NCBI GenBank assembly: GCA_904063045.1
Contig: CAJFCJ010000002.1
Coordinates: 1,116,001-1,180,000 of the forward strand
Length of the DNA: 64,000 bases
DNA from: Dimorphilus gyrociliatus
Taxonomy: Eukaryota; Animalia; Annelida
Reading direction: 5' to 3'
Position numbers and translations under genes: made by a program. Shown piece by piece: positions 1 to 64,000 of the stretch. The notes under the pieces were generated by a model. It saw only the letters and a program-made list of their open reading frames with translations, did no database searches and was not told the origin of the DNA. How positions within the stretch are numbered: position 1 is the first letter of the stretch; each line of letters starts with the position of its first letter.

Positions 1-335
1 GTAACATATTTTTAGGATTGTTTTTACGTAATTTGAATATTTATCGATATCAAATTATACCATATTGATAATAGACTTGAGTCTAACTACTTCATGCTGT
101 TCAGCATGAACACATTTAAACAATGTAATACAGTTAGGCAGGCCTGAATTATCCAAATATTTCTACGTAAAAAACTTATACTTTTTGGGGACAAAAGTAT
201 TTAAATTTGCTCATCATTAAAAAACTATTATCAATTTCTTAGTTCCCTGATTCTTTTTCTCATTTTCAACAATGCTACCACATTTTTTAAAAATATCTGT
301 ACTAAGCCTTATTCGCTTTATTGCTCCCTTATTGA

Positions 336-4734
<4,399 letters not shown>

Positions 4735-4946
4735 ATATGTGACTGAATATATTCTGCAAAACACTTGCTTCGCATTCTTACAAAGATCATGTTGAGAGTA
4801 AACGTAAGCCACTTTCAAGTTGTATTTACTGCGAGGTCTCTAGACATAACATATATTTATATATAATTTAAATGAGATTATTTCATATCTATTTACTTAT
4901 AATAGATATAACTATTTTTCATGGATAAAATACATTGCGGCAGTTT

Positions 4947-7122
4947 TCAAGTGCTGTATTTAGCAACGTTGAGCGCCGTAGCTATTTTAAGTGCAGGACC
5001 CAACTTCAAGCCCATCCTTTCCACAAAATCTTCTTGCTTGGCAAGTAAGAAAGATTCGCCATCGATTTCTTCTTCTTTAAACTTCCTGCCGTATTCGTGG
5101 CAACCTGGCAAACTTCTCACAAACTCTGATACTTCGTCAATAGACCATTTTTCAATTTCGTCCGAATTAGCAATAGACGCGCATGACAAAACTTTTCGCT
5201 GATACTTAACCGACGTGACTATTGCCAAAGGTTCCGCTTTATGTATCGGCTTTCTGCCCCTCTTTCTAGAAGTTGTCGAAGTTTCTTTCTGAGCTGCTGC
5301 CAAAGGGCACCCCGAAACCTTATGATGGAATGGATACTTTCCTGTTACGTGACCCGAACTATCACAACCGGGCGTTGGACACTTTTTGCTCTCGTTAACT
5401 CTAGTCTCTGCAGTGTTCAACGACTTTAGACGATCAGGAACAAATTCTTTGCTCAAATTATTGAAATTATATGGACATCCGAAGACGCTGTGATGTGTTT
5501 GATGTGATGCTCCTTTAACGTGACCTACACCTGTGCAACCAGGGGTAGGACATCCAGACGTTTGAATATTAGGCAATTTGCTGTCCATGGGATCTAAAGG
5601 TGCCTGTAAACTATGGCCAGTTTTTGCACACCACCCACAAGGGTGTAAATCGGTGCTATCATCGTCAACCCAATTATCAAGATAATCGGGCCAACCATCA
5701 TAATGAATCAAAAGACGATTTGATTCGGTTTTCACAATCGTCGCAACGCGAATTAACGACGGATTTCTTACGTCAACCGCTTCTAGTTTCGTATCTGCTT
5801 CAAAGTTACTAATAGAGCGATTACGAAAAGCTCTACCGGGAATGCGTTTGCTGTTCGTATGTTCTAAATATTTCTCCCAAGTAAATGTCTTAATATTCGT
5901 CCAGCTTGGTGGTGGGGATAGAGCTTTCGCATTTGCTTGGCACCAACCCACTTGATGAACATACGGGGATGATAGGTCACACCAATAATCATAATCTTCT
6001 TCCCAACCATCAAAATGTATAAGCACCTTATCGGCAACAATGTCTGCTATAGTTGCCACACACGTAAGCACCGTATTCTTCTTATCAACAGCTTCTAGCT
6101 TCATCCCCACTTCAACGAACGGAGGAACAGCATTATAGTTTTGCGTGTTTGAAATTATGAATAGAGACTTCTGAGCTTGTTTACTATCAGGGATTTTTGA
6201 CCAATCGAAATCATTTTGATTGGGGGGTAATTGCAGCTTTTTTCCGTTTTTGCTGCACCAACCAGGGGGAAAGATAAATGTCGAATCAGCATTCACCCAA
6301 AAGTCATAGGCATTAGAATATCCTTCAAAATTTAGTCTCAATCTATATCCCTGAATTTGAACGATATTTAAAACGCAATAAAGAGAAGGATGTCTCGGGT
6401 CGATTCCTTCTAGCATTGTTTGAACTTTGAAGTGATTCTTCTTTGTGTGGTAGGGCTTGAGAAAGCAGGAGTTTGGAGCAGCCATACTACTAGTTTTTTC
6501 TAGATACGAGTTCCACGGAAAGAATTTCCCCTTCTGTCTCATGATTGCTGCAATGCGAGAGTTGCGTGAAAAGATAAACATCTTCTGTTAAGATGGTCTA
6601 CTTACGCTCTTGAGGTGATACGGTAGCTTCCTCCACTGTTCCGAGCTTCCGCCTCTTCTTATCAGGCGGTAGAGCTCCCTTCTCATGACTAATTAAAATG
6701 TAGTTAGAAGCGCTGACCGAATTGTTTCTCTAATAAGCGATTGTTATAGAAAACGAAGCGCGCATGCTAACTTTTTTTAAGCTTTTAAATACTAAGATAA
6801 ATATCATATATGGGCGATTCTCTTCTAGAAAGCAAAAAGTGCAGCATAATAAATACATACTTTGTCGTTTTAAGCTTTCCCTTTTCTCTTTTGGATTTGG
6901 AATCTTGAGAACCGCTTGATGATTCATCGATTTCCAAACAGCCGAGCTCATTATATCGAAACTGAAATTCGAATAAACGACTAAAAAAAACAAATAAAAA
7001 CTCTAAATGTTTATACAACTTTTAGTTCTGTTAACGGCAAGCTACCGACTTCCCCCTCCCACACTAAAGGGTCATCGTGTTCGTTAGTTTCTTCGTCCGT
7101 TCTTCCGTCGGACGAAGTATTA

Positions 7123-7154
<32 letters not shown>

Positions 7155-7580
7155 GTTCATGAGCGATTCTCGATCATTATTAAGAGTTCCGCCATCTTGC
7201 TTGTCTTTTTCGAGCTTTATGGAGATTTTAGGAACTACTTTCGATTCCGATTCACTGTCAAACGACGTAACCAGCTCAGGTGAGGCATCTTAAAAAATTA
7301 AGAATTTATCAATGTGAGTCTTGTCAAAAAAGACAGATCTAACGATCGTTTTATCGAAAGAACATTATTCTAAAAATAAAATTATTTCTAAACGATTATT
7401 ATTTTTTCTATAATTACCTGTCTGAGATGCTAATCCGGAAGGACTATTGTCGCATGGGGAGATGCAAACTTCGTCTGTTAATTAATAATAAAAAGTTACT
7501 TTATGATAGTCAATTGTTTATTTAGCAAAATTACCTTTTTGCGTCCCTTCGTTAACTTGTACCAACGTTTTTTCTTCCAT
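4947..7580 (-). CDS. L3MBTL: Lethal(3)malignant brain tumor-like protein (3 MBT repeats, 2 C2HC zinc fingers, SAM)
   Basis: In-frame spliced model from ATG 7580 (MEEKTLVQ..). Contains [12 protein letters not shown]|[11 protein letters not shown], like the L3MBTL N-terminal motif. Three MBT repeats (GMKLEAVD; [12 protein letters not shown] aromatic cage), two CPTPGC..GH..H...GCP fingers and a C-terminal SAM ([26 protein letters not shown]). Confidence 0.93.
7119..7157 (-). repeat. Coding (AAT/AAC)13 poly-Asn tract in L3MBTL
   Basis: 13 consecutive Asn codons directly after an ATG codon (7158-7160) within an in-frame L3MBTL exon. Confidence 0.9.
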
Positions 7581-7769
7581 AAAGCTTTAGTGGGAAGTAA
7601 TAATAAAATGTATTGTTACTAATATTGAAGTCAGTTAAATCCCTGAAACAATGTCAAATTTAACTCAAGTAGTTGAAAAGCTTTTCATTTGAGTTAATAG
7701 AACAGGATAAAAGTGAAGGGAGAAGAAGAATCAACAAAGAAGGAATCATATTTTACTAGAACAAAACTG

Positions 7770-8175
7770 AAACCGGAAGCGACCACAAGACGAACTCAGC
7801 TCTATATCCTACCGACGGAAAGTTATGCCGTAAATTTCTCACTAATTCGTCATTTTGATATAGTCAAAGTTCCGTAAAAGTTTGAAACAAACACAAAAGA
7901 GCAATTTGTACGTATAATAATACTACCTAACTTCTGTTCACAGCTTTTAGGAACAAAATTCTAACGTCAACGTCCTAACAGACGGCAGCCATTTTTCTCT
8001 ACTAGCCGAAAATGGGGAGTATTAAGAACAATTGGAACCAATGTAATATTAAAGAAAATTACAACTAGTAGCAATATTTCATAATTATTAATAAAAAGAT
8101 ATTAATAATTTTTTATCATGTATTTTTTTTACAAAACGGGGGGGAACATAAGCTTATACCTTTCGTGACGTCAGA
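7770..8175. promoter_or_regulatory. Probable bidirectional promoter of L3MBTL and PCMTD
   Basis: Lies between divergent genes. ETS-like CCGGAAGC (7773-7780), YY1-like CAGCCATTTT (about 7987-7996) and CRE palindrome TGACGTCA (8166-8173). Confidence 0.5.
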
Positions 8176-8438
8176 TAACATTGCGTTGCATTATGGGATC
8201 TCCTTCTGACTAGGGACTGGAAATTTTTTAATGATATACAAGTTGTTAATGCTAGTTTTAATTACTATTCGACTGCAAACGAAGTCTACAGCTATTTTAT
8301 CTTCTTTTCATTAAAAATTCGCCGATTGACACGATCAAGGAATCTGTAAATACACTTTTGTTATTGTCGCATGCAATATGTAAATTCTTTGGAATAATAA
8401 CAAAAACAAGGGAAATTTTTTTTTCTTTGTTTTAGGCA

Positions 8439-9977
8439 ATGGGCGGAAATGTGAGCGCGGGGAAAAACAACGAAGAACTAATTCATAACCTCATAAAAGC
8501 AAATTATATAAAAGATCGTCTTGTAGAAAAGATCTTTTATTCTGTTGATCGTGGAGATTATTTTCAAGACGGACACAGAGAGCATGCTTATCGAGACACA
8601 GCATGGAAACTAGGCCACTTGCACATATCGGCACCATGTATTTATGCTGAAGTATTGGAACATCTTGACTTGCAACCAGGACACAGCTTCTTGAACATGG
8701 GTAGTGGGACAGGGTATTTAAGCACGTTGGTAGGTTTGATTATAGGTGCGACAGGGGTGAATCATGGTATTGAATACCATAGCGATGTTGTTGATTATGC
8801 CCGCGAAAGGCTTGAATGGTATAAACAGTATGGCCATGAATTTGATCGCTATGAGTTATGTGAACCTGAGTTTATAAATGGCAATTGTCTTCTATTATCT
8901 GAAACAAATAGAAGATATGACAGAATATACTGTGGAGCCTCTTGCAATCTCTCAAAGGAATCTTATATAAGAAACCTCTTGAAAGTTGGAGGCATTTTAA
9001 TTATGCCTCTAAATGACAATTTAGTTCGTATTGTACGAAAGTCAGAAAATGAATTTTCCAGAACAGATATACTACCCGTTTCGTTTGCGTCCCTTATACA
9101 ACCCGAAAATGATGAAACATGTGCTGAACTTGTCGAACTGCCCCCTTTTGAAACATATTCTCTCAAAGAAATTTGTCGATTTAAAATCAGACAATGCATT
9201 CGTAATAAGCTGAATGAAACAAGAGCCCAATTACAATTGGTAGAGTACGAAAAACCAGCTCAAAAACTACAACCGTACGATAGAATCGAAAGGGCGGTTT
9301 GGATTCGACAATCACAAAGCGATGAAGAAGATAACGGAGAAAATCATGTTTCTCTTCATGAATTTCTTCAGTCAATATCAGAAAATCGAATGGAAGAAGA
9401 GTACGTAAACAATCCTAATGCAGCAATGAGGGCTGAAGTAGAGGATGATGGCGAAAGCGACGATCAAGATCAGGACGTTGATAGTATATGTGGGAGCCAT
9501 TTAGGCATGCAAAATTCACCATCAAAGTTTGAAGATGATGGCGAAAGCGACGATCAAGATCGGGATGTTGGTAGTATGTGCGGAAGCCGTTTAGGCATGC
9601 AAAACTCATCACCAAAGCTTGAAGATGATATCGAATTGGATGATGATAATTCATTGTGCAGTGGCGCAATACCTATTGGAACCAAAAATAAAGAAACCGA
9701 AAGCTTGAATTTAGGTACAAGTAGCGGGACATCCGGAATAGGAACCTCAGTTGAAGAGAACGAATTGCTTCCAAGCGCCGAAGAGTCGTCGGACATGGAA
9801 CGAGAAGTTGATAAGGAATATTTAGACTACGTCAAACCAAGTGAAGAAGTTTGTGAAAATAAGAGAAGAAGAGTTCAAACAGCAAGCTATTCTTCTTATA
9901 CTAAGGCGATGAAGGAGCAAGTATCAACTCTCCCCCTGCCGCCTTTATTGCAGAATTATGTAGTGTTTTATCGTTAA
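8439..9977 (+). CDS. PCMTD: Protein-L-isoaspartate O-methyltransferase domain-containing protein with split SOCS box; single coding exon
   Basis: N-terminus MGGNVSAGKNNEELIHNLIKANYI matches the PCMTD1/2 start. SAM-binding motif FLNMGSGTGYL, BC-box LKEICRFKIRQCI, C-terminal LPLPPLLQNYVVFYR cullin box. Acceptor ttttag just upstream of the ATG suggests a 5'UTR intron. Confidence 0.93.
   Translation: MGGNVSAGKNNEELIHNLIKANYIKDRLVEKIFYSVDRGDYFQDGHREHAYRDTAWKLGHLHISAPCIYAEVLEHLDLQPGHSFLNMGSGTGYLSTLVGLIIGATGVNHGIEYHSDVVDYARERLEWYKQYGHEFDRYELCEPEFINGNCLLLSETNRRYDRIYCGASCNLSKESYIRNLLKVGGILIMPLNDNLVRIVRKSENEFSRTDILPVSFASLIQPENDETCAELVELPPFETYSLKEICRFKIRQCIRNKLNETRAQLQLVEYEKPAQKLQPYDRIERAVWIRQSQSDEEDNGENHVSLHEFLQSISENRMEEEYVNNPNAAMRAEVEDDGESDDQDQDVDSICGSHLGMQNSPSKFEDDGESDDQDRDVGSMCGSRLGMQNSSPKLEDDIELDDDNSLCSGAIPIGTKNKETESLNLGTSSGTSGIGTSVEENELLPSAEESSDMEREVDKEYLDYVKPSEEVCENKRRRVQTASYSSYTKAMKEQVSTLPLPPLLQNYVVFYR
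9441..9629 (+). repeat. 90-bp (30 aa) coding tandem duplication in PCMTD
   Basis: 9441-9530 vs 9531-9620 differ at 12 of 90 positions (counted by hand). A partial third copy starts at 9621. Confidence 0.95.
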
Positions 9978-10074
9978 TTATCTAAACACAGACTGCAGCA
10001 TTTAAGGCCTTGATTTAGAGCCTTTTTATTCTCCTATTTTATTCTCCGCAATGTAAATTTAAGTGACCAAATAC

Positions 10075-10190
10075 ATGCATATATATTATATATACACATA
10101 TATATATACATAGTATATATATATATAGTATACAGTATATATATAGTATATATATATAGATATAAAATATATATGTAACAGAGTATATAT
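10075..10190. repeat. Degenerate (TA)n microsatellite
   Basis: Interrupted TATATA tract between the convergent 3' ends of PCMTD and MYT1. Confidence 0.85.
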
Positions 10191-10342
10191 TAATTGATAA
10201 AGTGTATTTATCAATTGTGCATCTTCTCCTGTATTGTTTTATGTATACATACGTGCGTGTTCTGATAAATACATAACGGAAACAACAGCAAAAACATGTA
10301 AAATATTGCCTACAATTACTTGACTTTCAAAACTGGGATTGT

Positions 10343-13300
10343 TCAAACTTCTTGACTGTTGTCGAATTGAACGCCTGTCTGCGCAGATTCTAATGCAGTT
10401 CGCAAACATGTTCTAAGAGCCTTGTTTTGGGCGTCAATACATAAAATCTTAAGTCTGTCTAAGTAGGCTTCGAAAGGTTCATCTTCCTTCTGCAAAGCAT
10501 TTCCATCGCTCACGTTGGAGACAAGTGAATCCTTTATTGAGTTCAACTGATTCGTTGCAGCCTCAATTCGGCGTTCAAGAGTCACTTTTTCTTTTTCATT
10601 TTGTTCAATAATCTTTTCAAACTCTTCAATTTCATACGAAACACGTTGCATCTCCTCTTCCATATCAGCATTTGTTTCGCGTAATTTGCTAACCTCCTTT
10701 TGAAGAGATTGAACTTGATGATGTTCCTCTACTTCTGTTTAGAAAAATGGATTAGAAGCAAGATTACTAAATAACTATTGAGAAATCAAATAGACGTCAT
10801 CAAGATAAAGTTAACCTGCTAAAACTTTTAGGGGAACATTTTTTAGCTCTTCAGTGGGCATCGAGTATTTAAACATTCCATTCATTTCTCTATTTGCTAA
10901 TGCCGAAGATCTGTTAGCAATAGGGCATCCAGACGCACTTCGATGGCTTAAATATCTATTGAGATAACAGGCGCTTAGTAGATGGCGACCTCTGGTGCAT
11001 AAACTGGTATCAACTACAATACTTACTTTCCTGATGCATGGCCAGTTCCGTCACAACCCGGTACTGGGCATTTTAAGGGCTCTTGGGTCTCGCCATTATT
11101 GAGTTGATTTTTCCTCGGTTTATTTGCTCTTGGGCATCCGGATAAACTACGATGGGATGTATAATTTCCAGTAATGTGACCAGATCCGTCACATCCAGGT
11201 GTTGGGCATTTTACAACGTTTTCTTCTTCATCCTTCTTAATTAAAATTTCTTCCTTTTTCTCGCTGAAAGTGGAATTAACAGTATGTATAAATAAATCAT
11301 CTATGTAAAGGTTTGACTAAATGTTTGTAAATGTTTGTTTTTTTTTGTTTTTACTTGTTCATATCAACGACTTCAACGATTGGTTCCATTTTGACCTTCT
11401 TGGTTAAATCGACAGCTTGTTCTCCACCGTTAACCATTTTTTTAATTTGATGATGAGCTGGTTGCAGTAAAGTTTGATGTTGATTTGGACGACTATATTT
11501 ATCCAGTTCGCGGGCTAGATTAGATCGGGGTGTTGCAACTTGAACGGAAGTCAAATCAAGCTGCTTAGCAACAATCATAGGACGCAAAACTCTATCGCAC
11601 GTCAGTGAAGTTGATGACGGTGGGGAGGAGGACGATGACGATGCCGATGACGGCAGGGTTGTCGAGCTAACGTTAGTTAAAGAGGACGCTGCAAATTTAG
11701 TAGAGAATCTTATTCTGCAATGAAAACGTTTGGGAATTTTACAACAGTTCATGCAAGGACTTGAAACATATACTGAAAAAATTAAAGGAACCGTGACAAA
11801 AAATAAGAGAGAGACGACCATTGGTTTTTTGTTAACACCGATTTCAAACCTGTTGTCAGTTTCTTGCTAGCATGTTTGCCCATGGCAGCAATAGGACATC
11901 CACTAAGACTGCATAGCGATATTAGTAAAAGAAAAGTTAAATAAATTACTATGTTACTCATTAGTTATAAAGTTTCCGAGTAGTTAGTTAGTTATTAATT
12001 ATTAGGAACGGAATTGATTATTTGCATATATTTTGTTTGTTTTTGTGTCATCTTGTTTTATATACATTTCTGAATTATTACCAACCTCCTATGGGAATTT
12101 CTGTTACTATTCACATGCCCTCTTCCTGTGCAACCTGGAGTAGGACAGCGTACGATTTCTTGATGAGCCGCCAGAACTGCATCGAGTCAGTTTGTTAGTT
12201 TAATCGTGCAGAAGGAAAACGCTCAAACGTTAGAAAGCAAATGCAAAAATAGAAAGAGAAAAATAGAAATGAAGAGACTAGAAACGAATATAACGTATAA
12301 AGGAGAATGTGAAATGATAGAGATGATAAATAATAAATTTATAGATAAACTTTTTTTCATTTTAATTGAAATTTTGTTAAAGCATGCAAAGTATAGTTTA
12401 GTATTAGAATTATTAAGCTTTAAAGATTCTATATACTGTATATACTAATTAACACATTATATACAGTATATAAATCTTAATAAACAACGAATAAGACATT
12501 TTCAACTTACTTTCCGGAGACACTTTATCCTTGCACGGACAGCCGGATAGGCTACGGTGATGGGAATATAATCCAGTAACGTGTCCAGTTCCATCGCAAC
12601 CGGGAGTTGGGCATTTATTTTCTATAAAATGAAATCGAATTAGGAGGTTTAACTTTAAAGAAAGAAAGAAAGAAGGCGAAAAAAAGTTATAATTCGAGTT
12701 AAAGAATGAAAGTAATAATTATTTAAATTAATTAAATAAAGGAAATAAATTAAAAGAAAGTAAAATAAAAAGTTTACCTTTAGTTTTAGTTATAACTGCT
12801 GTTTCAGGAACCGTTATATCCTCTTCCTGCTTTCTTATTTTATTTTCATTACAAGAAGCCGGAGGACTATCCGACTTTCTTTTACGATCTTCCGCAATGT
12901 TAACTTCGCTCATGTCGTGATACCTTTGTAGTACACTGACAAATGAATAATTTCCCTTTTTCAATGTTATATTAAATAATAAATAACGTAAAAAATAACA
13001 TTGAGATTTACTGATCCACTTAATTAAATAAGTAAATAAACAAGTAAATAAGTAAATAATTAAATAAATAAATTGTCTACTTGAAGTAGAATGGATGAAG
13101 ATATGTCGGCGGAAAGTAAGGGTAAGTAAACATGATTTGAGTAGGAAATGTAAGAATCGACCCATAAATATATATATAGACGAGTCTTAATTAATTCAGA
13201 AACTTGCCGTCTAATCACCATCCACAGCCACGCCCTCGACATTGAGCCGCCACTTCAAACACATCCTATCTTCAAATTTTAGACAGTGCATTTTTCACTT

Positions 13301-13783
13301 TTTATGCGAGTCCGTATCTAGCTTAGCGAAACAGCGTTGTTTAAGGGCAAAAATTGTTTTTAATTAAATAAAGACTTTCTCAATTCTTCTCCTTGATTAA
13401 TTATATTATTATTAAATTAAAGGCGTTACTTTTCCTATAAACGTATAAATGAAGAACGACGTTTCTTAATAAAACCGTCTTGGATTTACCCCTCTAATAT
13501 ACCTTTCAGCATTATCTAATGTGCCCTTTTTTTCAAAGTGCACACTTTGTATAAAATTTTCTTTGTACGAAAAAGGTTTTTTTTATAAACAGAGAAGTGT
13601 TAGAACTAACGTTTTTTGATCAGCGGATGTCGAATCGCATTTTGGGCTTCCATTTACTTCGTCTTTTTCTAGCTTTATAATTTGAAGAGCAGACGAAGAA
13701 GTTATTAGGAATGAAATTAATAAAAAAAAAAAAAAGAAGGAAAAAAAAAAAAGTTAACTCACTTCATTCACATTTGTCAACAT
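10343..13783 (-). CDS. MYT1: Myelin transcription factor 1 family (MYT1/MYT1L/ST18-like), 4 C2HC zinc fingers; N-terminus uncertain
   Basis: Exons encode [47 protein letters not shown]|[34 protein letters not shown] and [15 protein letters not shown]|[11 protein letters not shown], plus the [13 protein letters not shown] motif and a C-terminal coiled coil. An in-frame start lies at 12913. Three small upstream exons splice in frame back to ATG 13783 (lower confidence for these). Confidence 0.9.
10975..10998. promoter_or_regulatory. Overlapping pair of CTCF-like motifs in a 71-nt MYT1 intron
   Basis: TTAGTAGATGGCGAC (+) overlaps GCACCAGAGGTCGCC (-). Both resemble the CTCF core CCACYAGRKGGCGC. 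Confidence 0.5.
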
Positions 13784-14919
13784 TTTAGTACATCTGAAAG
13801 AAATAAAGAGAAAAATGATATGATAATTATAAGACAACGAGAGCAAAATTTTTCTCATCAATATGATTTCTGATTCAAACTGTAACCTTGCGTACTAAAG
13901 CCTTGAGGCAAAATGACCATTCTCATCTGTCACTTTGTGACATTTAAAGGAATCACGTTACAACTTTGTGTTGTGGTTATCACTATTATCTAAAACTCTC
14001 TCATCGATCCTATATCCTCTGGGGCTTCGTGTACTCGTAATGATTCGCACTTGATTCGACCGATAGCCAATTGAATAGCTTTAATGAGAAAAAATGATAT
14101 ACGCAGCGATGAGCAGAAAAAGGAATTTTCGAGCGTTAAAACATAAAAGTAAATGAGTAGATAATAAAGAAAGACGCCTGGAGCCATATTTAGTTTTAAA
14201 AGTCGCTTTTTCGTTCTTCTACACTAATAAGGTGAAGTGTTCTGTAATTTTGCATGACCTTGCGATATCTTTGGTAAACATCATGAAGAATAGAAATACG
14301 AATACATAGCAATTCCCAATTACAGCTAAAAGAGCAATTACGAGCAGAAGTAAGTCAGGCAAGCCTTTCAAGTAACATTCAAAAACCACAATACGCGTCT
14401 TATACAATCCTAATTTTTCTAAGCGTAATGTTCGTTCACTTCGATGAGCGGCGGATGAAAGGATAAAAAAAGATCAAAAACTACTCTTAAAAATCATAAT
14501 ACAAAGCCTCCTAAACGCTTTTCACTATTGCACGGGAAAGCACGCAAACCTAATATGGAGAATAATAAGGAAGTGATCGGAATGAAACGCGACGCGACTA
14601 ATTGCATCTGCTACAATTATCTACTGAACGTACTTACTTGATGTTTTAGAAAAGTGCTTCAGTAAGTTAGCCGATCGATTCCCAAAGACGCGTCATTGTT
14701 TCGTCAACTAATTGTTTTCTTTACAAAAAGAAACTGGGTGGAGTTCGAGGTATTCGAACATTGAAATAAAAAGGACTTTCACTAACATTTAAATGTCGTA
14801 TTTTTTGTATATTTAATTCAACGTAACGTAATGTTAATTAAAACCACACCCTTATAAATAGACTTTTTTTCCTTAATTCGGATGCCTTTTTTACAATCGT
14901 TCTGTTTTGACTACCACTG

Positions 14920-14932
14920 GCGACATCTATTG
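14920..14932 (-). promoter_or_regulatory. CTCF-like motif
   Basis: CAATAGATGTCGC on the minus strand, 2 mismatches to CACTAGATGGCGC. Intergenic between MYT1 and SLC28. Confidence 0.35.
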
Positions 14933-15789
14933 TTTATATGCTCAAATATTAATTCTTATCTCTTCGAGTGTCTTGGCTTTTTATCGGCTTTCAGGCGAAT
15001 GTCATAATAGCAACTTATTTTATATCAGTCTCATAATGTATAAAGTACAGTTTAAAGGTAGAAATCGACATAATTATAAATAATATTAATGTAACAAATT
15101 ACTCTATAAAAATCGTATAAATACTTAACTATTATATTAGTAATACGACGAAAGAACTTTCTTGAAAAACATTTCAAAATCTCGCGATAACTTCGTGAAG
15201 AAAACGCTTAATTTTATACTTTTAGAGATGCTGCACAAAAAATCAATAACTCGTGTTGCAGTGCGGCGTTCGACTGCAGAAATGTCTTCCATACAACTTT
15301 TCAAACAAACTTACCGGAGAGCCAAAATTCTCCCCAGTATTACACCATAAACAAATAAAAAATTATTCCTTCATAGAATATTCGATCGATCGCTTATACT
15401 GTAAAGTATTTAGTAAAAGTTTTACGATTGAACAAGCTCTGAAACTTTTTAGAGGTGTAGTTTGAACAGGTTTTGGACCAAACTTGATTAGATAGTTTGC
15501 GGATTGAGTCTTTAAAAGACCGAAATTGATAGATTGAAAAGTGAAAAGGAAGTTAGAAGGATTACATTGACAAACTTTGCTGCTAGTCGATATCTGAACA
15601 TGTAATGTATGCGTCATAATTACAACCGAATATTGTATCAGAGAGACATATATAAAGTAATCAAACACCAAAATAATGAAGTTAAGCATACTTACAAAAA
15701 GTTTTTGGTAGTTCGTAAACGATGGTCACGGGGAATGTTAGAAAAATTTACTTTTTAAGAGTTTACAACAAACAACGAAAAGCCTTTGA

Positions 15790-15800
15790 TGCGCATGCGT
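15790..15800. promoter_or_regulatory. NRF1-like palindrome, probable promoter
   Basis: TGCGCATGCGT, followed on the minus strand by strong donors TTT|GTAAGT (about 15695) and CCG|GTAAGT (15314). Confidence 0.5.
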
Positions 15801-15866
15801 CAAGTAGCCCACAATGCAATTTACGCCATTACCGTTACCCGCGTTTTTTCGAATTCACTCTTTTTG

Positions 15867-17510
15867 TCAGATAACTAGACCGGCAACGGCTGCAGTTAAT
15901 AAACAAGCGAAATTTCCAGCTATGAAAGCTCTCACTGCAACACCGGTAATTTGGGCTGGAGGAATCATAAATTTACTTGTAAAAAAAATACTTTTAAAAA
16001 AATTTTATCTTTCTGTACCCGTTTTGTGGGGAGCGATAGCACAAAGGAATCCGACGTTAGTTCCCAGAGTTCCAAAGTTAGAAAAACCACACAAAGCGAA
16101 AGTAGCTAGAGACTCTGACCGTTCAGAAATAGATGGTTTTAAACCATTTAATCTGTTATCTATCAATTTTTTCAAGTCCGTATAAGCAACAAATTCATTG
16201 ATAAACGTTTTTGTCGCAAAAAGCTCTCCAACAAGAAGACAATCGCTCCGATCAATGCCACTTAAATAAATTAAAGGATATAGGATGTAAGATGATGCCT
16301 TTTGTAATGTAAAATTAGATAATCCAACTCGTCCTGACATCCAAGCAAAAAATGAATTTATGAAAGACACAAGAGCAATAAATGCCATAAGGGTTGCCAG
16401 AATACGACAAATCATTTTCACTGCTTCAGCAGCTCCTCTCCTAAATGTTTCTGTTATTGAACAACGTTCCGGTTTCTGATATTCTAAAGTCGATGAATTG
16501 ATAATATCTGGGCCAATTAATAATTTTGATAGACCCAATGCGGCGGGAGCTGACAGTAAAGAAGCCGTTATCAAATGTCGACCACTGATTCCTATATTGA
16601 CGTATACAGCTACCATTCCAGCGTCGATCGCAGCCAAACCACAAGACATTACCGTATGAATCTCAGATCTACTCATTTTAGCTATCATCGGCTGAACAAG
16701 TTGAATTGAATTCTCAGGGCCTAGAAAAATATTTGCACCAGCCAAAAATGATTCGCCGGCAGTCGTACTAAGGAGATGGTGTAAAAGTGCACCAACTTTA
16801 GATACACCCCATTGTAGAAACCCTATACGCTCCAACACTTTGCTAAGGCCGTTAAAAAATATCATCCGAGGCATAACCTCCATAGCGAATGAATGTAGTT
16901 TGTATTTTTCACCAAATAGAAACTTACTACCTTCATCCGAATATTCACCAAGAGCTTTTAAACCATCGCCAATAGCAGATAGGATGCTTCGAAAAGTATT
17001 CCATTTAAGCGAAAGAACTCCTAGTATTAGTTGTAGAGTAATTGAATAAAATGCAATTTCCCAATTAGATTTTCGAATATTATCCGAAAAAATGCAACAG
17101 ATTAAGAGAACTGCTAATATTCCACCGAATCCACGAAGTTGAATTAAAGACTTTCGACGACTTATAATAATATAGATTGTTATCCCAAGGAATAAGAATA
17201 TGTAACAGATAATTTTATGGCTTCTTTGTACTTTCCTGAATAGCTTTTTAATAAATTCTTGAAATTTCATAAACTTTTCAAATCTCTCCAAAAATCGAAA
17301 ACCAAAAATTATCGTTATCAAACATACTAACACTAATAAAGCGATATGACCGTTGAAATTCTTCTGAATGACATAAATAGAAAAGCCTATAAAGATCAAG
17401 ATAGCCAAAGGAATACAAAATTTCTGTAGAGGTTTTACAAATCTCAGTAAGATGAAAAAGATCCTTTTACGAATGTTGAAGATTTGTAAGGCAAACCGTC
17501 GAAAATTCAT
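15867..17510 (-). CDS. SLC28: Concentrative sodium/nucleoside cotransporter (SLC28/CNT family), two exons
   Basis: Multi-TM ORF with SDEGSKFLFG, FAMEVMPRMIFF, TKTFINEFVAY and ATFALCGFSNFGT motifs. A 63-nt intron (15956-16018) restores the typical C-terminus RAFIAGNFACLLTAAVAGLVI-stop. Confidence 0.93.
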
Positions 17511-17689
17511 GCTAGTGATGTTGAACCACTTAATCTATAGATCCTTATGATATTGATAACATTCAACTGATAAAGTGATTTTTTTATACAACTATATTTT
17601 TGAAATTTAGCATTGAAACGCAGTCGCAACATTTTGGCTGTATTACAAAAGGAGCCGTATTTTGCTATGAAAAAGACAATATTTTGAGA

Positions 17690-17900
17690 TATATATATAC
17701 ATGTTTATGTAAGTATATATACATACATATATATTTATATATATATATATATGTGTATACATTTACAGATAAACATGCATATTTATATACATTTATATAT
17801 ATATACACAAATATACTTATATACATGCATACACTTATACAAGTATACTTTTATATATCTTGGGTATAAATATATAACTGTATATATATAGTCATACATA
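17690..17900. repeat. TA-rich low-complexity tract
   Basis: Interrupted (TA)n/(TACA)n run between the Ssdp 3' end and the SLC28 start. Confidence 0.85.
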
Positions 17901-18208
17901 TACATATTTGAGAGCTATATGACTATTTGTCTCCTATTTACATCAAATTTTCTGGCTTTTCACATGTAACTGAATAATAGATATAAATAACAGAAAAATT
18001 GATCGAAAACAAACATTTTGTACACATTCTTTTAAATACAAGACATTATCAAAAAACGTCAAGAATATTTTTTCATTCGTCATTTCGTAAAACACTACTG
18101 AACATATAATTAATAAAATGACATATTTTTTGATCACAACGCAATGAAATGTCTGATGACTAGAATGCCCTCAATACGACGTTGTCGTTGGTCTCCTCTT
18201 CACTTCTG

Positions 18209-21200
18209 CTATATGGAAGAATAATAGTCTGAGTTCGGACCTGGACCGCCAGGAGGAGCAGCTGTTGAAGTCGGTTGACTAGCGCCATCTGGTGTGTCTT
18301 TTTCGAAACGTTTTGCTTCTTCTTGCATTGTTTCCTTGATTTTAAGTATGGCAGAAGCTTCAGTCGAATCCTGTGTTTATATCAAAGTTTATAACTTTCT
18401 AAAGGGAAAAAGTTGTCTGCGTTACATTTGACGGCATATTATCCGGATAAGAAGGTAAGTTGTAGTCTGATTGAGAGGAAGGGGGAAGGCTGTCGTCTCT
18501 CGGCGTTGCTGGTCCTCCGTTTGCCGGTGAATTTTTCATCTCCATATTTTCGCCATTCATCATAGGTGGAACGCCATCGGGGCCTGGCATTGGCCCTCCC
18601 ATTCCTCCTTCGTTGCCCATTCCGCCGAATGTTGACATTGCTGCAGGCGCGCCAAGACTATTAGCTCTCATGTAGGCTATGTCACCGCTGTTTGTGGAAT
18701 CGTGACCGGGACTTGGCATAATAGGAGTTCCTGGTCCCCCAGGACCGGTCGGTGGAGGGCCCTATTAGATTTTAATTATTTGATATAAAATTTATACTAC
18801 GATCCAATCTGAAGAAATATTAACTTACATTGAAACCAGCTGGAGACGCTGAACCGTAGCCCATCTGAAAAAAAAAAGATTGTAGAAAAAAGAAAACTCT
18901 TTTCACAGTAAACATGAGAAATCAGGAAAATAGTGAAGAGCCCACACTCACTCTCACATGCTCAACATAGAAAGTGTAAATAGAGAATTAAGAGAAATCG
19001 ATTTATTTTCAAGAAAATTGCTTGAAGAATGAAAATGACTTAATCAAAAACTTTTTGTAATTTAATTTGTCATGAAACCATTTATCCTCTTTCTTTAAGT
19101 ATAAAATGGTAAACATGCTTACTTCCATGTTGCCTCCACAATTCTGCAGCAGAGGGCAGCATAAACATTAGTCAAGAAAAGCTAACGACTCGCTCAAAAA
19201 TATAGTGGGAAAGTACTCACAGACGAATTGGGCGGCCAAGGCCGATTTCCTTGATGGCCCATAGGTACTCCTCCTACGCTACCTGGACCCATAGAAGTTG
19301 GTGGCAGGCCTCTCATTCCAAAGCCCTAGTTTTTAATGGATAAAATGAAATATTTTGCAGGTAAGCAAATAATAATTAAACGTACTGGTGTCATTGGTGC
19401 ACCAGGTGCCATAGGCATTCTTCCAGGTGGTGTGCTCATTCGTTGCATCATGGGACCTGACAAAAATAAATATTTTATCTTTCATATTCAAGGAAAAGAA
19501 AGCGTTTTAGTATGATAATTTGAACAAAGTTATATACATATACATAGAAGATGCCCGAAGGCATAAGTGCGCTTCGCTTTTTATTATACGCTGTCGCGTA
19601 CGAACGACGTTCAAATGGGTGTGTACGTACGAATACGTGCAAAAAGTCTTATCAAAGAATTGGCAACGCGTTCGTTGTTTCTTAATGAAGCTAATATAGA
19701 GAAATCATTACTCTCTTTCAAATTTCATAAATCTTGTTGTCTTCGTATAACAAAATTATTATTACCTTGAACGAAATCAACTCCCGGTTGACTTCCTGGC
19801 ATCCTTACTGGACCGGGAGGGCCTCGTGGACCATAGCCTCGAGGTGACATAAAAGGCTGTATGAAGAAAGAAAAAGTTATAAATGGAATTAACTAGGGGT
19901 GCGAGTCGGTCGATTTTGAATTAATAGGCGCTTCTATGACAAAACAGAGTTTTTAATTAGCGATCGCCTAGTGTATACTGCATAACGCGCTAATAATTGC
20001 GCATTAGCGCACTTACAATACGCCATTGATAATGAGTAATAGGAAATTGAATGCTTGAAGGCCTAGCGGCGATTTTAAGCAAATATGCTGCTGTGGTGTA
20101 TTTAAGCGATTAAGTTGGCTTTTCACAAACGGTCTGAGATAAGAAATTCAATCTATTTCATCAATTAACGCTGTCAGTCGACTCTGAAATCGTGCTTAAT
20201 ACGGCCGATCGTGTTTATATTTTATTGCATTGGGCATAATAGAATTTCTATAAATAGGTTACGTTTCAAGAAGTAAAGGAAGCTATTCGATTTTCAAGCA
20301 TTCGTCTAATGGTGTTTTGACAGCGAGTAAAAGGCCAACCTTAATGCCTACTGATATGGAACGTTTTCTCATTACATTCTAAATGCTACTTACATCCAAG
20401 CAAGCAGCTGTTTACTCATTCTTTCTACCGTCATTCATCATTCGGGCAGCTGTATCTCTTAACAACCGCCTCGACTGACAATATTTCGAATACTGTCCTA
20501 TATCAACTTTGGAATTTGTACTACTACTATCCAACGCTCATTGGTTGAACGTCGTGTGACGTCATTATTTTCTTGGCGCCACTTTACGCCTTGTTGGCGG
20601 AGTGAACCGTTTGGACTAATAGCAAAGAGTAAGAAGAAGATTTCGTTCTCAGGTGAGTCTTTATTTATTCTACTTTATCGCTTTAGACATATAAACTAAT
20701 AGATTACAAGTACGAACCTAATTATGTAAATTGTATCTACAAACGAAAGAAGCAAACAACATAGTGCATGTGTGCATGATCCCGCACGGTTTCCATTAGA
20801 TAAATACCCGTGAGGCCATAAAGCGCAAATTGCCTGGACCAGTTTCGGGAGCTTATTTGCAAAAACTTTAAGTGTTGCATCTAAGATATTGAATTATCTT
20901 CGTAAGTCAATACACAGATTAGTGTACTTAAAGACTAATGAATAATAATAATAATAATTCAATAGAACGCTCATGAACAAAACGATTTTTGTTGAGATTT
21001 TTCATTTAATTTAAAAGCAATTGTATTAATAGAAATACAACTAATTTAGCGTTTAAAATGATAGGTTTTCTATTAAGTAAATCAAGTTGTATATTTATAA
21101 GAATTACATGCACACACGCTTATGTGCTACTTGCATATACATGTATATCTATAATCTATATCCATATATATATATGTTCTATGTCTTTAAATATCTTATT

Positions 21201-24011
21201 ATTTTTTACTTATATGTCTTTATATCATGAAAAGATATATTTATATCTCTTAAAAGCCTTCAATTTAGTGCATACTCGTAATCCAACCATTCAAGAGAGA
21301 ATAATCTCCCGAAACCGTTCCATACAATAGGTATTTCACACTTTTTATATAACTCATACTCCTTAAGACTCCAAGTGTATTTAGTGACCACTGGGTATAA
21401 GAAATTTTTGAAATGTTTTCGTCAAAAGCAACTGTCAAACTCTATGGTGGCGATCATTTATAAAGCAGTCATCGGTGCGCGAGCGGCTTTTTTCGCCTTT
21501 TTACTGCCTAAGGCTTAGTTCTAATTGCTTACGCAGCTGCCCCGTGAAAGTCAGCCGCTTGAGGGCGGTAAGGGAAATTCATTACAATAGCCGATAGATG
21601 GCGATCAATGTTGGTTAATATATCAAGCGCCATCTATCACCTGTTCAACAAGCAACGACATCACACTCACTTGCTGTGCAGAATGAGGCGGTGGCAAGGG
21701 CGATGTTGCGGACACTGCATGACCGGGAAGGGGTTGAGGAGGTGAAGCACGAGGTGGCTGCAGAGCAACAAGCATGCGCAAAAAAAGGAAAAATACGGTT
21801 CACATCAATCATCAACAAAAATAAGAACACACGACCCGCCCCCATTTTCCTACTACTACCCTGCGATGCGTAGGGATGCGCAGCGAACTCTAGTGGAATA
21901 CTCACAGGAAAGAAGCTCGGGGGCATTCCAGTGGCAGGTCCAGCCATTCCATCTTGTGGCGGTCCTAGCGGACTGGGTGCTGACGGATTCTGCAAACAAC
22001 AATGAGAAAGTAGACCACATTACGTAAGCGGCACGTGTTGACGGGCACACATGCAGATACACCTCTTTGCTATGTACACGAAAATACAATGACGACCGCA
22101 CCACCATTGCAGCGATGCCAATCGATAAGCTAACCCTTTCCCTCCCACATCACGCGCCGCTTCCACACATACGCACGTAGATAGTATAGACACGCTGTAT
22201 AGCTAGCTCTACTTCTACCCATATAAAGAATTTACTATTCCTATTTGTTGGAACAAATTTTAAAATATATTTATTTATTAGTTTGACCGGAAAACTGAAG
22301 GTCGATATCGTTAGAACGCATTAGCGGACAGTTTGATGACAGTGAGTTTACGCGAGCGAGTGCGCGCACGACGACTACTGCAAAAAATCCAAACCACCAG
22401 AAGCAGTCGGTGTAGGGTTAAAACGACACGCTCTAAGCGCCGCGCGCCCAGTACCGGGTCACAGCTTCCACAGCTTCCTGAGTGAGTGGAAGGTTGGAAC
22501 CACCATGTTTCGCCTGTCGTCAAAATTAGCTAACCGCTTAATGCTGGTACTTAAAATTCATATGTCTACATAAATATTTAAATACAGATTTATTAAAAGT
22601 TATCAAATCTGCTTTTAAACATAAATTATCAAACGCAAGGAATGAGTAGCCCGTCTAATGAAGAACTCAGCTGTTTTGCAGAGCAAGCGGGTCATTAGAA
22701 ATCAATTTTTACTCAAAGAAACAAGCAGCAGAAGTCGTCGGCCAAGTCAGTCGACAACGTATCTGCGGGCAACGCGCCACTTCTAGACCTGACCTAGTTA
22801 GACGCAGGTGAACGCAAACAAGTCGAGAGCAAAAAACAAGTGTACATATTTCGCAAAACGCATCAATAAACTCAAAGTAAACAATAGCAACACCGCAAAC
22901 GTCGGACTGGAGAAGCGCGCGGAGGCGAGAAGGTTAAGGGGTCCTACGGTAACTTGCAGTTGAGTTGCTTTGACGGCAAAACGAACTAAGAACCGTTCGC
23001 TACCGTAAACTAGCATTGAACACTCTGTCTATCAACCGATTGACCAACGTCTTCTACTTTCTTTCTATCCATTCCACACAACAAGTAGGGAGGGATTTTT
23101 TTTACTTACGTGCGTCATTCCATTTACCCCATAGCCGGAATTGACGAATCCCTATGTTACAGAAGAAAAAATTCTTTCAAAAAGCAGGCAAGATTTGACC
23201 TACATTTTTACGGGCGCCATTCATAACGTTATTGCTAATCGAATATAGGCGCAAAAAGTCTCACGTGCAAGAGTCAGATAAGCGCCAGTTTTCTTTCTCC
23301 CTTTTCACTCGATCTTTAATATAGACATGTACACGTACACTCGTGCACAAACGGAAATATTCAAAAAAAAAGAACTGATATCCAAAGTATATATATGTAT
23401 ATGTATATGTGTATGTATATACTGAAAGTTATCTACATAAAGCTTATATAAAGTATATACAAATGCATTCACACAAATATATGTATATATATATATATAT
23501 ATACAGTGTATATATATTTTATATTTTTGTACTTTCATAATTTAAACTCTATACTCTATTCTAAGGTATATCTTTTACAGCTCTTTTTGAATGTTTACAA
23601 GTAAACAAAAAATAGTGCTAGATACATACATATATATATATACAAACTGAGAACTTATTTAAAATACTACAATATACTGTATATTAACAAAAATTTAGTT
23701 TATGAACAAACATGCGTACATATTCTCACTCATGAAGATGTATATATATATATATATATATACTGTATGTGTCACACAAATGCATATAGATGTTGAATTA
23801 TAAAATGGATTAATTGAAGTATAGCGATTTCTACATTCACATATACATCCGAAAATATAGTATAGCATACAGTAAGCAAGTGGAACATACATGTACGTAT
23901 TATAATTTGATATGAGGAAGTTTTTATATTATAAAATTCTACTTTTACAATATATACGACAAATTTCTTTCTCTCCTAAAATACCAACATTGATCTATAT
24001 ACGCATTTATT

Positions 24012-24053
<42 letters not shown>

Positions 24054-25192
24054 TATGTATGGGAAGAAATAAAAGTATACGCTCTATAGATATTTATATG
24101 ATTTACAAATTTAAATATACGTGTAGACATAGACGTATCTATGTATAGTTTACATTTCTCAAAAATAACGTGATATATATGTCCTATATATAAATAGTTA
24201 TATACATATTTATTTATCTATTTGGATATGGACCTATATAAATAACTATTGTCACCTAAAAAAAGTTTTTCAAGTTTTCTTTTAAACGTAAAACAACGAC
24301 GCAACGAGGCATTAAAACGACCTAAACGCCCAACTGTACATATACAATACATCGTACATTTATCATGTAATGTATTTATTATTTTGCCCGTCCATCACTT
24401 ATCATTCGGTTGTCTAGGTGACGGCTTGGGCTCGACGTCGTCGCTTGTGAATATTACATGAACAAACAAGTCGGAATTGAACATAAAAAACTCGACTGCA
24501 AAAATTGGCGCATGCGCAGCGCCAATCACGACGAATATTTAACGCAGTGTATTTTTTTCGACGACAGATGCCACGTCGTGACCTTTGACCTACTCGGCAG
24601 CCCGAGCTATTGTGCAAAACGTTCGAAAAAGAGAAAAAGAGAATCTACAAGTACGTACATAATCGTGGAATGCTTTAGCTTCCGAGGAGTGATCGCAGGA
24701 GTCCCTCCGTTCCGGGGCGGCACAATAAAGATCCCAAAAAACGCTGTTTTCAAGTTATAAAAAGAAGAGAATGCGAGAGAGGAACATTGAGAATAGAAGA
24801 AACTCACCACCACCAGGAATGAAGAAATCCGGGCGGTTCACCTAACGTAATATTCTTTTCCCATCGAATCTAAACATGGAAACAGGAATGACTTACTAGA
24901 CAATTAAACGTGAATGAAATACGCATGTCTTTCAATTAGAAAATTATCCTTTCAATAAAATATCCTTAAAGGTAAATAATTTTGTTCGAACCTCCGATAA
25001 GAAAGATTGTGCAGCTTTTTGAGCCCCAACATGAATGAGGTATTCGTAGACATACAGTGCTAACCTAAAAGAGAGAATACGAAAAATGTATTAACATTCG
25101 AAAACAAGGTTTCGAACGAAATAAAAGCAAACTCACTTTTCTCTTGCTTGCGCATCTGATGGTACGGACGATCCCTTTCCCTTGCTGTACAT
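18209..25192 (-). CDS. SSBP: Single-stranded DNA-binding protein 2/3/4 family (Ssdp, LDB1/Chip cofactor)
   Basis: ATG 25192: [19 protein letters not shown]|[24 protein letters not shown]|[20 protein letters not shown]|[29 protein letters not shown] (LUFS domain over 4 exons). Then Pro/Gly/Met-rich exons and the C-terminal [19 protein letters not shown] motif. Stop TAG 18209-18211. Confidence 0.95.
20394..20660. promoter_or_regulatory. Putative intronic bidirectional promoter within Ssdp
   Basis: CpG-enriched island with ATTGG (20540-20544) and CRE TGACGTCA (20557-20564). Flanked by outward-facing consensus donors: AG|GTGAGT (+, 20653) and GAT|GTAAGT (-, 20393). Confidence 0.45.
21591..21640. 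promoter_or_regulatory. Inverted pair of CTCF-like motifs (11-bp perfect inverted repeat)
   Basis: GATAGATGGCG (21593-21603) and CGCCATCTATC (21628-21638), 24-nt spacer, in an Ssdp intron. Confidence 0.55.
23300..24250. repeat. About 0.9 kb TA-rich low-complexity intronic region
   Basis: Several (TA)6-10 runs and TATAC/GTATA variants inside the largest Ssdp intron. The ORFs predicted here are I/Y-rich artefacts. Confidence 0.85.
24508..24526. promoter_or_regulatory. NRF1 + CCAAT motif pair in Ssdp intron
   Basis: Perfect GCGCATGCGC (24508-24517) and CCAAT (24522-24526), about 140 nt past the last LUFS exon. Confidence 0.4.
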
Positions 25193-25474
25193 TATCTAGC
25201 TGATCCGATTTTCAAGCCATCAAGGGCAATTTTTAGCGTCTAGTTGCCCTGGAAACTCGGCCGGGTAAAATAGTCTCGAAAAAGAATTCCAAACGAAATC
25301 TACGTTCACCCTTAACAGTCAAAAACAACACACACAACGAACACTGCGCGCCCAACTATACTATTCGGTATTCACCTAAGGTATCACGTGACTTATATTA
25401 TTTATAGATCTGCCGCGCCATCTAGAGGACGTCACGCCGAAGCAGCAAGATCGTGCATCGATCGGTCAGAACGA
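25193..25474. promoter_or_regulatory. Bidirectional promoter of Ssdp and ATG10
   Basis: 282 bp between divergent ATGs. Contains X-box-like GTTGCCCTGGAAAC (25243-25256), CLEAR-like TCACGTGAC (25384-25392) and CTCF-like CCTCTAGATGGCGC (minus, 25415-25428). Confidence 0.65.
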
Positions 25475-26093
25475 ATGAAAAAAGTTACGCAAGGCTTTCT
25501 GGGGGAAGAGCAATTCTTGGATGAATGTAGAGCTTTCCTTACATTTTCAGACAGAATTGGCGACTCATGGAGTTTAAAAACCCATTCAAATTTACCCTAT
25601 ATATTTAAAAAATCAAAAATTATAGTAAATGCCTTTAATAAATCTTTAGTCGGAAATGAGCCAACGCAGACGGACGATAAAAAAGAAACAGCATGTTTTT
25701 TCCATATAGAATATTACTTAATTTTTAATGTTAGCTACTCAGTCCCTTGTTTGTACATCGTACCCACTTGGCCTAGTAAGTATGCGATTTTATGTTTAGT
25801 TTACATAAAAAGTGATCAGCTCTTTTTTTGGCCGACTAGATGGTACGTTGTTAAGTTTAGAACAAGTTTGGAATTACCTAATAAGAGAGGACGCAACCAT
25901 AGTTGACAAATGGTCCTTTCTTACACAAATAGAGCACCCCTTCTTTGCAAATGTCTGCTACTGGATTCATCCATGCCATACAGCAGCTTGGATGGGAGAT
26001 TATGAAAAAGATCGGTATATTATTCGTTGGATAACAACCCTATCAACAGTTATTCAACTTGAATTGCCCCAGGGTTGGACTTTAAAAGTATAA
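25475..26093 (+). CDS. ATG10: Ubiquitin-like-conjugating enzyme ATG10 (E2-like), two exons
   Basis: IEYYLIFNVSYSVPCLY, a 64-nt intron (25776-25839), then GTLLSLEQVW..FLTQIEHP..YWIHPCHT with the catalytic HPC cysteine. Confidence 0.92.
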
Positions 26094-26207
26094 ATATTGT
26101 TTATGACTCTACCACTCACAAAAAAAATCTCATATAAAACTCAGTCAAAGAAAGGACAGTTAAAAAGATTCGTTAGATGGAGCCATTGTGCGATTCTTAC
26201 CTGAATT

Positions 26208-26217
26208 GCGCATGCGC
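26208..26217. promoter_or_regulatory. NRF1 palindrome upstream of the RTK
   Basis: GCGCATGCGC, 64 bp upstream of the RTK ATG (26281). Confidence 0.5.
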
Positions 26218-26280
26218 CCTACCCTACCTAGGGAGGAGTTTTTGTTTGGGATTGATCGTAATTTACTATTAATATCTGAT

Positions 26281-29200
26281 ATGTTATATGTTCCAGGATT
26301 ATGTTTTACTTTTGTTTTACCTATATTTTATCTTACATCAGGTGGTCTATCATTAAAAAATATATATTTTTATTCCAATAAATGTTTTCTTTTTAAAATT
26401 CTGATGTGCAGGAATAAGCATTGGGCCTTGCTTGAATAAACGTTTGAATACCTTGATCAATAGTGAAATAGAGTTTCGTTGTCCCATACAAACCACAGCT
26501 ACAAACTACGAATGGAAGTTTAACAACCAAATCTTACGTCATAATACACGTACATGGAAACTGAAAAGTATTCAAGTTTCCGACGTTGGCCAGTATACGT
26601 AATACCCTATTAATAGACTATAAGAAATATAATAATACCATATTTAGACCATTTAAAAAAATTACTAAGCAAGTAAATTTTCAACTGCAAGTAACTATTT
26701 ATGAAATAGATGCGGTACTATAGATGACAGCGAAACAAAACAAAGATCTTGCTTAGTCAGCGTTCTCTGTAAGTTTTTCTTCAGATCATAAATAATCTTA
26801 TCTAGATCAGTTTATCATCTATGTACATTTTTATAGCAGAACCATCCGTAAAGTCACTTATTCATGAGACGTTTGAGCAATCAACTGTATGGTTATCTTG
26901 CCATGCTTCGTCAATACCACCAGGTATTCAATCTCATTCGAAAACAGAATCTTTACTATAGTCGAATACCTTTTTAAGTATCTATATATAAATGGACGAA
27001 AGGTGATGATACGCGAATCTTGTCTACGACTAGGACGTTAAAAATTAGCTATGTTGAAAGAGACGACGGAGGATCTTATAAGTGTGAGGCAAGCAATGAA
27101 ATTGATATTAATTACCCCGAAAGAAAATATATGGCAACTGGTACTGGTATAATTAGCTTGATTGTTCTTTGTAAGTTATCTATTGGAATTCTTTTTACAA
27201 TAATCCCTCATAACTATTTCCACAACAGATAAACCAAAACTATTAAAACATTCTTACTTAAAATTTTCTGGCACTATAAATCAGTCAAGTACTATTAAAT
27301 GTTCTTTTGATGCAAATCCACCAGCTACAGTATATTGGCAAAGAGAAAATACAACTATAACACAAAATGATAAATACTACATAATAGGTACAAGACAGAA
27401 AAGTTCTCTTATTATAAATAATATCGACAAGTCTGATTTTGGATATTATCGATGCATTGCTTTTAATAGAGTGGGAAAAGTATTGTATAATATTTTACTC
27501 TCTCGTCCTGGTACGTATAATTGTTTTTAGTGTATAGTATTACGTTACCTTGTTGTTGGAACATATTCACGTTACTAGGCATACCCGATAAGCCGAAAGA
27601 ATGCCGAATTGAAATGGTATCGGATAGCCTTGCAACTTTTCACTGTGTGCCAGGTTATTCCGGTGGACAAGATTACAGATTAAAAGTTGAAGTTTTAAAC
27701 AGCAAGGGTCAAATAATTCATATTAGCGACAAGTAGATGAATTATCTCTCAAGTGAAAGATAATAACATGAATCTCTTTCCTAGATTTTCTCATGATCCA
27801 TCCGGTTTGATTGTCACTGTGCGAAATTTATCACCCTCGACTAATTACGCTATTGTCTTTTATGGAGAAAATAAATTTGGTAGCAGTAATGTCGGCTTAT
27901 TATTATTATTTAATACGACAAGTAACTATTATTGTATTTCTCAGACTTTTTCAGAATAGCCCTATTATTCTATTACAGGGAGAGCGAAATCCTTACAAGA
28001 AGAAGACGAGAAGATTAGCTCCGAAACTAAACTTATTACTATAGGCGGTGCCATAGCCGGTTCTGTTTTTGTCATCGTTTTGATAATTGTTCTAGCTGTG
28101 TATTGTTCATGGAGGAAGAAAACTGCTAAAAAGAAAGAAGCTGAGTCACTTCGAACAAACACATATCAGACATCTTCGTCGTCAAATTTGGCAAGCTCTC
28201 TTGTAGCGAGAGACAAAATTGAACAAACAAATCATAGCTATAGGGACTGGCAAGGGGCACGCGAATCCTTCGCTCAGGATAAAGGATGCTCATACATCGG
28301 ACCGGCAATAGATTTGAAGTTCGAAAGTGGGGAATCTAATGACTATTGCTATGACAACATAGCAAACACTGCTAATACACACCATCTGGCAGGAAGTGGA
28401 GGCTTGAGTCTTTTCCCTTCGACATTAACAGCAAGTTTTAAAAGAAAAAAGAGGCCCGGCTCTTTTTTCCCAGGACAAAGTTCAAAACAAAATTCAACGG
28501 CACACGTTACAAATCTATCAATTGAAGTTGAGTCAAAAATAGAAGAGAGAGAGCAAAATCTACAAAATTACAAAAACAAAGAAAAAACTGTCAGTCCAAT
28601 TGCCTCGAGTGTCAACTTGAGGAAAAAACCAAGGCCATTGGTAAATCCTCAGCAGCTAAAAGTTCCAAATCTTCCTCAAATGTCGAGGCATTCAAGTAGA
28701 GTTTCGGTTTCTAAAATTAGCCAAGATGGATCAAAAACTCTTTCCCAACCTATAGATGGCGCTTGTATTGGCGATGGACATTCTCAGATTGATTCTTGGG
28801 AGTTTCCTCGATCAAAACTCAAAATAATTCGAAAGCTCGGAAATGGAATGTTTGGTGAAGTATGGGAAGGTCAAGTAAAAGAGATTATGGGTTATAAAAG
28901 TTTAATGAAAGTTGCCGTCAAAACTGTTAGAGAAGAAGCAGACGATGACGCTAAAAGGAACTTGATAAAGGAATTACAGTATATGAAAACTTTGCAAGCT
29001 CATCCTAATATTATTACATTATTTGGCTGTATTACAATGTCTCACCCAATGGCTATAATAATGGAATTAGCCACTAACGGTAATCTTCAAAACTATTTGC
29101 GTCGTTGCCGTTATAACAACATTGATGCTGCAATTGTCACGCAAAAAACATTGACTACATTTGCGATGGACGTCGCGAATGGAATGTCTTTTATTAGCAG

Positions 29201-29793
29201 TAAAAAGGTAAGTGGAAAAATATCAGTTTTTTTTCATGGCTTACAATATATATTATTATACAATTGTATTTTATTTGTAGTTTCTTCATCGCGATTTAGC
29301 TGCTCGAAACGTTTTAATCGATGAACAAATGATTTGCAAAATAAGTGATTTCGGCTATTCAAGAGATATTATTCATAGTCGCCAGTACGAAAGTAAGTCT
29401 CAAGCTAAGCTCCCTCTGCGTTGGATGGCACCAGAATCACTCTATGATGGTCTCTATTCAGTCAAGTCTGATGTTTGGAGTTTCGGCGTGCTTTTATGGG
29501 AAATCATTACCTTGGGTGCTACACCATATCCTGGGATGTCCGGCTCAACAGTTATGATTAAAGTCAAGGAAGGTTATCGACTGCCAAAGCCGCTACATTG
29601 TGCCGATGTGTTGTATGACTTAATGAACGAATGCTGGAGGAGTAATCCAAAGCTTAGACCATCATTTCACCGTTTGTATTCACATTTAGAAGTTATTGGT
29701 CAACACATTGCTAATCAGCAGAACATGAGCGTTACGAAAATGGAAGCGAACATGTTAGATGTTTTACAGGATGTTCCAGGCGAAAAGTGCTGA
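26281..29793 (+). CDS. Receptor tyrosine kinase: signal peptide, 3 Ig, 1 FN3, TM, long juxtamembrane region, Cad96Ca/Stitcher-like kinase
   Basis: All exons splice in frame: MLYVPGLCFTFVLPIFYLTS|G; Ig ends DVGQYT|C, DGGSYKC, DFGYYRC; FN3 PDKPKEC..CVPGYSGG..YGENKFGSS; TM IGGAIAGSVFVIVLIIVLAVYCSW. Kinase has LGNGMFGEV, VAVK, HRDLAARN, DFG, LPLRWMAPES, SDVWSFG. Confidence 0.9.
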
Positions 29794-29966
29794 TAATTTT
29801 AGTACTTTTATTCATATATACTAATAAATTATATATATATACAAATATACTGTGCAGTATATATTGTATATAACCTATTTTAAATACATTTTTTACAATT
29901 TTTTTTTAAAAACGTGTCCTCTTTTTCGTCCCAATCTAGTAAATGAATAATTATGAGAAGAGTTAG

Positions 29967-30365
29967 TTAATCACTAGGATTTGACGCCTCACTGATAGGA
30001 CTTAACTGCATAAGATTCGATGAACAAAAATTGCATGAACAAGCTATATGATTTCGCTTTTCCTCTTTTTTCTGTGATTCTATTACTTTGTCCAATAACC
30101 TTATATATTTAATAGCGAGTCGAAGAACTTCGTTCTTGCTTAATTTCTTATCCGGCGGGTGAGTTGGTACTAGTTTACGTAATTCAGCAAATGCCCCGTT
30201 AACATTTTGTTGTCTCCATCTTTCTCGACTGTTACTAAAAACTCGTCGCGGTCTTCTAGAAGGCTCGGGACTTATAAGGAGCTGTTGAGGGGGTGGGCAA
30301 TAGAATAGCGGCGGCGTTTCGTCTTGTTCTATAGGACCATCCTCGACTTCATCATCGGATTCCAT
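29967..30365 (-). CDS. TAL: TAL/SCL-family bHLH transcription factor (small, TAL2-like size)
   Basis: [49 protein letters not shown] is nearly identical to the TAL1/TAL2/LYL1 bHLH. An acceptor sits immediately before the ATG. A possible upstream exon ending at about 30870 could add MFHWTIRI in frame. Confidence 0.95.
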
Positions 30366-31499
30366 TATTCTATATAAAGAAAAGAATTGTTTCTCAGGCG
30401 CTTAAGCGGAGCGTATGCGTTTATAACCGGACAATGACAAAATGTTGACAGCTCGTTTGTTTATCAACGACCTTTATACTTGACTTTACAACCTTGCGGG
30501 GCGTGTCAACGTCATTTACAGTCGTATGCAAATTAATATCTTTCTATTTCTATATCGTCAACTGTAATTTGTTGCCATAAATATTTACCAAAGAAAAAAG
30601 TAATAGTCATTTACGAATACAAAATGACCAATTTGCCATTTCAACTATTCCTGATCAGATTATGTAAGATATATATTACTTTGCTGTGATTGAGAAAATG
30701 ATAGTAAATTAAATTTAGCCACAAATGACGCATGCTTTGTACAATCCTTTTCGGGAGAATAAATGTGAAACTTGTAATAATAATAAAATATACTAATACA
30801 AACTTTGTTACTATAAAGCTCAGGAAGTTAATTCTTCAGTTACTGTTCTCTCTCGCTCGCGAATCTTACCGAATTGTCCAATGAAACATTCATTTGCTTT
30901 ATTTGCATATCAGCAGGGAGTCGTGATCCATCTCTTTATATTACAATCAAAGGGGGCAATTGGATAGGGAACCAGTCAGATACTTTAGGATTTGAGCCTG
31001 CTGATTGGACAGACGTTTCCGAAAATATAATCACTTTAAGCATAGTTAAATTGTTAAATTATTGCTTGTATTACGTTTTATCACTGTTTACGTTGAATAA
31101 TATATTGATATAAAGAATATCTAACAATTGTTAGATATGTTCTGCTTTGAAAAGAATTAAAATGTAATTATGAAAATATTACAATGAAAAATGATATGCA
31201 ATATGACAGAAAAGTATGAATTTTTAATAAGTGGTTTGCAGGAGACAAGATATTTGATGGCGTAACGAATTGGCACTATTCTTCTCTTTTAAATACGTGC
31301 TGAGTTCGGAAATTGTTTTATTTTGACACTTATACACACGACACTTGACGCTTCACACGTGCCCTTCTTTATTTCGTTTTTCTCTGCGACCACCAAAGAG
31401 CAACATTTAGACAGGGACTAACACACTGTATTTAATTCTTTTTACACATTAATCCTAGCTCTTAATTTTAACGACCAACAATCACTTCGACGCGTGTCT

Positions 31500-31541
31500 G
31501 TCACGTGACGGTCGCTTTTAGGCGTCTCTTCGGCACGTGAC
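31500..31541. promoter_or_regulatory. Tandem CACGTG E-boxes in a CpG-rich island
   Basis: GTCACGTGAC (31500-31509) and GCACGTGAC (31533-31541), between the TAL 5' region and the AGPAT5 3' end. Confidence 0.45.
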
Positions 31542-32015
31542 TAGGCGAACTAAAGGCGGAATAAATAAGCAATTGCACAAGAAATATATACACCGGTATG
31601 CATATTTGATAATTTTTAATGTCTTATACGTATGTCTGAAATTTCTGGAACATGATTAATAGTCGTCAGATTCGCTCCATTTCTCTGTATAGAGCGACCG
31701 AGTGTTGCGGTGCGATAAGAATATCACTACGCTTAATCTGAAGGAAACTTTCATCGTGTTTGTTTTGTCCGCTTAGTTTGTGAAATTGAATTAGTTTCAT
31801 AAATTATCCTCATTACTAAGTGAGAATTGTTATAATGGCAATAATCAAGAATTTATTAATTAACTAGTATTCTTTAATGAACAATAACTGCGTAAAAAAT
31901 TCAGAGACATATTTTGATTTTTTTTTGGCTTTGGTTCAGAATTAAACATATAAATATAGAATACAAGTATAGATTATAAAGATATATTGCATCTTTTGGT
32001 CATATATGTAAACTT

Positions 32016-34079
32016 TTAGGTGGTGATAGCCATCCAAATCCATGAGAAAACTGCTGAACCCAAACTAGCTTTCAAATAGAGGGCCCTACCCGTCGCGGTA
32101 ACTATCAGGGGAACAGCCATTGAGAGAAAGAATAGAAATGAGGGTATAGTTTCTCTCAGCTGTAAAGTATTTACAATTCCTCCGTCGCTTAGTGCGCCGT
32201 CAACAGTGTAATATCGTTGAAGCATTCTGAAACATTTTTCAAAATGAAATTAATTACAAATAGAACTAACTACATTTAAGTTGAAAATCTAACTTGTCTT
32301 TTTGCATAAAGCGATCGTGAAGCCATTCGCCCAAACCAGCATCGTCTTTTGGTATGTTTTTGGTTTCTATTCTTTCCATATGTATATGAACCTCCTTACA
32401 TCTACCGTTAAGAAAATCTATCCAAGAGGTATTGTCTTATTTAGAGTAAATTGTAAAAGAGAAAAACAATACCTATTAGGCCAGGTGCCTGTTTACGTTT
32501 ACCATTTTCATCAACAGAGCCTTCATAAGCTATAGTGACATTGTACATGACAGTTGAGTCGAGAGATTTAAGGCATTGTTGAACTGCCTTATACCTTGGA
32601 CTTAATACGTAATCTAATTCGGGGAGTCCTTTATCGTAAAAAAAATATTCTTGTTAAACAGCAGTGTTTGTTTACTTAAGAATTAACTAATTTAAACCTT
32701 GTTCTTTAGCATACTTTCGACTCTTTTCCATTACTTGTTTTTGACTTGGATTATATCTAGTACCTTCTGGAAAGACTATCATCCAGAACTAAATATATTG
32801 AAGAGATAAGCTATTCTTAAAAAACACTGATAGTAATCGTAATTGTTAAAATTCTTACAGGTATTTTTTTATCACGAATTTCTTCTAGTTGAGTCTCAGC
32901 TTGACTTTTTTCATACTTTCCACTCCTTTTTACATAGACACACTTATGCTAATATAAAATAAATGTTTTAATTATTGACTTAATGTTGAATGATTGAAAA
33001 ATAAAGCAAGAAAACTAAAGAAATTAGAGAAAAAGAAGCACCATTCGAAAATATAAGCCATATATGGGGAAATATCTAAGACTATTTTTTAAGATGTATC
33101 GAATGCGCCCAATCGTCCCCTGCCGAACAGCCAACATATCTGCCACCATCCAATCCACTACGATAGAAACATATAGAGCATTTTAGACAACCCTTAAATT
33201 AATAAAAATAATGAGGTAAAGGCTTATTTTACTTGTGCATTGGTGATTACAAATAAGTATGGTGTTTTCTTCTTGAGCGCTAATCGCTTTCGCATCTCCG
33301 TATAATACTATCTGTTTAGATTAGAAGATATAGTATATCGAGAGATAAAATTTTCAGTCTTTAGTCGTTTACCTTCGTTCCGGTGCAATGTTCGAAGAAA
33401 AATAACACCATTCTCTGATACATTGAGTATAGAACTTCATCACCGTAATGGAAAATAGAGTGTGGAAGAACCAGGGTTACTAAAGGGGAGAATATGCGAT
33501 CAAAAAAAGCTTATTAAATATTTGTCCATACATTTTTGCTATTAATCTAGATTATTTAAAAAGATAATAATCAATTCAGCGAAAGTTGAAAAAAATACCG
33601 CTTTTAAACATTTATGAATGATAAATTAATAGCTTAGCGCACATATTTTTAAATTTTCTACTGAGTTTTAACGAAACACAGTTGCTTAAAATAACACATT
33701 GCCTACTACAATTGAGTTTTTTTTTTATATTGGCCTTTAGAACTATAGAAGATCGTGTAATGGACTAAAAGCAACCATAAATTTTATGAACCCATAAATC
33801 TATTAATCAACAGATTTGTTATAACAAAATTTTAAAGGAACCGTCATTATTAACAGTCAAAATAGCTTTTAAAACCAATTTGACCATTTACTTTTCTTTT
33901 GATTTTCATATATATGAATTATAAAAAGAATACATAAGTTGAATAGAAAAAAATATATCAATTGATTTACCAGCTCGCCAAGCCGACCAAACTACAAAAA
34001 AATTTGTAGACGATCCCAGAAGAAACGTAGCGGGTAGAACCCACTTTACAGACGGGAAGTGTGCAAGGAAAGTCAACAT
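32016..34079 (-). CDS. AGPAT5: 1-acylglycerol-3-phosphate O-acyltransferase 5, 9 short exons
   Basis: Hand-spliced: MLTFLAHFPSVKWVLPATFLLGSS..|..YSMYQRMVLFFFEHCTG..|..ILICNHQCT|MDWMVADMLAVRQG..RYILK|..VYVKRSGK|FWMIVFPEGTRYNP|..VLSPRYKA..YNVTIAYEG|..EWLHDRFMQKD|..GRALYLKA. Contains the NHQxxxD and FPEGTR acyltransferase motifs, colinear with human AGPAT5 as recalled. Confidence 0.93.
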
Positions 34080-34250
34080 AATTGTGTTGAGATAATTTCA
34101 GGGAAAAGGACGAAATTCATAATTCGTCCTTGACACTTAACATATTGATTATATAACCTTGGTTGTCGTATAATATTTTGGGAATAATTAAATTGGAAAT
34201 ATTTTTGGGTTATATGAAGGGAAAAAAGCTGAAAAGAAAAGAATTTTCGT

Positions 34251-34261
34251 ACCCGGAAGTG
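34251..34261. promoter_or_regulatory. ETS/GABP consensus in the divergent AGPAT5-MAK promoter
   Basis: ACCCGGAAGTG, about 170 bp upstream of the AGPAT5 ATG. Confidence 0.5.
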
Positions 34262-34769
34262 CCTCGTTATCGCGAATATGCAGATTAGCAAAACAATTTC
34301 AAACATGGAAGCGCACGAATTACCGGACTACATAAGGTACATTTTATTTATTTTGTTAGCTTAATTCTTTATTTTGAAATCGAAATCTTGTAACTCATCC
34401 TTTATCTATCCTGGTATAGAGTTAATGAAAAGTGTCAATTGACTTTAAGTATTTTATAAGCGTTGTTTGATTTACCTTTCCATATAAAGCGCTGCATACC
34501 AACGTTGCCATGTAGTGAAAAACTCTTAATAACAATAATTCATTTGTTATATTTCCTCTCGAGTGTCTAAATCATGAACATATTATTTTATTGCAGATTT
34601 TTTTAAGGAGAAGTAACATAATGACAAATAATCGACGCTCGATTTGATATATACTTGGAATTTAAATCAGAAAAATCGAATTTTGGTTTCTAGTCATCAG
34701 CATTAAAGTATTTAACGTGCCAACGTGAAAAATTTTATATTTGGTGCAATACAAAAAGTAGATTGAAAA

Positions 34770-37700
34770 ATGAACCGATACCAGATTATGAAACAGTTGA
34801 GTTTGCCTTATTTCTTTAGTTCTATTTGTAAATAGTTGTACTTTCATTTACGAATTAGGCTAGGTGATGGGACCTACGGGAGCGTCCTTTCGGCCAAATC
34901 AATTGAAAGCGGAGAAACAGTTGCCATAAAGAAGTAAGTAAATATTTAGTTTTTTTAAGTACTATATCACTTCCAAGACTCTGCGTTGAAATTTAATGCC
35001 TTGTTACGACTGAGGAATTATATAAAAGTTGGTCATCGACACTGCTATTAGTTTGAAATTTATTTTTGTAGCTTTTTACTAGACCATTTAACAAATATAA
35101 AAATGTATCTGTGAACTCATAGGATGAAGAAAAAATACTACTCTTGGGATGAATGTCTAGCACTAAGGGAAGTAAAGGTAAATTGATTATTTTCTAAATA
35201 TGTCAATGATTACTATGCGTATATAGATTTTTTTTTCTTCTTCGTTTACAAACGTTATTGTTAATTTAATGGTTAAATATTTTACTCTTTGTTTACTTTT
35301 TAAATAGTCTCTACGCAAATTAAGTCATGCGAATATAGTCAAATTAAAGGAGGTGATAAGAGAGCATGACTTTCTCTACTTTGTTTTCGAATTTATGAAG
35401 GAAAACCTCTATCAATTGATGAAGGATAGGTAATTTACTATTTTAAATTGAATTATTAATCATATACTTTAAAGCTAATGAAAAGAAACATAGTAAGATT
35501 TAAATTATAAATAGCTATATATTGATCATTTTATGTTCTTTGTGACTATTATTCTAATTAACATTGGTAGGTTAAATCTTTTCTTTTTCAACTTTAGGGA
35601 TCGTTTATTTCCTGAATCAACTGTGCGTAATATATGCTATCAAGTATTTCAAGGCCTAGCTTTTATGCATAAGAATGGTAAGATAGATTTTATTCTAATT
35701 TCGTTTTTAATTCTTACCAATTTAAGATATCTTATTTCACTACTACATGTTATTGATACGAATTTTATGAGGCATTTCTCTATCGTAAGTTAACACACAC
35801 ACACACACACACACACACAAAGAAAATGTTGCAAGAATCTCCTCAAATTGACAAGATGGCGGTAATTACATCGTTAAGATATACTGATTTTAATTTAGGT
35901 AGAGAAACGCCTTGTATTGATTATGTTTCATTAAGATGGTCAAGGCTATTTAATTTTAGATCGGCGAGTCTTTCGGATGAGTGGAACGTATATTTAATCA
36001 AATATTATTTTACTCTTCCTTTGTTAATATTTCTTATACTCTTGTATAAATGAAAAGTTACTATGGAGACAAAGTAATGAAAAAGCTATATTCTTTAGGC
36101 TACTTTCATCGAGACTTGAAGCCGGAAAACTTGTTGTGTAACGGGCCTGATATGGTAAAAATAGCTGATTTTGGATTGGCGAGAGAAACAAGATCGGCAC
36201 CACCTTACACTGATTACGTTTCAACGCGATGGTCAGTATTCAATGGGATTTTTTTTTAAAAAGAAAGAATTGAATGTTATTTCTATTTTATTGCTTAAAA
36301 AAAAAGCACAATCCTTTTTATCAAAATGTTGAACGATTTAGCGATTTTTTTTATTGTTTTCATTCACTTGACTCACAATATATTTTGAAAGTAAAGGATG
36401 TTAATTTTTCTCCTATTTTCAATAGGTATCGGGCTCCAGAAGTATTACTGAGGTCCACTTCATACAATTCGCCTATCGACATTTGGGCTATGGGGACCAT
36501 TATGGCAGAATTATATACCCTTCGACCTCTTTATCCAGGAAATAGTGAAATAGATCAAATGTTCAAAGTTTGTTCAATTCAAGGCACCCCAACAAAGGTA
36601 GTAAGTAAAAACGATGATACGTTTCATTAATTTCAATTAATTTTATAGGAAGACTGGCCTGAAGGCTACCAATTAGCATCTGCTATGAATTACAGATGGC
36701 CACAAATGGTTGCAACAAATTTTAAGCAAATCGTACCTAGTGCAAGTAGTGAAGGTTTAGATCTCTTGAGAAGGACTTTAATGTGGGATCCCAAAAAGCG
36801 TCCTCAAGCTGTCCAGTGTTTAAGACACGGATTCTTTACTGTTGGCAATAATCTTAATAATTCTCAAAAGCTTAATAGGCCACAACAGCAGAATACGGTA
36901 ACGAAGCCAATATCAGTGGTTAAAGAGCCTGCCTTACCATCTTTAGGCAATTCAAATGCTACCAGAAAACCTCTACAGGAAAAAGATCCTCTAAATATTG
37001 TTACCGCAAAAAAATCTGCTCAAAAACGAATAGGAGGAGGCATGTCTAGCGATTGGGATGACATGGATGATTTAGGATTATCTATGTCCTTACCAAGAAA
37101 GAACAGTCATATGGCAGCACCTGCACGTAGACCTAGTATAGGCTATAATAAACCGACCCCCTTAGCGGCAAAACACTTTGATGATATGGATGACTTTGAG
37201 GATATTCTCAACTCTCTCGGAAATCCAGCACCCAAGCCGCCTACTCAAACTCGTCAAGATTCTGGCCGACGACTTTCCGCCTCTCAGCGCTATCAAAAGA
37301 TGGCGCGGTACAAACCAGGTATGGCTTATCTAGAATATTTCAACCCTTATTTTCCTATCACATATTGAGCATGAACAATTTGTTTTGCACATTCACTCTA
37401 TCGTGCCACTCACGCAGGTCACAATCGAGTATCTAGCGGTCGTCGAAAAGATCGAGATAGTCCCTTATCAGGCCTTTTATCACCTCTGCCTGGAATCAAT
37501 AACAGGGGTAACGGCCAACGGCATTCAATATTTGGTAGGTTTTATTCTAAATCACATGTTCACTTGACTTTCTCACATTTGTGAATTACGAGATAAAATT
37601 CCAGACAAAGAATGAATCATTCTTTTGTTTGACTAACAGGACCGTCGTCTTACGGAAATGCTGCTGCTAACAAAAACTCGACATATATCCCATCTTTTGC

Positions 37701-38105
37701 TGACAATTCGAAGGGAACAACAGGTTAGACAATGGTTTTTTTAAAAATTTCTTTTATACCATGACCCTGTACCTGGGACTAAACAGAGTAATAAAATACC
37801 GGTGTGATACAGGTTTCAGGGCCATGGGGCTTCGCCCAACACAAGCTGCAGCACCTATTTCCACGTTAAAGCAGACATCAGCTAATAAGCAGCCTGTAAA
37901 CGTTGCTGGTAGAACGGATTGGACTGCAAAGTAAGCTTTATTAATGTGTATAACATCCTCAATATATTTTCTTCTCTATATCTCACATTTCGCACTTCAT
38001 GGTGCAATAAATAAAAAAACAATGTATTTTTCTCCATTAACATCTAATTTACGATCATCTAATCTTGTTTTCTTTCCTCTTTTATCTTCTAGGTACCTCA
38101 AATAG
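34770..38105 (+). CDS. MAK: MAK/ICK (CILK1) ciliary RCK-family Ser/Thr kinase
   Basis: MNRYQIMKQ|[13 protein letters not shown]|[19 protein letters not shown]; [20 protein letters not shown] activation motif ([11 protein letters not shown]|YRAPE); C-terminal GRTDWTAK|YLK-stop. Confidence 0.95.
35772..35938 (+). other. Degenerate tandem copy of the MAK catalytic/activation-loop exon (pseudoexon or mutually exclusive exon)
   Basis: An open frame reads ..FLYRKL(TH)n..[20 protein letters not shown]|gtcaag, versus the real exon [31 protein letters not shown]|gtcagt. Same 3' donor position and phase. Confidence 0.7.
35793..35819. repeat. (AC)n microsatellite
   Basis: About 13 AC units inside the degenerate MAK exon copy. 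Confidence 0.95.
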
Positions 38106-38747
38106 AGAAATGGTACAGAATATTATATCCTTCGATTAGAAATTTATCATAACTCTGCAAATCATTGTTAAAAATATTCACTTGACAAAATATTGTCTCA
38201 TCTAACTTGTAATATGAAATTAAAAGGGATGAATATGTGTGTAATAAGTCTTTTAATTATTGGTCCAAAAATAGAAAGACTTAAGCAACCGCGCGATAAT
38301 TTAAAATATATTTAGTTAATGAATGAATGAACGAAAAATTTCTATTTTGTTTGCGTTTTTAAGGAGACATTTGTAAAGTTTATTTTATATTAATTTTTGA
38401 TTGTTAAGGTTTTTTTCGAGACAAATAAAATTATAGCTATGTGATATTGAATATTATACAGAAGACATACTTATCTTAAGTATTATTTGCAAAAACTTTA
38501 CGTATAAATCAATATTCCTTAGATCGTACGTAATTATAACTGATACTGTGTTTTGGAACACCATGCTATACTTATAACAATATCTGATGTGAATGATAGT
38601 TCGAATGTATATGATATATTTAATATTCTTTGTTTGATAAGAAATTATCCAACTTAAATAAAAAATATTCGTTTTATCATATTTATCAGGCTGTATTTAC
38701 AAACAACAAAGGTAGAGCATTAACAAACATAAAAAAAATATCATATT

Positions 38748-41700
38748 TTACTGAATTTTTATTTTTTTTATTGAATCGTTTTCCATTTGCCTTTGTCTTT
38801 TCAACGCCGGTCGCTTCTTAAGGTTCTTTCTTAATTTTTTTGCTGCACCTATTTCCGGAACGTTAATCATCTATAAAACAAAGACAATGTGACTTTTCAA
38901 ATTTCCAATAAACATCTATTACAAACCAGTTCGGCTGATTTTTGCTTGCGTTTCAATTTTTTAGCTCCCAAGATTTTAGTTGCATCAGAATATATTTGAG
39001 TATATTGTTTGCCACCGATTGCCGCCCTAATAAGAGAGCAAGTCTCCGTCGCTAAATCTTGTAATTCCTGAGTTTCTCCTGAAAAAATTCAAAAATTTAA
39101 GTTTAAATTTTATTCAGTATATTTATGAGCCGTATTATTCATTATTATTCATTCACCAGGTAAAAGCATAAATTCACATCTTATACATGTTTAATTTTCA
39201 ATAAAACTACTTATTAGCTTGTAGTGAATAATTGAAAACCCAAATGCTGCAGTATTGTTTGTTAAAACAACATTTGTTTATGTTAGTCATCAAACATACC
39301 TTTATGCCCAGTGACTCTAATCAAACTCTTGATGAAGTTATTTGCATATTTGCCAGCTAGCGATTTATCTTGCCCAGCACAGATAGCCGCAAAAAATTTA
39401 AAAGCTGTTTCATGAAATCTTCTTGATTTTGAGTTAGAAACCAGTTCTATATTTAATTCTTTAACAAGTTTCTTCACAACCCATTCCTCTTTATTATCAG
39501 ATTTTAGACTATTAAAGATTGATATAACATTTCGCACAATTTGGTCTAAATGCTCGTTTAGACAGTATTCAAATTCTAATTGTTTTAAATTCATCTTGCA
39601 TAAATCTTTTAGTTCGTTTTCCTCCTTAATTAAACCTATTTTCGGATCGAGAATAAAGCCTAATATTTGACTTGCCAAAGTCCTAACGTGACTGTGAGGA
39701 TGATTTAATAAATCTTTCACAATTGGGTACAAATTTCTTGGATATTCTTTAGATAATTTCATGAGTGAGCACTCCTTCGCCATTTGTAAAATAAACGACA
39801 AAGCAGTAATAAATAAATGGTCAATCTCTAAATCTTCCTTAATTTCTGTTTGTTCACCAAGTTTGAAAACGTCAAGGATTTGATCCAAAAGGGACGATAC
39901 TCTCTTTCGAAAACTTTCCTCTTCGACAGCAAGGAGTTGAGATAAAGTCATAATAGCTAAACGAAGATTAGCAACTTTTGAGCTTTTAAACCATTTTTGT
40001 ACCATTGTAACAAAGCTATCCCTGAATTTGTCATTCAACCGTTTAAATATCTTTTTAGTGACTAATGCTGCCAATTTCTTGCATTTTTCGCTCGATTCAT
40101 TGATTAACCTAAATATAAAGGACAAAGCTATATTTTTCAAATTATAAAGAATATTTTAAGCATATCGTAAAAAAGTTTTTCTTACCTAGAACTAACCGAT
40201 AACAAAAAATATAGAGAATTTTCTTGAATGACCTGGATCGGAAATCTTTCAAAAATTAACAGCAGCGTTTCTAACGCACTACATCTTCCGTTCTCTTCAA
40301 AATATTCTAGTTGACCAACCCAAAATTCTAAATGTTCTTTAACCTTTTTATCACCCAGTGGAAAATCAAGTGTATAATTCAATACTAAATTTCTAGCACT
40401 CTGACGAAGAAGTGGAATGTCAGATTTAATTACAGTCTCCCTTGCTTTGGAAATAATTTCCTCTAATTCAGGAAAGTCCGAACAGGTTTTAAGAAGAACA
40501 GATAACGCTTGATATATTTGAATATTCTTTCCATCATCATGGAGATTTGCATCAGCATAGACAACAAATAGTTGTAAATGTTTCGGGTTACTGATTTTTA
40601 ATTCGGCATCCCGAATTAATGAGGTAAGAGCTTTAAAAGCTAATTGAAGTACTAACGATTTGCTAGATGTAAATTCTTCTAGAAGAACAAATAAAGATTT
40701 CTCAAAATGTTGCGCATTTTCTTTAATGCTTACTAGCTTCATTTTAAGGAGACGAGGCAGAAGCCTTAAAGCGGCGCATAGGTTATTATCGTCACGATCG
40801 ACTTCTAATACTTGTAAAACTTTAGGGACGAAAGGGTCTAATAGTCGAACGTGGTCTAAATTATTTTCAAATTTTCTTTCTTTGAATAGTGATGATACTA
40901 GCGTAAAACAAATTTCTTGTAAAAGTGACATATTTGTCTTTACTGTTGTTTTTGGTTTCACTGCACCTCTAGAAGGTTCTAACGGAACGATGTAAGCGTC
41001 TTGCTTTTTCTCCAGATACTTTTCAATCATAGAGTCTACCTTAACTTTTGTTTTATCTTCTTCTGGTTCGATTGTCAGAGTGAAAGCAATTGTTAAAATT
41101 TCTTCCACAGAACATCTTTCATTTGCTGATATTCCTGAAGAAAAGACTTTTTAAGATATAATCTTCAAATAAGGTTGAAGTAGTACTCTTTTTTGAAAAT
41201 TTTTTACAATAAAAATACAATAGAAAGAAACTTTTTGCTATACTAAAAACAAGAATACTTTTATATTTATATATATACATATATACTGTATAATACATAC
41301 CCTTGCAAATTTGCAGAAAAAGCCTGCGTAATTTGTTAACGTCCTTGTGTGACGTCGTCTTGTAGAGAATTTCCTTGAAAGGATTTACAAGGTCATCGAA
41401 GGCTTTAGACTGAATGTTTTTACTTAGAAGTAAAATGATATCGTAACTTTTCACATTTTTGGCCTCGGGAACTTTAACTTCTGGCTCTTCGCCAAATAAT
41501 TCTTCTTTACAAACAAACGCAATTTGTTTGACAACTGAATTATAATTTTCATTAACAGTTGGCTCCAGGGCTGATAAGATAGAAAATATAGTCAAAGATA
41601 AAACGTTTTTTTGAAATCCTCTTCTCAATGCATTTTGCAGTTCATCCATAACGTAGTGAACATAACGCAACCCGAGACTGCAAACAACTTTCACCAAAGT

Positions 41701-44700
41701 TTCTCTGGCACTTTGTCGTACAGTAATTGTTCTACTTCTCAAGAAGTGAATAAGTTTTAGTAAAACTATAGGCAGATGAACGTCCTTAACCTTTTGAGGT
41801 AATTTTTGTAATAGTTTAACAATGGCAAGGGCTAATGGAACTCTAAGATTTTCTTCATCTCCGCTTTTGTTGATCATAAGCTTTTCAAGCTTAGCTAAGA
41901 CATTTTTTGTAAGGAAGGATGTTGCCTTCTCTGTAGCGAAATTAAATGAGTCCAGGATGCTTACAACTAATCTAACGTTGACATTTTTTAAGTCGGCTTT
42001 AAATTTTTCAATTTGTTTAATGCTGAAAATGAGTTCGTTCTGGTATGTCTTCCATTTTAAACATGATGTTAGCTTTCCATAAGATTCAATGCAAGTATCG
42101 ACAAGATTACCAAACTTTGCATATTTATTGTCGATGATATAATGAGAAATCAGTGGGAGAATGTAATGTGCTACAATCTTGGATCCTATTTCGTTTTCTT
42201 TTGCATAATCAGCTATTTTCCTCATAGCTTTAGATCGCCTATACATCTGAATGTGAATAATATTTTGAAATACATCAATCTCCTCGTCATCAGATTGCAA
42301 ATTCCTTAAACATGTAAATTCTCCTTCGTGGGTTTTAATTAAAGTAGAAAGTACTGTTATCCATTCGTGTCTCTTAGATTCATCCGATCTTGTCAATCCT
42401 ATGGAAAATTGTATCAAGTTTTAAAAGCGTTTTCACATTAAATAATTTACTATTGTTACCTTTTTTAACTAGAGGAAGAAGATGCAAACTTATTACATTC
42501 TGATAATCTTCATTTTCATTATATATACTGGACATTTGTTTCAATGAATCTTGAATGCTTAAACAAAATCTGTCAACTAAAACAGTATCTTCTATTGTGT
42601 TTATGACATATGCAGAGTTATGAATTAAAGCCATGAATAAAGGTCTTATGCTGATGTATTCAGTAGAATTCTTAAAATTCAACTCCATTGTCTCAAGTGC
42701 TTGCAATCGTTTGTCATAATCAGGTTCTTCTAGTCTCTTTTTGTCCCAAGCATTGCAATCTCGAATAAAGGACTTAACATCGGCATTTTTAAATGATTCC
42801 TGAAGACAATCAATAAGTGAGTCTCGCTGAACTCTATCTAACCCCAGAGAGCATAATCTTAATAGATTATCCGTAAATTTTTCTGCGTCAGTTTTCTTAA
42901 TTAAATGTTTTATTGAATTAAGTGCATGAACGTTTGCTGTCCTCTGTTTTAAAATTAAGGGGAGAAGTAATTTTAGAAGGCTATCTGAAATTTGTTGATC
43001 ATCAACAAAAATTCCTATCTTTGATAATATGGCTAGTTCTTTTTCAAGCTGTGCAATCTGTTGAAAATACATAGATAAAATTGATTTTATTATACGAAAA
43101 AGACTAATTAGCTTACTTTGAACTTCTTTTCCATACTTTTTTGAATATATTTCAATAGTTGACTAACAAAAGGTTTAATTATTAAGAAACCATCCTCATC
43201 TTCGTCGTCAACTAAATTAAGAATTATTTCCAATATAAAATCGCTGACTTTCTTTTTTAAAGATTTGTTTGATAACAAGTTAAAAACACCCGTGATTATT
43301 GTCACGTGATCAACTTTCAGGAGTAACAAGTTCCATAGACTTTTCTTACAAGCACAAGCATAAATCAGTTTCAAAGCAGTTGAAACGTTTGTAGCTTCGT
43401 TTTCTAAACCTTCAATAGAGTTTTTAAGTGCATTAGTGAATAAAATTTCCCTCTTATTTTCTGATATTGTTTCCATTTCGGATTGAAACATTCGTATTAT
43501 TACTTTCAAACATAGACCTTTGAGATGCTTTAAAGATTTTACAGATCTCTCTTTGAGATCTTCTTTTTTTTCATTTAAGACTCTGCATTGTTCTAAAATA
43601 ATAAGAAGAATCCCGATCATAACATCGGAATTTTCCATGACGCTCTTCTCCAGCTTGCTGATAATTAAATGTAAGGTATTTCCAACAGCAAGTTGCACTT
43701 GCAGATTGACTACTTTTTCTGGTGTTATATTTATCGCAACCTCTTTCAAGATCTTCTCAGGATTTATCTTGGTTGTATAGATCTGATAATATTCCAATAG
43801 TAACAAGAAGAAACTCTTGAATTCTGGAGCATTAGCTAAGAATCTAATAATTGTTGAACGTTTTGATATTGAAGCTAAATGACCTCCGCGATCTCTACCA
43901 TACTTTTGTAATAATTTCCCATATAAAAGCCTATGTAGAACATTCCATAACTTTTCTTTATGACTTTCATCAACACGATTCTCGCTTAATTCAGCCATTG
44001 CCAATTTCATTTTATGATCATTCAACAAATTGACCAAATGTTCTTTATAACTGGTCAAAAATGGCTGATTATATGCAAATAAACAATTTAAGGAAGACGA
44101 CTGAATGCCAGTGTCCCGATTTTGTAAAAAATTTAAGTATAAAGATCGTAAACGTTCGTGAGCCTGCAATTTTCCAGGATTTCGGAGTTTCGAAAAAAAA
44201 TTTAAATGTGTTCTCAATGCAAATCTGGTTTTTTTCTTGTCAATTTTAGAGGCATTTCTACCGCTTGGTTCACTTGATTGTAAAATATTTTCAAACTTCT
44301 TATTAACTGGAAAAACTTTTTCATATTCATTTCTGAAATTCAAAATAGAAAATATTTGTTGTAAATACGAAATGTATTTGCTATTTCTTCACTTACTCGA
44401 TAAAACGAAATAATAAGTCTGATATTTGATCTCCAAACTCTTCCATGATACCAATAAACTTATTCATGCCTTTCCACAATAAGTTTCTTACATTGTCATG
44501 ATCAGCTTTATATTCTGGCTTTATTGAAATCATATCCAATGCTGATGATAAAGGCTTATCAACGAAATCTTCTTCAGCCACCTCTAAATCTTCCTCTACA
44601 AGTATGCTTTATTATATTATAATTTTTTCCAATTGAAAGCTAGACTTACCGCAGAATGAGGCTACTCTATTCAAATGTTTTTTCCAAACAACGAAGAATG

Positions 44701-46959
44701 TCTCTTTATTAATCGCTTTAGCATAATTAGCTAAAATTTCTATTGTCGGTTCCCAACAAAGCATTAGATTAACATAACAATGGCCTACAAGATAATCTAC
44801 AATGATAAGTTGATCATTCTCCTTTTCTGCTTGTATTTCTTCAAGAATATCCAATTTTTGTAATATTCTTAACCGTTCCCTATACTGATGAACATTAGCT
44901 GGCGTTTCTTCAACTTTTACGCAAAATTCCATTTGTTTGCGCAAGTTTGAGGATAGAATTGAAAGAGAATGGGCAGCTAATTTACGCTTATGAGCTGAAG
45001 GAGAACATAGCAACTCCCTTAATTTACTAATCAAATGTTCCCTAAATTTCAGACTTTCAACTTCATTCGGATTCAGCGAGACGCACAAATTAAGGGCTGT
45101 AAGGTTATAGATGTCATTGCAGTCCTCGGTGCAAATATCTAAAATTTCTTTCCAAGACAGCTTCTTCTCCATAAGCGCAAAGCATGTTACTATTCCTAAA
45201 ATTAAACGACTGTTGTTTTTGTGTTGAGCCAAGAGGCGTTTTGGATCAAATACCAAATTCTGATTTTTTTTAGAATGTGGTAAAAGATATAACGCTATTA
45301 ACACTTTGTCTACATCTTTAGCCGATATCCACTCTTTTAGGACTTGCTCAATATTATCATCATTAATATTGTACGATTTCCAAGACCTTAAAGTAATAAT
45401 GAACTTTTGCAATTCTTCAATATGTGATTGTTAACGAAAATATTCTAATAATAAAATACTTTCTATTTCCATTGCTTATTGTAAACAACAGTTTAGTTTA
45501 TAAATATCTGCTATCAATTTAAGAATTATTATTCTTAAGTTCATTATTACTTTAAACTAGGGCCAAAAATTGGATTTGGTGATTTGGAATGAATGAGTTG
45601 TAAAATTAAGCTGATAACTTCTTCTTGATTTGATTTAACATTCTTTCCCAGATAAGATATAAATATTGGTTTAAAATAGCTGTCAAAGTCTTTGTTTTCT
45701 GATAATTTCATTGTAAAGGATGATACTTCACTAGTGTTGAAATTTGAATTCGCCACCGCTTTACACAACTCCAATTTTTTTTGAAAAGTTACAGATTGGG
45801 ACGAGAGTAACAATTCAATAAGGTCCAAGTTTGGATATTGTAAACAATTCTCTAGAAGACTTGGAACATTTTCTTCAGTTAAGAGTTGTAAATTTGCGTT
45901 TAGGACAGTGAGGCAGAGGTTAGGCGAAAAGTTTATCAGAATGGGTTGCCAAATTTGAGTAGCATATTGTAGATGAGTGTATTCTGCAAGTTTTTTCCAA
46001 ACTTCTGGACAGACTTCAGGAAGAGTTTTAATGATCTCTTGCAATGTTTTTCCACATTTTGAGTGTAAATGACCTGAAGTAGCTATGACGCTTTCAAATA
46101 AAAGTGAACCAATTGCTTCGCGAGATGAATTTTTGTTCTTAATGGTTTCTTTAAAAATTTCTAACATTTCTGTAAGATTAGAGCATTTCCTAAGCAAAAA
46201 AGCGAAAGTTTTCGCAGCAAATTCAACAATATAATTTCTCCTTGATGAAAGAAGAGGACAAAAAAGGTTGAAAATATTAATCATATCAGTTACCATTCGT
46301 CTCCATAATATTCTGAACAAATGTCCTAAACATGAAAAAGACCATTTCAAAGCATCGATATCATGATGTCTCTCATCTAGTATTTTGACAATAGCTCTAA
46401 AAACTTTGGGCCAAAATGGATAAAAATCTAAGAGAACATCTTCAGCTAAGGCAACAGCCAGTTCCAAGATAGCCTGTAATGCATTAGAATCCTCTATCTC
46501 CAAGTGTTTTAGAATTATATCTTGTAGTTTCTCCTTATTGTGAACAACTTGTACCGTAGTTCTAACCTCAAATGAAATATCACTTCGTAGATTAACTGCA
46601 AATAGAATATGTCCAATATAGTATAAAGCGATTACTTCTCGAATATCACATTAGATCTTTCTTGATCAAAGAAAAGTAACTCACCGAAATGTTCAGTGCA
46701 ATTTAAATCTGTCCATTTATCTAAAGAATCGGCGACATGTGTCAGTCCTGAATCGCTTTCATATCTTTTAATATGTCGATGAACATCAATATTTATATCA
46801 TCTAATTTTTCGGTAAATGATTGAAACTAAGTAGGGCGATATTATAGAAAAAATTTATAAGATCAGTTTCTTCACAGTTACAAAAAAAAAAGATTAACTT
46901 ACAACAAAGGTATTGGCCCTTAAAGTCCGTTTAGTTTTCTTTTTTCCTTTAATCGGCAT
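38748..46959 (-). CDS. UTP20: Small subunit processome component UTP20 (HEAT/ARM repeats), multi-exon
   Basis: N-terminus NTFV|FQSFTEKLDDINIDVHR; QAILELAVALAEDVLLDFYPFWPKVF; LWRRMVTDM; LLRPLANAIV-like region reading LRVPLALAIVKLL; LRSRTITVRQSARETL; RRGFQKNVL; FWVGQLEYFEENGRCSALE; basic C-terminus. Colinear with human UTP20 as recalled. Confidence 0.92.
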
Positions 46960-47002
46960 TTTGCACTTTATTTAACAATCCACTTCATTTAAATCCAAGC
47001 TG

Positions 47003-47008
47003 CACGTG
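47003..47008. promoter_or_regulatory. CACGTG E-box in the UTP20-COP1 divergent promoter
   Basis: E-box 44 bp upstream of the UTP20 ATG, in a spacer of about 200 bp. Fits Myc-type control of ribosome-biogenesis genes (inference). Confidence 0.4.
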
Positions 47009-47166
47009 TTTACAGCGTACTCGAGGTCTCACTAAATAACACAAAGCTTGACAACTTCAAAGCACGAGCTACACAAGAGTTGAGCAGAAACACACTTTCA
47101 GCAGTTCACTTTAGACATACCCATCTGGAATCTTTCACCTATTTTCCCACATATGAAGAAAAAGAT

Positions 47167-49072
47167 ATGTCTGCGTCTAGACTGTCGCAAGAAAAAGGTT
47201 CTATGTTTCAAGAACCTGAAGGAAAATTGACATATGAAGAATGGGAATTAACGTGCTCAATTTGCCTAGAAACAATGACTCTTCCTTCATTTGGGAAATG
47301 TGCACATTCTTTCTGTTTTCAATGCATAAGCCAGCATGTACAAATATCGAGATCATGTCCAATCTGTTACGATTATTTACATGAGGACCTAATATTCTTT
47401 AATAAGAATTTAGAATATTTCATAAGTGAAAAAAAATTGAAAGAAAGTTGTGCTAATACAAAAGGATTGGGCAACATTTTAAATCATAATCGTAGAGAAA
47501 AGGATTTGAAGAAAGCAGAGTCAATGAGTGGGGTGGCTGCAAGATTAGTATTAAAGAGACTAGCAGACAGATTAAACAAAGTCGATAAGGATATAAAGAT
47601 TGTTGAAGAGGTAAAAGAGAGAATAACAACTCAGTATTGTCCTACACCAAATAAACGTCCAAAAAGAGTAGCAAAAGAAACTAAAGTAGAAAATACAAGT
47701 CTTAAAAATTCTCAAGAATCTAGTCAATCATGTTCTCTCAATTTGACGCAGCTATCAGCTTCATTTAAAACTGCTCAGTTAAAAGTTGAAGAAGATAGAC
47801 CTCCGAAAGTTCACCAAGAAAAGCCAGTAGAATCTCTTAGATTAAAGGTAAATTTTTTAGAGTAAAATTATGATATGGTCAACAACATAAAGTGTAAATT
47901 ACATAATTTTATTTTAAATTTTTTTATAGGAAACAGTTAGGGAAGTCGTGAAAATCGGATCTGTTCATACAAAGCATATAAGTGAAATTAAGAAACACAC
48001 CATTCAAAGTTATAATTCTTTTGGGCCTGAATATGCTGCAAAATATGTAACTGAACTTCATAACTCTATTACAAAATACGATCTAATTAAATGCGTTCGG
48101 GGCTTTCACATTGATAAAGAATTAATTCCTAATATACCTATAATACCTTCTTTAGATGTTGATAAAGACAATGTACTTCTTTGTGCGGCTGATACAGCAA
48201 AGAACATAAATGTCTACTTTATTCCTGATTTAATATCAAATAGAACTACCAACGAGATTAGTCCTGCCTATATTCTTAAAGGCACTTGTAATTTCTCTTC
48301 GTTATCTTGGCAATATTTTCGATCAGTTCTGGTTTCAGGAGATAGAGATGGTTGTGTAGCGAGTTGGGATATCAACCGTCAAAGCACTATAAACAAATAT
48401 CAAGAGCACCATGGAAGATGTTGGTCAGTTTGCTGTTCTAGTTTCTATAAAAATGTTTCTTTAACTGGAGGAGATGATGGACAGTTAAAAATTTGGGATT
48501 TTACAATGAACTATTCAGCTAGTACAATATCGGTGCCAAGTAAAGTTTTGAGTGTGAAGTTAAATCCATCTAAAGCCTGCGAAGCCTTAGTTGGACTAGC
48601 GAATAATAAACTATTGTTTTATGATCTTAGAAAATTTAGTTATCCTTTGCTGGAAATTAAAGCTCATGAAAAAGCAGTTAGTTCTGCAAAATATTTAAAT
48701 GAATTTGAAGTTGTTACATCGTCAAATGACGCTTCAATGAAACTTTGGGATATTTCAAATTTGAATAAAGATCTACAGCCAATAAGAACCTTTTCTAAGC
48801 GAAGTAGCAAAAAAGAAATGTGTTTCACTGGTCTCTGTTGCAACAAAGATATGATTGCATGTGGTACTGAACAAAACACTGTGCAAGTTTACCATAAAAG
48901 TCTCTCAGACGTATGGCTGGTCTATAAATACGTTGGTGATTGTAACATTGAACATCCTTTGACTATTTGTTCGGTCACATGGGATACTAAAAATGATATT
49001 TTATTTTCGGCAGATCATATGTCATTTTTGAAAGTTTTACAACTACACGAAACTTGTTATGATGATTCTTAA
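47167..49072 (+). CDS. COP1: E3 ubiquitin ligase COP1/RFWD2-like (RING-HC, coiled coil, WD40), divergent; two exons
   Basis: RING CSICLE..KCAHSFCFQCI..CPIC; intron 47848-47929. WD40 region HHGRCWSV..TGGDDGQLKIW..FYDLR..HEKAVSSAKYL..VTSSNDASMKLW..FTGL..IACGTEQN matches the COP1 repeat order. Start assigned to the first in-frame ATG. Confidence 0.85.
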
Positions 49073-49304
49073 AAAGCCTATAAATTTATATTTTTTTGCC
49101 ATTTATTATAAAAATTGTTTATTAAAAAATGAAAATAAATTTGATAATCCATTTATCTGTGTCAATTCTGTAATTGCTCTTAAAAATCTGCTGAAGTAGT
49201 TTTCTAAAACTATTGATCCTCCATTTAAATAATTTCATAATAACGATTATCTCACTACATATGGGAATCTATAGAAGAACAGTATAAAAGACAATTGTCA
49301 GAAG

Positions 49305-52300
49305 TTAAGTTGTTGAGCTAGTTCTCGAATCCAAATTAAAATCTGATGTTAAAGCGACTATAGATTTAATATATTTCTTACTAAATTCGTATATTGCTAA
49401 GTAGTTTGCTGGAGACTTGATGTGTAAAAAGAAATAAAGGTATATGTGTTTATGCAATTGAAATCTATCTTACTTTAACAATAGGATAAGACGCGACAAC
49501 TAATGATGATGCATTGAAAAAGCGTACGACATGAAATATATCAATCCATTCTTCAATCAAGGCCATCTCCATCATATAATACAAAGCTACAACTGAAAAA
49601 GCTGTCGATTTTCTATCATTTGTGTGTAATAGTATTCTATTAGCAGGTGCAAAACGCGAGTGATGTATCATTAACTGAAAGTAATAAAAACAACCATAAC
49701 TAAATGTTGGCAAATCGAAATGATTGAATAAACAAACATGCTGCAAAATAGCTACTGATTCGTCGTTGTTAAACAAAGAACTATCCTTGGGCCAATCAAT
49801 TGTATGAAATATATACATCTTACGAGTTTTTGCTTTCCTTGTTGATTTTTGCAAATTGAATTTTGTAATGGATATTTGTCTATTGAGAATTATCAATAAT
49901 TGTATAATATATATTATAATTTATGAAGGTACATATATATTACCTTAAAGCAACTCTATTCCCTAATTTCGTATAATCTATAAATACAATTTTAAATTCT
50001 CCGTAAGTTACTTGTTTATTTTCCTGAGGCCAATAGTTACACAAAGTACCAGAAGTCGTTTTGTCTAAATTTATTATCGTTGAAACGTTTGACTGATAAC
50101 GAGATTTGTAATTAAACTTTGAAAATTTTTGTTTACTAGTAGAATCAACTTACGTCGAAGATAACACTCCAAAAGTATGCTATTTGTATTGTTGTGGTAG
50201 GTGTGTTAATTATTAAAAATCTATTTTTCATTGAGTAAGAATCTAAGTCAAAATAGTTTAGTATTCCCGTGTTTTGTCTGGGTGAACAGTTCTCAGGGAG
50301 TAATGCAGACAAAGAATAATATTCTTCATGCAATTGCTGATAACTATTCGACAATTGTAATTCTGAATCTATTCTTATAACATGATCAGTCAGACTGACC
50401 CTTTCAATAACAAACCAATAAATAAAACCCATTTGATTGCCATTCCCTATAATATTAACTCTTTCAACACTTAGATGAGAGCATATTTTAAGGATATCAA
50501 CTTTCTTAGAAATCTTTGCTTGAAAAAAACTCAGACGACATGCAATGTATAAACCACACCTACTCCCTCCCTCTTTATCTTGTATAATTGAAGTATCGTT
50601 CGGTTGTGTAGTGTCATCTATTACCCTTGTAAATGAAATAAAGGAGAGCATATCACTAGGTTTATTATCCATTGTCCAGCTTGCATATTGATATTGTGTT
50701 ATCTTTCTTGATTCACATCCGTTAGTAAGCTATCAAAATTTCATCGAATATTATAGTAAATGCTTTAGATAAACTATTATTCAATTACTCGGAATTCTCT
50801 AACAGTAAAGAAGTTTCGTCTTATCTCTCGTTTTAGAGTGACTTTTAAATCTTTGAATATCATATAGCCCCCGTCAATCGGCCAATATCTATCAAAATCA
50901 CAAAACTCCTCGTCCATTGCCATGAGAAGAATTATCTGTTTAAATATGGCAAAGGTTTTGAATTATGAAAGACTGATTGTAAAATATTATTTACATTTTT
51001 GGTTTTACTCGACCAAACTAGGAGCCAAAAATCAGTAATGGTATTTTTTAAGGGATATTGAGTAGCAATCATTGCTTTATCAAAGGGCTTTAGCGATTCG
51101 ATCCCTTCCGGAGCTGATATAATACTAGCATTTATATAATATTCTTTACTTGTTTCTAAAGAATCAGTTGGCTGAAATGATTAGGTTTTCAAACAGTTTT
51201 AAAGGAAAAAGACTCTTAAACCTATATAAATTTTACTAGATAACGATTATCATCAAATGGAACAGACATTCTCGACTGGTTGAGATCCAAATTTGATGAT
51301 AAACGACCAGCCGTGAACTGGATATGTTCAGTCGTTATCGTTGGCAATCGAAAATAATCGGAAAGTATTTTTCCGTTCCTTTCTATCTTATAAAAGTCTT
51401 TTAACGAGTACACTTGAAGGCGCCTTGAAGGTAATCTAAAAATGGGACGAGTCCCTGGACCAGCTCTAGGCTTATGATACCAGATAGTTGAGAGTGGAGT
51501 CTTTAAATAGTTTGTTATAGTCTTTTCCAAACTTTGTTCACCGTCCAAGGTCATTTTGGAAAAGAGTCTTTGAAATTTCCTAGTATACGATTTCATTATG
51601 AACTTTATAAAAAGAGATATAAACAGAATGGCTATAATAACAGATAAACAAATTCCAACAATATATCCAGCTGTCGATCCAGAGTTGCTCAATGATAACT
51701 TTGGTATTATATCTTTTATAGTGATAGTATCTAATTCATAAGCCTTTCTTACAATTGCAACCCAAATTGTATAAGGATAATCTTTGGAAAGTGGAGGATC
51801 GTAGTAATATTTATTTGAAATATTACGGCCAATATGAAAAGTTAAATTATTCATAGATTGTTTAAGCTTCAATTCAAATACAACATAAGGTTTTATTGGA
51901 TTAGCTGGATCATATCCTCTCAATTTCCGATAAATAAAGCTTGGAATTTTTGAATTATTACCAGATACTATGATTTTAGTACGATCAGCAATAGAATTTT
52001 GCCTAGTATACGTGCTATCATATAGGTCAGTTTGCTTTTTATTCTTCTTTGAAGAAGTAAATGGTTCTACAACTATGAAGAGCCTTGAACTTATTATATC
52101 GTCATTTATTTTTATGTTACGTATAGAAAACTTTATTGAATTATCTTTTAAAATTCGAAAATCATCCGCTGCGGATGGTACAGGAAATGGAAGAGCTGCA
52201 GTTCGAAATTCAATAGTTCTCGGTTCATTGACTATTGGAGATATAAAATCAATTTTTACAGAAGCTGAATATCTACATGCGGGAAACAGCTTGATAAATG

Positions 52301-53714
52301 TTGTATTGAGTTTAGATGTTTTTTCACTTCTATCCAAATCAGATATATCATATTTTTTTATTAAACATTCAATTAATAGAACAGAGACTTCATAAATCAT
52401 TTTTTCTGAAGTAGGTAAATAAGGTAATTTCCAAGAAATTGAAGCAGAATTATAAGATACGTTAATAATATTTATTTGATGTATTTTAGGAGATTTAATA
52501 AATATATCTAAAAGTTTTGTCCATGAAGAATCAAATTGACTCATTTCCAATATAATCTAATATATTTTCAAAAGGAAAAGAGAAATAATTGTAAATTATG
52601 TAATCTAATTGAACTATGCTTTATTTCATTTTTATTCCATACTCTTTGATCAAATAACATCTTATGAACAATAAAGCTCTTGGATTTTATTGCAACGTCC
52701 GAAAATGTCTGCGATACGCATGGTCTGTTGCAGTTTATCCTTAAGTTAATTAATGGACTTGTACAATTCTTTATCTAATTAATAAATATATGAAAATTAC
52801 GAAAATACACAATTACTTTTAGCTTCATTAATTATATACATACTATCCATCTAAACTGCAATGAAAAGAATCCAGATTTTTGTACTTGCTTCACATGATA
52901 TGAAACATTTTTTGGAAGGTCATAATCTAATTAAAAGAAATATTACTTAGAAGAAATTCACTAATGGAATTGATTAACTTGCTACTGCAATCTTGTTTGT
53001 TTTCATTAAAGAAGTTTTTCCTTCTTTCTTGCAGTTGAGGTGTTATAGATCTTGATGGTTTACTTGCCATTGATACATACAATTTGTTGGTTGTTTTGTC
53101 TAAATAGACAATTTTAACTCGAAATCTTTAAAGGGATATATTACTACCTTTGTTTTTAGGATATCGTTTCTACTACCTATATTGAACATCTGGCCTTGAA
53201 ATATAAGATATTCTATAAGGAGCATTTGGATAATGTCTCATTCGGGAATATTCTTGCCAGGATTTCCCATTAATTTCCTATTGTTATATTATGTAGTACA
53301 TACAAATTTGTTTTTGTCTATAGTATATATGATTCATAAAGTTTTACCACTTCTAAGATATATTCTTCTATAGTAAAACCGTTCGCTACTTTTGATAATC
53401 CATCAAATGAGACATCTAACAGAGTTGACCTAATAGTTACCACTTTAGGGAAAATGTCTGATACCGGTTTATCTATACAAAATTAGTTTATTAATCGAAG
53501 GTTGTGACTACTGTATATGTCTTTCTTTACTTAAATAAGTCATTATCTTTGTGAAGTTATTTGGAGAACCATTAGCCAAGCCTATAAATATAACAAGAAT
53601 ATTCTTTTATCTTTTCTACCTTAAGCTATACATTGTTTTTTCATAAAATATAAATGTATAGAACTTACTTAAAAATTCATTAATCAATATGAATTTTAAT
53701 ATTAAATACATCAT
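49305..53714 (-). CDS. Receptor-type protein tyrosine phosphatase-like protein (FN3 ectodomain, TM, tandem PTP folds), predicted catalytically dead
   Basis: The spliced model gives a signal peptide (MMYLILKFILINEFL|S), FN3 repeats, an R2-type membrane-proximal segment (FHIGRN..YYDPPLSKDYPYTIW) and a TM. D1 has PFDDNR, YYINAS, IATQYP, DFWLLVW and RYWP. The signature motif is replaced by QDKEGGSR (D1) and HTNDRKS (D2). Exon boundaries at both ends are less certain. Confidence 0.8.
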
Positions 53715-54163
53715 GCTATAAGCTTTTAAGAATTTAAATTGAATATCACGTCATCTAGTGTTCAACATAAATAAAAGAATATAAAATTAAGAAGAAATCT
53801 AGCTATCTAAATTATTCAAGTAGCAGATTATTTGTACGATTTTAAGAGTTCTCAAGAATAAAAAATCGATTACTTTAATTAAGTATCAGAAAGTATTGGT
53901 ATCATGATTTAAATATACAAAGAAAATTACCATTATGTATATTGATTAGATAAAAACATGAAGATATATTTAATATGGTGTATTAAATAACATTAGAATT
54001 TATTAATAAGGGAAATAAGTTATAGTGAATTTTGCTTTAGTTATGTGTTAAATATATATATAATTTATATTAATAGTTTAATCAAGATATACCCAGTTTC
54101 CAGTCATATTGGTACACATGTGATAAAATACAAACAGGACTTAGGAGGCGGAATTATAATTTA

Positions 54164-55085
54164 TTATGAGCGTACTATAGGTGCTATCAATGCCAATAAC
54201 AAAGCCATTACAAATAAACCATAAAAGAATAAAATATAAGTGGCAGAACTTCCAATCTGATAAACAGTGGCAAAAAGAAACATTTTATATTCTTTTAGTT
54301 ACTATAATAATCTTATAATATTCTATTTTAACTTTCCTATTTAAATAGTTTAATGTTCGTACCTTATAATTTCTTGATTTATTTACTGTTTCTTCGTTTT
54401 CATTGTCAAATTGAACGTGAGGAATTGAAGCTAGTTTTTATTTTTTTTCAAGTGTTAATTCTTCTATTTAAAGTAATTTTATTTTAATTATAAAACTTAC
54501 TCCTTTCGGCTCTTATTTTTATAAATAATAAGGTTATTTCTGTAAGAATGTGAAATATTGCATAAGTTACTATAATCCATCTATTCCATTCCGGCATATA
54601 TGATTTTGGTGAATAAGTCATGATAAATGCATTAGAGACTGTTTGAGAAAATAAACATTTATATTTACAACTGTTACTCTGCATTATTTTTTATTCATGT
54701 AAGATAAAAGTTTACCTGCTCCTAAATGACATATAATACCAATCGGCCTATGTATATTGTTAAAAATTATCCTTCTCTTGTGCATAGGAGGCGGTCGAAA
54801 CACAGCTATTATAGGCTGAAAAATCTTAATAATAAGTAATCAGGTGATTTTCTGATATGTAACGATTACGTTTAAAATACTTAGGCATGTTACAATTATT
54901 CCAATTATAGGGTGAGCAACTGCAACCCCTGATAAATCTTTTGAATACCCCTTAACTTTAATGAATATTAGTATAAAAGCAATACAGCCCAGTATCGTTG
55001 CTGTTATCATTAAAGCTCGATGGACCTAAAAGGTTAAAGTACTCAAAGTTAGTACATCGACAACCACTGACTAATATATATATAG

Positions 55086-55118
<33 letters not shown>

Positions 55119-55959
55119 CCAGAAACCAGGTATGCGTTGATCGGAATTGTCCAAAGAAAGATTTGCAATATCTTGCAACAAGCATTCCCGAACTTCCGAG
55201 CAAGAGCCACGCAATTAGCATAAATGATCCATGTAAAAGTACAAGAGTATCTTTTTTTAGTCCAGTTATATCAACAAAAGTCAATAGATTCATTTTTTCT
55301 GGTGACATAAAAGGAGATACTGTGTGCTTATGCTTTACTCCTTTTTTCGTTGTAGGACCTCTAGCCAGAAGCAAGTAATATTTACTCTTAAAATTTGGAG
55401 TATATTTAGCTCCTGTCGTTGTTACGTGCATACTAAAAGTACATTGAATAAAACCATCACTATAATTTGCTTGAAACGGTTGCGATAGATCCATTCCTGC
55501 ATATTTATCTTTCAAAACTCTATTACCAGTTCTCCGTCCACCTGAATTTAAATAATTCCAGGATCTTTGAATTAAGGCGTTGCTTGATGATTGATTATAA
55601 AGACAATCTACTACGTAATTATCTCCCTGAAAATATTATTAAACACTCTTAAACATACTACTAAAGCTATTGGCTAAGGTGCAAACCATTTGAGCTTCGT
55701 CAGAGAATCCAACAGATGTCCAATGAATACCTGACAAGGCTTGTGATTGCATTTCAAATAAAATAGTATCTGTAGCTTTATGCCATCTAAAAGTAATTAG
55801 AGATAGGCAGTTCCTTCCATTGCAATTAGGTGGCATTCTGTAGCAACCTTTAATTGAGCCACATCCTTTTGTACTAATAGAAACAAAACTACCACCTATA
55901 AATTCCAAATAAGGAAGAATTAGAACCAAAACAAAAAGAATTCTTCCCCTTTCTTTCAT
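54164..55959 (-). CDS. FRRS1: Ferric-chelate reductase-like (DOMON + cytochrome b561), no Reeler domain
   Basis: Signal peptide; DOMON (GCGSIKGCYRMP..WTSVGFSDEAQM|GDNYVVDC); b561 with four His (LLHGSFM, VHRALM, AHPIIG, NNIHRPIG); C-terminal TM exon ending IAPIVRS-stop. Confidence 0.85.
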
Positions 55960-56624
55960 AATCCTTTATTAACTGTATAATTTCTGATTGCACTAATACT
56001 ACTGTAATACGAACCGCCCATTAATTTCAGATAACTCAACTGCAGGCTGATTTTTTTGTCCTAATTGAGGAAAATTTCTCCGTTTACGTAATAAAGATAA
56101 TACTAATAAAATGAATAAAAATCTATTGCATCAATTTAGCTAGAGACGTTCTCTTATCACTAGATGAGTAACATTCAACTGAGAATTAGACCATCCCTCA
56201 CGCCTAATAAATCATGAAGCCTCTTGTAGGCTGAAATAGTTTACTTAATAGCAAGATGCTTTGATAAGATTTTTTTATCTCTCGAGTTTAAAAATATAGT
56301 CGTTTAATAGTGACAATGGCGTTTGATATTTAATCTTTTGCCTAATTTGCATATAGCTACTCAGAAATACGCACTATTCGTTGATAATTTAATTTCTACT
56401 TCTAAATTATGTCAAGTGATATCAATTCATCCGTAATCTTAATATGTACATTACAGGTTAAGTTGAACAAGTAGATCGTTAAGATAGCGACCATTTATTT
56501 AGGACTAAGTGAAACTCTTATCGTCCACGAACCTCAGTCAGCATAGAGCAATCTTGCCGGGACTTCTACAAAAAAAAAAGAAAAAAAAGTCAAAGAAACC
56601 ACTGTAGAAGGAAAAACAACTCTC

Positions 56625-59600
56625 ATGGATAAATTTCTCAAGCTGATCGCTCTCATCAGTTGCTTTTTGCATACAGATAGCACAAGCAGGGGAGGTATTT
56701 CTTTTAATTCCTTAAATAATTTACTTTTCAACTTTTTTGTCTACTTTGCATTTAGCTCCGGAAACAGCTTGTGACGATATGATTCCACAGCATGTCGTAC
56801 CACCTCAGACAAGCCCGTTTCCAATGGAATTAACACTCTCTTCGTATATATACAATGAAGGAACAACTATAGACAGTGAGCTATCTCCCCGCCAACTTCT
56901 GACAAAGAGTTATTAACAAAGAATTCTGTTTATTTCTATTACAGTTACCTTAAAACACAAGAATAATACACCAATTGCTGGAGTTTTTGCACAAATGAGA
57001 AGAGCCAATAGCCCAAATACAACACTTTATGGATCATTTGAAGGAGACAATGACAATTTCAGGACAGCTTGCAATGAAAGTCGGGCGATTACTCATAGCA
57101 AGAGGCTAATCAGTTTAAACGAAATTAAATTTACATGGAAACCCCCTCAAGATAATGCTGATTCTGGTCCTTTGCAACTTTGGATTTCAATTGTTCAAGA
57201 CTTTACAACATTCTGGGTTCAACAGAAATCAAACGTGATAAACTATGTAAGCTTGTCTTTTCGAAACAAAACTATCTTTTATTATAATCAATGAAAATTT
57301 TATTAGAGTAATGCTTTACCACCAACGCAAGAGATAAGTCTAGCTGACTGTAGCACGACAAAAGACTGTTTTAAAGTACCCGAAAATTGTGGTAAAGAAG
57401 CAGATTGTGATTACTTGTTAACTTGGAGACCTGACAATCAGAGAGGACTTATTAATTTTGAGATAAGTGCAAAAATACCTACAGATCAGTTTTGGACAGC
57501 AGTAGGATTTTCCAAAGATCTCGATATGGTAATTTTAATTTAAAGATAATAAAAAAAGTATTCAAACTCTTTAATTATTATTAAATCACTTAAAAAGGGA
57601 GAAGATTCCGTTATTGATTGTTTGGTTAATGCCTCTACAAGTCTAGTTGAAGTTCAGGCGTCCTGGAACGAAGGGAGAACTAATGAAGTCCTTAATAATA
57701 AGGTGCTTTCGTACATTCAAACTCTAGAAAGATAATATTTTTTGACTGATAATAAACAACAGCTTTTAGGATTAATCCCAGATTCGATATCAGGGGCTAG
57801 GGTCAACGATCGACTTCGATGCCGTTTTCAGAGACAAATCACGATTGCCAGATCAGACACCAATAAGATATACGATTTGAATACTGAATATTACGTCTTC
57901 CTTGGAAAAGGCATAGTTTTGCAAGATAGTACTAAAATGCAACATTCACAAATTCCTGAAAAGTCAGCTTCAAAGCTATTAATGACAACTATAAGAAATG
58001 GAACAACAAGACCAGTAATTATTACTTTTTAACTAATGAAGTATATCGGGCTACAAGACTTTAAATTAACTAAAAAACATAATTTGTAAAAAAGACTTGG
58101 CATATCTTCATAAAGAGTGCAACCAAATTTTATAATAGTGTTGATATTGTATTGTTTTATTTACAAATGTATAACAAGTTACTATAGATATTATCTTATT
58201 TTTTACTCACTAGACCTCTGACCCAAGCCAAGGAATCGATACTCGTCGCTGTGGGTCAGAAAAAGGTTGCTACCGTTATCCCGAAGGGTGTGAGGAGAGT
58301 GTTTGTCACTATTTGCTAACATGGAAACCTAGTGATAACAAGGAAAAGATCGAATTTGAGATAAGCGCTGACGATAGCGATTCTAAAACAGATTGGACAA
58401 GTGTTGCCTTTTCAGAAGATACTATTATGGTTTATACGCAAATAATTATATACTTAACGAATTTATAGAATTCGTTTTCTTCATAGGGAGATGACAGTGT
58501 CATTGATTGCCTCTATAATTCGGATGATGTTTCTATAAACATTCAAGCATCGTGGAATCGTAGAGTTAAAGATAATGAAGTTTTAAATAACAAGGTCTTT
58601 TTAAAATATATTACAAAGTTTTTATTAATACATTATAACAAATATCTCTATTCGTTAATAGCTTCTAGGATTGGACCAAGATACTTTTTTTGGATCAAGA
58701 GTTAATGGTCGCTTAAGGTGTAGATTCACAAGATCTGTTAAAGTAGCTAATGATGATCCTGAAGCAAGCAGGGTTTTCGACCTTTCAGAGCAGTATTACG
58801 TATTTATAGGAAAGGGTTCCGCCGTTCGAGGCATAAAGATGAAACACACTTCAATTCCAGTAATATCTCCAAGGAAAGTTCCTCTAACTGAAATTGGCGA
58901 TGTCTCTGGATTAGCTAAATTTCCTTTGGTCAAAGCCCATGGCATTTTGATGATTGTTGCTTGGTCATTTTTCGCTAATATAGGATTGCTCTTGCCAAGA
59001 TATTTTAAATTATGCTGGAATAAATATCAATTGTTCAACGAAAAGATCTGGTTTCAAATTCATAGAATGTGTATGATAACTGTAGTTTTGTGCACTATAA
59101 CTGCATTTATTGTTATTTTCGTAGAAGTTAAAGGTTTTAGTCAAGGTTCTAAACCTATTATTCATGCCATAATAGGAATCATTGTAACAGTTCTATGTGT
59201 TTTAAATCCTATAATGGCCGTATTTCGTCCACCTCCTAAACATCCAAAACGGCCAATATTTAATTGGCTACACTTTTTAGCCGGACAAATTGCTCATATT
59301 CTTACAGTACCAATGATATACTTAGCATTCCCATTCGGAAAAGTCTATGCTCCTTCATGGCTAAAATGGGTCTATACAGCAATAATAATTCAACACATTT
59401 TCGTTGAAGTTCTTTTATTTCTATACAAATACGTGAAAATTTCCCCAAATTCAGGTAAGATAATCATACATATTACATATAAATGTACTTATTAAGCTGT
59501 AATTTTCTTCCTGAATAGTAAATCCATTGAATGGTAAAGATTCTGACAATCAAGTAGTTGCCGAAGAGGAAACTAAAGTATTTACTCTTTTTCTATTCAA

Positions 59601-59736
59601 TTTATAACCTACTTAATAATCATTTTTTTCTCAACAATTACAGCCTGACAACGTTCCCACTGCAATCATCATGACCTATTTTTTTATTTTACTTGCCCTA
59701 GTAACAACGATTGTTATCACCTTAGGAAGAGCATAG
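56625..59736 (+). CDS. FRRS1: Ferric-chelate reductase-like (Reeler + 2x DOMON + cytochrome b561)
   Basis: Signal peptide MDKFLKLIALISCF; Reeler (ACDDMIPQH..AITHS..FTWKPP..IVQDFTTFW); two three-exon DOMON modules; b561 His residues KAHG, QIHR, IIHA, WLHF; final TM exon. Confidence 0.88.
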
Positions 59737-59782
59737 AAAATCTTTAATTATATGCATATGGACGTATATATTAGTATATACA

Positions 59783-59788
59783 GTATAA

Positions 59789-59836
<48 letters not shown>

Positions 59837-59850
59837 TTATATAAATATAC
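59783..59850. repeat. (TA)n microsatellite
   Basis: About 20 consecutive TA units downstream of the FRRS1-like 3' end. Confidence 0.9.
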
Positions 59851-60168
59851 GTTCGTTGCTAGATGATTATACAGTTTATTGATTAGGTTACTTGTGTATT
59901 TTATACAAATTTATGTACTTTATTGTATTTTTTACAGAACAATATAAAAAATTTATTCTACGTTGAAGATAACCACTTGAACAATTATTAAATCCATTTC
60001 TTTGCTTTCCTCCTTGTTTATTAAGATAATAAGAGGTAATGCAAGACAGTATATATATATATATATATAGATATATACAGTATATACTGTTATACGTATA
60101 TATAATACATATATAATTATTAAGGTAACGATATTTATAAAGTAAAAAGATAATGCTAAATTGGCACA

Positions 60169-60181
60169 TCGCCATCTGGTG
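60169..60181 (-). promoter_or_regulatory. CTCF-like motif
   Basis: CACCAGATGGCGA on the minus strand, about 50 bp upstream of a candidate + strand mini-exon (60230-60250). Confidence 0.5.
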
Positions 60182-61082
60182 TTCTCGACTTGTAAAATAA
60201 TACAAATACATCCATCAATTCCATTGTAGAATGTCTATTGAAGAACACCTGTAAGTACATCAACTTTTTTACTCAATCTACTAAAATAAATATATAAATT
60301 TAAGGTAATGAGGTCTTTTATGTATAATACATCACGAAGAATTTATAGAAATTGAGATGTTCAATCGAGACTCTCACCTTGAAATAACATATTCGATTAT
60401 TATTTATATAAGTATATTATAATGTTTAATTGATAAAACTAACTAAAGAAAATGAAATTTGAATAATAACAACCATTACGCTTTTATTAGATTATATAAC
60501 TACACAGTTCCGTAAGTCGGAGAGCTTATTCAATGAAATATTTAAGCGTAATTCCGTTTGTTATAAATGCTGCATGAATTATTAATTATCGAGTTAAAAA
60601 TTGATTTGCAAAAGTACCCTCCCACCTTTAAAATAATATAGTGAAATTATGCAAGTTGTGGTTATTTATAATACATAAAAATTCGTAAGAAAATAAAAGG
60701 TTATTTTATACTAGCCAAGATTACTAATAATTTTTCATTAATATTTAAAAGAAAGCATAATTAGTCGTTAGAAAAATTTAATTATGTTTTTGCCGTGAAC
60801 TCTACCTTTGTGTTATTAGTTTTACAATGTTTAATACATTTGAAAGGTAAGTCTAGGATAACATTGATGCGTTGTTGCTATGGATGCAGAGCAAACGAGA
60901 CAAAGTAGAAAACCAGAGTTTGCCTAAGATATTGAACGTTTTATATGCAGCGCCACGTTCACTTTTCTATTCATACATCATTATTACAAATATTGTACAT
61001 TTAAATGTGTTAAAAGTCTCATATGGCAATTAAAGGGGTCAAATGACGTTTTGAAAGAATATGAAAAGCGACTGCGTTTCAT

Positions 61083-61574
61083 ATGGAAGACGAAATCGAT
61101 CGTGAGCCAGTGAAACTAACCGATAAGGCGTCGTTTCGCGACGAATCGGAATCAATCAGAAGGGCTTTGGAAGAGACTAGGAGACGACACACAAAATCTT
61201 TACCGTCCGCTAGCGGAAAATCAAAACCAGGACAACTGCAGCAACTACCTGTAACTCCCCATTTACAACCAGAAATGCACAGCAGACAGCTAAACAGGGC
61301 TCAAGTAGGCGATGTGGAGAAGAAGAAATTAGAACCACTTAACAAAGAAATGAAAGTTATGCTCCCTACTATCAATACGTTCGATGGACCTCAGTCTGCA
61401 AGAACTACTCTACCACCGGTAAGTCCTTCTGATAAAAGAAAATTGGAAGAATTGTCTTACAAAGACAAAGTCAAGTTGCATAATAGTGCTCCCAACAGTC
61501 CACTTGTAGGAAGATCTCCTTTGAAAACGAAAATTACTTTGGACAGTTCTTCTTTACTGTCACCGAGAAAATAA
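61083..61574 (+). CDS. Uncharacterised 163-aa basic, Ser/Pro-rich, probably disordered protein
   Basis: 492-bp ORF with clearly higher GC than its flanks and a protein-like composition. No domain recognised. The N-terminus may be extended by upstream exons. Confidence 0.65.
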   Translation: MEDEIDREPVKLTDKASFRDESESIRRALEETRRRHTKSLPSASGKSKPGQLQQLPVTPHLQPEMHSRQLNRAQVGDVEKKKLEPLNKEMKVMLPTINTFDGPQSARTTLPPVSPSDKRKLEELSYKDKVKLHNSAPNSPLVGRSPLKTKITLDSSSLLSPRK

Positions 61575-61679
61575 TGCGTTTCACTTTGCATTTATTTAAC
61601 AAAACACGCTTTTTGAGTATAAAAACTATAGCTAAAAACATCAAGTTTACAAGTGGGTAAGAGAAATGAACGGCAAATG

Positions 61680-63916
61680 CTAAGATTGATTCTGTATAGC
61701 TTCCTCTGTCTTTTCTTCCATGTTGACGTCGCCGTTTCCATTCACAGCTTCTCCATTTTCCTTTCCAGTATCCGTTCGAATCTTTTTCACAGGAGATTTA
61801 TCGGTTACGGAATTATCCTCCTCGTCCGGTTTGCGCTAAAAATCGATTTTTATTATTATTATTATTGTTTTTAAATGAAGTCTTAAATTACCTTTTTAAC
61901 GAGGTGAGAAACGTCATTAGCTCTCTTTGGTTGAAGAGTTTTCACGGGTGGGTCAGAAGTAGTCATAGGAGTACCAAAACCAGTACTTGTTGCTCCGAGC
62001 TGTACAAATGAAATTATTTACTAAATATATAAATATATATATAAGTGACTAATGTGTTGCTTACATCAGGGGTAACAGCATCTTTTACAATTTCCTTAAC
62101 TCTATCTTTTTCTTTTTGCTCAATGAGAGTTTCATCGATCTAATGAGTTAGTCAATCAATTAGTATTAAATATTCGATAAATTTAGAGAGGAATACCTTT
62201 CGTTGCAGATCTGGAATTAGATCTTCCAATTCCTTAATTTCATCTGAGACACTTTTCCCATCCTTCTCTTCTTCCTTTTCAGCTACTTCTTTTTTCAAAA
62301 TATCTAATGGACATAACAAGTCAGAGGAGTATAATAAAATGCAAGTCTACACACCAATTTTGTTTTGCAGAACTTCAACAGATAGTTTCAAATACTTTAT
62401 AGCAGAGTCGTAATCGTACGAGTTAATGTGGCAATTTCCCAACCACAAATATCTATTATAAACAAGATTATAATTTTATTAAAAATTAATGCTAGGTATT
62501 AAAATCAAATGAACATACGTCTCGGAAATTAATCTGGCATCAGCCTTTTCACTTTCAAGTATTTCTAGACTTTTCTTAAAATCATTACTGGCATTTTCAT
62601 ATGAATCTGGATAAGTTAGTAAAGAAAATAAATATCCTGGACGAAAGTTTTATTCAAGATGACATGCCTGACTCCATGCTGATTTCTCCAAGTTTCAAGT
62701 GACATTCGGCAATGTTTAGTTTAGCTTCTCGGTTATCTTTTCTGAAAAAAATTCGTATTAAGACTGAATAATTTATCATTGACTGTTCTTACTTCGCAAA
62801 AATTAGCTTGGCTAATTCTATCATTTCCCAGGCAAGCTGAATATTGCTGACTTCATTTTCATCTGGCTGTCAAATATTGAAAAATCTAACCAAATTTTTA
62901 CTTAAACATATTATCACTTACACAATCATCCTGCTCATCAGACTCTTTTCCATTTTCTTCTTGTTCTTCGTCCGCAATATCCTCGTCATCATTTTCCTCA
63001 ACTTCGTTTGATTCTTCCATCGCTTCTTCATTGTTTTCAGTTGTCTCAGTCTCTCCCTCAGTTGTTGATGCTGATATCAAGATTTAAAGTATTGAGAAGT
63101 ATAAAATATAAACATATACATACTGGGCTCTTTCTCAGACACGTCTTGTTTTTCTGATGTTTCAGGTTCCTTAGTTTTTTCCACCTCTTTAGCCGCTTCA
63201 GCTTCTGCGTCTTTGTCAGTGTTATCTGTAGGCTTTTCTTCACATTTTTTCTCCTCTGTAGATTCTTTATCTTCAACCTTTTTCTCTTCTGTAGGTTTCT
63301 CGTCATCCTTTTTCTCCTCTGTAGGTTTCTCGTCGTCTTTTTTCTCATCAGTGGATTTCTCTTCATCCTTTTTCTCCGTTTCTGCATCCATACTTTCACT
63401 CTCCTTTCCATTTTCCTCTTTCTTTGTGACTGGTTCTTTCTCAATCATGGCATCTATGACGTCATCAGCAATCTTTTCTTTTTCTTCTTCCGTCACTGTA
63501 TCAGGAGTTTCAACTTTGGAATCCGTATTTTCTTCCTCTTTAGCTTCCTTCAGTTCTTCTAACTTTTCCTCAACTAGCAAAAAGTGTTAAAATTACATAA
63601 CATGAATAACAGAATTTATTCGATATTATTACCTCCTTCCAATGCCTTTCCTAATACAGAGCTCTCCATTCTCGATAGGTCCAAGAGGGCCTTGCCATAG
63701 CATAAGTAAGCATCAGCACACTCGTCCGCTAGGTCCCCACAATGTTTCGCTCTAAGAAAATAGCCGGCTTACAAAAAACATTCAATTTTCATGAAAATAA
63801 CTTACATAAGTCGGCAAGCTTCTTGCAGTTGTCCACAAGCTTCTTTAACTTCACCGCAAATAAGGTTTCTCTTACCCGTGTTCAGTAATTTAAATGCCTC
63901 GACCGTATTTTTCTTG
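61680..63916 (-). CDS. NASP: Nuclear autoantigenic sperm protein (histone chaperone, SHNi-TPR), 5' end outside window
   Basis: FKLLNTGKRNLICGEVKEACGQLQEACRL|..ECADAYLCYGKALLDLSRMESSVLGKALEG; long acidic insert; SNIQLAWEMIELAKLIF; AECHLKLGEISMES; basic tail RKPDEED..PVKKIRT. Confidence 0.93.
63246..63375 (-). repeat. 30-bp coding tandem repeat (EKKDDEKPTE) in the NASP acidic insert
   Basis: Three well-conserved 30-bp units (63279-63368) plus a degenerate 33-bp unit. Confidence 0.9.
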
Positions 63917-64000
63917 CTGTAAAAACGTTACTTTTTGAAGCGCGCGAAAGCAAGCAGTTAAAAAATGAAAGTGTTCCTGTCTTTTAACTGTAGTTTTTAA

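What the first reader, a model, noticed from the sequence alone, without database searches (positions are those of the whole stretch)
35772..36231. Decayed duplicate of the MAK/ICK activation-loop exon, phased to be mutually exclusive with the real one
Seen: inside the long MAK intron (35678-36098) an open frame ends [20 protein letters not shown]|GT. This mirrors the real exon's [24 protein letters not shown]|GT, with shared DNA blocks (ctgatttt, agagaaac, tgatta.gtttca, gatggtca). Further upstream, FLYRKL resembles YFHRDL but is broken by an (AC)n insertion. A good acceptor (ctgattttaatttag, 35898) defines a 40-nt exon (35899-35938) starting in phase 1 and ending in phase 2, exactly like the 133-nt real exon, so including both would frameshift. 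Established: tandem exon duplication is the usual origin of mutually exclusive exons, and TDY phosphorylation activates MAK/ICK. Inference: splicing of the 40-nt exon would give an in-frame isoform lacking HRD and DFG with TDY changed to IDY, i.e. a kinase-dead isoform of a ciliary-length kinase. Alternatively it is a dead pseudoexon; its donor (gtcaag) is weaker. A perfect YY1-type CAAGATGGCGG (35852-35862) also lies inside the copy.
Basis: partly seen in the sequence, partly recalled or inferred. Interest (0 to 1): 0.75.

Follow-up and report, generated by a model that had tools for sequence, protein, structure and literature searches.

The report
Dead duplicate of a kinase exon
An intron of the cilium-length kinase gene MAK/ICK in the tiny worm Dimorphilus gyrociliatus holds a real but decayed second copy of its key catalytic exon. 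The copy looks like a fossil, not a working alternative exon, while lamp shells and moss animals keep two intact copies of the same exon.

Summary
Window 35772-35938 is a decayed tandem copy of the 133-nt HRD-DFG-TDY exon (36099-36231) of the D. gyrociliatus MAK/ICK gene. This gene is DgyrCDS1171, and the window's exons match it 100%.

The window alone gives modest support: tblastn E 4e-4, ahead of all non-kinase hits. A syntenic contig from an unnamed close relative settles it. Its orthologous intron carries the same copy, less damaged, alignable over 128 of the real exon's 133 nt (E 2e-7).

The functional reading is not supported:
- Between the two species the real exon differs by 9 synonymous and 0 nonsynonymous codon changes.
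- The copy differs by 1 synonymous and 15 nonsynonymous changes plus a 12-nt indel.
- The copy's identity (0.70-0.75) matches the intron baseline (0.65-0.68).
- The proposed acceptor AG is absent in the relative, and so is the YY1-like motif.
- The annotated protein uses only the real exon.

No dinophilid transcripts were reachable, so the junctions remain untested.

Best reading: a pseudoexon whose decay began before the two species split.

Side finding: Lingula anatina, Bugula neritina and Watersipora subatra each hold two intact 133-nt copies of this exon with canonical splice sites. These are probable mutually exclusive exons, and my paper search found no description of them.

The parts
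35598..35677 (+). MAK/ICK exon 5 (..FMHKN, ends in phase 1), donor G|GTAAGA
   Evidence: Read. Pfam Pkinase positions 94-117. Matches annotated protein P0151.
35678..36098 (+). Intron 5, 421 nt, the longest intron of the gene. It holds the decayed exon copy.
   Evidence: The species' median intron is 66 bp (PMC7854359).
35772..35938 (+). Decayed tandem copy of the 133-nt exon, now 167 nt. The ancestral acceptor AG is kept at 35770-35771 and the donor-equivalent GTCAAG lies at 35939-35944.
   Evidence: The orthologous copy in the relative is at about L002:5065-5200.
35793..35819 (+). (AC)13 microsatellite inserted in the 5' half of the copy. It is absent from the relative's copy.
35852..35862 (+). 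CAAGATGGCGG, a YY1-like or start-codon-context word, lying in the stretch of the copy that corresponds to the exon's PDMVK codons.
   Evidence: It occurs 64 times in the genome against 11 for the reversed control. It is not conserved in the relative.
35877..35938 (+). Better-kept 3' half of the copy. DFG has become DFN and TDY has become IDY. It lacks 12 nt (RSAP) that the relative's copy still has.
35899..35938 (+). The AG is followed directly by GT.
   Evidence: The arithmetic is confirmed. The acceptor is absent in the relative.
36099..36231 (+). Real exon 6, 133 nt, running from HRD through DFG and TDY to STRW
   Evidence: Pfam Pkinase E 3.9e-12. 100% identical to P0151 residues 123-165. 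93% nt identity to the relative with no amino-acid change.
36426..36600 (+). Exon 7 (YRAPE..GTPTKV)

Best explanation
The segment is a pseudoexon, the remnant of a tandem duplication of the 133-nt catalytic-loop and activation-loop exon of the Dimorphilus gyrociliatus MAK/ICK (CILK1, DYF-5 type) kinase gene.

Shown:
- The duplication covered the whole exon together with its acceptor and donor.
- It happened before D. gyrociliatus split from a sequenced close relative.
- The copy had already changed the activating Thr of TDY to Ile by that split.
- Since then each species' copy has drifted at the intronic rate. The window's copy gained an (AC)13 insertion and a 12-nt deletion. The relative's copy gained an 8-nt insertion, its original acceptor AG became AT, and DFG became ELC.

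Inferred:
- The copy is removed as part of intron 5 and contributes nothing to the protein.
- Its matching end phase is inherited from the parent exon.
- The AG that would make a 40-nt exon is a chance, species-specific substitution.
- Because other phyla keep intact pairs of this exon, the copy may once have been a working mutually exclusive partner that was later lost.
For: - Duplication: in the window; in the relative (E 2e-7 over exon positions 6-133).
- Synteny of L002, with an acyltransferase upstream and UTP20 downstream.
- Single locus in the own genome.
- Predates the species split: six shared derived sites in both copies, including ACT to ATT in TDY, against 8 and 9 lineage-specific sites.
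- No coding constraint: 15 nonsynonymous and 1 synonymous differences in 21 aligned codons, plus a 12-nt indel. The real exon shows 0 and 9 of 43.
- Differences between copy and real exon are spread evenly over codon positions: 6, 7 and 8.
- Conservation of the copy is 0.70-0.75. Neighbouring intron is 0.65-0.68 and the real exon 0.93.
- The acceptor and the YY1-like word are not conserved.
- Read from the ancestral acceptor, the copy meets a stop after five codons (sequence).
- The annotated protein CAD5111910.1 uses only the real exon.
Against: - No RNA data for this species or its relative could be reached, so rare use of the AG at 35898 or the GT at 35939 is not excluded.
- The acceptor looks as good as real acceptors of this gene, and the real exon's own donor also has C at +3.
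- An 84-codon open frame runs through the copy. My rough estimate is about a 6% chance for an intron of this size and composition.
- Only one relative was available.
Confidence: 0.85

Rival explanations
1. In D. gyrociliatus the 40-nt segment 35899-35938 is spliced in place of the real exon. This gives an in-frame isoform that lacks HRD and DFG, a kinase-dead form.
For: - The AG at 35897-98 follows a T-rich tract and a CTGAT branch-like site.
- 40 and 133 both leave remainder 1 when divided by 3.
- The frame is open through the segment.
Against: - The acceptor is absent in the relative, there is a 12-nt indel, and within the segment 6 of 11 codons differ nonsynonymously.
- The donor GTCAAG lacks both the +3 purine and the +5 G.
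- It would require skipping a strongly conserved constitutive exon with good splice sites.
- The annotated model lacks it.
Confidence: 0.04
2. Poison exon. The 40-nt segment, or the 167-nt copy read from its ancestral acceptor, is sometimes included ahead of the real exon. That shifts the frame and sends the transcript to nonsense-mediated decay, which would tune MAK/ICK levels.
For: Both candidate acceptors (35771 and 35898) and a GT donor are present. Inclusion would give a premature stop (sequence).
Against: Neither acceptor is conserved, because the relative has AT and AC at those two sites. Conservation is not raised above the intron background, as regulated poison exons usually show.
Confidence: 0.05
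3. The copy now serves as non-coding intronic function. It could be an enhancer or YY1-type site, or an AG|GT recursive-splice point (35897-35900) that helps remove an intron long for this genome.
For: - CAAGATGGCGG is about six times commoner in the genome than its reversed control.
- AG|GTAGAG resembles a juxtaposed 3'/5' splice site.
- The paper reports ATAC peaks in unusually long introns (PMC7854359).
Against: Neither the motif nor the AG|GT is present in the relative, although its intron is twice as long. The intron's length is explained by the duplication itself.
Confidence: 0.05
4. Chance resemblance, with no duplication.
Against: - The protein-level hit stands clear of noise.
- The hit is collinear, on the same strand and in the adjacent intron.
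- The relative's copy matches nearly the whole exon at E 2e-7, including the 12 nt that the window's copy lost.
Confidence: 0.01

Closest known systems
Tandem exon duplications and their unannotated or decayed copies in introns (Ivanov & Pervouchine 2022, PMC9013439; Martinez-Gomez et al. 2022, PMC9741552)
   Same: An exon and its flanks were duplicated in tandem within one gene. The copy is on the same strand and keeps the same 3' boundary and phase. This is the recognised origin of mutually exclusive exons.
   Different: Here one partner has lost its reading frame, its catalytic residues and all coding constraint. It is a relic, not an alternative exon.
Intact tandem pairs of this same 133-nt MAK/ICK exon in Lingula anatina, Bugula neritina and Watersipora subatra
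   Same: The same exon with the same boundaries, length and phase. The extra copy lies a few hundred nt upstream. Including both copies would shift the frame.
   Different: In those species both copies keep AG/GT and all the HRD, DFG or DLG, and TDY residues. In the two bryozoans each copy is nearer its counterpart in the other species than its neighbour. In Dimorphilus the upstream copy is dead. Whether one duplication or several gave rise to these is unresolved.
Mutually exclusive kinase-domain exons of MAP kinases (JNK exon 6a/6b, p38-alpha). This is from my own knowledge and was not checked here.
   Same: Tandem-duplicated exons inside a CMGC kinase domain.
   Different: Those pairs are both functional and change substrate-docking regions. 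They do not include the HRD/DFG/activation-loop segment.
Poison exons and pseudoexons
   Same: An intronic segment with splice-site-like ends whose inclusion would cause a premature stop.
   Different: Regulated poison exons are typically highly conserved. This segment is conserved only at the intron background level.

Membership tests
MAK/ICK (CILK1, DYF-5; RCK-type CMGC kinases), for the host gene | Protein kinase domain with HRD, DFG and a TDY activation-loop motif | tested here: met
   Pfam Pkinase matches on exons 5-8. [11 protein letters not shown] and TDY are read in 36099-36231.
MAK/ICK (CILK1, DYF-5; RCK-type CMGC kinases), for the host gene | Best full-length relatives are named ICK, MAK or dyf-5 | tested here: met
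   P0151 (D. gyrociliatus CAD5111910.1, 100% to the window's exons) hits ICK-like, MAK-like and dyf-5-like proteins at E 1e-173 to 1e-147.
Tandem exon duplication | Significant similarity between an exon and a segment of the adjacent intron, on the same strand and collinear | tested here: met
   E 4.4e-4; relative, E 2e-7 over 128 of the real exon's 133 nt.
Tandem exon duplication | Copy shares the exon boundaries and phase of the parent exon | tested here: met
   AG|GC at 35770-73 matches 36097-100. TG|GTCA at 35937-42 matches 36230-35.
Mutually exclusive exon pair | Both exons are intact and frame-compatible, and including both together breaks the frame | tested here: not met
   The full copy (167 nt) has a stop after five codons, and DFG and TDY are mutated. 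Only an ad hoc 40-nt sub-segment keeps the frame.
Mutually exclusive exon pair | Both exons and their splice sites are conserved under purifying selection in relatives | tested here: not met
   15 nonsynonymous and 1 synonymous differences, a 12-nt indel and no acceptor in the relative. Identity equals the intron baseline.
Mutually exclusive exon pair | Transcripts exist that contain one exon or the other | not testable with these tools
   No dinophilid transcript was in the protein collections. The annotated model uses the real exon only.
Poison (NMD) exon | Inclusion junctions are observed and conservation is raised | tested here: inconclusive
   Conservation is not raised. Junctions could not be tested.

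The most novel reading that the evidence does not exclude
The dead copy is what remains of an old lophotrochozoan pair of mutually exclusive exons. That pair would give the ciliary kinase MAK/ICK two alternative segments carrying both the catalytic loop and the activation loop. It would survive intact in brachiopods and bryozoans and have been lost without trace or decayed in annelids and molluscs. D. gyrociliatus would then show the loss in progress. The alternative is that this one exon was duplicated independently three times.
Probability: 0.3. Interest if true: 0.55.

Novelty: new member of a known kind. Interest (0 to 1): 0.35.

Why it matters
For Dimorphilus itself the result is modest. 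It is a clean, datable example of a duplicated exon decaying inside an intron of a compact genome, and it explains why this intron is six times the species' median length. It also removes a tempting but unsupported kinase-dead isoform from the record.

The wider point came from the comparison. The exon that carries the catalytic loop, the DFG motif and the TDY activation site of a conserved cilium-length kinase is present as two intact, selectively maintained copies in a brachiopod and two bryozoans. If they are spliced alternatively, those animals make two MAK/ICK enzymes that differ in the heart of the active site. RNA-seq could test this directly.

Tried and rejected
- Permissive Smith-Waterman scoring gave a noisy null. 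Two of 836 natural windows reached the observed score, so I did not rest the duplication claim on it.
- The four-way MAFFT alignment misplaced the window's copy around its indels. I used an anchored manual alignment instead.
- Transcript evidence was sought three ways: an exon-8 word search, a full HMMER scan of representatives, and a search with the annotated protein P0151. No dinophilid mRNA-derived protein turned up. All the relative's contigs contain introns, so they are genomic.
- Look-ups of P0072 and P0179 (Tubulanus) found no record.
- Maximum-likelihood trees of the 133-nt exons could not decide between one duplication and several.
- Pfam finds nothing in the copy's open frame.
Exons were searched one by one by reference, and the database's own annotated protein (P0151) stood in for the spliced product.
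- P0006 looks like a vertebrate ICK. It was displayed once and listed with the other hits in two local scripts, and it was neither searched nor looked up.
- The third big protein search was left unused.

Full report
**What the window is.** The window is G000:C2:1116001-1180000 of a 77.9-Mb assembly. The translations of exon 6 and exon 8 are 100% identical to CAD5111910.1, DgyrCDS1171 of Dimorphilus gyrociliatus. It is an annelid, not human, and no contig here was taken for human.

**The gene.** It lies on the + strand. From the sequence and from P0151, the exons are:
- 34770-34795
- 34859-34933
- 35123-35177
- 35308-35429
- 35598-35677
- 36099-36231
- 36426-36600
- 36649-37318
- about four small exons reaching a stop near 38105

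Pfam finds the protein kinase domain on the single exons. The full annotated protein's best relatives are named ICK-like, MAK-like or dyf-5-like. Exons were searched one at a time by reference, and the database's own protein P0151 served as the spliced product.

**The observation.**
- The real exon is 133 nt, with entry phase 1 and donor TG|GTCAGT.
- In the 421-nt intron upstream, an AG|GC at 35770-73 mirrors the real acceptor.
- A frame-broken 5' half follows, interrupted by (AC)13 at 35793-35819.
- The 3' half (35877-35938) translates to [21 protein letters not shown] and ends TG|GTCAAG.
- Shared 8-mers sit at offsets of 281, 281 and 293 nt.

*Statistics within the window.*
- The exon peptide was searched against the window with the real exon masked. 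It finds two genuine kinase genes and then the copy, at 27.3 bits and E 4.4e-4. The next hit has 17.3 bits.
- The DNA-level test is weaker. With permissive gaps, 4 of 5000 shuffled introns and 8 of 5000 shuffled exons reach the observed score, as do 2 of 836 natural windows.
- The own genome has no other copy of the region, so this is not a dispersed repeat.

**The relative.** A word search with exon 8 returned one protein, P0001, at 89% identity. It is encoded on Logan genomic contigs of six SRA runs, one of them 53 kb long. That contig, L002, is syntenic: an acyltransferase lies upstream and UTP20 lies downstream on the other strand. Exons align at about 93% and introns at about 65-68%.

Its orthologous intron is about 800 nt and contains the same copy in a different state of decay.
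- It has no AC repeat.
- It keeps the 12 nt that the window's copy lacks.
- It has an 8-nt insertion.
- Its first acceptor reads AT.
- Its DFG reads ELC and its TDY reads IDC.
- It aligns to that species' real exon over positions 6-133 (62.5% identity, E 2e-7).

This settles the duplication and shows that it covered the whole exon.

**Age.** In the 3' half both copies share six derived sites relative to both real exons, including ACT to ATT, which turns the activating Thr into Ile. There are 8 and 9 lineage-specific sites. Jukes-Cantor distances are 0.39 between the two copies and 0.39-0.47 between copy and real exon. The decay therefore began well before the two species split, roughly as long before as since. 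That last estimate is my inference.

**Is the copy under selection?** No.
- Between the species the real exon has 9 synonymous and 0 nonsynonymous codon differences in 43 codons.
- The copy has 1 synonymous and 15 nonsynonymous differences in 21 aligned codons, plus the 12-nt indel.
- Differences between copy and real exon fall evenly on the three codon positions (6, 7, 8).
- Identity of the proposed 40-nt exon is 0.75 and of the 3' half 0.70. The intron on either side gives 0.68 and 0.65, and the real exon 0.93.
- A sliding-window profile shows no peak over the copy.
- The acceptor that defines the 40-nt exon (TTTAG|G) reads TTAAC|T in the relative.
- By my count, the two AG-defined segments I checked upstream of that species' donor have lengths 62 and 39, and neither preserves the frame.
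- The donor GTCAAG lacks the +5 G that the real donor and the relative's copy (GTCAGT) have.
- Read from its ancestral acceptor, the window's copy meets a stop after five codons.

The equal end phase is inherited from the parent exon. The entry phase of the new AG is a one-in-three coincidence.

**The YY1-like word.** CAAGATGGCGG is present. It is mildly enriched in the genome, at 64 copies against 11 for the reversed control. The word also reads as a start-codon context (AAG ATG GCG). Here it lies in the stretch of the copy that corresponds to the exon's PDMVK codons, and it is not conserved in the relative.

**Transcripts.** No dinophilid transcript-derived protein was found by the word search, the full HMMER scan or the search with P0151. 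The published annotation, which used RNA-seq (PMC7854359), has only the real exon.

**Wider comparison.** To see whether this exon is ever duplicated elsewhere, I fetched the orthologous loci of nine other species.

| Copies | Species | Coordinates or source |
|---|---|---|
| Two intact | Bugula neritina | L007:6054-6186 and 6533-6665 |
| Two intact | Watersipora subatra | L010:3132-3264 and 3533-3665 |
| Two intact | Lingula anatina | L014:4095-4227 and 4735-4867 |
| One | Owenia, Capitella, Paralvinella, Octopus | |

Blastn of each single-copy species' own exon against its own locus found no decayed copy.

In the three two-copy species each copy is exactly 133 nt, has AG and GT, and keeps all catalytic residues. 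In the bryozoans the upstream copies are 79% identical to each other and the downstream copies 82%, with identical peptides. Upstream against downstream gives only 67-74%. Both copies are therefore old and under purifying selection. One gene model uses the upstream copy (Bugula, P0003). Two use the downstream copy (Watersipora, P0174, and Lingula X1, P0167). Including both copies would shift the frame, so these are probable mutually exclusive exons.

A search of the held papers for MAK, CILK1 and mutually exclusive splicing found nothing. Trees of the 133-nt exons are unresolved on whether this reflects one duplication or several.

**Verdict.** The finding is a real, decayed tandem exon duplicate, a known kind of object. 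The proposed kinase-dead isoform is not supported by the comparative evidence. The most interesting by-product is the pair of intact duplicates in two other phyla.

Noticed in passing
L007:6054-6186 and 6533-6665 (Bugula neritina); L010:3132-3264 and 3533-3665 (Watersipora subatra); L014:4095-4227 and 4735-4867 (Lingula anatina): Each MAK/ICK orthologue has two intact tandem 133-nt copies of the HRD-DFG-TDY exon with canonical AG/GT. In the bryozoans each copy is closer to its counterpart in the other species than to its neighbour, and the downstream peptides are identical. These are probable mutually exclusive exons in the catalytic core. I found no paper on them.
   Followed up: partly
window 34770-34795 and 38093-38105: The annotated protein starts MEAHELPDYIR from an upstream exon and ends ..TDWTAK. 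A 26-nt exon encoding MNRYQIMKQ would restore the N-terminus that the orthologues retrieved here share. A last micro-exon giving ..AKYLK would restore the C-terminus seen in Bugula and several unnamed hits. The model may be an alternative form or slightly mis-annotated.
   Followed up: no
window 36044-36098: The last 55 nt or so of intron 5, just upstream of the real acceptor, are 73-87% identical to the relative, against about 65% for the rest of the intron. This may be a branch-site or splicing-control region.
   Followed up: no
window 7189-7199 (-) and 35852-35862 (+): CAAGATGGCGG occurs twice in the window and 64 times in the genome, against 11 for the reversed control. It may be a promoter or start-codon-context word in this species.
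   Followed up: partly
window 35897-35900: The candidate acceptor is followed at once by GT (TTTAG|GTAGAG), the layout of a recursive splice site. It is not conserved in the relative.
   Followed up: partly
L014:4735-4867, L011:6792-6924, P0009: The exon used in the Lingula model (and in unnamed P0009) reads DLG, and the Owenia exon reads DMG, in place of DFG in otherwise intact MAK/ICK orthologues.
   Followed up: no
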